From the NCBI RefSeq assembly GCF_006345805.1, contig NC_043015.1, positions 49,972,001 to 50,036,000 on the forward strand: a stretch of 64,000 nucleotides of DNA, in the 5' to 3' direction. The stretch is from Octopus sinensis (Eukaryota). The position numbers and the translations under genes are program-made. A model generated the notes under the pieces. It had not been told where the DNA came from, did not search any database, and saw only the letters and a program-made list of their open reading frames with translations. This document shows positions 1 to 64,000 of the stretch, piece after piece (position 1 is the first letter of the stretch; each line of letters opens with the position of its first letter).

Positions 1-201
1 TTTACTTGTTTCAGTCATTTCGACTTCAGCCATGCTGGAGTACCGCCTTTAGTCGAACAGATCAACCCAAGGACTTATCCTTTCTAAGCCCAGTACTTAT
101 TCTATCTGTCTCTTTTGCTGAACTGCTATGTTACGGGGATGTAAACACACCAACAGCGTTTGTCAAGTGATAGTGGGGGGTGACAAACACAGACACACAA
201 A

Positions 202-232
<31 letters not shown>

Positions 233-400
233 GACAGACTTCTTACAGTTTCTGTCAACCAAATCCACTCACAAGGCTTTGGTCAGCCTGAGGCTATAGT
301 AGAAGACACTTGCTCAAGATGTCATGCAGTGGAACTGAACCCACCCGGAACCATGTGTTTGGGAAGCAAGGTACTTACCGCACAACCCCTCCTGCACCTA
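1..400 (-). mobile_element. tRNA-derived SINE, family A (tail truncated by window edge)
   Basis: Matches the reverse complement of the full copy at 61530-61915. Confidence 0.85.
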
Positions 401-874
401 TATGCTAATGTTTAAAAAAAAATTTCAAGGCAGTGCCCCAGCATAGCCATGGTCCAATGACAAAAACAGGTGAAAGATCACCTCAACTTTTGTTTATGCT
501 TTCGCTACAAACAACCACCAGACACTTCATGTGATAATGTAAATCTTTAAAAAGTAATTTTCAGACTTAGTATTCCTCCCAATAATTATCTTTTAATCCC
601 AATTAGTAATCTTTGAAATACTAAAACCATCACTCAATCTAATATAACTCAATCCTTCCAAGTTTCCCCATTTCAGAAAACAGTTTTTCCAAGACTTAGA
701 TTCAATTTAGGTGAAAAAAAGAAAAAGCACCTGAACACAACAATTATTATTTTTTCAAAGCAACTCTTATTTAAGCCAACATTCAAACATTTATTTTCTA
801 ATAATTGTATAAACAGGCAGAATCTCATTAAAATATTTTTGAGAGATGAACGAATAAACTAAACAGTCACTTAC

Positions 875-970
875 CACAACAACATCGGCAGCAATTAAAG
901 TAATGTGAAAGAAACAAACAATGAAAACTGCATATAGTAAGGTGATGTGACCTATATAATATTCCAACAT
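875..970 (-). CDS. RNF13: First coding exon (exon 875-994, ATG at 970) encoding signal-peptide-like MLEYYIGHITLLYAVFIVCFFHITLIAADVVV; gene continues left of the window; tentatively RNF13/RNF167 (godzilla)-like PA-TM-RING E3 ligase
   Basis: Strong minus-strand acceptor (ttttttttcttgttttttctttccag) ending at 995 and donor GTG|GTAAGTG at 874. The 120-nt exon is open in frame, with Kozak-like TCTACCATG. A hydrophobic core is followed by AA-DVVV and a phase-0 intron, resembling from memory human RNF13 '...VEA-DILA|'. The exon is well supported; gene identity is tentative. Confidence 0.6.
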
Positions 971-1695
971 GGTAGACGATTTGTAGAATGGTAACTGGAA
1001 AGAAAAAACAAGAAAAAAAAGAAAATTGTTATTAGCATTAATACTAACTTAATAGGATATAAAAAATATAAAATGTCAGATTAATTCAAAATAGTCGATA
1101 ATTTGAATAGAAAAACAAAACAAAAAAAAAAGACAAAATTTACAAAATGTTATATCAGAAAATCTTTTGAAATGTATTTCAATTTGTGCATAAAAGAGTA
1201 GATGCATTTATAAAGATGCTTGCTAAGCTAAAGTTCTCTGAGTAATTTAGTCTCTAAACATGTTAATTCTATATGCTTATTCATGCACTCCACCATCACC
1301 ATCTTCATTGTTTACCCAGCTACTTCCACCCACCCACCCCTAACTATGTATCTCCACCTCTGCATGTCCCTTTATAAGGCTTTTGACTCTCAACACCTGC
1401 TATAAAGTTATCTCCCGCACTCAAATACTTCTCCAACCCACCAGCACCACCTAATAATGGGAGCTTTCTCCTTTTCCTTCCCCTTTTTCTATCTTACAAT
1501 TTATTTGGCAACCTCAGTAGTACTGTTGGTATGAAAAAAAAAGCACCCAGGACTGACTTTAGAGTGATTGGCACTGAGAAGGGCATCCAGCTAAAAAAAC
1601 CATGCCAAAGTTGACACTGGAGTTCAGCACATCCCTACTGGTCGCTGGATCTTCTCAAACCATCCACCCATACCAGCATGGAATATGGGCATTAA

Positions 1696-1806
1696 CCTTT
1701 AGCACACTGCATTTTTTTCTCTAGAGTTGTTTCCTGTTCCATTGCCCTGATACTCTAGGGAAGAAAACTCATAGGATGACATTATGCATCTACAGTGTGC
1801 TAAAGG
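1696..1806. mobile_element. Short piggyBac-type MITE
   Basis: TTAA|cctttagcacactg ... cagtgtgctaaagg|TTAA terminal inverted repeats with TTAA flanks. Confidence 0.65.
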
Positions 1807-4800
1807 TTAAGAGGTGATGATACACATTGTTGTCCATTTTTCAATTCTCTCATCACTACGTCATCAAATACAGTGAAGCCTGTGTTTTGATGATAATCTC
1901 CAGTAAAACTCAAAACACATCCAGGTCTGTCCTAGATATTTGTCAGGATATTAAAAATATTAGTCATTGACTATTACATTTTTGTCTTTATTATGCCTTA
2001 TAATGCTGGCTTCTTTAAATGTTACCATGAACTAAAAATTCTCGATTTCTTATATTTAATTCAAATATCTTTTTTATATTGGTCAAAGTTAGTATTAAAA
2101 TAGGGTTAATATCAAGACATCATAAAGGCACTTGGCGTGATGGTAAGGGTGTTGCACTCATAATCGCAAGATTGTTGTTTTGATTCCCAGACTAGGATGG
2201 TGCCTAGTATTCTTGAACAAAACACTTCACATTGCTTTTTACATGGCTCCAGCACCTGCGAGCAATGTAATGCAAATATAAATAATGTAAACATCATACA
2301 ACAGTAAGTCCATGAAACTCGTACACAGAGGAAACACAATACAATAATAGGTCCTGTTATATATTCCAAGTACAAACAATACATTACGGTCTTCGTTTGT
2401 ATCAGGAAATGATTGCTTACTTTATAAAACATTATATAGTTCTGATGCATCAGAACATTAACAAAATTGGAGCAGAGGAGGAATAAGCTTATATGACAAA
2501 TCAGGAAACAGATATTTAAAAAAAAAAAAAAAAAAAAAAAGAGCATATTAGTGTCAAAGAAACTGGAATGCAAAACTCCAAAGGTCAAAACTTCATATGT
2601 AATAAATTTCTCCTTGAAGCCAGTTAAAATCAAGTACATATGAAGTACCCTTATTTCATTTGTCCCAATCAAACATGCTGGAAATAAATCAACTTATCCA
2701 ATTTTATTGACATAAGACTCATGTTAATAAAGGTTATCTTCCTGGAAATATTTCAAATGAGTAAACATCTAAATTATAATAAAAATTACTCAATATGTAA
2801 TATGGTTATACATCATTTAACAAATGTTGTCTTTTTTTTGCTTCTTTTTTCCTGTTGTATTTAACTTCCTCCTATGATAATCAATAAACAAAATATTTTT
2901 GTTCTTTTCCTAACCTATTTAACCAACTTACTGAATACAAATCAATAAATTAAAGGGCAATGTATAAACCATGCATGGAGGAACACAGCTCATGTCCAGT
3001 ATTTGCCCCGAACCACACAGCCCCTGCAAATACTTGTCTAACCACTAACAAAACATCTACACACATCAGGATATAAATTCTAACATGGCTATTTTTAATA
3101 CCTAATTCACGTACACCAAAATAACTACAATATCAACAATCAAAGTAAGCCCAAGTCATGTACAGCAATGCCAACCATCTGCAGGGAATTTCATTGGGTT
3201 GAAATTTCACTTTGGTCATCAACCCCTCTTAGCCTTCACATCATCATCATCATCATTTAAAGTGTGTTGTCCGTGCTGGCATGGGTTGGACAGTTTGACC
3301 AGAGATGACAAGCTACAGCAGACTGCAGTCTGATTTGGTATGGTTTCTATGGCTGGATGTCCTTCCTTATGCCAACCCCACTTTACAGAGTGTGGTGGGT
3401 GTTTTTATGTGGCACAGCACAAGTGCTTTTGTGTAGAATCACATGGGCACTTTTACGCAGCATTGCAAGGGTGGTTTTTACGCAGCATCACACAGGTACT
3501 TTTACATGGTTCCACAGGGGCACCTTTACATGAAGCTTGCTTACAACCATCATGTGATGTCAAGAAAAGAGTAGACAGACCTACATGCATACATGTGTCA
3601 GGTGCATGTGTGAGTTTCCATTGACCAGATCCACTCACAAGGCTTTCCTCTGCCTGGGGCTGAACAAGACAAGCCTAAGGTGCCACACAATGGAAATGAA
3701 CTTAAAACCATATGGTTGGGAAGCAAGCTACTTAGCCACACAGCCATGCCAACTATATATATATATATAAATGTTTGTAGGCATGGTGTTATATATCAAG
3801 CCATTGACTCGAATTTGATGTTTGTTCTCTGAAGCAACCACATAAACTTGGAAACAGCTTGCAGGTGAAAGTGCAGTCAATCACAAACTCTGCATACTAG
3901 ATGCCAGTTGGATCCAGGGGTCATCAGAAGAGAATGTACACTATTTTCAGGGGTTTCCTCTTGATGGCTTTACAGCACACTGGGGCCCCTCACTGGCACA
4001 ATACACTACCTACTGTATAAACTCATTAATATTTAACCTCCAGTCCATTTCAGGATCATCATCATCTCTGGCCAGATTTCATCATTGCTTTTCAGCCATA
4101 TCCAAAGGCTCGCCCTTTCAAAGGTCGCCTGGATCCCCTTCAAGATGGTGTTTACTTGCCAATTAGACACCAACTGATAGCAGCCACTGTCTCAATCTAG
4201 TGCCAATAAAATCCCTACATCCAACTTCTACAGAAAAGTGTACGGCACTCCGACCAGCATCTAAAGTCTTCCAGTAGCATCTAAATTGTCTGCAAATTGA
4301 ATTCAACCCTAACCATTGAATTCAAACAATTAATTCAACAAGGTGTATTATCTTACATTCATCACACTAGAATGTCGTTTCTAGCAGGTCAAGGAACCAC
4401 ATACATACTCCCAGTACAAGGTGGCATTCACTTCGTAATAAAACTTGCTAAAAAAACAACAACCACAGACCAATTTAACTGAATTGTTAAATGTCAAAAT
4501 TAGTGCCAAAAAGAGTTAAGAATAAGAGTTAAAAACCAATCAATTTATGTCCCAAAGATAAAACTTTTGAATAAGGAGAGTTAATTACAGAGATGAATGG
4601 ATAGATTTAATACATATAATATACATATAAAAAAAAACTATTCAATTAGCAATTTACAATAGTAAAGATAAGTGTTTATCTTCAGACAGGACCACCTTTT
4701 TGCAAATACATATTATAGAAATAACATTAGTGAAACAAACAGTGATGTTTGTAGACCACTTGAGCAGTTTTAAAGTAGATGTCAACTATTCAGGGAGAAT

Positions 4801-4989
4801 AGCTGTACAATGCTAATATAGAAGAGACACATAATGGAAGGTAAATTTCTCCATTATTATTACTATTTAGATGCAGACATGTCTGTGTAGTTACAATGTT
4901 CACTCTGCAAGCAAATACAAAACATACACACACACACACTCTCCCTCTCTCTCAACCCTTCTTGATCTGACTTGTCTTATTTTCATGTA

Positions 4990-5240
4990 CACAGATTCCA
5001 AGACTTTAAGACCATCATGCTTGAAGATGCCAGAGACAGTGCTCCTACTGTGACCTTCAAAAGTGTGCTCCAAAGTGTTTCCAATCTTGACCAAATTCTT
5101 CACTCTTTCTTCACATGTACTTATTCTATCTTCAGGATACACACAACTGCCTGACGTATTCCAGAAACGGGACAACAACTGCTCTCATCCTGACAATTAC
5201 TGGTGTATCACCTTCACTGTCAATACTTGTAAGTGGTCAC
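4990..5240 (+). pseudogene. Decayed LINE (CR1/Jockey group) reverse-transcriptase fragment
   Basis: Translation FQKRDNNCSHPDNYWCITFTVNTCK resembles the RT motif PKKGD..P.NYRPISL.S..K. Confidence 0.45.
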
Positions 5241-7129
5241 AGGCTTTGTTAGAAATAGCAGCCAACTTCCCTTAAATTACACAATCACTTAACTTTTTAC
5301 GTCTGTCATAAGTCCCAGGATCCACTAGGCCAGAGCTTAACCAGATTTCTATGGCTCTTAAGTGATTGAGAACACAATACCCACCACTGGATGGGATGCT
5401 AGTCTGTCGCAGAGTTAACTTCACAGCTACTACTGGAACCAGTTTACAGATGAGTGGACTAGAGTAACATGAAATGAAGCATTTGTTCAATGACAAACTG
5501 TGCCAGTCAGTCTAGTAATTGAAACTACAATCTTATGATCATGACTGCAACACCAAAACCACTAGGTCACGTGCCTTCACCAATTACACCATACCATCTC
5601 ATAAAAAAAAAGGAAAAAAACATTACATAATGTAATCGTGAAAAAGTGATCACGGGTGGAAAAATCTTTGATTATAGGTTTACTTGATAAACAACAGGGG
5701 AACATCTAAAGACAAGTGCAGTGGATCGAGTCTACTCTGGCCACCACCAGAACTTCCAAGCACAAGACACAAGAAAAGAGAGAGAGAGAAATAAGAAGAA
5801 AAAATAAAAGGCTGAACAGACTGCTACACTACTACAATATGGTGTCTAAGCGGAGAAATAGTAATCTTAAGCAACAGATCTATGGGATCAAATGTAGTTG
5901 TTCCACAGTCAACTACCTACATACCAGAACAAGACAATTCAATCAAAGCTGACCTACAAACACACTTAATAGCTTCTGTGATTACTTGGCACAGAAATAA
6001 CAAAAGGAAGTGGCTGCAAGTAAGAGTACGTCTGTCAGACAGGACAATCCAATAACATGTTGTAAGGAGGTTAGAAGAGAACAGTGAGGCAATGACAAGT
6101 GAATATATATATATATACATATATAAAATCAAATCTGTAAATGCTTGTTACATCAATTGAGCACAGAAACAGGAATGTACGATAAAAACTAAAGACATTA
6201 ACCCTTCACCTGTCCTGTGAACTGTATATTTCCTTGGTGCCCATGTATTATATACACTATGCATTCCTAATTTTATTTTAACCATCAGAGAAACTTAGGA
6301 CCTGTGTGAAAAGAAAGATTTATATTGCTCAGAACATATGAAACAAGGGCTAGCTAAAGGTTTGAAAACAAGCAGGGATGTTTAGGACAAACTTATAAAA
6401 ATACTTTGGACAGGCAAAGGGATAAAGGACAAAAGCACAAGATTTATCCCTTTAGCATTTAAACTGGCCATATCCAAGGTACATGACTCAGTGGTGAGAA
6501 CATGGGGCTCACAACCATGAGGTTGTGAATTTGAGTCCCGGATCTTAATTTCAAATTGCTCCAGTTCACTCAGCTGTAGAAATGAGTTGCAAAGTCACTG
6601 GTGTCAAGCTGTATCGGCCTTTGCCTTTCCCTTGGATAATATCAGCGGCGTGGAGAAGTGGGTGCAGGTATTCATGGGTGACTACTGGTCTTCCATAAAC
6701 AACCATGCCCAGACTTGTGCTTCAGAGGTTAACTTTTTAGGGACAATTTCATGGTCATTCATGACCAAAGGGGATGGAAGGATCAATCGAAAAATTATTT
6801 AAATTCATCTATCATAGCTTTCCTGTTCTGAAATTCCCATTCAAAACCACAAATTCTGTGGAATAAAATGAGGTATATTTCTTTGATATGTCTGTCAACC
6901 AGGCCAGTGGTACCAAAAGAATTCTTAAAGCCCACTTCCGAAAAAAGGAAGAAATTGTCATGGTTATTTCCTTTATTTGTTTCCTGGTTTCAATCACTGG
7001 ACTACAGCTATGATCAGTTTTAATGATTATATTGATTTAGCCCAAGGCATTGTCTGGAAATTATTCTATTAACCTCAGAAGAAATGAAGTGAAAGTCAAT
7101 CTGGTCACAAGGAATATTCATTTCTAGTC

Positions 7130-7325
7130 TAGACACAAAGCTCTAAATCTTTGGTGAGGGGGCCCAGTTGGTTAGATCGACCCCAGTAATGAAACTGTTA
7201 CTTAATTTATCGACCCCAAAAGGATGAAAGTCAAATTCGAGCTCGGCAGAATTTGAACCCAGAACGTAAAGACAGACGAAATATCATTAAGCATATTGCC
7301 CAGCATTCTAACATTTCTGCCAGCT
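7130..7325 (-). mobile_element. SINE family B (MetaSINE-like central domain); other copies ~12190-12380, 13895-14290, 30590-31028, 35093-35320, 40340-40500, 57217-57340, 59517-59810
   Basis: Recurrent gcctttcatcctttcggggtcgataaattaagtaccag domain with B-box-like gagttcaaattcc. Confidence 0.75.
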
Positions 7326-7439
7326 TGAAGGAATATTACAACACAAATGCACACAACTAAACATCACAATTTACTTTTTGCTCAAATTTACAATATTCCA
7401 ACCCCCAGCCTGGTATACATGTGTCTGAGTGTGTGTATT

Positions 7440-8070
7440 CCTTTTTTTACCTTTTTTCTTTCACTCATCTCAGTCGTTTGACAGCTGCCATGCTGGAGCA
7501 CTGCCTTTCAGTCAAATGAATCAACCCCAGGATTTATTCTTTGTAAGCCTAGTACTTAGTCTATTGGTCTCTTTTGCTGAACTGCTAAGTTATGGGGACA
7601 TAAACACACCAACATTGGTTGTCAAGCAATGGTGGGGGGACAAACAAAGACACACAAACATATAATAATATAAATAATATATAAATATATGCATACATAC
7701 ATACATGTGTATATATACATGCATATATGGGTACAAGACATCAAAAACCGTGAACAAAATGAGAACATAAAAAACAAAAACATAGAAAAGGAACTTTTTT
7801 TGAACAACGAAAGAAACAAATAGAGAAATGAGACAGGCAACGTAAAGACCAATCCCTTTATCAGTTGTCCCCTGTTTTATTTACTCTGCGTTTCAAAGGT
7901 AGGGACAAGACGCGACGACAGGCTTCTTTCACTTTCTATCTACCAAATCCACTCACAAGGCTTTGGTTGGCACAAGGCTATAGCAGAAGACACTTGCCTA
8001 ATGTGCCACACAGTGGGACTGAACCCAGAACCATGTGGTTGGGAAACAAGCTTTTTACCACATGCCACAG
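7440..8070 (-). mobile_element. SINE family A with an insert (~7725-7915) in its internal microsatellite
   Basis: SINE 3' and 5' halves separated by a segment similar to 33613-33791. Confidence 0.75.
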
Positions 8071-8715
8071 ACATATATATTATAGGTTACTGTTTGTAGC
8101 TGAATTCATTTCAAAATACATCATTAATAAAGACTTAATCATATATTTCTCAATGCTTCTACATTTGTATTCTAAGCACACACACACACACCACACACAC
8201 ACATAGCATAGCATAATGATTAGGTTTTCACAGTTTCACTCAAATCTTTGGTCAAGCTAAGGCTATGACAGAAAATTTGTCCAAGGTACAGTGAAATTGA
8301 ACCTGAATCCCATTGTTGCAAAGCATATTTCTTAACCACAGAGTCATGTCTGCATTTAAAGTTTAAATTGTTGAAAATTTCTGATGACTTGCAACTGGAG
8401 AGAGAAATAAATAGGTGGGAGCTTTATGAAGCGTTCCAGTCATTAGGTTGATAGCAACAGACATGCATAGGAGGAGGAAGAGTTCATTATTTAACATCCA
8501 TTTTCCATACTGGTATGGGTTGGACAGTTTGAGCAGATGCCCTTCCCAATGCCAACCACTTTACAGAGCAGGCTGAGTGCATTTTACATGGCACAGTAAA
8601 GGTGCTTTTAACATGGTGCCAGCATGAGTGCATTTTACATGGCAGTGGCACAAAGGCTTTTTATGTGGCACTGGCATAGGTAATTTTCATGTGGCATAAG
8701 CACAGGAAGGGAGCA

Positions 8716-8900
8716 TTAACAATTCTGCTGTGGTGGACGAGTCATCTTGAGTACAAGGCGCCAGACATCTTGGTCCTCTGTCATCTCCTTCATAAAACTC
8801 AATGACCCAAGATTGGCCTTCAGTACTTTTTCCCAGGTCTTCCTGGGTTTCCTTCTTCCATGAATTTTATCCACTTTAAGTGGTCCGCACAGCACCAACT
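8716..8900 (-). pseudogene. RTE-clade LINE 3' fragment
   Basis: GRRKPRKTWEKVLKANLGSLSFMKEMTEDQDVWR matches the RTE C-terminal RGRPRKTW...D...DR..WR pattern; similar piece at ~44150-44270. Confidence 0.7.
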
Positions 8901-11900
8901 GCTTTTAAGGATTTCTCTAAATCTGTTCTGTCGATAGTAAATCACATAGCTCTGTATTAAATCAGATTTCATTTCCTATAAACACGAGTGAATGGTGCCA
9001 AATCTTCTTGTCACCGTATTTATGTTAAAGTACACAACCTTTCTTCCAGTTACTTTTGAAAATAATGAAGAATTTCTTAAAATAACCATGTCATAATTAG
9101 AGTGGTGTTTGGAACATAAATACAGAATTTTAATGGAAGGTTTTAATTTACCTCACTTTAATACAGGGAATTTGGATCACAGAACCAAGTGTGGTTCCTG
9201 GCAGGTTGGTATAAAAAAAAAAGAAAATATAAATAGACAGGCATGGCCACATTGTTAAGAAGCTTGCTTTGCAAACCATGTGGTTTCAATTCCAGTCCCA
9301 TTGTGCAACACCTTGGGCAAGTGTTTTCTTTTAAAGATCCAAGATAACCAATGCCGTGTGTGCGCATGTCTGAGCGAGAGAGAGAGATAGTGTGTGTGTG
9401 TGTGTGTGTGTGCATGCGCGTGTCATTGTTGATCACGGCTCTTGACAACTGGTGTTTGTTTACGCCACCATAACTTAACAGTTCATCAAAAGAGACCCAC
9501 AGAATAAGTATCAGATTTAAGACATAAGTACCGAGGTCGATTTGCTGGACTAAAGCCCTTGAATGCAGTACCCCAGCATGGCCACGGTCAGAAGCAATAA
9601 CTGAAACAAGTAAAAGTAAAAAAAAAACATTCATAAAAAAACAAAACAAAAGGAACTAGAAAGAAATGTCCCCTTTTGACAGTTATTTAAAATATACCAA
9701 TAGTTGTTGCTTAAATAAAATCAGAAACAAACAGACCCCTTCAACTCCTAAACAGGGTCACAAAGACTACATGTGTCTGGAATATGTCAGTGTTTGTGTC
9801 TATAATAAATGTGGACAGGGAAAAAACTGACAGAACAATACTGCAGTCATGTTAAATAAAGTCAGTTGGGAAAGAATCAATAACAGTTATCTGTCAGTAG
9901 CTGGACTACTGCTGCTGCTACTACTACTATTTGTAGTTCTTGAAACTGTTTTAGCAGCAGTAAAAGACTCATGACCATTCTTGCGCTTTGTAGCCAAGGA
10001 CAGCAGATCGAGAGAGAAAAAAAAAATTAAATAAATAAAGGCAAGAGTCACTTGTGGTATTTGTACGAACTAACAAACATACACAAAGCCAAAGAGACAA
10101 CCAAGCTAAGCAACTAAAAATAATAGTCAGAAAAATTAACATAAATGTAACTTTTTTTTTAATTATTATTTTTTTTTTTTTCCCCAATTAACAATAGTCT
10201 TGCTAGTGCAGATAGAGTGTGAAAAATTATTTCAAGGATAGTTAAAATAGCCAAAACAGCAGTAGCAGCTATTGCTGCGGCTAGTACTACTGCGGGCTGG
10301 GTGTTGATAGAATTAAATTTGGGTTTTTTTTTTCAATTGTGAGTTCAAATTCCAATTGAGGTCTACATTGCTTTCCTTTATTTCACTGGGATTGATAAAA
10401 CAAGTACAGCCATAGATAAACTGTGCCGTAAATATGGTTATGCTGCAGCTGAATTTAGACAAAACAACCTTGTGTGAGAACGAAAGGACAACTGTAGGCA
10501 TGTTTCAATCTTATTAGCTCTCATCAGTGAAACAGACTTGACTTCACTGTACTTGTTAAAACAGTGATGAGAGAATCATAGATGTACTTTATTGTGATTC
10601 ATCAGCATCTCAGCAAATATAGTGAAGTCTATCTTTATTGAGGAGGTTTGATACCATACCACGAAAATATATGCAATGTTATCTCTGATATGGCTGAAAT
10701 GATTGAAGTAATATTAATCATTAAACCAATGTTGTATCTACCTCACTGCATAAGTATTTCTAATTAGATTATTCATTATGCTCACTGCATTATGTTAACA
10801 TTCACACACCTTAACTTGGGACCTCAACTCCTGATAGAGTCAGAAGGATACCTTTGAAACATATGACCTGGTCTGTCTCAAGCATTTTTATATCTGGCAG
10901 AGCCCCATCTGAACAATCAACTTCAGTGATGTATACTTTTTATTTATATGCCACCAGCATGTAAAAAGCACCTTTCAAGCGTTGGACCTCTTAGTGGTTA
11001 TATGGCTGATGCCAATGTCATGAAAGTAGCATTTGTGCCAGTGTTGCACAGCTAACAACTGTGCCAGTGGCATGTAAAAAGCACTTTCAAACGTTGGGCC
11101 TCACAGAGTCAATGACAAATGACCAAGACTTTCAACAACATGCTGTGCTTGAGCAGAAAACCCATCAAGCCAAGTGAAATCATAGGTGTGGCAGATATTG
11201 GTGTTACATAACCGACATCCATGCTGGTGGCATGCAAAAGCACCCGTTACACTCTCAGAGTGGTTGGCATTAGGAAGGGCGTCCGTCTGTAGAAACCATT
11301 CCAAACCAGACTGGAGTCTGGTGCAGCCCTCAGCTTGCCAGTCCTAATCAACCCAGCCAAACCATGCCAGCATGGACAACAGACGTTAAATGTTGATGAG
11401 GATATTAACCAATAAATCAATGAATTTTCTAGTAAATGACAAGAAAATACTCTACATTCAACAGCTCAGTCCAGCTCCTGTAAAATAATAGGTTGGACAA
11501 CTCACCATTGTTAAACCGACTACTGTTTCATTAGCCTGCCAAACCAAGTTCAGTTTTACCCCACCAGCAGTGCAGCGAGGCACACTCCAACAAGTGGACT
11601 TGATTTTTTGATACACTACATTAAAACCAAACCAGTTTGTTGCTGTCCTTAGTTGAGTTTAAAATCATAGTATTTAAAGCCAAGAGAATTTGTATCAGAA
11701 AAAAATGTGTAGTATTTGTAAAACAGAGCAAGAAGTAAATAAGAAGGCAGAGTTGCAATACAGATAAAGAAAGAGACGAAAGTAGGCTAGGAGCTCAAAA
11801 AAAAAGATTTATGACAATGATATGTAATATGTAAGATGATTTCGAATATTTACAGACAGTGACTGTAATCCGAGAAAGATATTTCTTTATAAATGCACTA

Positions 11901-12407
11901 TTGTGTTTGCTATCATCAAACAATACTGTTGGGTAAGACTCTGTAACCATCACAATATTTGACTTTCAAAAGCCAGTTGTTTAATTCTTTCCCCTCTACA
12001 TCGGTATCCATATTAACATGATAAAGAGCTTGAGATATCATATGAGTTGCCAACTGATTAAGAAAATTTGAAAATAGTGAGCATTCTCACCCTCTGAAAT
12101 GTAATTAGCTATACAGCTCCTCTACAACAAGAACCTGCTCACCCATCCCCCTCTCATACTATAACCTCCACCAACTCATATCATACCTATTTCTTTACCA
12201 CCCACAAGGGGCTAAACACAGAGGGGACAAACAAGGACACGCAAACGGATTAAGTCATCGACTCCGAAAGGATGAAAGGGAAAGTCGACCTCGGCAGAAT
12301 TTGAACTCAAAACGTATTGGCAGACAAAATACGGCTATGCATTTCGCCCGGCGTACTAATGATTCTGCCAGCTCGCCGCCTTATACCATACCCACTCATA
12401 TCATACC

Positions 12408-12620
12408 AGTATTGGACCGATGATGAGGCTGTATCTGCTGTTGAGGACTTTTTTGAGGGTCAGGATGAGAGCTTCTATACTATGGGAATCCAAGCACTGA
12501 AACACCGATGAAAGAAGTGTATGGACTGCAGGGGAGACTTTGGTAAAAGATAAAACACATTTGGTCAAGTTCGATCATTGCATCGTGGTCAGCCTATGAA
12601 CTTTTCAGTCCACCATCGTA
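12408..12620 (+). mobile_element. Mariner 3' fragment with right TIR
   Basis: YWTDDEAVSAVEDFFEGQDESFYTMGIQALKHR*KKCMDCRGD is a mariner C-terminus; ends gaacttttcagtccaccatcg-TA. Confidence 0.8.
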
Positions 12621-12794
12621 GTTCTGGTCTGATCAATGCCTTATGAATAAATATGGTAGACAGAAACAGTGTGGAAGCCTGTCATGTGGGTGTATGTGTA
12701 TATATGTGTATGAGTATGCATATATGTAAGTGTGTGTAGCTTTGTATTTGCATGACACCTGATGTTGGTTTATTTATAACCCCATATCTTAGCT

Positions 12795-13653
12795 CAGTGT
12801 TTCTCAACCTTTTAACCCTTGTGTAACCGTTAAAATAATTATGTACCATATCTTTCTCATATTTTTTTCACTGTAGTTCACATGGTAAGTATCATATATA
12901 TATATCACGTGACCGACCACACCATCAGATGTTACACATCACTGGTCACAATGCGTTTGTATTGTTTTAGCCTTCGAATGACGCAACCCCGCTGGCTAAG
13001 TGAGCAGGCCAACAGAAGAAAGAGTGGGAGAAAGAGTGGTGAAAGAGTACAGCAGGGATCACCACCCCCTGCCAGAGCCTTGTGGAGCTTTTAGGTGTTT
13101 TCACTCAATACACACTCACAACGCCCGGTCTGGGAATCGAAACCGCGATCCTACGACCGCGAGTCCACTGCCCTAACCACTGAGCCGTTGCGCCTCCACT
13201 ATATATATATATATATATAATCATCAACATCGTCGTCATTTAACGTCCGTTTTCAATGCTGGCATGCATTGGACTGTTCACCTGAGGTCTGGAGAGCCAG
13301 CGGTTGCACCAGGCTCCAATCCGATCTGGCAATGTTTCTACAGCTGGATAACCTTCCTAATGCTAACCACTTCGAGAGTGTAGTGTGTGCTTTTTCATTA
13401 TATATATTATATATATATATACATAAATTATAGACATCACTAAATATATCCACAATGGTTGTTATATTTTTTTTTATAACATAATCAATTAGATAGGATG
13501 TCTATATTACAATAACCAATAATATGTTGTGTATGTATAGCAATATTATGATTGAGGAATTAGCATTAGCTTATCTCACTCTTTCTTGCGGAACCCCTAG
13601 GAACCTTTCACAGAACCCTAGGGTTCCGGAGGAACCTTGGTTGAGAAGCACTG
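12795..13653. mobile_element. hAT (Charlie-type) MITE inserted in a SINE, itself carrying nested SINEs
   Basis: TIRs CAGTGTTTCTCAACC / GGTTGAGAAGCACTG; degenerate 8-bp TSD tcttagct/actttgct. Confidence 0.75.
12905..13200 (-). mobile_element. tRNA-derived SINE (young, CpG-rich)
   Basis: Minus-strand head gtggaggcgcaacggctcagtggttagggc...ggtttcgattccc with A and B boxes, flanked by (TA)n. Confidence 0.8.
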
Positions 13654-15241
13654 ACTTTGCTAGTGGTTCAGCAAAAAGGACTAATAGAATAAGTACCAGA
13701 TATTAAAAAAAATAAGTACCAAGATTGATCTGTTCAGCTAAAACCCTTCCATGTTATGCCTCAGCATGGCCACAATCCAATGATTGCGAGATTTTACCAA
13801 ATTTAAATGCAAGCAAAGAACATCCAACTTCTTTTTTTTTTCTTTTTAAACTTTCATGTTGTAAGGCTGATATAACATACAATGAAATATTCGTTTCTAC
13901 TCTAGGTACAAGGCCCCAAATTTTGGGGTAGGGAGCTAGTCGATTAGATTGACACCAGTACGCAACTGGTACTTAATTTATTGATCCACGAAAGGATGAA
14001 AGGCAAAGTTGACCTCGGCGCAATTTGAACTCAGAACGTAAAGACAGATGAAATACTTATTTCCTTACTACCCACAAGTGGCTAAACACAGAGAAGACAA
14101 ACAAGGACAGACACACGGATTAAGTCGATTATATCGACCCCAGTGCGTAACTGGTACTTATTTAATTGACCCCGAAAGGATGAAAGGCAAAGTCGACTTC
14201 GGCGGAATTTGAACTCAGAACATAGCGGCAGACGAAATACTGTTAAGCATTTCACCTGGTGTGTTAACGTTTCTGCCAGCTCGCCACCTTCACACAATGA
14301 AATATTACAGCTAGGCACTACACAGCATTCACAGTTCAGACAATATCAACAACTGTTCTGACTGAGACACTGAACTAAGAAGCAGTTTCCATCAACAAGA
14401 AGTTGCATTCCAATATGATAGTGTACAACAATCATACACTACAAAATTGAAACTACTTAATAATTATCGTTTGATTTAGTTTGTTGGGATTACAGTAATG
14501 CCTAATCCAAGTAGTCAGGAAATTTTAATTACTTAGTTGAAATAATTACATTTTAGACTCCCATTTCAATTAAAACTATCCTTTAGTGGCAACGTCATCA
14601 TTGTTTTAAAGTTCACTTTTCCATGCCTGCATGAAACACACAGAATTTACGGAAGGGAAGTTTCCTATAATTGGATGCCCTTCCTGTCACAAACCCTCAC
14701 CTGTTTCCAAGCAAGGTAATACATGTTCTTGGACAGACATGTTTTCACAAAACACTGGAAATAAAAGGCACCTTTTGTATGAGGAGTGGCATGCGTTTAT
14801 AACTATCAGGTGATGCCAAAATAAAGAGACACACACATACATATACAATAGGCTTCTTTCACTTATGTCTAACAAACCTATGCACAAGGCTTTGGTGAGA
14901 GACAGTTGCCTAAGGTGTTATACAGTGGGACTCAAAACCACAGGTTTGAGAAGCACTCTTCTTGTTTGTGAATGCAAATTAAAAAAAATCATTCAGTAAA
15001 ATATTATCAATATCTTAATTTTCTTCATCCATTTTATGTTGAAAAATGTGTTTAACTGAATCAAATGCTTCACAGATGAAAGAAAACCACTGAATATTAC
15101 TGTGTGTGAGTGTCTACATATATGACATTAGAAGCCAATACCACAACAGACAATTGGAGTCTTGGACAGCTCCCAGCTCCATGTCAAACTGTCTAATTCG
15201 TAAGCATGGGGAGCAGACGTTAAACAATGATATATATATAT

Positions 15242-15625
15242 AGGCGCAGGAGTGGCTGTGTGGTAAGTAGCTTGCCTACCAACCACATCATTCTGGGTTC
15301 AGTCCCACTGCGTGGCAACTTGGGCAAGTGTCTTCTGCTATAGCCTCGGGCCAACCAAAGCCTTCTGAGTGGATTTGGTAGACGGAAACTGAAAGAAGCC
15401 TGTCGTATATATGTATATATATGTATGTATATGTATATGTTTGTGTGTCTGTGTTTGTCCCTCTAGCATTGCTTGACAGTGGTTCGGCAAAAGAGACCGA
15501 TAGAATAAGTACTGGGCTTACAAAGAATAAGTCCCAGGGTCGATTTGCTCAATTAAAGGCGGTGCTCCAGCATGGCCGCAGTCAAATGACTGAAACAAGT
15601 AAAAGAGTAAAAGAGAGTAAAGAGT
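15242..15625 (+). mobile_element. SINE family A; other copies ~9235-9620(+), 18796-19207(-), 21730-22132(-), 28620-29010(-), 29078-29371(-), 39635-40135(+), 63428-63838(-)
   Basis: A box tggctgtgtgg, B box ggttcagtccc, CORE-like ttgggcaagt, (gtaaaaga)n tail. Confidence 0.85.
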
Positions 15626-15629
15626 ATAT

Positions 15630-15817
15630 TGAGTTGCCATCATAGATCTAGCCACTACACACATTTTTTTTTCTCCTTGATTTTTCTGTGTCCCTTTCTG
15701 TAGAAGAGCGTAGGCTTGAAACGTAAAAGACTTTTTTCTATTCCTGAGCGTTATACTAATACATCTGTTTGTTTTGTACACCACCTGTCTTCGTCTTTTG
15801 TTTTTTTCATAAACTCT

Positions 15818-15820
<3 letters not shown>
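15630..15820 (+). mobile_element. (TA)n-associated non-autonomous Penelope-like element with degenerate minimal hammerhead (15694-15729)
   Basis: CTTT-CTGTAGA-A-GAGC gtag GCTT-GAAAC-GTA-AAAG; 3' end abuts long (TA)n; its 3' end recurs at 53360-53420(-). Confidence 0.55.
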
Positions 15821-15860
<40 letters not shown>

Positions 15861-17738
15861 TTTTTGCTAAGACATAGCGATACTAATAAACAGGTTAGAA
15901 CTCAATACACATTTGCTTCAGAAAAGGTGTCAGCATTGCGCTCTGTGTACATACACACACACACATACAGCAATGCTGATACATACAAGGCCTTTCGTTT
16001 GTAAGCTGCCGTCAAGATCAAATATACACAAATGATATACACTTAAGAAGTGTTTGTTTCAACTAATACCTATTTTTCAGTCACTCAACCGTTGTCAAGC
16101 TATCAGTGTCACCTTCAAGTCTTTAGTCTACAATATTGATCCAATGACTTAGTTTGGTGCTGTTTCATTGACCTCAAGAGGGTGGAAAGGAAAGTAACTT
16201 GGCGGACCAGAATCATCAAGGGGGGATTTTGTTTGACACTATTCTGATTCTGCTTTCTACCTTATTATATAGTCAAATCAAATAAATGAACAAGAGGAAG
16301 TGCACATGGAATGTATTAGTTTGATGCTCAGCAAAATGAGAGAATTGTTGACATTTCAAGCATAGCTCTTTTTGAGAAACGGAAAAGTCCAAAGAAGGAA
16401 ATATATATATATAAGAAGACAGAAAATGGTTCTTGATAAACTCATGTTTATCCTTGTCTTTACCTATAATTTATGAGCATAATATGCTTGCATATGTATG
16501 CCCATGGTTAAACAGGTGATATACCAGTAGCGCAATGAATACTTCTATCCCTTAGACGGTTATTTTAACCTCTAACTCAGCTAATCTATATATATATATA
16601 TATATTATTGTCTGAGGCGAGCCGTTTTCTTTTAGTGCCTTATTATTTAAGACATTCACTGGTTTGATTTCCACTCATTTATTTATTTTTTCTAAAATTT
16701 TCATTATTTTGCAACCTTTTCAATAGTTGTTGACAAAAATGAAGTGTGTGTGTGTATACACATATACACACACACATGCATACATAGTGCCAATAAAAAG
16801 CACCCAGCACACTGTGAAATGATTGTCATTAGGAAAGTGCATCCAGCCATAGAAAACATGCCAAAGCAGACATGGTTCTCTTGTTCATTGGCTCCTGTCA
16901 AATCATTCAACCTATGCTTACATGGAAAATGACATTAAGTAATGATATACATACATACACACCTATATACATACATTAATTACCTGTAAGGACATTGTAT
17001 TTCATTATGCAACTATAATAGACTACCAACAATATTAAAGGCTCATATATATAAAGCACAATTTATTCGTGATCAGGTGTTTGAAAACCAAGGTACTATA
17101 ATACTCATATTTTGAGTTCTATTTTACCTGTCTGCATCATGTGCTGCTAGACAGACACACAAATACAGATGCATCCCAATTTTAGAATAGAGACACTACA
17201 TATCACATGTTGTGTAGTGTGACTAAAGTTGTTAACAACAGGAATAACAACTGACAGTAAAATAAACGGCTTCAAAGAGAAAAAAAAATCATCCAACTAA
17301 TGTCGGCAGAAAAAGACATTGCCAATATAGAGCATGACAAGAGTTGTCAAGGCTGGCCATTCATTAACCTACACATAAATGCAAAGGCCTGGGCAAACAA
17401 GTTCAGATGAGAGCTGTTCTTGAAATGCAAATTAGAAATGAGCAGATAGTAGTAGTAGTTGGGAGATTTTTTTTGTTTTTTGTTTTCCTTTGAAGTACAA
17501 CTTTGATTTTAACAATTATGCTTGGCCATGAAGGCATGTCACTTAGTTGGGTTAAGGTATTTGGACTCGAGATTGTGAGCTCATGAATTTTATTCCTGGC
17601 AGAATGTTGTATACTTGAGCAAGACACTTTATTTCGCATCGCTCCACTCCACTCAGCTGGCAAAATTGAAGAGTACCTGTAATTCAAAAGGGCCAGCCTT
17701 GTCACACTGTGTAATGCTGAATCTCCAAGAACTGTTAA

Positions 17739-17959
17739 CCCTTTCGTTACTGTATTTATTTTGAGATGCTTTGTGTTTCTTTCAATTATTTTAAATATAA
17801 CAAAGAATTTAGTAAAATAACTTAGTTATCATTCAGCTAGTGTTAGGAACATAAATTGTGACTAAGGTTTGGTGGAAGATTTTAATTCAGAACTTTTGAA
17901 AACAAGACATTTGTACTACAGGGCCAGAGCCGGTTTCAGCCGGGTTGGTAACAATAGGG
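17739..17959. mobile_element. piggyBac-type MITE inserted in a SINE
   Basis: TTAA|ccctttcgttac ... gtaacaataggg|TTAA; the host SINE resumes on both sides. Confidence 0.8.
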
Positions 17960-19249
17960 TTAAGGGTACGCATGTTTGTGGAGTGCTCAGTCATTTGCAT
18001 GTTAATTTCCCGAACAGGCAGTTCCGTTGATTGGATCAATTGGAACGCTCATCATCATAACAGACAGAATGCTAGTTTTTTTTATGCTTGGCTATTTACC
18101 AAAAACCAATGAAGAACAGACAGACATTCTACAGAAATAAAAACAGAGTACACAGACAAATTGTATTATTTTTTCCAATTTATTTTCATTTTACTTGCTT
18201 TCAGTCTTTCGGGTGTGGCTATACTGGAGCACTGCATTCAACAGTTTTAGTCAATACTAGTACTTATTTGAGAAATTTTTCTTTATCTAATGACTAAGTC
18301 CACCTTTAGTGTAAAGAGATGTAACTCAACACAAACAACACAAAGATGTTTGGGTTTGACAGACTAGTTTATAAGCACAAAAAAAAATATTATTCGTCTA
18401 CCAAAGTTCACTCAGGAGGCACTGGTTATGGCAAAGCTATAGAAGACAAGTGGGACTGAACATGGAACCACCTGATTGTGAAGCAAACTGCTTAACCACA
18501 CAGCCACAATGCTATTCATTGTAAGATATTTTTCACTAAATACCACTGCAAAAACTAAACAGCCAGCAGGGACAGTTGAAGTTCTGACAGATAATAACAT
18601 CACATGAAATGTCAATAAGCATTAAGGTAATCTTCACAAATTAATAAAATCCTTATTAATCCTTCAACTAAAAAAAGAGGTAGAAACAGACATGAAGTCC
18701 AACCAGCTCTAATAGAAGCCTACCTAAGTAGGTTTCAGTATTAAACCAATCTGGGTATTTACTAGAGTACGTTCAAGTGATGATGAGCTGAAAGTTACTC
18801 TTTACTCTTTTACTTGTATCAGTCATTTGTCTGCAATCATGCTGGAGCACCACCTTTAGTCGAATAAAATCGACCCCAGGACTTATTCTTTGTAAGCATA
18901 GTACTTATTCTATTGGTCTCTTTTTGCCAAACTGCTAAGTTACGGGGACATAGACACACCAGCATCGGTTGTCAAGTGATGGTGGGGGGACAAACAGAGA
19001 CACAAACAACAAACACATACATACATACACTTGTATAAATATATATATATACAACAAGATTCTTTCAGTTTCTGTCTACCAAATCCACTCACAAGGCTTT
19101 GGTCGGCCCAAGGCTATAGCAGAAGAGACTTGCCCAAAGTGCCATGCAGTAGGACTGAACTTGGAACCATGTGGTTGGGAAGCAATCTTCTTACCACACA
19201 GCCACTCTTGAATCAAACTTTAACACTTTGCCTCTACAAAGCATTTTCA

Positions 19250-20074
19250 TAAGTTTATTGTATCACACACAACAACTGAAAATCACTTAAAATGTCTTGG
19301 ACTCATTAAGAAGCTCGATATTGTGTTCCACATAAAATGAAAGAGATTCACTTAACATAACAAATCAATATTTGTGATATGCATCTCAAACGCAATGAAA
19401 TTGACCTTTTTTTTAAATGAATCATCACTGGTGATGTAAAATGGATTGTCTACAATAACATCCACCAAAAATGATCATGGTCCAAGCGTAATGAACCGGC
19501 ACAAACCACATCGAAAGCTGAATTGCATCAAAAAAAAGGTAATGCTGTCAATTTGGTGGGATTACAAATGTATTAAATATTTTGCATTGCTTCCAAGAGA
19601 CCAAACAATCAATTCAAATGTTTACTGCCAACAACTAATGAAACTGGAGGACGCAATCAAAGAGAAAAGGCCAGAATTGGCAAACTGTAAAGGAATTATG
19701 TTCCACCATGACAACACTAGACCACACATGTCTTTGCTAAGTCATGAAAAATTATTGGAGCTTGGTTAGGAAGTGATGTCACATCCACCATATAGCCCTC
19801 ACTTTGCACCATCAGATTACCATTTATTTTGAAGTTTGCAAAATTCTTTGAACGGTAAAACTTTCAATAATGATGATGACCTGAAATCGCACTTGCTTCA
19901 GTTTTTGGCTGAAAAGGACCAGAAATTCTATGAGCACAGAGTCACGGAGTTGCCAGAAAGATGGCAAAAGGGCACAGAACAAAATGGAAAAAATATATAA
20001 TAGATTAGATTTCATTCTTTGTATGAAAAAGAATGATTTATTTCACACTAAAAAACTAAAATTACTTCTTGCCA

Positions 20075-20078
<4 letters not shown>
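19250..20078 (+). mobile_element. Decayed mariner transposon (DD34D transposase remnant plus right TIR)
   Basis: Motifs CVPHKM (WVPHEL), IITGDVKW, VMLSIWWD, HHDNTRPH, HPPYSPHFAPSDYHLF with stops/frameshifts; ends ttgccaaccc-TA in (TA)n. Confidence 0.92.
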
Positions 20079-20142
<64 letters not shown>

Positions 20143-22996
20143 CATATGGTAGAGGGAGTGTTGTTTGGTTATGATGCTGGCTTTCCAGCCATGTGGTCTT
20201 TGGTTCAATCTCACAAAGCAGCACCTTGAGCAAGTTGTCTTCTACTATAGCCCCAGCCCAACCAAACTCTTGTGAGTGGATTTGGTAGATGGAAACTGAA
20301 AAAAGCCTGTCATGCATGTGTGTGTACACCCTCATCTTGATATCACGTGATAGCTGTAAATGAGTATCACCATCATACAAGCAGTGCCATTTGTTTCCAG
20401 CACCCTGTGACAAAAATGTCTGACCATGGGGTACATTAGCTTGCTTGAAAACAGGTGACAGTTGGTGACAGGAAGGGCGTCTGGCCATAGAAAAATCTGC
20501 TTCAACAAATTCTGTCTGACCCATACAAGGTTGGACAAGTGGATGTTAAATGATGATGATTATCATCCATTAACATCTGTTGGCCATGCTGGCAGACTAG
20601 AGAGCTCCAGTCTGATTTGGCATGGTTTCTATAGCTGGATGCCCTTCCTAATGCCAACCACTTTAAGAGTGGACAGAGTGCTTTTTACATGGCACCAGCA
20701 CTGGCAAGGTCTGTTTGGAATGGTTTTTATGGCTGGATGCCCTTCCTAATGTCAACCAATTTACAGAGTGTGCTAGGTGCTTTTACATGGTGTCACACGG
20801 GCAGTTTTGTGTGACATCGCACAAATGCTTTTACGCACCACCACAGAAGCTCTTTTACATAACACCACACAAAGTGCTTTTATGTGACATCATCATCATC
20901 ATATATAAAATATGGAGCTTAGAATTTATATCAGTGCTGATACAGTGGGACATAAAACTACTTGAATCAGTGATTTTTTGAAATAATAGCATAAAATGAT
21001 AGTCTGTGTATGTATGCATATGCATGGACATACATAAAAACCCATCTAATTGATTAGCAGAGACTCACTCAATAACACACTGCAACTACTAACCTATAGA
21101 TGTGCTGTTCTATCACTGTTAGGATGGATTCTACTCACTTCAAATAAGTTGCATTCCACCTCCTCTGTAGAATCATGCTAAACACTTTGCTCAATCCCTC
21201 CCGCTTACATTTTACCTATTGCTAGAAGTAGCAGCCAAAACTCACTCGTTTGCATATTACAGTCTTAAAAAAAGTGGGGGTCATATTAGATTGTGTAGTG
21301 TAAGTTATACAGAGTATGAGTAAAAAAAAAGAGCAGGGTTGTGATTTTTCATAATCACAACAGACCTGGGGTTAAATTATCTGTATATTTACTCAATGAA
21401 ATTACCAGTACTTCAAGGAGCACAAGCTGAAACTCAACCATTTGACCTCACTAATCTGAGGTGACATACAAAGGCCACAGGTTATGTCCTTCTGAATAAG
21501 TTAGGAGAGAAAGAGAGAAGGGGAGAGAGAGAAGAAAGAGTAACAAACAGCATTTAATAGAGATAGAGTTTCTTCCTATAAACTATTTGTAAACCTTTGA
21601 GTTCATGGCATAATGTATTTCAATAAAATTCAGTTTACATATAAACATATTTTAGCTTTCAAGTAAAATCGTTTCTGACCTATAGCCAAAACTGGTGAGA
21701 GGAAAGAAAAAAATTTCAGAAATCATGGCTTACTCTTTTACTTGTTTGAGTCATGTGACTGTGGCCATGCTGGAGCACCGCCTTTAGTCGATCAAATCGA
21801 CCTCAGGACTTATTCTTTGTAAGTCTAGTACTTATTTTATTGGTCTCTTTTTTGCCGAACCGCTAAGTTCGCGGGGATGTAAACACACCAGTATTGGTTG
21901 TCAAGCGATGCTGGGGGGGGGGGGGAACACAGACACGCAAACACACACATACATATATATATATATATACGACAGGCTTCTTTCAGTTTCCGTCTACCAA
22001 ATCCATTCACAAGGCTTTGGTCAGCCCAAGGCTATAGTAGAAGACACTTACCCAAGGTGCCACGCAGTGGGACTGAACCCTGAACCATGTGGTTCGTAAG
22101 CAAGCTACTTACCACACAGCCACTCCTACGCCTTGGCTATTTCTAATTAAAAAAATTCTTTTTTTTTCTTTGTGGTAGTGGGGTTCTCAATTTGAGTTAT
22201 AACTGGTATGTTGTTGCATCTTTATATGTTTGCATTCAAACTTTATTCTTATTTGAAACAGACATTGGAGCAATGTTGACAAAATCTTATTCTGGAAAGA
22301 ACCACCAACTTACTTGAATATATTTTTACATGTTTTTTTCACTGTGGGACATATGCTTCATCAGCTGTGTGCAAGAATTTATTTAGGACGAATGATGCAG
22401 TACGATATAAGCAGAGGATAATAGAAACATCTGGTCCAGAGGTTGCAATGTATGACTCAACAAAGTCTGTGCTGTTGTGAGAGTTTTGATGCCAACTGAA
22501 AACAGAGGGACAAAAGAATGCTACAACACAGTAGCAGTCTTTTTGTCCCTCTTTTGTCAGGGAAGTAACCACACTACAGTTGCAATAACTCCAACCATAC
22601 ATCAATATTTGCATATTGCATAAGAGCAGATCTGGGTGGCCCTGGGAAGTTCTGGTGTTGCAGTAGAAGGGGGCTCAAAACACCAATAGAACTGCTTCTC
22701 CAGCTGATGAAACAAAGGCCTCTAAATTCAGAGACGGAGTACAGCAGTACCCTCAGTATACAACTGTTTACCCTAAGAAAGAAAGAGCTAAAAATTGGTA
22801 CTTTCTGACAATATTGCTCCCCCAAATGATGCTGAAACGCACTGATGCTACCAGAGAATGGTGGCCAACAACAATGTAGCCTTCTTTGGTTCTTCAGTTA
22901 CTAACTACAGTAACCACACTGCAGTTCTAATCACTCCAATTATTCATCAATATTAAACATAACACATATGCTATGCAGTTCTCTGCAAATAAAATG

Positions 22997-24591
22997 CATC
23001 AGGTGTCACTTTAAAAAAAACCCTCAGTATGTCACAGGTTTGCCATCATTGTTGTAGACCAATTTACGAGGAAGTCCTTTAGTGATTTACAAGGATTCTT
23101 TCATCAGCAACCTTCAAACATTAAACTCACATACTTGATGTTTCGTCTCTCTTATTCTGTTATTGCTCCTACCATGGCTTCTGCTCTTATCTTTACCATT
23201 TATACCTTTTCTTGCTCTTACCAGAGAGTTCCATCTCCAAGAACATGCACAGAGCACTTTGTGCAACCCTTTGTCTGGAATCCATTTCTATCCATATTGG
23301 ATAGATGATGATGACTTATTTTCTTCATGGAAGTGGAAGAATGGTCTCAGGTGGGTTGATATCAAAAGCATTTAACATATAATTTGTCATGGTTTGATTT
23401 AATGATAATGTAGCTAATTGTTTCATGGCTGCTTGGCTAATGGAAGAGACATTTAGCTGCGATTCATTTATTGTAGAAAAAACAGTGAGTTGCAGAAATA
23501 ATAGTTTTATTCTAAGTAATTACCAAAACTGACATGTTTTGGAATAAAATTATTTTAGTCTAAAACAATTTTAGTCTATTTCACAGACACAATTATTAAG
23601 CAAAAATAACATAAAATAAATGCATCAACAAACACTAAATGTTGTGAAAATAATTTTAAGACTATCATTATTTGATAGTGTTGCAGCTGGGAGCAGCAAA
23701 TCTCTCCAAGACTAGTGAAATTGATGCTGATAATTACATTGTTTATCAGGAATTGGTAAGCCAAGGGACTGCACTAAGAACCAAGGTTTGCTTTGGCATG
23801 GTTTTTACAGCTGTATGCTCTTTGTAATGCCAACATGGATAAAAACAGATTCCAGATGGATTTCACAAAGTACTCAGTACATGTTCTTGGAGATGGGACC
23901 CTACCCAGTAAGAGCAACAAGGGGTTTAGATGGCAAGGATAAGAGCAGAGGCCATGGTAGGAGCAATAACAAGAGAAGAAGGGAGAGGAAACATCATGTC
24001 TGTGCAATAGACAAAAATTGTTTTAGACTAAAATAATTTTATTCCAAAACATGTCAGTTTTGGTAATTACTTAGAATAAAACTATTATTTCTGCAACTCA
24101 AGTTTTTTCTACAATAAATGAATCGCAGCTAAATGTCTCTTCCATTAGCCGAGCAGCCGTGAAACAATTAGCTACATTATCATTAAATCAAACCATGACA
24201 AATTATATTTTAAACGCTTTTGATATCAACCCACCTGAGACCATTCTTCCACTTCCACGAAGAAAATAAGTCATCGTCATCTATCCAATATGGATAGAAA
24301 TGGATTCCAGACAAAGGGTTGCACAAAGTGCTCTGTGCATGTTCTTGGAGATGGAACTCTCTGGTAAGAGCAACAAAAGGTATAAACGGTAAGGATAAGA
24401 GCAGAAGCCATGGTAGGAGTAATAACAGAATAAGGGAGAGGAAACATCAAGTATGTGAGTTTAATGTTTGAAGGTTGCTGATGAAAGAGAATCCTAGTAA
24501 ATCACTAAAGGACTTCCTCGTAAATTGGTCTACAACAATGATGGCAAACCTGTGACATACTGAAGGTTTTATTTTTAAGTGACACATGATG
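22997..24591. repeat. Long inverted duplication: arms 22997-23589 and 23997-24591, 407-bp spacer
   Basis: The arms read as reverse complements along their whole length with scattered mismatches. Confidence 0.95.
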
Positions 24592-25929
24592 AACTTAGGA
24601 GGAAAAAAATCTCTCTCCAATATCATATAATAAAAAAAAACTTAACCAGAAGTTTTTAACTAAAACACATGACAAGATCATTAAAAGATATATAAATGTC
24701 AACATGCTGCTAGACTAAAATGATTCACCATCACTAGTCTAGGATGCTTTTCTCTGTGTATAGCACCATCTCATAGATGTGAGTAGTATGTCAGAGTGGG
24801 TCTTGTCTGAGCTTTGAAGAGGATGAGTAACTGATCAGAGCTGAAGCATGAGCTGGCTCTGGAGAAGAGGTCAGCAAACTTTTTATGTCACTGGCCTCTT
24901 CAAGAATCATTGATAACTAAATTACTTCCAATGTAGTAAATTTCTAAAATCAAAAAGTATAATTAATAAAAAAAAATCTCTTGATTAGACAATAATAATT
25001 CCTTTGTTTTTTTCTTTTTTTTGTCAATAATGCTTTTCAATAATTTTTAATGAAATTTTATGAAAACACTCAACTATAAAGAACAATACAAATTTAGTCC
25101 GATTATATTGATGTAATTGGAATATTTCGTGTGAAATATACCTTTGGTGAATACAAGTTATTATTTCATTAATATTTGGTTGGAAATTAAATTATTGTGC
25201 TCTTTCAGATTCATTCTGTTTTTCTCCTCCATTAAAAGCGAATGCTCAAAATTGTTTCAGGTGTTTATTGAGCCCTTGGAGAGCCACACCGACTCCACTC
25301 AACCAGGGATCAATACTTACTACTCTGCAACCCCCCAGCCCACCCCAGATCTAGAATAATCTTAGTTCCATGATGTGGTTTTAAATCAAACTAGAGGAGT
25401 CCTGAATATAAAAAAAAAAAAAGAAAGAAAACTCACAAACAAGAGGATAATTTAAACACCAAGACATCAGTGGTACTGTATTTAGTGGTACCATACACAC
25501 ATTTTGTAAAAGTGACACATGGACACTGAACAAGTGATATATACATAAGTGCTTCTTCAAACTTTCTGTTCATTCAAGAGGTTTAATTTGCAACTACTTC
25601 ACTAAGTTGCTTTCATGACCTAGCTCTTCTACAGCTAATTTGAATGAACTCTTGAGATTCTGCAAAACTCCAGATCAGCAGTTCCAAAACTTTTTCAGGC
25701 TGCTACCCCTTTAATACACAGGCCACATTCCTAGCACCTCCACCCCAACTAACCATCACAGACATAGAGCTCTTTCTGAAGCGAATTCAAAACAAATGTA
25801 TTTCACAAATATAACTTAATCTAATGAACCCATTATTTTGTTGCTTTTACATGAATCACCACCCAATTATCACCCCAGTATTTACATGAATCGTTACCCC
25901 ATTACTGCCCCACTTTTCTTATATTTTTA

Positions 25930-26830
25930 TGTTTTTTGATTTATTATTAGTGTTGCTTAATATGTTTTGCTAAAATTGCTGGGGTTTTTCCAGATATCAT
26001 CAGAAAATGGTAAATAAAATTTATTAAAATGACAGATCTATTGGACTTTCAAAGGGGTCGATTTGTTGGTGCTTGTATGGCAGGCACTAGTGTAACGAAA
26101 ACAGCCATAAAAACCACTACTTTCAAAAACAAATGTTGCAAAAATTTAGAGTGGAGCAAAGACCTACAGAATTGGTCCCAAGTGGAAGAATGTTATTTTC
26201 TCGGACAAGTCATCCTTTACCTTATTTCCAACCACTGGCTGAGTATATGTGTGGAGACAGCCAAAAGAAGCATTTGACCCAGACTGCCTTCTTCCAACTG
26301 TTAAATATGGAGGAGGATCTGTGATGATCTGGGGAGCTATATCTTGGAAATCCACTGGCCCAATAGTTTCCCTTCATGACAGAATCAATAGTCAAGACTA
26401 TTTAAGCATTTTATGTGATCAAATTCATCATATGGCTGAGGAACTGTTTCTGGAGGGAAATGCAATGTTTCAGGATGATAATGCACCAATTCACACACCT
26501 AAAGTTGTTGCTGAATGGCACGAGGAACATTCTAGTGAAGTTGAACATCTTACCTGGCTGCCCAGTCCCCAGATCTCAATATTAAACATTTATGGTGCAT
26601 TTTAGAAAAACAAGTAAGGAGTCGATATCCTCCTCCATCATCACTACAAGAACTGGAGACTGGTTTAGCTGAAGAATGGACAAAAGTTCCTTCGGAATCA
26701 ATTCAAAATTTGTACAAGTCCATACCTCGTAGAATTCACGCTGTAATCACTGCCAAAGGCGGTCCTACCCCATATTAAAATAAATTTGTTTCAAATTTTA
26801 ATGTGTTTCCATTATTTTGTCCAACCCCTG
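25930..26830 (+). mobile_element. Decayed, internally deleted Tc1-family transposon
   Basis: N-terminus MTDLLDFQRGRFVG; catalytic region PTVKYGGGSVMIWGAIS...FQDDNAPIH...SPDLN; right TIR ccattattttgtccaacccctg-TA. Confidence 0.92.
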
Positions 26831-26850
26831 TATATGTATATGTATATATA

Positions 26851-27016
26851 TAAAGTATAGAAGCCATCTTATCATGGCTAACCACATTGGGGAGGGGGTG
26901 TTACTGTAGCTATAGTAACACCCCCTCCCCAATGTGGTTAGCCATGATAAGATGGCTTCTATACTTTACATTATCGAGCGATTACTGTTTCAATCTCATT
27001 CTGAGATTTAATTATG
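26851..27016. mobile_element. 118-bp palindrome plus ~48-bp tail embedded in (TA)n, copy 1
   Basis: 26851-26968 is self-complementary with one mismatch and no loop; second copy at 45886-46031. Confidence 0.85.
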
Positions 27017-27564
27017 TGTATATATATATATATAATATATATATATATTATATATATATATATACGATGAACTTCCACACAATTTCCATCTACTAAATTC
27101 ACTCACAAGGTATTGGTCAGCCTGGAGCTATAGATGACTTTTGCCCAAGGTGCTGCAGAGTAGGACTGAACCTGAAACCATGTAGTTGTAAACTGGGCTT
27201 CTTAATCACACAGCCATGTTTGTGTCTCATTATACAGACTTACAACATTCTTCACCCATTTAACTCTTCCTACCCTCCTGAATTCACACAAAACTATGAC
27301 TAAAGCTCTGCCAGATGACTGAATTAATTTTTTGTTTTCAGGGGCTTTTTTTTTACTTTTCAAATTTCCAATTTGTTATGTATGTGAAATTGAAACGTGA
27401 ACATTTATAACATTAAAAATAAGAATATCTTTCCAAGTAATTCGATTCCTACACTGAAAAGGAAACAGAAATGTACTAAATTATATATTGTTTGAACTAT
27501 GCTCTCCTATGCAATAATTCAACCAAAATAATAAAACTGTATGTGTGTATGTGTGTGCGTGTAT

Positions 27565-27566
27565 AT

Positions 27567-27602
<36 letters not shown>

Positions 27603-27800
27603 GGCAGGCAGATAGACAGAGAGATAGATAGATAGACAGAGGTAGATAGATAGACAGAGAGATAGATTGATAGACAGAGGCAGATAGATAGACAGAGGCA
27701 GATACATAGACAGAGAGATAGATAGATAGACAGAGAGACAGACAGACAGGCAGACGGACAGACAGACAAACAGACAGATAGATATATAGATAGATAGATA
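27565..27800. repeat. Compound (GATA)n/(GACA)n microsatellite
   Basis: Direct reading. Confidence 0.95.
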
Positions 27801-27928
27801 AAGGGATTGAGTGTGAGAGGAGAGAATTATATTTACATAAATACAAAAGTCAAAAATGTTAGTTATGAGAGTTTTAATAGTTCTAAATATAAATGTATAA
27901 AATCAACAAAAATAACCACACACACACC

Positions 27929-27966
<38 letters not shown>

Positions 27967-28039
27967 AGAGAGATTGCCTGAAGGGAATTCTCTATACTGA
28001 TGACATTATTTATACTACTGCATAAGAAAACAAATTCCA

Positions 28040-28435
28040 GGTGTGGAAGTAAAAACCTTCCTAATGTCTCTACATTCAAGGCCCATGTCTCACTACAATG
28101 CAGATTCACAGCTCTAACACAAGCATCATACAATTTGTCTTCACTCCGAGGGAAAAGACCTTTGTTGCCAACAGCAGTAGAAGCTCCCTGAACCTTTTTC
28201 CAGCTTGCTTATAGCCTGACTACTATACTTCCAGCACCACCACTCTGCTAATTACATCTCCAAGGTAACAAAAGCTATTGACTACTTTTTGTGAGCCATC
28301 CAATCATTTAGAAAAATCTATTCTTAGTCTGCTCATGGTAAGTAGTGGCCCAGTGCAGGTCACACATAAGCTTACTCTTTCAGTTAGCCAGTGCATGATT
28401 CCACTATATCTTGTGTGTCCATAACTTACACTGGA
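28040..28435 (-). pseudogene. RTE-clade LINE fragment; related piece at ~37480-37600
   Basis: YDACVRAVNLHCSETWALN resembles RTE LY..CVR..MLYGSETW. Confidence 0.7.
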
Positions 28436-28823
28436 CATATATGTATACATACACACATATATATACACATATCCAGTCATAATTTCCCACTACCTCCACC
28501 ACCTGTGGCAGAATTCATACTAGCATGAAACAGTTACCTCCAGAGAATGAATCTATGTTATTGGACAAACCTCATGTAAGCTTCATAAGCCATACTCTTC
28601 AGTTGACAGAAGTCAAGATATTCTTTTATTCTTTTACTTGTTTCAGTCATTTGATTGCAGCCATGCTGGGGCACTGCCTTTAGTCAAACAAATCAACCCC
28701 CAGGACCTATTCTTTGTAAGCCTAGTACTTATTCTATCAGTCTCTTTTGCTTAACTGTTAAGTTATGGGGACATAAACACACCAGCATCAGTTGTCAAGC
28801 GATGGTGGGGGACAAACACAAAG

Positions 28824-28876
<53 letters not shown>

Positions 28877-29591
28877 ACGACTGGCTTCTTTCAGTTTCCG
28901 TCTACCAAATCCACTCATTTGGTTGGCCCAAGGCAATAGTAGAAGACACTTTCCCAAGGTGCCACACAGTGGGGCTGAACCCAGAACCATATGGTTGGTA
29001 AGCAAGCTACTTTATAACTACACAATATAATCTAGAACAGGGGTTCTCAACCATTTTTTAAAATTTTTATTGAAGGACTACCTTTAGTCGAGCAAATAGA
29101 CTCCAGGACTTATTCTTTGTAAGCCTAGTACTTATTCTATCGGTTTCTCTTACCGAACCGCTAAGTGATGGGGACGTAAACACACCAGCATCAGTTGTCA
29201 AGCGATGTTGGAAGGACAAACACAGACACACTAACATATACATATATATGGCTTTGGTTGGCCTGAGGCTATAGTAGAAGACACTTGCCTAAGGTGCCAT
29301 GCAGTGGGACTGAACCTGGAACCATGAGGCTGGTAAGTAAGCTACTTACCACACAGCCACTACTGCACCTATGATAGGCTTCTCTCAGTTTTTGTCCACC
29401 AAATCCACTCACAAGGAATTGGTTGCCCTGGTGCTATAGAAAAAAATTTGCCCAAGTTGCAACAGAGTGGGACTGAATACAAGACCACATGGTTGGAAAG
29501 CTAACTTCTAACTACACAGCCATGCCTACACCTATATTATGTTTGTGTCTTATAATTTCTTCATATTTTGAAAGGAACGAAAGTACGTTAA

Positions 29592-29755
29592 CCCTTTAGC
29601 ATTCAGATCACTCTATTAAATGTAATATTTATTCACATTGAGATTATTTTTAGAATGAGGTTGTAGGAAAGGTGCAAGAGGCTGAATCCAGCCAGTTTGA
29701 ACATAAAACAGGTAGAATATTTTAGCCTGATATGACTGGTTTAAAAGCTAAAGGG
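29592..29755. mobile_element. piggyBac-type MITE (ccctttagca TIR family); related copies ~31365-31566, 37070-37290, 50085-50282
   Basis: TTAA|ccctttagc ... gctaaaggg|TTAA. Confidence 0.8.
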
Positions 29756-32139
29756 TTAACTATTTTTACCCAAGAGCAGCCCAAGTTAGAACCTAAAGGA
29801 ACACAAATAAACAGCTATAAAAAGATCTGAAGGGAAATTTACCAACACAAACAGCCGAAATATTGCACAAGCTAACTCAAAAGATCTCATCTTTGGTTTT
29901 GTAATAGAACTATTTTTTGGGGTTTTTTTTAAAATCAATCAAAATAAATTCTTTGTACATGTAAAAGAAACAAATGAATAATAACACCATTCAATTTTAG
30001 TGACATTCGAGGAAAAGAAAAGCATGAACATTGTTCAAAGAAAAAAAAAAGAAAAAAAACAAAACCACCGTTTAATTAAATATATAAATTTCTGTAAGAA
30101 GTTACTAAGTGTTAAAAGCACAAAAAGATCAAACAATTTTGTGAATATAAATTTATTCAACAAGTCAAAAATGGGAAAGTCATGATCAATAAATAAAATT
30201 AAACTTTTACAACTTCCAAATTGAAATGAAAAAGATCAATATTTTATCTAACAAAGGATCATACTTAAAACTATCTTTGTTAAAATAAAAAAACAAAAAT
30301 TGAAAAAAGAAAAAAATAATAACTGGTCAATTATATTTCAGAATTCAAATTACTTTGAAAGTTCATGGTATTTTTGGTATGGTTCACTATAAACAATATC
30401 AATTCTAATATAACTTTTCCATGATGCGTTGAACAAGACTTCACAATGTACTATTTATTCTACAGTTCTGTTGTCTGATGTCCTTTTTTGATGGCAACCT
30501 TTTCTTGTTTTCAAGATACCATATTCTACAATGCCACATACTGTACTGTCAGACTGGTTTAGGTGAGACACAAACAACATTGGTTTCAAATTTTGACACA
30601 AGGCCAGCTATGTCGAGGAGGGGGTAAGTCAATTACATCAATCCCAGTGCTCAACTGGTACTTATTTTATCAACCCTGAAAGCACAAAAGGCAAAGTTGA
30701 CCCCTGCAGCATTTGAACTCAGAACGTAATGACAGATGAAATGATGCTAAGCATCTTGTATGGCAAGGTAACGATCCTGCCAGCTCACCATCTTGAGACG
30801 TAAACAATATTCTTTTCTACTCTAGGCACAAGGCCTGAAATTTTGGGAGAGGTGGGGTCAGTCGGTTAGATCGACCCCAGTATGCAACTGGTACTTAATT
30901 TATCGATCCTGAAAGGATGAAAGCCAAAGTCAACCTCGGAAGAATTTCAACTCAGAATGTAAAGACAGACGAAATACCGCTAAGCTTTTCGCCCGGCATG
31001 CTAACATTTCTGCCAGCTTGCCGCCTTGACATAAGCAATATTACTAAAGCCTAACCAGTGTCGATGCTACCACACATAGAAACAAACACAAACAATGGGC
31101 TTCCATTCTGTTTCCATCCACCAAATTTCACTAACAAAACATCAGTCAACCTAAGGCTGTAGAAGATATCTGCTCAAGATGTCATACAGTGGGATCAAAC
31201 CTAAAACCTCATGGATGCTAAGTCAACTTCTCAACCACAACCATGCACTTCTTAATCACACGACTGTATCTGTACCCTTTGACCTAACAGCTACACCAAG
31301 GAGATGATTGGACTTGATACTTTAAGCTAAGTTTAAATCTCAAGACTTACCCAGTTTACTAGTTTAACTCTATAACATTCAAATATTCTACCAGCTTTAT
31401 GCACAATCTGGTCAGATCCAGCCTCTCACACCTACTCTACAATGTCATTCTAAAAATAAACAATCATATCAATGAAATCTCAAAGCTACGAGATAATGCA
31501 TGATTAAATGAAAACTGAATAAGTAAGCATTACATTTGACATGAGTAATCTAAACACTAAACAGTTAACACCAATATCTGACATTTGGAGTCCATTTGGT
31601 TGCAAGAAAAATGTGCTTTTTTCCTTACAACAGAAACTTAATGATCACAGCAGTAAGTTAAGGTTCATAGTTTCTTCTTTTCCCATCACCAGACTAAGAG
31701 GCCCTCATCATCATAGTCAACATTTAACATCCATTTTCCATGCTGGCCTGAGTTGGATGGTTTGACAGGATCCAACTCATCAGAGCTATGTCAAGCTCCA
31801 GTGTCAGCTTTGGCATGGTCTCAATGGCTGGATGCCCTTCCTAATACCAACCACTTTATAGTGTGTACTGAGTGCTTTTTTCATGATGCCAGCATTAGTG
31901 AGGTCACTAAGAAATTTGCAAAACAAAAGTAAAAAAGAAAAGAAAAGAAAAAGCCCTCTCAACTGAGTGGGAATGTGTTTGATAGAGAGGGGTGTGGCTT
32001 TATGCCAGATGTTGATGACTAAAGTATGATAGAGAGGCTAGCACAAGTATGTTGCTGTAGAGGAGATACATGGATCCACCACCATTATGCAAAGATGGGT
32101 GAAAACAGCTGGAAGGGAGATAAAGATGGTGGTTACAGG

Positions 32140-32390
32140 ATGCCAGGGTATAGCTCTATCTGCGACAATTTCATCTCAATTGAAGGAGAGGGGCTTTCTC
32201 CGTCTGGGTTGCGGATCCGTGGAATAAGCTGCCGGACGAGATAGTGAAGATGCCGACGACCGCTCGGTTCAAAGTCTCTCTTGACCAGAAATGGCCTGAA
32301 CTCTTTGCATGAACACCCTCCCTGTACATAACTCCATGTCCCCCTACATGGCCTTGCTTTTGCTTTTTGAGCCAAAAAATTAACTTAACA
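32140..32390 (+). mobile_element. CR1/L2-clade LINE 3' end (5'-truncated)
   Basis: RRGAFSVWVADPWNKLPDEIVKMPTTARFKVSLD matches the CR1 C-terminal FS.RV...WN.LP..V......FK..LD; short 3'UTR and taac-repeat tail. Confidence 0.8.
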
Positions 32391-33232
32391 CTCAAAGTAC
32401 ATGAAGGTGAGTATGAGAGAGAATATGGACTGAGAAACAAGAGGGAAAGGAAGAGTCAGTGGTTTCATAAGCGGGTGAGAGGAGAGTGATAGATGGTTAC
32501 AGACTGGGTTCTGATAAGATATAAAAATAAAAATGGCTCCAACAAAACTGATTCCTAAACGCTATTGTACTTACTATGTTGCAAACACAACAACAAACCC
32601 TCACCCCCGGCATTTTTTTAAAGTACTCTCTTCCTTTATGTACATGTATGTGACTGAAGAACAAACACACGTGACAACCAATCCCCTCAATGAAATTCAC
32701 AAACAGAATGCGGCATACAAAATTAACAATGCAATTTAAGTTACTTAATACTTTGTTAAAAAGCACATTGAAAATTTATTCTGGTGTATCAGATGTTTAT
32801 AATTATTAAGCAGTTGTTTCCATACTAAAAATAGAAAACATAAGCTCGAAAAGGTAAAAATACGTTTAAGGACAGGAAACCACAAGGATATCCATTAAGA
32901 GCTTTTAAAACAAGAGCAACAATAAAAACACTTATCTATTAAAAACATAATGCTGGGTTTAGCCAAATTTCAGAAACCCAAACATTCAATAGAACAACAA
33001 ATAATTATAAGATAAGGCACTGGCATGTATGGTCAATAAGGTTGCTCCTTGACCATTTGGTTTCAGGTTCAATCCCAGTTCATGGCACCTAGGGTAAGTG
33101 CCTTCTACTATAACCCCAGGCCATGGAAACTGAAAGCAGCTCATTATATACATATGTATGTATGTCTGTATGTATACTTACTTACTTGGAAATAGATGTG
33201 GCGTTCAATTAAATAATAATATAAATAATAAA

Positions 33233-33600
33233 TCATCATCATCGTTTAACGTCCGCTTTTCATGCTAGCATGGATTGGATGGTTTGACTGAGGTCAAACC
33301 ATATGGCTGCACCAGACTCCAATCTTGATCTGGTAGAGTTTCTACAGCTGGATGCCCTTCCTAATGCCAACCACTCCGAGAGTGTAGTGAGATCTTTTAC
33401 ATGCCACCGGCATGAGGGCCAGTCAGGCAGTACTGGCAATGACCTTGCTCGAATGTTTTTACACAAGTGCCAGTAAAGCGATGCAGGTAACGATCACGCT
33501 CAAATGGTGCTTTTTATGTGCCATCAGCATGGAGGCTAGCTTGTTGCTCTGGCAACAATCACGCTTGTATGGTACTCTTAGTGCTCTACTAGCACAAATG
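33233..33600 (-). mobile_element. Abundant dispersed repeat, family C ((GAT)n tail, aggaagggcatccagc core, internal VNTR); other copies ~3240-3530, 8485-8700, 10945-11400, 13220-13395, 20550-20890, 35490-35705, 36435-36810, 40510-40750, 42403-42655, 43670-44140, 47430-47622, 53440-53605, 61915-62070
   Basis: Same sequence recurs more than 12 times in both orientations. Confidence 0.85.
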
Positions 33601-33612
33601 CCAGTCATCAAA

Positions 33613-34285
33613 TATATGGGTACAGGATGTCACCAACTGTGTAAACAACATGAAGTACGAAAACAAAGAGTTAAATACACAAACAAGAGTAAAAATGGAA
33701 AGCAGGACAAGTAAACAAAGAGAACAAACTTCATCAGTTGTAGGCTGTCTATCTACTCCTCATTTCAAGCATTCAATGACAATGAGTCTTCTCTATATGG
33801 TTTTCTTCCCCCATCCTTCTCTAATTCCCTTTTTCTCCTCTTCGCTGTTTTCTATCTTTCTCTCTCTCTTCCTTTCTCTTTTTCTCTCTCTCATGTTGCT
33901 CACATGACCATCGTCTATCTTTCTTTTCCTGCACGGCGTTCTAAGGACTGGATGTTTTCTTTCTCTTTTCAAAGAAAATATTTCTCCCAGCATTCACTAT
34001 TTTCTTCTCATTCTGGTCCAACGACCCTCCATGTTTGTTTTCGTTTGGTTTCCTTATATGCCTCCACTGTCCTGTTTTTGTTCCAAACTTTGACCCTCCA
34101 TAAATCTGAAGACTCATATTGACATTGAATGTTCAAAATGAGGAGTAGACAGGCAGCCAACAACTGATGAAGAGCCATTCTCTGTGTTGTCCTTTTTCCA
34201 TTTTTTTCTCTCATTTGCGTATTTAAATTTTTTGTTTTTGTACTTCATGTTGTTTACTCAGTTGATGACATCCTGTACCCATACA
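33613..34285. repeat. Diverged inverted pair (33613-33791 / 34108-34285) of a Penelope-like terminal sequence
   Basis: tatgggtacaggatgtca...cttcatcagttg...gagtcttc recurs as its reverse complement; same family at 7725-7915. Confidence 0.75.
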
Positions 34286-34309
34286 TGCATATATTATATA
34301 TATATATAT

Positions 34310-34572
34310 CATCATCATGGCTTGGCTTCGCGAACAAAGATCAGGAAGGCTGTCCACATCGCGTGCATGCACGCTCATGACTGACAAGTCCGATATGGGG
34401 AAAGGCAGGTCCATGAGCAGTGTCCACAGATGAAGGTAACATCCAGTGTGGTGTCAGAGGCGGCTCGCGCCTTCCTCCTGCGTCTCTTGTCTTTAAGTGC
34501 ATCTCTTTGTTCCTCAAACTTGCTGACTGTGTTGAAGATCGTTTGGCAACAGACATCACTGTCCGCAGTCAT
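34310..34572 (-). mobile_element. RTE-clade LINE 3' end with C-terminal zinc-finger remnant
   Basis: FEEQRDALKDKRRRRKARA...FICGHCSWTCLS + HIGLVSHERAC (frameshifted); (atg)n tail into (TA)n. Confidence 0.8.
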
Positions 34573-37500
34573 TAAATAAAAAAATATACCTAGCATTGAA
34601 TTTATTTTACCTGAATTTGTTTTACCATTTTCAAGAATAAAAGAATATGGTCCTTCCTAAAAGGCTTCTGCCATTCCCATCAAGTAAATTTTACCAACAA
34701 TGCTTTCATCAACTCTAAGCTAAGTGTAGAAGCCACTTGTCTAAGGGGCCATGAAGCAGCATTGAACCTGAAATCTCATGATTGTAAAGAGAACTTCTTG
34801 ACTACATAGTATACATGTGGCAGAGGAAGGTAACTTCTTTTTGTCTTTCAAGTCCTACATCATGAATATGAGATTAAATCTGAGAAAATAGAAATCAATA
34901 TGGTCAAGGATTGATTGAAGGATTCAACTTTTAATACTACTTCATGTGTGTGTGTGTGTGTGTGGTTAGGGTGTTGCCCTTACAATTGAAAGGTCGCAGT
35001 TTCAATTGTGTTCTTGAGCAAAATACTTTAGATTACTCCAGCTCCTTCAGCTGTAAACGGGTAGCCCTGCAACAGGCTGACGTTCTGTTCAGCGGTGAGC
35101 TGGCAGAAACGTTAGCACTCCGGGCGAAATGCTTAGCAGTATTTCGTCTGCCACTACGTTCTGAGTTCAAATTCCGCCGTGGTCGACTTTGCCTTTCATC
35201 CTTTCGGGTTGATAAATTAAGTACCAGTTACGCACTGGGGTCGATATAATCGAATTAATCCGTTTGTCTGTCCTTGTTTGTCCTCTCTGTGTTTAGCCCC
35301 TTGTGGGTAGTAAAGAAATAAGTAATGTCGGCCTGCCCACCTAGCCAACAGGGTGAAATCACTTGAAAGCTACAACATTGCAAGGAAGCGCATTGTGACC
35401 AGTGGTGGATAACCACATCTGATAGTCAGATTGATGCAGTGATATATATACAACTTTTAGCATCACATTATATATATAAAACTTTTAATGTGGTGCCGGT
35501 GCCACATAAAATGCACCCGTGCCAGTGGCACATAAAAATCACCCAGCACACACTGTAAAGTGGTTGGCGTTAGGAAGGGCATCCAAATGTAGAAACCATG
35601 TCACAACAGACAACTGGAGTCCAGACAGTTCCTCAGCTTGCCAGCTCCTGTCGAACTGTCCAACCCATGCCAGCATGAAAAACAGATGTATGATGATGAT
35701 GATTACATCATATGTAAATTGATACTACCTCAAGTCAAAATAAAATCACAACATGCACTGTTCTTTTCTACTCTCAACATTTTTCACTGTTTTGCATCTG
35801 TTTCCCTAATTTAGCAGCAAAAGCAGGATGGGTTTGAGAAAACTGGGTGCTTCACAAACCACTTGACAATGGGATTATAATAGTAAATCCATTTGGCAGC
35901 TGACCCTGACTAAAGCAAGAAGAACAATGTGCTTTCTCCAGTGTCAGAGCAAAATCAGCAGAAATGTAGTTTGAAGATAAGTCAATTTGCTCAACAACCT
36001 GCAACTTGACCTCACAACCTTCATGACTCTCTAAAAATAATTATTCAAGTTCATGAAAAGGACTTTGATAAGTTGTCCATTCACCAAATAATAAAGTGAT
36101 AATGTTAGTACTACTACTACTTGACAATACTTATCATTTGAATATATATTACATAGTTTATATTGAGTCAATCACTTTCAACTATAAGCTGAGATAATAT
36201 AAATATACATAGATATCGCATTTACCTTCTTTTAGAGCCATTCATTAATAGAATTAAGGAAAATAGATAATTGAAATTGAAAGGGAGGCATGACTAGCGA
36301 GATAAATCTAGAATAATATAGCTGATAAACAATTATGTAGGTATATTTAGGATTTTGAAATGTAAACAGAACTGCTTAGATTTCAAATAAAATAATCAGA
36401 TAATCTCACATTTATAACTTTTTTGGTTTTATAGCCACCTGACTGGTCCCATGCTGTTGGCATGTAAAAAGCATTATTTGAGTATGATCATTGCCAGTGT
36501 CACATAAAAAGCACCATTCAAGTGTGGCTGATGCCAGTGCTCCCTGATTGGTTCCCATGCCGGTGGCATGTAAAAAGCACCATTCAAGCGTGGTCGATAC
36601 CAGTACCACGTGACTGGCCCTCATGCTGGCGTCATGTAAAAAGCACCCACTACACTCTCAGAGTGGTTGGCATTAGGAAGACATCCAGTGTAGAAACTTT
36701 GCCAGATCAGACTGGAGCCTGGTGCAGCCTTCTGGCTTCCTAGCCCTCAGTCAAACTGTCCAACCCATGCCAGCATGGAAAGCAGAGACGTTAAACAACA
36801 ATGATGATGAAATTAATTGCCTCATAGTGTATGACAGCTTTGTGAATTTGGTTCTCGACACTAGATATGATTGGATGTTTAATTTTTATAATACTGCAGC
36901 GTTTGTTACCCTCTCTTTCCAGCTTATTCTGCCCAGTCTGTAAAAGATCCCAAGTCAAAGATATCTATCTTCTTTTCTATTGCTCTATACAGCATCTGAG
37001 TTTCTACCCTGTAGATGACAACTGACAATAAATATAACAGGAAGTGAGGTGAGGAAGAAAGCAAAATGCTTAACCATTTAGCATTTAAACAGGCCCATAT
37101 ATTCTAGCTGTTTTATGTTGAAATTGGCCAGATCAGATCTCTCTCTCACCTACCCTACAATGTCATCCTGAAAATACACAATCACATCATCAAAATCTCA
37201 AAGCTACAAGATAATTCAGGACTAATTCAAAACAATGTGAATAAATAAGTATTGCATTTGACACATTAAGCTGAATGCTAAAGGGTTACAAGAATCTAAA
37301 TCTGCACATCATCTTTTAATGTTCATCTTCTATGCTGGCATGATTTGGATGGTTTGACAGGATCTTATAGGTCTGAGGACAGTATCATGCTCCAATGTCA
37401 GCTTTGGCATGGTTCTTACTTCGATTTTCATGCACATTGATGTTGCATGTCCAATGGAGCATGCTAGCTAGAGCCTTTGTAAATCTGCATTCAGCACCAA

Positions 37501-40500
37501 CGTCTCACTATTACACAGCCCAGCTGTTTGCACACAAGCATCATACAATGTCTTTCACCCTGAGAGAGAAGCCTACAGAACTGAAGAGAACTCAACCTGG
37601 TTAACTTCAGTGTGATATTCTATCAAGACTACAGTTGATGAAGAGTTAAACAAGCTGAAAAGAGACATGGTATGCAAGGTGAATTATGCTGAAGAATAAA
37701 GAAATAGTATCCGAGGTGATATAGGATTGATTTTTTTTTTGTCTGTTTGAGCATACATTTGAAGGATCAATAAACAAAAGTCAAATATTTACTAAGATAG
37801 ATTGGGAATATAAACATCTAGAAATGGAAGTTAGTGATGAAATGAAAACACTACACAAGAGTGGTGTATTTGTTTCACTGTGACGTAGCATTGACACACT
37901 ATTCCCAGCAACGTATGTTACTGTAAGTAACAAATCTACTAAATAAAAATGTTAATCGTTATATTCTTCAAACTGGCTATGAAAAAAAGGGCCATGGAAG
38001 GATCTATGTTAGCATATTGGAAAGGCAGTACTTTGAAAACAGAGCAGAGCGAACAATGTGATCCCAGTATATAGAAAGCACAAGTTCTGTTGGGTCAAAT
38101 ATGTCATAAGACTCAAGGACAAATAGGTAGATCATAACAGTTACTGAGTGATATCGAAGTGATCAGAAGAGATCACTCAATAGACCTCCAAAACAACAGG
38201 AAGAAGTTATACTTAAACAATTAGGGACCAAATGGAAGAGAGAGGTATCGTTAAAGGAAGAATGAAGTGCACTGTGACCAGCAATGTATGATATCTGATA
38301 GCTTGATTGGAAAAATCTTCTTCAGAAAAAACTCCTGTTTTTAGTGATAAAGAAAGGTTCCTAAAAAGCTGATTCCCATGACAACTTCACCAAAAATACA
38401 TGTATTATCATATACAAGAATGACAATATTTTTCCTACAAATGTTATGTCTCTGGAACAAAGTCTGAAGAGAACTAAGGAAAATAATTTTATTTTAGTCT
38501 CATAAAGAGATAACCTGCCTATCATGGACATAAATATCTGAAGTGAAACAAATACATAATTTAGAAGATATTATTTTTTTAAATATCTTTCAATCATATA
38601 TTTTCCATCATTTCAAATAGGTTCTATTTGAAATCTGAACTACCATTTCCCCACTTCTTTATCCAGTTGTCAACAAATACAAGAAAATTACTTGATTTTT
38701 CAGGAATGTAGTGTGGTTAAGAAATTCCCATCTTAACCACATGGTTTCATGTTCAATCTCATGTCATGGCACAATGGACAAAGTCCCTAGCTAACCAACA
38801 CTTCTGAGTGGATATAATAGATGGAAACCAAAAGAAATCCATCACACATACATGCATGCATGTGACAGTGTCTTTTTGCACAATAGTTGCAAACAAGCAT
38901 CACCACAATCTAAGTGGTGTCATTCATTCCCAAACTTCCACAAAAACATGTCCAGCCATAGAGAAATATTACCTAGCTTAGAAACATGTAGAAGCTGGCA
39001 ACAGGAAGGGTATTTGGTAGTAGAATATCAGCCTGAATGAATTTGGTCAGCTCAATGGAAGTCAATGTTATGATGATGACATATAAACTAGATGATCACA
39101 TGTGGCTAGTCAGTTCAAAAGACCACTTCACAAAGCGCTGCACAGCACCATTGGCAAGTGTCTTCTATCATAATCTCAGGCTGCCTTGTGAATGAAATTT
39201 ACTACATGAAAATTGTGCAATGGCCATTCATTATGAATTACATGTGTGAGCTTTGCAAGACAAAAAATCAGAAAAAAAAATTGCACTTTTTGAATGCTAT
39301 CAATTACGATGTTTGTTCTGCAGTGAGTTTCAGATACTTCCTAATACTAATCCCTCTCAGAAATGCACCGAACCAATGATAGATCCACTGGAAACCTGTA
39401 GCTAACAACACTGTTGTTCACCAACTGTGATGTAAGATTAATAAAACACATAACCCAACTTCCTGCTGATACCAGTGGCCACACTCACAGCAGCTGAAAC
39501 AAGCATCAATTTTTCAGTACCGTCTCCACTTACAATGGTAAGAGTTCACCTACCCATTGTTATATGAATTCACAATTAAGCTATTTGGAAGCTAAGTGCT
39601 TCTTCTGACCGGAGATATAATGCAGTGACACTTGTAGTAAGTTTGCTTCCCAACCACATTACTCCAGGTTCAGCCACATTGTATGGCACCTTGGACAAGT
39701 GCCTACTACAGCTCCAGACCAACCAAAGCCTTGTGAGCAGATCTGAGAGATGACAAACTGAAAGAAGCCCAGTGTGTGTGTGTAAAGCTTGCTTCCCAAC
39801 CACATGTTTCCAGGTTCAGTCCCACTGCATGACACTTTGGGCAAGTGTCTTCTACTAAAGTCTCAGGTTGACCAAAGCCTTGTGAGTGAATTTGGTCAAT
39901 AGAAACCGAAAAAAGCCCGTTGTATATATGTTTGTCTCTGTGTTTGTCACTTACCACCATCTGACAACTGGTGTTGGTTTGTTTACATTCCCATAGCTTA
40001 GCAGTTTACCAAAAAAAAAAACTGACAGAAAAAGTACCAGACTTTAAAAGTAAGTACTGTGATTGACTTGTTCAATTAAAACCCTTCAAGACAGTACCCC
40101 AGCATGACCACAGTCCAATGATTGAAATAAGCAAAAGGCACCATAAAAAATTCAGGTATTCTTCTTCTTTTCGGATGGCCATACATTCTGGCTGTAGTAA
40201 GGGTCTGCCACAGATGAAACTGAATATATAGAGAGGAGCAAGTGCCAACGGCAAATCTTGAGAGCAAAAGAACCAGACTGGAAAAAACATTTTTTAAATA
40301 AAACTAAAAAGAATAAGTGAGGGACAAAAATGGTTTCTGACTTAGGTACAAGACCAGTAATTTTGAGAGGAGGGTGAAGTCAATCACATCAACCACAACA
40401 CAGAGCTCAACTAGTACTTATTTCATCAACCCTAAAGGAATGAAAGACAAAGCTGACCTCAGTAGAAGTTGAACACAGAGCATAAAGAGTCGAAAGAAGA

Positions 40501-41615
40501 CACCAACACCATCATTTTACATCTGTTGTCCATGCTGGCATGGTGGACTAGACGGTGTGACAGGAGCTGGTCAGCTGAAGAGTTGCCCAGGTTCCATGTC
40601 TGTTTTGGCATGGTTTCTACGGCTGGATGCCCTTCCTAATGCTAACCACTTTACAGTGTGCTGGGTGCTTTTACACACCACTGGCAGGGGTGTGTTTACA
40701 TGGCAGCAGTACAGGTACTTTTTATGTGGCACTAGCACCTACAAGCCTGCAAGATTAGGAATGCTCAGCCGAAGAGGGAATCAGGCGGCAAGCCCATATG
40801 CAAAAACAATGATGCTTTTACTTAGCTTGATATAAAAACATGGTTGTCCTCGCATACATATATACCACTTTATTCATATATATATTAAAAAAATGTGGTA
40901 TTTCACTCACATTTTATTTCTTTATTGTTTATCTTTTTGTGTCAATCACTGGACTGCAGCCATGCTGGAGCAAGCTATCCAATATTTTTTTTTTATTGTT
41001 TATATGCAACTATCCAATGTTGTTCACTTCAGCATTTACAAAACAGTAATTTATTCTTTAAATGATTCTAGTTTTAACAATAAATTCTTAACCACTGATA
41101 TCCATTCCTTTCACAAATCAGCTATTGATCTCACATAGCCTATCTGTAATCAATGTTTCTATAAAAATTTAATAGCTCCCACTATCCTGTTCTAATCCAT
41201 AGCCGCTAAGTTTTCTCTGAAGCTCTCAACACACCTCAATATTTTTCCAATGGTTTTCCAAGGAATGTATACATCATCATATAACGTCCACGTTCACATG
41301 CTTGATTTCAGCACCTTGGGCAAATGTCTTCTATAATAGCCCCAGGGCCAACCAAAATCTTGTGTATAGATTTGGTAGTCAGAAACTCACTAAGACTAAA
41401 TGGTTGGGAAGCAAGCTTCTTAACCTCATGGCCATGCTCGCACCTATTATGTAATATAAATCTCTACAATAAAGCCATAAAGTTTCCTGCTCATACTCAA
41501 GGTTACAACTTCATATTATAGAATGATATATAAATTTTAACATACATTTACAAATATATTAAAAACAAAACAACAACTGACAAAGCAGTATTAAACAAGA
41601 TAAACCAATATTTAC

Positions 41616-41734
41616 CTGTAATCTTTATGAAGCACAAAACCTTTTTTTAGGCTTTCACATACCGCAATTGTGTAAATTAATCTCAGAGTCTTGGGTTAAT
41701 TTCAAAACAAGGTACCCAAAGTATATATATTCAA
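41616..41734 (-). other. Probable 5'UTR (non-coding) exon of the minus-strand gene
   Basis: Acceptor attttctgttttacag and donor CAG|GTAAAT flank a 119-nt unique, non-repeat segment; no convincing ORF. Confidence 0.5.
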
Positions 41735-43849
41735 CTGTAAAACAGAAAATAGTAACATATTAAAAGATGACAATAACAATATATTTATGAGACATTCAAT
41801 GTTACTTTAAATGAGAATATATAAACAGTCTTGTTGACAGAGCAAGGAAAATCTCTTAGTGACATAAGCTTACATTTGATCAGAGACATCTCAACCTGAC
41901 TCGTGGCATTCAAAACAAAAGCCCACGTGGGTGAATTAAAGGACAAGCTACAAGATAATGACCAAAAACTTATCAGTGATGCCATTTTCAAATTTTGTGA
42001 TTTGTTTATTTCAAAAGCACAGGTACAGGAACAAGGATCAAATAGCCGTAAACTGCAAATTTCTATCTTGCCGTAGCAGAATGTATGAGAAGGGGCAACA
42101 ACATCAACTGTGATCCTGTAGCAATGGAATCAACTGTGTGTGTGCTTTTAATTGCAATATATAGAAGAAAGAAAAGGGACAAGTTCACATAAAACTTGTG
42201 CTTGCCATGCGACTGGCAGTTTTTTAACTATTTAAACAAATGTACAGCATTTGTTATATATTGCTTTGGAGTTCAATACACTACAAGCTAAATGAATTGA
42301 TTCCAGTTCTTTTTTTCAAAACCACTAAAGTACAGGACATAAACAAACCAACACTGATTATCAAGCAGTGATGGGAGACAACACACACACACATATATAT
42401 ATATCATCGTTTAGCATCCGCTTTCCAAGCTGGAATGGGTTGGACGGTTCAACTGGGGTCTGAGAAGCCAGAAGGCTGCACCAGGCCCAGTCTGATCTGG
42501 CAATGTTCCTATGGCTGGATGCCCTTCCTAACACCAACCACTCCATGAGTGTAGTGGGTGCTTTTTACGTGCCACCGGCACAGGTGTCAGACGAGGCTGG
42601 CAAACGGCCACGATCGGATGGTGCTTTTTATGTGCTGCCGGCATGGAGGCCAGGCGAATACATATATACAAACAGGTGTCTTTCAGTTATCATCTACCAA
42701 TTCTACTCGAGACTTTGGTTGGCTGGGGCTATAGTTGAAGACATCTGGCCCAAGGTGCCATGCAGTGGGACTGAACTCAGAGCCATGAGGCTGGGAAGTA
42801 AACTTCTTACCATACAGCTACATCTGCACCTATAAAGGATTCAGTTTCTATTAAGCATTATCCAAAATAGGTGGGGGGGGGATCAGCTGATAAATTTACT
42901 CCTTTCTGTTTTTTACAATTTGATTGACTTTACTGTATGTTGGTAATTTCCGAGAAACTGGGGTCTCAACTCAAACTATAGTTCTTAGTTAAATCATTTC
43001 AATATTTATGTAATTCTGAAACAGAAAATTATGATCACAATTTCCTCATTTCTTCTACTCTATAAAACAAATTTCATTCCAAACTATAGAAAATAAAAAC
43101 AAAAAAAAAGCTATTATTGTATCTGTGTGTTATATTTAAAAATAGCATTTCTAATCTACACCTCTCTAGGCTGTCTACCATATCTAATACCGATTAGCAA
43201 ATATAGATAATGCTTTTATGAATCAACAGAATCCATAGAACCAAAATACGAAGCCTGATGTCTGTGGCAGTAAGATGATATAACATGTACCACTTTCTGG
43301 AGGAACTGAAGAGGAACTCTCTATATAATCACTCAGCCTGCTAACAATAGCAGCTAAATTTCAATTACTACTTTTGTTTAAAAGGAGTAGGCTCAAAGGC
43401 ATTTCATGAATAGGGTACTTTTAATGATAGCACTGCTTGACTATCACTGACCTGGGGTTAAATAACTACAACTTATTTCCAGCAAGACAAACTGATGTAT
43501 GCCAAATTGAATGCCCAAACCAGATACTATAAACCAAGTGCTTACAATAGGTTACCATCTTGACCATCTTGCTTATAAGGCAACATGTTTCTACAATGGT
43601 TTATAATGGAACCAATAGCAATGAAGGTTTTGACAGCACCACCTATAAAATTACACCTGTTAATATACCATCATCATCATTTAACATTTGTTTTTCCATG
43701 CTGGCATCGGTTGGACAGCTTAACAAGAACTGGCAAGGTCAGGTTCCACACCAGGTTCCACAGTCTGTTTTGGTCTGGCTTCTACAGCTGGATACTTTCC
43801 CTCGTACCAACCACTTTACAGAGTAAACTGGGTGCTTTTTATATGGTAC

Positions 43850-44135
43850 CCTCACCAGTGCATTTTATGTGACACTAACACCAGTACATTTTACTTGGGA
43901 CTAGCACCAGTGCTTTTTACATGACACCAGCAATGTGCTTCTTACATAGCACAAGCACCAATGCATTTTATGTGGCAGCAGCACTAGTGCTTCTCACATG
44001 GCACAAGCACTGTGCTTATGTGGCACCAGCACCAGTGCTTTTCACGTGACACCAGCACTAGTGCTTCTTATGTGGCACCAGCACTTTTTATATGGCACTG
44101 TGCTTCTTACATGGCACCAGCACCGGTGCTTTTTA
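43850..44135. repeat. Minisatellite (~26-bp unit caccagcaccagtgcttttacatgg) expanded inside a family C element
   Basis: About ten degenerate tandem units without unique spacers. Confidence 0.85.
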
Positions 44136-45135
44136 AGTAGTACTTCGGTTTTAGGATATCAATTCTGTAGTGGTGGGCGAGTCTTCTTAAGCACAGCAGT
44201 GTGCCACATACCTCGGTCCTCTGTCATCTCCTTCATAAAGCTCAGTGCTTTGAGGTTAACCTTTAATACTGATATTCTTATATCAATTACCATCAAGTCT
44301 TGTTAATTGTCATCATCATCATTTAAAATCTGTTTTCCATGTTAGCATGGGCTGGATGGTTTGACAGGAGCTGGCAAGTCAGAGAGCTGCACCAGTCTTC
44401 AAATATCCGTTTTGGCATAGTTTCTGTGGCTGGATGCCTTTCCTAACACCAACCATTTCCCAGAGTGTACTGGGTACTTTTTGCATGGCACCAGCACTTT
44501 TGTAATGTGCAAATAAGCAAACTTCAGAGTATAAGCAACTGTGAAGTAGCTATTAAAATAACAATGGTAGGCAAGACAATATGACACTGAACTTTAATAC
44601 TAGATAGAATGGCCTTGTGTAAAAATTTGAAACTGATATTAGGCATCAGAGTGGAACCTACATAACAATGATGCTCCAAAGTATGGCTTCGAGATCAAAC
44701 CCTGCCAAAACCATTTTTATCTTTCACCTATAAGGGGCTCCAAAGCTAAGTACCAATAATATATCGGATCAATACCCTTCCTGTAAAAAGTTTAAAATTC
44801 AACCTTGGTTCTAATGTAAAGAATTAAGGTTAGGATTCAGATGAAATGCTGGATGAATTTAGATGAAACTTTCAGGGATGTTTGGCCTCATGACTGGCAC
44901 AAACTGATTAGATTTTGGGATCAATCCAGTACTGGACAACCCAAATCTTAACCCATAGAATCATAGTACCAAATTCTTGGTTTACTTGCAAATAATTCAA
45001 GAGATAAGGAGAGGAGGGAGGGTGGGATACTTAGTTAATTATTAACAATAATCTGATATCTAGCTATCTTAAAACTATTTTTTTAGGTTAAAATAATGGT
45101 GAAATTTCATTTGTTGAGAGCTGCCAACATGGAAA

Positions 45136-45518
45136 TCTCTCTCTATATAAACGGCAGTTTGTCTGTGCGTTTTCTGTGTGTCTGTTTTCTCGTACCCTCA
45201 CTCTGACCACGGCTTTCAACCGATTCTGATGAAACTTGACACACACATAGCCCAATGTCATAATTCAAAACTAACGCAGCGAAAATTTTGAAAAGTTCCC
45301 CCAGTTCTGAAAAAAATCGATAAATTCGACATGGGGTCAAGAATCAGAAACCCAAACCACAGACCGTCTAGGGGACGCAACTCCATCTTTTTTAACTCTC
45401 AAAAAAATTTACCATCATTTTTTTTCCATTTTTTTGCTATTTTTTGGCTATAACTCTCTAAAAATGCTTTATAGTTATTTCCCTTACAAACCTGAGCAAC
45501 GCCGGGCAATACTGCTAG
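45136..45518 (+). mobile_element. Non-autonomous Helitron
   Basis: A|TC 5' end, subterminal hairpin cctgagcaacgccggg, CTAG|T 3' end, no TSD. Confidence 0.8.
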
Positions 45519-45885
45519 TATTAGATAAGATGTATTTACCAGTAAACTTTAGAACAAGAGCAGCAGATCAGTTGTGTGTATGCATTTATATATGCGGGAG
45601 ATGTACTCAATAAAATGTCTTTTACTGGTTCAGAGTTGATGATTTATTCTGCCACTACACCAAGCTTCTTGTTTTTTATGCATTCATTCATGCCATACAC
45701 ACACACACACACATGTATATATAACACCATAAAGTCAGGAGGTATGAGACGTGAATATATATTTATTTAATCATGTGATTTCCACAGGATTACTACAGTT
45801 TTGCAACCTGTGTGGACTGTTATCCGAGTCCATAAGAGGAGCTTTTTGTGATATCCACATTTTAAACTCTCTCTATATATATATA

Positions 45886-46031
45886 TAAAGTATAGAAGCC
45901 ATCTTATCATGGCTAACCACATTGGGGAGGGGGGTGTTACTCCCCAATGTGGTTAGCCATGATAAGATGGCTTCTATACTTTACATTATCGTGCGATTAC
46001 TGTTTCAATCTCATTCTGAGATTTAATTATG
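45886..46031. mobile_element. Palindrome plus tail element, copy 2 (centre deleted), in (TA)n
   Basis: Near-identical to 26851-27016 except for loss of ~20 bp at the hairpin apex. Confidence 0.85.
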
Positions 46032-46053
46032 CTATATATATATATATATATAT

Positions 46054-46253
46054 AGTTAATCCAAACAAGAAAACACAAAAAAACACAACAACGTGAGGAC
46101 GTGGAACAAATATAGTATTATTGGACGCTCAGGAAAGAAGGGAAGAAGGAGGGTTTAAAGTTTCGAGCGGAGCTCTTCGTCGGAAACATAGGAGAAGGAA
46201 AGATCCAGAGAAGGGAAGACAGAGGAAAAAAAATCGTCAACGGTACACACGAG

Positions 46254-46256
<3 letters not shown>
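46054..46256 (-). mobile_element. (TA)n-embedded Penelope-like element with degenerate minimal hammerhead (46153-46187)
   Basis: Minus strand GTTT-CCGACGA-A-GAGC tcc GCTC-GAAAC-TTT-AAAC; shares ttcctgagcgt with 15630-15820. Confidence 0.55.
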
Positions 46257-46287
<31 letters not shown>

Positions 46288-46289
46288 AA

Positions 46290-46622
46290 ACCCCCTTTTG
46301 TCATGAATGACCATGGGATTGCACCTAGAAAGTTACCCTCCTAGATACAAGTCCGGGCAAGGTTGTTTATGGAAGACCAGCAGTCGCCCATGCATACCAG
46401 CCTCCCGTCTCCACGCCACCAGTGTTATCCAAGGGAAAGACAAAGGCCGATACAGCTTGGCACCTGTGACGTCGCAACTCATTTCTACAGTTGAGTGAAC
46501 TGGAGCAACGTGAAATAAAGTGCCTTGCTCAAGAACACAACACGCAGCCCGGTCCGGGATTCGAGCTCACAACCTCACGATCGTAAGCTCGACACTCTAA
46601 CCACTGAGCCATGCGCCTTCAC
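46290..46622 (-). mobile_element. tRNA-derived CORE-like SINE (young); older copies ~6480-6775, 17530-18070, 62852-63100
   Basis: Head gtgaaggcgcatggctcagtggttagagtg...ctcgaatccc followed by ttgtgttcttgagcaaggcactt. Confidence 0.8.
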
Positions 46623-47163
46623 CTATATATATATATATATATATATAGGGCAATGATAGAAGGCATCCTGATCCTGGTCCAGGAGATAGTAATGACAAAG
46701 ACTATAAGCCATGAAGGAGAAGAGGAGCATAAATATGATGGCAGAGTGAAAAGGATGAGGTGAAAGACAGGTTATACATGAAGGGGAAGGTGTACTGAAC
46801 ACAAGTAATCCAATGTAGCCTCCTATATGTACAGGCTTTGAGTGATGACAGTGGTGCTGAGAGTAAACAAAAGTGGGTCCTATATAAGTGAACTGCATAA
46901 ATGAGTGTTGGTAAGTGGGTCAGACAAGTGGCACAGAGTACTTAGTGCTTTTCAGGGATATGAATAAATGTTTGGTAAACCTGAAAAGAATCTATTAAAA
47001 TCAGCAGCAACCTGTTATCATTAACATTGATGTGATCCATGAATGAGTTTCAAGATCTTAACTCTTTATGCTACGAATGAAGTTTCTTCCTATGAAAATA
47101 TTTTCATCTCCACTCATTTAAGACATCTGTGTACGTATGTATATATATATATATTATATATAT

Positions 47164-47197
<34 letters not shown>

Positions 47198-47901
47198 CAT
47201 ACATACACATACTTAAACAACATGCAAAGGTACATGAAGCCCAGTTACAACTACAGCCGGCTATTACCAGTAAAGGTTTTAGTTGCCAATTTTGTACAAG
47301 ACATTGTAGATCTTTAACTGGGCTAAAAAGTCACATTCGATCACATTACCAGTAACAGTTAAGCTTCGTGCAATGGCCATACTCGATAACGAGGGGGCAG
47401 CCATAATATATATATATATGACCCCCCCCCCTGGCACTTGTGCAGGTGGCACGTAAAAAGCACCCACTACACTCGCGGAGTGGTTGGCGTTCGGAAGGGC
47501 ATCCAGCCGTAGAAACTCTGCCAGATCAGACTGGAGCCTGGAGCACCCGCTGGCTTCCCAGACCCCGGTCGAACCGTCCAACCCGTGCTAGCGCGGAAAA
47601 CGGACGTTAAACGATGATGATGAGATATATATATATATATATATTTAGTGGAGGATAGCCAGGTTACCATGTTTCAAGCTTTAAATGGCTGCATGTGGCT
47701 ACAATGCAAAAACAGACATCACAAAGAACACTTCAATCATGTGTTTCCCCAGATACTTCATGTAAAATAGCAAGATTATCACTACAAAGAATATCATTTT
47801 TCTAAGTTACATGGCATTGGAGTAGTTACTCTTTTAATTATTCAGGAAATGATTTTATCCAGTTTCATACCTTCACAGTGTTTCCATTGCTACTATCAAC
47901 A

Positions 47902-48257
47902 TTATTACCTCCACCTAAGCGAAGGCAGAAGCATTGTTTTGTTAGTTTGTCCAGGACAAGATATCTCAAGAACTGCTGGATGGATTCAGATGAAACTTTC
48001 AGGGATGTTTGGTCTCATATCTGACATGAACTGATTAGCATTTGGAATCAATCCAGCACTGGACAAGGATTCTGGATTATTTTTCCTGTTTTTTTACTTA
48101 ACTTTTAAGAGTGGTCAGGATCATTTTTAGTATTCTCGTTTGTGAGAGCAGTCGAGTTTATTTCAGATATTCTCATTTCAAAATTCATCCCTGGCTAATC
48201 GTCGACAGGATGTTGGTGTTGCCTTGGCGAAGGTTTGCACTCTCTGAATGCTCTTGT
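47902..48257 (+). mobile_element. Helentron-associated (HINE/DINE-1-like) element; fragments also at ~44835-44940 and 63366-63430(-)
   Basis: 5' ttattacctccacc..gaaggcagaag inverted motif; 3' subTIR ttggcgaaggt and stem-loop gcactctctgaatgc. Confidence 0.65.
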
Positions 48258-49279
48258 CTAGATTAGTTTGTTGCAGTTGTAATCTAAAATGTAGCCATAA
48301 AAGCATGTCAACATAGGGAATATTTCTCTTAACATATAGACACAGGCATGGTTGTATGGTTAAAAAGCTTGCTTCACAACCATGTGGTCTTGGGTTCAAT
48401 CCCACTGCACAGCAACTTGGGCAAGTGTCTTCAACTATAGTCCTGGGCTGACCAAAGCCTAGTGAGTGAATCTAGTAGATGAAAACTGCAAGAAACCCAT
48501 CACACACACACACACGTGTGTGTGTGTGTATGCATGTATGTACCCTTGTCCTAACACCATGTGATGGCAGAAAATAATCATCACTGTAATATAAATGATG
48601 GTACTTGTTTCCTTTCCAGTCTTCCATGGAAAATATTAACTTACTCAGAAATGGGTGAGTATTGGCAACAGGAAGGGCATCCAGCTATAGAAAATTTGTC
48701 TCAACCATGCCAGCATGGAACACTGAACGTTAAATGATGATATATGATATCAAAATCAACTGCTGCCAGTTACATGGCTCCCAAGCATCCCCCAAGACAT
48801 ATCCTTGGGAAATTCTTTGTGTGGATTAAATATGAATTCAAGAAGTTTATGATTATATGAGAAAATGTCTACAATGTAAATTAGGATGTGAACATTTTTG
48901 TGATCTACACAATACCTAAACCAGCCACCCTCTGTCAATATTTGAATAATTAGATTCATCAGCAGTTGACCTTCTTGATAAATATAGGACTAAGTGGTTG
49001 GTTTGCAATAAAACTTCAGACATAGATTGCTCAATAGTTCTGAATGTCAACATGATGCCTATTGGCATCAAATATCCTTAGAACAGGATTCTCAGCAAGA
49101 GCACTATTTTTTGTTTGTAAATTATTAAATGCCTATTACTAATCCTTTGTCGAAGCACAGTCAACATTTTCCTTGCATAATTTCACAAATGGTTCAACTA
49201 TCTCAGCAAATTTTGGTAGGTATCAACCATAAAAATCCAGCAAAGTATAGTATGCGGTCTATCACATTATCAAACTGTA

Positions 49280-50012
49280 TAGCCAGGGTTATCTACCTTA
49301 AACATTCAGCTTGAAAAGGAAACCAATTTTTCCATTATACGGACATTAACAACAAATTAAACTGCAAGCTGAGCTTGAGTGAGATTTTAGAACTAATATT
49401 TTTCTTTGTCAGGGATATACCCATGACTACAGTAGTGACTAACAGGAATATCTAAAATTACAATAATTGACTGGTACAATATGTGCCGTGACGCGTGTGG
49501 GGCCATAGTTTATCATGTACAACAAGGGAAGATTGTTGGAACAAATGATAACCATATTCAGATTGACAAAGCAAAATTTGCCGGTCGGCGAAAACACATT
49601 TGAGGAAGAATGCTGAATGGTGACAACGCTCCTCTCTTCGAAGACAATGATGCAGAACAACGAAACAACAGGAACCATGGACTTAGAACTGATCAGCCAT
49701 GGGTTTTTGGTCTCAAACAAGGCTCAAACTTTTGTGTGGAATGGCATGACAGGAACAATCTGATCCCAATTATTGAAAGAGAATGTGAAAAAGGTTGGTG
49801 CTCCAGCATGGCCGTGGCCTTCGGGCTAATACATTTTTAAGGATTTCATTCATTCAGATGAGTGGCCCACTTATCATAATTTAAATGCCATAGGTTATCA
49901 CCATCTGACAGTGAACCTTCAACAATATTATGTGGATCCAGTGACCAGGGAACATACTCAAGCCACTGAGTGATCATGATTAGATGCTAAAACTATAATT
50001 CTGAAAAAAATG
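49280..50012 (+). pseudogene. Merlin (IS1595/ISXO2-like) transposase remnant interrupted by a small SINE piece (~49797-49846)
   Basis: Translated pieces DWYNMCRDAC, QIDKAKFAGRRKHI*GR, PWVFG, DRNNLIPII, IHSDEWPTY..L...GYHHLTVNLQQYYVDPVTREHTQATE match ISXO2-family motifs. Confidence 0.85.
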
Positions 50013-50938
50013 ATCTCTGAAATATCTGAAAGAAACAGTAGACAATCCTGTTTGATACCATGGTAGACTGCTCCCAGCAAATCTTAAGTCTTTAGCATTC
50101 AGGTTACACATTGTTTTGAATCAATCATGCATTATCTTGAAGCTTCAAAACTCCAATGATGTGACAGCTTATTTTTAGAATGATATTATAACTAGGTGGA
50201 AGAGATCAGATCTGGCCTCTTTGAACATGAACAGGTAGAAGATCTGGGTCTGATATGGCTAGTTTAAATGCTAATGGGTTAAAAGGACTAATTTCTTTTA
50301 TTATTATTGGGGGACATATTTTCTAGAATAAAAGTCAATCTAGTTTTATTACTTTTATTACTTTTTCCGATCTAATAATCATGCCTCTATCTGTCAGTCA
50401 ATTCAGTATAAGATGGGTCTTTTAAGTACAAATCCTCTGAAATAGTTGCACCCAAACACTTCCATGTCCAACATAACAAACCAATAGGGCTGTTAATAGC
50501 ATTGTTATTTCTATCTGAATTCAGTGGTACACAACCACAGAGATCAAATTTCAAATAGATAATGATTATTTATTTTTTGAAATCATTATCTATTTGAATC
50601 TGGTGACACACACCCCAGTGATTGAAGTTGGAAAACAAATACTATCACAGCTAATGTGTCTGAGATGGGTTCAATATTAAAGGTTGGGTAAGAGTCTGAA
50701 TATAAATTTTCCAACTGAATTTCATATTACTACAATAGATAATAACCGCTTGCTACTATCAATTGGAACAAGTTCTAATATGCTTCTCCAACCATTTTTT
50801 GTGATTCAACATCAACTAGTGGAAATATGAATTGGTACTTTAAAGTATTCAAAATATGAAGGAACCACATTTAACAGACATACAATCATTTAACAGACTG
50901 GCATGTTCGAGGCAAAGCAATAGCAAGAATTAATAAGA

Positions 50939-51385
50939 AGTAAAGATTGTTTGCCAACATAACATGGCAGTCCTGGTTTAGGACGAATGTTGCTGTAATT
51001 TAGCCCCAGGAGACATCGTCTCCAGTTAGCTATACTATATGATCTGTGTCTTTATATTTTTTCGAACAAGGGAATCTAGCACCTGCACTCAGGGCAAAAC
51101 AATATCTGTGTATTGCAATTTCCAGGTTATTTCCTTTCATCAGTACAGAATAATTATTCGGCTAGAGGTGGCACTGCCAAATTCCTGTTCGAAATATATA
51201 GTTTTCAAAGTGACAACTAGTCACTGACCTTTAAATTAAAAACTAGGACACAGATTGTGTCATATAATATAAGGATGCAGATCATGTCAAATAACCAGCT
51301 GGAGACGATGTCTCCTGGGGTTAAATTACAGCAACATTTGTCCTAAACCAGAACTGCCATGTTATGTTGGCAAACAATCTTTACT
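50939..51385. mobile_element. Fold-back/MITE-like element with ~90-115-bp terminal inverted repeats
   Basis: agtaaagattgtttgccaacataacatggcag...gtctccag reappears reverse-complemented at 51298-51385. Confidence 0.85.
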
Positions 51386-52721
51386 CCAAAATACTGTAGC
51401 TGAATATCTCTCATTGTGAGATTTACAAATAGTAATTTTCTAAGAATTAATTAGTTTTAAACGAGTTCCAACAGTGCCAGAACTTTTATTTAGTCCACAA
51501 CTACTACTATGGCTCCAACAACACCATGACTTTTATTACAGTCCATGGCCACAATTAGTATAATTTATCACCTGCCTGTTTCAGTTGTTGATCCATCAAA
51601 CTAGAGAAGTAGATGACTTTTGAGAAGTTTTAGTTGACTAATGAGTACCCAAAACCTCCTTGGAATTAAGGTAAACTCAATACTAATATACTCTTGAATA
51701 TCCTAACTGATATTATACAATTTTCCTTGGAGTGGTCCTTGCTTGGTAGTGCAAACATTCTCATTATTAATTTGTCCTATACTTTCCTTTATAAAGCTAC
51801 AAGTGGGTTGTTTTTTTATTTTTTGTTGCTCAATTTGCTTAGTATTCTACATGTATGACATTTTCCAATTAATAAACACATTTATAACCGGAAAATTGTA
51901 TTTTGGAAATTTCTTCCTTTTAGCAACTGGCATTTTTAAGTTCTACTTTCAGAGAAATACTAAGTAATTTTTGTTGTACGAAGCTTAGACAGGCATTGAG
52001 TGACATATTTCCAAACTGTACTTGTTTATCAAACATCCTTGATCTACGGACTGCCTGATCCATACCTTCAACAAGTCTCAGTTGTATTAATTCATGTTCA
52101 TTACTTTACCCAGCTTAACTATGGTTTTTATAAAACTCACAATATCAAACCCAGTTATAAAAGCCAAGCAAAATTTTTACAATGATCTCACATGACTCTT
52201 GACACAGACACATAAACCAGCTTCATTCAGGAACGACCAATTTTATTTTAGGTCACACATTATTCCATATAATCTACTGTATTCTCTGAAACCAAATGAA
52301 CTACAGACCTTATTGTCAGCCTTCCATAAAAATAAATTAACCTTCTTAAGACCACCAAGGTCATTGCTATCTTTCAATTTCTTTCTTCAAGGTGGGAACT
52401 ACAAAACATTATAACCATGTCTTATCAGGATCAGTAAGCGCCAATCAGGTATCCTACTGGCAATGCCATTTGTTGAGGAAAATATTAATTGATAACAATT
52501 CTTTCTACCATAGGCACAAAGCTGAAATTTTAGGGAGGAGAGTTAGTCGATGACATCGACTCCAGTACTTCAAACTGCTGCAGGTTAAGGGACACTTTGA
52601 CTACAGCTGTAGTCCTTCCAGTCTTCTTAGCCACCTGTTACATACTGTTCAGACACCTATATTGCTAGATACACAGATCAGAGGAGGAGATATCATTCAT
52701 ACTAAGGTTTATATATATATA

Positions 52722-53350
52722 TAAAATTAACCAAAGGACATACTAGGTATGTCAACCTGCTTGAAATAACAGTCAAAACTCTTATTATTAAATCACCGAA
52801 AAATACACCGGTGAAAAACTACAGAAATCAAACGAAGGCAAAATCAGGTTAAGATAATCTACTAACATACATTTAAGTATTAAGACTCACGTGGATCGAT
52901 TTCTGCATTGGTAAAGACCTTAGCTTCTTCAGCACGTGTTACCATTATTCAGTTGCAGCACAGACTTCAAAGCGATGGGTTGGGAGTCTCTAATAATGGT
53001 CACACGTGCTGAAGAAGCTAAGGTCTTTACCAATGCAGAAATCGATCCACGTGAGTCCTAATACTTAAATGTATGTTAGTAGATTATCTTAACCTGATTT
53101 TGCCTTCGTTTGATTTCTGTAGTTTTTCACCGGTGTATTTTTCGGCGATTTAATAATAAGAGTTTTGACTTATTTCAAGAAGGTTGACATACCTAGTATG
53201 TCCTTTGATTAATTTTAATCCCTTGGCTATTTAATGCTATTTTTTGGCCTGCTATCGCCTGTGTCATTGATTCTGTTATTATCATTTTTAAAATTGTTAT
53301 ATTGGATAATAATAGAATTAATGACACCTTCGTAAATTAATTTTTAGTGA
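52722..53350 (+). mobile_element. Penelope-like element: ~227-bp inverted arms (52722-52949 / 52992-53217) plus unique tail, flanked by (TA)n
   Basis: Near-perfect inverted repeat with 42-nt spacer; hammerhead motif in each arm. Confidence 0.75.
53003..53053 (+). ncRNA. Minimal type-I hammerhead ribozyme motif (mirror copy 52888-52938 on minus strand)
   Basis: CACGTG-CTGAAGA-[stem II]-GAAA-T CG A-TC-CACGTG: stem I CACGTG/CACGTG, CUGANGA and GAAA core, palindromic stem III ATCGAT, AUC cleavage triplet; stem II is weak. Confidence 0.65.
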
Positions 53351-56300
53351 AATATATATATAACGGGAAGCTTTATGAAAATAGACAAAAGACGAAGGCA
53401 GGTGGAAAACAAACGAACAATATATATATATTGCAACATAAGAAGCATTCAGTTCACTCTGAGGGTGGTTGGTGTCAGGAAGGGCATCCAGCTATAAAAA
53501 CCATGCCAAAACTGATAGTGAAGTCTGGTGGTCTTCTACCTCCCAGCTCCTGTCAAACTGTCCAACTCATGCCTGCATGGAAAACGGACACTAAATGATG
53601 ATGATATGTAAAGATATATCATCCTTTTAACATCAACTTTTACATACTTGCACGAGTCAGATGGAATTTGTTGAGGCAGATTTTCAAGAGAGATGCCCTC
53701 CCTACTGCTAACCCTCATCTGTTTCCTAGTAAGGTAAGATCCCCCCACATTCCTACGCAAGGCATGTATGAGACCCGTATGACAGTGACACTCATTTACA
53801 ATTACCATGAGATTTCAAGAAAAGGAGACAGAAAACTACACACACAATTACATTATGTGTATGTGTATGTGTGATGGGCTTCTTTCAGTTTTCATCTAAG
53901 AAATCCTCTCACAAGGCTTTAGTTGATCTAGGGCTATAGTAGAACACATTTGCTCAAGGTGTCACATAGTGGGACCAAACCTAAAATCAGTAAACAAACT
54001 TCTTAACCACACACCACAAAGTTATCTTGAATGAACAGCAAGTTGATAAATGAGAGTGAATACATAAGATTTAAAATGTGAAGTTGTGATTTTAATAATT
54101 ATGGAATCAATTCTGGAGCAATTTAACCAACACATAAGCTAAACTATAATTAGTCATAAAAAGGATTTTTTTTTGTTTTGTTTTTTTAACAGAGTAGTCC
54201 CAATATGGCATATAAACCATGAGAAATATTTTGCTAAGTGTTTTCCGCAAGAGTTCAAATAATTTTAGGAATTTTCCCCATCTATGTCTTTCCTTCTGAT
54301 GTAAGTCTAATAATAATATTTTGATGTAAATCACGGTGGCTACCATCTGAATACATAATAACACTGCATAAATAAAACTTTAAAATAATAATATTGTGAG
54401 GTTAGATCTGGACATGCAGAGGGCTTTAGAAAAATGAGATGGCAAATCCGAGCTACCACGAGGGAGGGCAGCGGTGGTGGTGTGGTCCAGTGGCCTGGTG
54501 TTTCAGTTAAGCAACATTTTAATGCTGCTCATAGTATTTTTTTTTTTTTAAAGGCATGAACATCATAACGTCATTCTTTCCTTTGCTTTTAAATGTATAT
54601 TTTCGCAGCAACGTAAAGAAATCACTAATATTCGAAGATTTCAGTGGGTGACAATTTCAAGTGGAATAGAGGGAATCGTGAGTTCGATTGTCACTGTTTC
54701 CTAAAAATTTATAATCATTGTCATAAGAAGAGATAAATGATAATAATTGTATTATCATCCATTGTGTGTGCGTGTTTCGTCAATTTGTTTTAAAATATAA
54801 ACATGGATGACTATATTTTCTTCTATCTAATTAAACATTCCACAGATCAGGTGATCAATAGTTCTTGATCAGATATACACATGATAAAACCAGAGGGAGA
54901 GAGAGAGAGAGATTTATTCTATCCAGCCAAGTTAGCCCTAAGAACAGGGGCATGAAAATCAAGTTACGGAAGGCCGTAAAGTGAAACTCTAGGTAAAATA
55001 TTAAATATTTACTGTAAGGCATTAGAATTTTTTCTTCTTTTTTTTGCATACAATTTCAACATAACAGTAATACTTCCAACCACGTTACGACCCGTATGTA
55101 GAGCTATGGGTAGGTACGTACATGAATTCAGACATAACAGTATCAGTTTAATAAATAAATAAATCAATAAGAGGGATATCGTTAGTGGTAAGCCAACCTT
55201 AATCGCGCAGACCTATATTGATGAGAGACGTTCCACCAATATCAAGACTGCGTCATCTATGTTGTTCTCTTCAGGAAGTACGCTGTGATTCAGCTGCTGT
55301 TTCTAGCTGGTCAAGCACCTACTCTTCAGTTTTGCTGACGAAAACTTAAATCAAAACACTTGCTAAATGTAGAAAGTTTAATGTTTCCAACAAATCATTT
55401 CAACAAAACAAGTTTTAAAAGACACATTATACACAACCCATTCGAGGGTGTAACTTCCTACTTGAAACAAAAATTGCTTTTTCTCTGGATAGATCTTAAA
55501 AACTTGGTTCAATATTTACAAGCACAACAGGAACAAGACAAAATTTAACTATATCAGTATCTGGTTAGTGCTAGGTCAACCCTCATCCAGCAGATCTTAC
55601 TTGCTGTTTTAGCTCCAGGTTAGCCCTCAACGAGCAGATAGATCTATGATCAAAAGTATCCTAAACCATGACAGTCTCACATTTTACCACCGATAAACCA
55701 TATAATCCAACGTGTCCTTTTATCTAAAACGGTAGAAGTTTTGTAATTTAAACGAAAACACTTCTGTTATAATGCTACATAACATGGGCAGTTTAAACCA
55801 ACCAACAAGTTTATTTTTAAATAAAATTCAAACAGTATAAACTCGTTTTAGGAAGCTTAAGTTATAATATATCAATATTCTTCCATTTCGTTGACTACAG
55901 CAATGCACTTGAAAACTGCATTATCTCTTAATTTCCATATAATTTATATATATATAACTATATATAACGCCTACTTTAGTCAACAGGAAACGAAGGCACT
56001 CCGCAATGTTAATCAGATAATTAACTCCATAACACTGAAATGTCACCGAATTTATGCTGCGAAATCTCCACAATGGCACCAATAATAATCATTTCTGTCG
56101 TTGATAGAAGCCCGATGAGGGTGGCGAGAACAGTGGAGAAAACCAACAGTATATATTACTGGTACTTATGTGACCGACTCGCGGAGGGATTGCTACAATA
56201 ATAAACTATTTATTGTGGAAATAACAAACGACAATGCTATTCGACGACGTAAAACTAAATTTTAAATTAAATTGAACACACCCTGAGTCTAAAAGAACAT

Positions 56301-56555
56301 AAGCCACAGCTAAATCGATGTGACTTAGGCAATTGTTTGTTTTTGTTTTTTTTCAAATTCAAAGAAAAGGGTTGTCAGAATATGAAATGTGTGGGACAGG
56401 AAGCACAGAATAATTTATAAACAAACAAATATATTTTGACTACAGTAAACAGATAAAAAAATAAAGTTCGCTATCTCTTGGGTCTGGTAATTACATAACA
56501 TGCAGAAGGTGGAGGAGGGGAAGAGACAAACAATTCACACACGTAAGTACGATTA

Positions 56556-56561
56556 TGTGTG

Positions 56562-56601
<40 letters not shown>

Positions 56602-56630
56602 TACACACACACGTCTGTGCATATATGTGC

Positions 56631-56675
<45 letters not shown>

Positions 56676-56722
56676 TACACACACACGTCTGTGCATATAT
56701 GTGCGTATATATATATATATAA
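56556..56722. repeat. (TA)n/(CA)n compound microsatellite with tandem duplication of acacatatatacacacacacgtctgtgcatatatgtgcg
   Basis: Direct reading. Confidence 0.9.
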
Positions 56723-59227
56723 GTTTAAATACCTACATACAGGTATATATGTGTGTGTGTGTTTAAGTTTATATGCATATTATGTGAAGAAATTCGCTAT
56801 AATTATTGTACATTGGATGGAAACGAGATACGTGCTTCGTGTCATATAATTCATTTCCTATATACTACAACCAAAAAACTCTAAACTCAGGAAAAGAGGG
56901 CGGCCCTCTATGTGGTCACTAACCATACTAAAAACAGCAGCCAAAATCTCCCTGAAATCACACCCTGCAGACTTGGGTGGGGGGAATCAAATTAGAGACG
57001 GATGATGTGGTCTTGGATGCAGCGTAAAGAAATGGTCATGGCTGGAACGTCTTTGATCTATCCGTCCAAATGTGACACGGGTAAAAACGATTGGAAAATA
57101 TAGACGGAGATTGAACATAAATGCGATATACTTACGATGTAAATGGCTGTTCTTAGGTCAATAATAATAACACTAACAACTACTACTACTACTAATAATA
57201 ATAATAATAAGTCTACTATAGGCACAAGGCCTGAAATTTTGGGGGAGGGGACGAGTCAATTTCAGCGACCCCAATACCTTTATCGACCCTCCGAAAGGAT
57301 CAAAGGCAAAGAAGGACCTGGGCAGAATTTGAACTCAGATGGTAAAGTTGGGCAACTAAATGATATTGCAACTTTCTACGTCCTAAAACCAAAACAAACC
57401 AAAATCGAAAACGATGTGAACGATTTCATCGTAAATTTAACATCAAACATAAAGAACAAAAGGTTTTTATGGTTGAGGTTTTTTTGGGTCATAACATTTA
57501 TGTAATGAACTTTTCTACGTACAAACAAAAACAGACGTTGTTTGATTTTATATGGAGAAATGTTGGAGATGGAAACAGCAAAGAATGGAGCTGGATAGTT
57601 TTAGAGACAAACATAAATGTAAGATTACGATACATGTAAAAGTTACAAAAAGAAAAGGGTTTTAAGTGTTTGGTTTGGGACATACCAACATAAATGTGTC
57701 AACTTTGTTTCCTCATTGCTTCTAGGAAAAATGTATATTTTTCAAAATGAAATCTTCTACAAATACACTTCAGATGCTGCAGATTATGATTATATTGGCA
57801 TTTAATGTTAAAAAAAAAAAAGAAAGAAAATTCCAAGGGTGAGGTGGTGAGTTTCGGAAAATTCATACACGTCGACTTTATTGCCTCATATCTTTCAGAA
57901 AATGGGTATATATTTTTTTTTTAATGAAATTTTCTACAGATACTTTCTTAGTATCTAGAATACGATTATATCCACATTTAATATGAAAAACGAAAAATTG
58001 GAGGGTTCACACACACACTAGAACATCCCATTTTTTCCTTTTCTTTGAAGTTTCAAGTTTCATTTTGTAGATATGATATTTGTGATGCGTGCCAGAATGT
58101 ATGCATACAAGCCTGCAATTCTTTTCCGTTTCTCATATTAAATTCCGATATAATCATAATCTACACAATCTGAAAAGCATTTGTAGAAAATTTCATACAA
58201 AAAAATTACCAATTTTTCTGAAAGTTTTAAGAAAACAAAACCGACATGGCAAAAAAAAAATTTTTTTTTTTCACCACAAATTCCAAGAAAATAGGAACCT
58301 GCAACAATCTGATGCGTATTTGTAGAAATTTTCATTAAAAAATAATATAAATTTTTCTCCAAGTTATGAGGCAATGAAATTGGAGAGGCACACGTGTAGG
58401 TGTGCCTGGTTTTGGCATGATCCATAACAATAATAAAAAATAAATATTTCAACTTCCTTCGTCCTAAAACCAAAAAATATGAAAAAAATTCACCAGAAAT
58501 TCAACAAGGAACATAGAATAAGAAGCAAAAGCTTCAAAGAATTCCAGAGTTTAAGTTATATTTTAGCATCATAATATATATATATATATAACACAGTTAA
58601 CTTTCGGGTGTACAATCAAAATAGAGACAAATATTATATCAAGTGATATTTTGCTTCTATGGAGAAATATTGGGAGAAAGAAAACACAAACATAATAAAG
58701 AGGTGGGGATGGTTTTAGAGAGAGACATGATTCGGGGGGAATGAAGGAATAAAAAGGAAACAAAGAAAAGATTTTTGGGTGTTCGTTCGGTCGTAATAAA
58801 TGTTATAACTTTCTACGTTCTTAAAACCAAAACGACATGAAGAAATTCAACCATAAATTTAGCAAGCGACAACACATCAACAACGAGAGAAAGTTCGAGC
58901 TCCATAGCTGTGTTTTGGAATCACACACACACACACCGTATATATATGTGTTGTATGTATTGCAGTAACCTTCCAACGTATAGCCAGAACATTGGAAAAG
59001 ATATTTCAGTGAAATTATTTGCTGCTATGGAGAGATTTGGTGGTGGAAGAGAAACGAAACACAAAACAAACAAACGGCAGATAATGGAGGTGGGTTTAGA
59101 GACAAGACAGACAGACAGACACATAAACATCGGATTCGCGATACGCGTAGACGTGGACGGAAAACGGAGGGGGAAATAAACACAGTGCAAAGGTTTAGAA
59201 CCGCAAAAATCAGAATGGCAAACTTAC

Positions 59228-59350
59228 TGGAATGTAACTGTAATTTCGAAGCAATAATTATTATCAAAGACGGTTGTTGTTGTTTTAAAGTCTACAATAA
59301 TGATAGAGATAACAATAAAACGATAACATTGTGAAAGCACAACATGGCCG
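59228..59350 (-). other. Probable non-coding first exon (TSS position approximate), containing a 17-codon uORF at 59345-59292
   Basis: Donor CCA|GTAAGTT at 59227; YY1-type CGGCCATGTT at its 5' end; lies in the CpG-rich zone; uORF MLCFHNVIVLLLSLSLL*. Confidence 0.55.
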
Positions 59351-59380
59351 ATTCTAATCACGTGGTCCCGGTCACATGAC
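59341..59380 (-). promoter_or_regulatory. Core promoter motifs: YY1-like GCCATGTT, E-box TCACGTGG (59358-59365), M-box/CLEAR-like GTCACATGAC (59371-59380)
   Basis: Three motifs within 40 bp next to the first-exon candidate, in a CpG-retaining region. Confidence 0.55.
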
Positions 59381-59811
59381 AGTCATTCTGCCACTGCACA
59401 TCGACCGTCCCCCCATCCCTCCCTCGTTCTCCTCCTCATCATCTCTCTGCTTTTCGTCCTCTTTCTTTTCATCAAGCGAAGAAGAAAATCTCTACGTCAG
59501 TGATGGGCAAACCTATCTCTTTACTACCCACAAGGGGCTAAACATAGAGGGGACAAACAAACGCATTAAGTCGAATATATCGACCCCAGTGCGACGAAGA
59601 AAATCTCTGCGTCAGTAATGGGCAACCTATCTTCTTTACTACCCACAAGGGGGGGGGGCTAAACATAGAGGGGACAAACACGGACAGACAAACGGATCGA
59701 GTCGATTATATCGACCCCCCAGTGCGTAACTGGTACTTATTTAATCGACCCCCCGAAAGGATGAAAGGCAAAGTCTATACCTCGGCGGAATTTGAACTCA
59801 GAACGTAACGT

Positions 59812-59999
59812 CAGTGATGGGCAACCTGCGGCCCGCAGAGCCCACATGCGGGAAACTCGTGAGACTCTGAGTGGCACGCCTAACAAAAAAAAAAAATTAT
59901 CATCTATTTTGTTTTTTAATAATATGCATGTAACTCTCCTTAGGATGAGATATGTCTCATGCGGCCCTGCTTCTCGTCAAAAAAGGTTGTCCAGGCCTG
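59812..59999. mobile_element. hAT-type MITE
   Basis: CAGTGATGGGCAACCT ... AGGTTGTCCAGGCCTG ends with internal tgcggccc motifs. Confidence 0.7.
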
Positions 60000-61148
60000 T
60001 TCTTAGAATGTGGTTGAAATAACAGTCAAATCACCATTAAAATCACACTCCACCCTAGTGTCAGTGGCGTTGCGTGGAGTGTGGAAAGCGTACGGAGCGG
60101 CCACTGCGTATAAATGTGTTTGATGCAGTCGAAGATACGTTTAAAGTTAAGGGTCAACCAATTTGACTACTGCAGAGGGCGAACAAAACCTACACTACAC
60201 CACCGACTCTTTTATCTGTAAAAAAAAAACAATTGGACATCCATTAGATAATGCAGTCCTACATGTTTCCAGTATTGATGAAGTGGCCACGGCTGGAATG
60301 CCTTAATCTCAGTCTGATCGATCAGGGCTAACTTGGAGCTAACAACAACCATGAAGGCCTCTACCTGTTCGTTCTAGCTGTTAGAAATAGCAACCAAATC
60401 GTCCTCAAATCACATGCTACTATCTAATGAAAGGAAAGAATACACAGGATCTAACCTCCAGACTTCAGATCAACCCTGATCCAGTGAACCTATAATCAAA
60501 AGGTGATCCAGCGGTAACCATCTTGACTTCTTGTTGGTCATAGTCTACCTACGACTACATTATTCAATGTATCCTTCCATATTTTAAGATAGTTGGGTGT
60601 CATCTTTAGTTGATCTCGTTGCCTTTTCAGTTGTTGCCTTACCTGGATCGGCTCTAATCGAGCAAACCTGTTGATCAATGATACTCTAGCCACGACCATC
60701 CTGTCTTTCTAATGTGAGGCATACTATATCGAGAACTCATTATCCATTGTGTTTTTCTTGTTTAAATCCACTATTTGTAAGATATTTGACTGTTATTTCT
60801 AGCGCTTCAAGCAACAGGCAGACGTCACCAATGTTGGCTCGTGCGTATACGTTTGTCTATGTATCCTGTTATTTAGCCCCGAATCAACCCCCGATCTTGT
60901 AAACCCATGTTCCAGCTTTGGTAATACCGTCTTTATTTTTCATACATAGCGCATTTAGAGCTGCATTATCAAATGTGTCCTTCCTGTCTTTTAAAGAGGG
61001 GATGACAGGAGTTGAAGAAGATTTGGTTGCTAATTCTAGCAAATCGAACGACCACAAAGAGGCTCCCTTGTTGGCTCGTTGATATTTTGTTATATAAAGT
61101 TCAGACCTAGCTCAACATTGACCAAGCAGACCAAGTGATCAAAATGTA

Positions 61149-61317
61149 GGTACTACTTAAATATAGAGGTCCCTTAACGGTACTACTTAATTATAGAGGT
61201 CCCGACGCATCTACGTAACCCTAACCCTAAAAACTAACCCTAAAACTAAATCCAACGAGTGTGCACTGTAAAGGCATCGTTACATAGATGCATCAGGGCC
61301 TCTATTTAAGTGGTGCC
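61149..61317. mobile_element. Merlin-type MITE with 8-bp TSD and internal telomere-like repeats
   Basis: Exact TSD aaaatgta (61141-61148 / 61318-61325); GG...CC TIRs with the left TIR tandemly duplicated; internal taaccctaaccctaa. Confidence 0.8.
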
Positions 61318-61529
61318 AAAATGTATAAGGCTTTCAGCCATGATCCTCCTGTAGTGGCTTCATGCAGGTATAGCATGGATTTGATGTGGCCTCTCACGGC
61401 AACCCTACACTATCATTCTAAAAATTAACAGTTACCTTATCAAAATCTCAAAGCTATAGGATAATGCATGATTAATTGAAAACAATGTCACGAAAGAAGC
61501 ATTACTTTTGATAGAATCATCATCATCAT

Positions 61530-61915
61530 GGCGCAGGAGTGGCTGTGTGGTAAGTAGCTTGTTTACCAACCACATGGTTCCGGGTTCAGTCCCACTGCGT
61601 GGCACCTTGGGCAAGTGTCTTCTACTATAGCCTCGGGCTGACCAAAGCCTTGTGAGTGGATTTGGTAGACGGAAACTGAAAGAAGCCTGTCGTATATGTA
61701 TGTGTGTCTGTGTTTGTCCCCCTAGCATTGCTTGACAACCGATGCTGGTGTGTTTATGTCCCCGTTACCTAGCGGTTCGGCAAAAGAGACCGATAGAATA
61801 AGTACTGGGCTTACAAAAGAATAAGTCCCAGGGTCGAGTTGCTCAACTAAAGGCGGTGCTCCAGCATGGCCGCAGTCAAATGACTGAAACAAGTAAAAAG
61901 AGTAAAGAGAGAGTA
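61530..61915 (+). mobile_element. Young full-length SINE family A copy inserted in a (CAT)n tract
   Basis: Complete head-to-tail copy with intact CpGs, flanked by atcatcatc on both sides. Confidence 0.9.
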
Positions 61916-63640
61916 TCATCATCACAATTTAATGTCCATTGTCCATGCTGGCATGGGTTGGACAGTTTGACCGGGACTGGGAAGCTGGAAGGTTGCACCA
62001 GATTCCAGTCCGATTTGGCATGGTTTCTACAGCTGGTTGCCCTTCTTAATGCCAACCACCCCGAGTGCTAATGGGTTAGCTGAAAGAAGAACAGTTTATT
62101 TCAGTAGAATTACGGTAACAAAACGGTTGAAGTGACCTAAATTAAAAACTTCTGTCAACATTTCATGTTACTTTGTTCCAAACACCAGCTTTAATAATGA
62201 AGAATTTATTTTATTAAGTATTTGTGAAGGGAACCTACTTCTCATCGACACCTGTGATTGTCACACGCCAATGACGGGTCAATACTCAGAAACTCGAGTC
62301 CGTGAGTATCATAAGTTGAAGATGGGAAGGATGGCTTCCCTTTGCAAATACTGACAGGGCAGAGAAAGTGTGTCTATAGCCAGTTGGAGGAGGTGTCCTC
62401 CTGGGGCTACAAACTACAGTAGCATCCACCCTTAGGGGTTAGCCATATTTAAATGGCAAATATACGTCACAATGTGTTGTAGCTACTGTTTATAACTCGC
62501 TCTGAGATTTATTATTTATTTTATTAAATTTTTCATTAATTTCAAAATTAAGTGGAACAAAAGTAGGGTATTTCAACAGAAATATGATAACAGAATGGCT
62601 AATAATGGATGAATGTAAACAATTAAAACCCTCAAAGACACTTCAAATGTTAGACTTTATAATCACTGATGGCCACTTGTGGCTGTCTTACATTAATATA
62701 GAAAATTATGTTCCAAAGACAAGCTTTTCAAAGTCAGAATAACTACAAAGCATAAGTAAGAGCCACTCATAATTAAATATTACTCTTAAATTTTGGCACT
62801 AGGCCAGCAATTTTGGGGAAGGGAGAAGCTGATTACATCATCTCCAGTGCTCGTGGAGGTGTGTGGCTTAGTGCTTAGGGATGTTGGCCTCATGTTCATA
62901 AGATTGTGGTTTCAATTCCTGGACCAGGTGACTCATTGTGTTCTTGAGCAAAACCCTTCGTTTCACATTGCTCCAGTCCGCTCAGCTAACAAAAATGAGT
63001 AACCTTACGATGAACTAGTGTCCCATCCAGGAGGATAATTTATATGACATGGAAGCCAGGAAACTGGCCCTTATGAGTCGGTATGACTCGGGAAGGTAAC
63101 TTTACCACCAGTGCTCAACTGCAACACTGGATTAACCATTAAGCAAAGTAAACACGTGCTCAGGGCATCAAGGGTCAAGGGCACCACAGAAATGAAAATG
63201 GGTTACAGCACAAAAGAAATCACTCTAGACTTGCTAAAATAAGGCTCGTAATGCCTTATCTCTACTAAGTATAGAAGCAGAAGTTTTATGTAAAATTAAT
63301 TTTAACGATATCATTGAACACTTTGCAATTAAAAGAACAAAACAAAGGAAACACTTTTCAAATATAAACAAGAGCACTTAGAGAGCACAAACCTCCACCA
63401 AGGCAACACCAATATCCTCTCAACGATTTACTCTTTTATTTGTTTCAGTCATTTGATTGGCCATGCTGGAGCACGACCTTTAGTCAAATAAATCAACCCC
63501 AGGACTTATTCTTTGTAAGCCTAGTACTTAGTTTATTGGTCTCTTTTGCCGAACTGCTAAGTTACAGGGACGTAAACACACCAGCATCGGTTGTCAAGCA
63601 ATGCTAGGGGACAAACACAGACACACAAACCTATACACAC

Positions 63641-63675
<35 letters not shown>

Positions 63676-64000
63676 ATGGGCTTCTTTCAGATTCCATCAA
63701 CCAAATCCACTCACAAGGCTTTCATCGGCCTGAGGCTATAGTAGAAGACACTTGCCCAAGGTGCCATGCAGTGGGATTGAACCTGGAACCATGTGGTTGG
63801 TAAGCAAGCTACTTACCACGCAGCCACTCATATGCCTATGGATTAGCCAGAGATGATTTTTAAAGTGAGGATATCTGAAATAAGCGACTGCTCTCACAAA
63901 TGAAAATACAAAAAAAATTAACCTGATTGCTCTCAAACGGAATAATAATCCAAATATATATATATTGAGTGAGAGGTGAAGGGAGAGAAGATGAAATACT

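What the first reader, a model, noticed from the sequence alone, without database searches (positions are those of the whole stretch)
52722..53350. Microsatellite-embedded element with two mirror-image minimal hammerhead ribozymes
Seen: ~227-bp near-perfect inverted arms around a 42-nt spacer, then a ~130-bp one-sided tail, bounded by (TA)n. Each arm contains CACGTG-CUGAAGA...GAAA-UCGA-UC-CACGTG. Known: Penelope-like retroelements carry minimal hammerheads with palindromic stem III that act as dimers, and often leave an inverted partial terminal repeat. Inference: a young non-autonomous Penelope-like insertion. The mirror arrangement puts a ribozyme on the host gene's minus strand, locked inside a long hairpin, so the pre-mRNA could switch between dsRNA and self-cleavage. 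Stem II is atypical, with an A-A at its base.
Basis: partly seen in the sequence, partly recalled or inferred. Interest (0 to 1): 0.75.

Follow-up and report, generated by a model that had tools for sequence, protein, structure and literature searches.

The report
Two-armed Penelope-type hammerhead repeat insertion
This is one copy of a non-coding jumping repeat that carries a predicted self-cutting RNA and was likely pasted into a TA repeat from both sides of a DNA break by a Penelope-type enzyme; the mirror layout is a common by-product that would silence the ribozyme rather than make a switch, but the family's fixed end points give a testable clue to how these elements insert.

Summary
52722-53350 is two 5'-truncated, head-to-head copies of a 472-bp non-coding repeat (over 100 copies in G000) with one minimal type I hammerhead per unit. 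The core is conserved (1.3% versus 5.9% variation, p=0.0006) and the stem III palindrome covaries (AUCGAU/ACCGGU). Copies end at two fixed sites, unit ~340 and ~470, followed by (TA)n. In 37 of 37 classifiable two-armed insertions one arm ends at each site; the '130-bp tail' is simply the distance between them. This is Penelope-like (PLE) insertion architecture. Three autonomous RT+GIY-YIG families in the genome also end in (TA)n, but none shares sequence with the unit, so the partner is unidentified. The proposed dsRNA/self-cleavage switch is not supported: each strand holds one ribozyme, its antisense is transcribed first, the hairpin wins by ~89 kcal/mol, and no host gene was found. Three loci end at the predicted cleavage site, a weak hint of cutting in vivo. 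The scan noted the same two-site pattern earlier in other families and genomes. Verdict: new member of a known kind (non-autonomous PLE/retrozyme-like).

The parts
52710..52723 (.). (TA)n target remnant at the 3' end of the minus-strand arm
52722..52949 (-). inverted arm: unit positions 115-340, 5'-truncated copy ending at fixed site A (~340)
   Evidence: 47 of 137 segment ends at 333-345
52888..52938 (-). minimal type I hammerhead motif, predicted cleavage after 52894
52949..53350 (+). direct arm: unit positions 72-472, 5'-truncated copy ending at fixed site B (~460-472)
   Evidence: 48 of 137 segment ends at 459-472
52950..52991 (+). 42-nt 'spacer': ordinary unit sequence (about 73-114) that only the longer arm reached
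53003..53053 (+). minimal type I hammerhead motif, predicted cleavage after 53047; 6-bp stem I, interrupted stem II with A-A at its base, palindromic AUCGAU stem III
53218..53350 (+). 'tail': unit 341-472, the stretch between the two fixed 3' end sites
53261..53327 (+). AU-rich hairpin inside the tail; many short arms have their 5' truncation in it
53352..53362 (.). (TA)n target remnant at the 3' end of the plus-strand arm
53362..53421 (.). 60-bp fragment of a different, very abundant repeat sitting in the same TA tract (not part of the unit)
   Evidence: 95% to L093:909-968; very high contig depth

Best explanation
The element is two head-to-head, 5'-truncated copies of a 472-bp non-coding repeat with one minimal hammerhead motif per unit, likely written into a (TA)n tract by a borrowed Penelope-like RT/GIY-YIG enzyme that primed one copy from each cut DNA strand. 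Shown: family, unit, head-to-tail junction, two fixed 3' end sites, one site per arm, (TA)n flanks, core conservation and covariation. Inferred: the endonuclease cuts both strands in (TA)n; reverse transcription starts internally at site A (unit ~340) on one strand and site B (~470) on the other; both cDNAs stop early and are joined at their truncated ends; the tail is the A-to-B distance. Inferred: the ribozyme works for the mobile RNA, as a dimer through the palindromic stem III and perhaps with protein help, to process more-than-unit transcripts (possibly to circles). At this locus both motifs are predicted to be sequestered in a ~226-bp hairpin, so the copy is likely a dead passenger.
For: Unit and junction: 27 junction-spanning segments in 86 loci. 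Ends: 107 of 137 segment ends fall at 333-345, 353-363 or 459-472, and 97 of these 107 are followed by a microsatellite. Head-to-head inversions at 48 of 115 loci; in all 37 with both ends classifiable one arm ends at A and one at B, none A+A or B+B (binomial p 7e-12 under 50:50). The window's arms are closer to each other (97.7%) than to any of 92 other copy segments. Core 7 of 548 cells differ (1.3%) against 5.9% at non-core non-CpG positions, permutation p 0.0006 (loci L001-L055 only, found without a core pattern). Stem III C-G to U-A in 8 of 44 rows and stem II U-A/C-G in 20/16 rows. Autonomous RT+GIY-YIG families are present (781 and 775 aa; third family), carry minimal hammerheads and end in (TA)n; the third has two end sites about 55 nt apart. 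Published architecture: inverted 5'-truncated copy, optional tail on one arm, head-to-head most frequent (PMC3846280, PMC8557442, passages); internal RT start at two sites and cleavage of both strands in vitro (PMC11167929, parts 1-2 of 4).
Against: No copy of the unit is the terminal repeat of an ORF, and it shares no significant sequence with the autonomous families tested, so the partner is inferred from behaviour only. The compensatory changes mark subfamilies and may be only two events; the two measures that count pairs or pair types did not beat the shuffles (218/500 and 474/500). The A-A at the base of stem II replaces the usual G10.1-C11.1 next to G12 and could make the ribozyme weak. 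In several loci the two arms are no closer to each other than to other copies (L017, L024, L122, L206). Loci were collected by similarity searches, not at random, and some unplaced contigs may be alleles. No cleavage, circle or transcript was observed.
Confidence: 0.8

Rival explanations
1. The unit is the solo terminal repeat (pLTR) of an autonomous Penelope-like element whose full-length copy was not found; the window holds two severely truncated ends of that element.
For: Same insertion structure as autonomous PLEs; most PLE copies are 5'-truncated (PMC8557442, passages); my DNA searches scored only 40 candidates each.
Against: Copies longer than one unit run from unit end straight into unit start with no ORF between (27 junctions; up to about 1.7 units with two direct hammerheads 465 bp apart at L209). 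No linked ORF in 20 loci read with 4-kb flanks; no blastx match to three PLE proteins.
Confidence: 0.12
2. One reading: the mirror pair is a regulatory device in a host pre-mRNA that toggles between dsRNA and self-cleavage.
For: A read-through transcript would form a ~226-bp near-perfect hairpin, and both motifs have intact cores.
Against: Antisense arm is transcribed first on both strands; hammerhead fold costs about 89 kcal/mol; one sense motif per strand, so no cis dimer; the layout recurs at other loci as a by-product; no host gene found.
Confidence: 0.03
3. The element is a MITE/foldback DNA transposon with long terminal inverted repeats, or a post-insertion fold-back duplication, and the hammerhead is incidental.
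For: Long inverted repeats, no coding capacity, TA flanks.
Against: The inverted repeats are not terminal and differ in extent at every locus; over half of loci have no inverted arm; ends follow the A/B rule, which a fold-back duplication would not give since it would repeat one end; core conservation.
Confidence: 0.03

Closest known systems
Minimal hammerheads of metazoan Penelope-like elements (Cervera and de la Pena 2014, PMC4209133; read parts 1-2 of 4)
   Same: Type I core, short stem I, extra nucleotide after A9, palindromic stem III for dimer formation; most motifs dispersed as single truncated copies; dual motifs on opposite strands 100-700 bp apart already reported.
   Different: An extra A also lies between C11.1 and G12, giving A-A at the base of stem II; no PLE ORF is linked to this family.
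EN+ PLE insertion structure (Arkhipova et al. 2013, PMC3846280, passages; Craig et al. 2021, PMC8557442, passages; Frangieh et al. 2024, PMC11167929, parts 1-2 of 4)
   Same: Partial tandems, head-to-head inverted 5'-truncated copy, tail on one arm, microsatellite target, two internal end sites.
   Different: Tail is about 130 nt, not 30-40; no ORF; strict one-site-per-arm pairing (37 of 37), whereas the in vitro study saw no difference in start site between strands and the 2013 paper explained inversions by self-priming on an antisense template.
Metazoan non-LTR retrozymes (Cervera and de la Pena 2020, PMC7229834, passages; Li, Clavereau and Pollet 2026, 10.64898/2026.07.22.740005, parts 1-3 of 5)
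   Same: Short non-coding unit with one type I hammerhead, head-to-tail junction, proposed mobilisation by PLEs; size within the 51-972 bp range of Li et al.
   Different: Minimal rather than canonical hammerhead; almost no full tandem arrays (one locus with two direct full motifs among those read); circular RNA not shown.

Membership tests
PLE-type minimal type I hammerhead | Core CUGAnGA, GAAA and UH in order, closed by stem I | tested here: met
PLE-type minimal type I hammerhead | Palindromic stem III/loop 3 | tested here: met
   AUCGAU and ACCGGU variants, two-sided change in 8 of 44 rows
PLE-type minimal type I hammerhead | Extra nucleotide between A9 and G10.1 | tested here: met
   A in 51 of 51
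PLE-type minimal type I hammerhead | G10.1-C11.1 pair directly before G12 | tested here: not met
   G-C pair is present (42 of 44) but an A separates it from G12 in 50 of 51 copies
PLE-type minimal type I hammerhead | Self-cleavage as a dimer | not testable with these tools
   co-fold predicts pairing across two strands; three loci end at the site; no assay
EN+ Penelope-like element (autonomous) | ORF with telomerase-like RT and GIY-YIG endonuclease | tested here: not met
   longest stop-free frame 47 aa, no match to three PLE proteins; no linked ORF
EN+ PLE-type insertion | Partial tandems, head-to-head inverted 5'-truncated arm, tail on one arm | tested here: met
EN+ PLE-type insertion | Insertion in AT-rich/(TA)n targets | tested here: met
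   97 of 107 ends at the fixed sites are followed by a microsatellite
Non-autonomous PLE derivative | Sequence homology to the pLTR of an autonomous family | tested here: inconclusive
   none with the families sampled in L056-L093 and L134-L163; only 150 of 5029 and 150 of 7207 candidates were scored and 68 loci read
Non-LTR retrozyme | Tandem units, each with a complete hammerhead | tested here: inconclusive
   head-to-tail junctions are common but only L209 has two direct full motifs; not met in the window
Non-LTR retrozyme | Canonical hammerhead with loop 1-loop 2 contacts | not tested
   motif reads as the minimal type; tertiary contacts were not analysed
Non-LTR retrozyme | Accumulates as abundant circular RNA | not testable with these tools
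   only assembled contigs of guessed RNA runs were available

The most novel reading that the evidence does not exclude
The family is a genomic record of the PLE reaction: a dimeric RT/endonuclease cuts both strands of (TA)n and its two halves start at two different fixed sites of one hammerhead-processed (possibly circular) RNA, one site per strand, and the A-A variant minimal hammerhead does cut in vivo, since a few insertions end exactly at its cleavage site and one of them is joined to the middle of another hammerhead-bearing repeat as if by a template jump onto the free end.
Probability: 0.35. Interest if true: 0.62.

Novelty: new member of a known kind. Interest (0 to 1): 0.38.

Why it matters
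How Penelope-like elements make their head-to-head arms and tails, and what their hammerheads do, is still open: the one in vitro study found the ribozyme dispensable and no RNA ends at its site. A short non-coding substrate with two mapped start sites, a strict one-site-per-strand rule and intact autonomous PLE ORFs in the same genome makes both questions directly testable. The locus itself is an ordinary dead copy.

Tried and rejected
Rfam scan: no hammerhead match, only chance miRNA-like hits. Search for an autonomous partner: GIY-YIG family search and eight 7-kb loci and a third family gave no shared sequence; the one hit (L074) is a separate unit fragment. PLE fragments near L005, L051, L099 and L016 read as separate insertions. 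The same-strand pair 3040 bp apart (L094) is a local duplication, not two pLTRs. I first took the 60-bp right flank for an autonomous PLE end; it is another short repeat. Cleavage-site ends: L114, L203 and L211 were chance pattern matches, L187 duplicates L115, L209 and L210 are point variants, so the targeted search added no new locus; 5' ends near the site (about 6 of the 100 listed) look no denser than background by my rough estimate. Host gene: 111 of 532 low-repeat frames scanned with Pfam gave only transposase remnants and weak hits; four candidate exons had no PDB match; this is insensitive for short exons. Expression: no RNA holder listed; contigs of four guessed RNA runs match other family members at 85-95% and none spans this locus or covers its unique flanks, which is no evidence either way. 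Circular fold of the L009 unit: z about -2.5 against 60 shuffles, paired fraction no higher than shuffles, not informative. Luense et al. on dimer cleavage was not held, so I know it only from a review passage (PMC6765202). Supplements were not read; PMC8557442's supplementary file may list related cephalopod PLE consensus sequences.

Full report
Observation. The sequence is as described. Inverted arms at 52722-52949 and 52992-53217 enclose 42 nt; they differ by 5 substitutions and a 2-nt indel. Each arm holds a type I hammerhead motif, with C17 at 53047 on the plus strand and 52894 on the minus strand. Folding of the plus motif gives stem I, an interrupted stem II and a short stem III, with no unusual stability on its own (z -0.88). 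Rfam finds no hammerhead. (TA)n lies at both ends.

Family. The window lies in a 2.72-Gb genome, G000; earlier scan notes call it cephalopod-like, which I did not check. A DNA search gave 1345 first-look candidates, 40 scored; exact patterns gave 65, 129 and 117 matches with 0, 1 and 0 in controls. Many copies continue 5' of the window's arm and then repeat the element's own 3' end, which defines a 472-bp unit (taken from L009) with a head-to-tail junction; 27 junction-spanning segments were seen in 86 loci, the longest 651 bp, and L209 holds two direct complete motifs 465 bp apart. In unit coordinates the window is a minus-strand arm 115-340 joined head-to-head to a plus-strand arm 72-472. 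The spacer is ordinary unit sequence; the tail is unit 341-472. There is no coding capacity (longest frame 47 aa).

Ends. Of 137 segment ends in 86 loci, 47 fall at 333-345, 12 at 353-363, 48 at 459-472, 4 at 170-172 and 26 elsewhere; microsatellites follow 44, 12, 41, 1 and 12 of these. Both main sites follow the motif ATTAATTTT. Among 115 de-duplicated loci, 48 have a head-to-head inversion; in 37 both ends fall in a fixed class and all 37 pair one site-A end with one site-B end; the other 11 have one end outside the classes (p 7e-12 under 50:50). I ran this test after reading earlier scan notes that describe the same pattern in other families. The loci came from similarity searches and duplicates were removed by hand, so the counts are not a census. 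The window's arms are more alike (97.7%) than either is to 92 other segments, as in several other loci but not all.

Ribozyme. In loci L001-L055, found without any core pattern, the 11 core positions differ in 7 of 548 cells (1.3%) against 5.9% at non-core non-CpG positions, p 0.0006. On 44 distinct rows, 93.8% of cells pair; stem III shows C-G to U-A in 8 rows, keeping the palindrome, and stem II shows U-A and C-G in 20 and 16 rows. Against this, these changes mark subfamilies and may be two events, and the pair-counting controls were not exceeded (218/500, 474/500). The A-A at the base of stem II is family-wide. By eye, hammerheads of two other PLE families in the genome also have a mismatch there. 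Cervera and de la Pena (PMC4209133, parts 1-2 of 4) describe such minimal motifs, their palindromic stem III, low dimer-dependent activity, and pairs on opposite strands 100-700 bp apart.

Link to PLEs. The genome has young RT+GIY-YIG elements (781 and 775 aa) and a large third family. They carry minimal hammerheads near their 3' ends and end in (TA)n; the third has two end sites about 55 nt apart. None shares sequence with the unit, and no unit copy bounds an ORF in 20 loci read with 4-kb flanks. At L095 a truncated third-family copy abuts unit position 277 with a short microhomology; this may be a template switch or a later insertion. The architecture matches published EN+ PLE insertions: inverted truncated arm, optional tail on one arm, head-to-head most frequent (PMC3846280 and PMC8557442, passages). 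In vitro, a Poseidon PLE cuts both strands at AT-rich sites, starts reverse transcription at two internal sites that define the tail, and does not need its hammerhead (PMC11167929, parts 1-2 of 4). Li et al. (10.64898/2026.07.22.740005, parts 1-3 of 5) argue that animal retrozymes are non-autonomous PLE derivatives. My searches for the one-site-per-arm rule found no paper stating it, but the library is incomplete.

Mechanism. Shown: unit, ends, pairing rule, targets, conservation. Inferred: a PLE enzyme acting in trans cuts both strands of (TA)n, primes one cDNA at site A and one at site B, both stop early, and their truncated ends are joined. The ribozyme is inferred to serve the mobile RNA, as a dimer. 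Most copies run intact through the cleavage site, so the usual template was uncut or re-ligated. Three independent loci (L035, L094, L115) end at unit 170-172, just before C173; in L035 and L094 the next sequence is the middle of another repeat, not its end. My rough expectation from the other non-standard ends is about 0.13 in such a window, against 2 in the untargeted sample. A targeted search added none and removed several false candidates, so this stays a hint.

The switch. Both strands fold into one long hairpin with the core paired at probability above 0.99; forcing the hammerhead costs 89.3 and 88.7 kcal/mol, against 2.1 for the right arm alone. On either strand the antisense arm is made first and only one sense motif is present. 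Full mirror pairs occur at 7 of 86 loci (L095 dropped because its inverted motif lacks the first core box). No host gene was found, though the test is weak. The mirror is best read as a by-product that silences the motifs; any read-through RNA would be a dsRNA substrate.

Verdict. A real, young copy of a non-autonomous PLE-type, retrozyme-like family with a minimal hammerhead: a new member of a known kind. The locus is ordinary; the family's end rules are a useful handle on PLE mechanism. Interest 0.38.

Noticed in passing
L116:1332-1742 (G000:C3:35767369 region): Four head-to-tail copies of the ~59-bp hammerhead itself inside one family copy, an arrangement that would allow dimers in cis.
   Followed up: partly
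L209:866-1640 (G000:C10:7810500 region): Older copy of about 1.7 units with two direct complete hammerheads 465 bp apart (core CUGAGGA); natural model for a dimer assay.
   Followed up: partly
window 53362-53421: Fragment of another TA-inserting short repeat, 95% to L093:909-968, whose longer copy appears by eye to carry its own hammerhead on the other strand; extremely high contig depth in run X20.
   Followed up: partly
L134-L163: Large PLE family with two 3' end sites about 55 nt apart in (TA)n; its hammerhead reads CUGAUGC in L138 and L095 and matched the standard core pattern in only 1 of the 29 loci printed.
   Followed up: partly
L088, L092, L093 (781-aa PLE family): Near-identical young copies with an overlapping upstream ORF (479 aa in L088 and L092), a long repeat-rich 3' UTR and a UUGAUAA-type core variant; many copies score identically in the GIY-YIG search.
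   Followed up: partly
L095:4450-5480: 5'-truncated third-family PLE joined directly to unit position 277 with short microhomology; possible template switch between partner RNAs.
   Followed up: partly
window 50300-52700, minus strand: Non-repetitive stretch with short stop-interrupted frames that look like a decayed coding sequence; no Pfam or PDB match.
   Followed up: partly
window 19440-19997, 26243-26605, 49439-49970: Transposase remnants: Transposase_1 match at 19440-19766, ISXO2-like match at 49830-49970, Tc1-like frame at 26243-26605 by eye.
   Followed up: no
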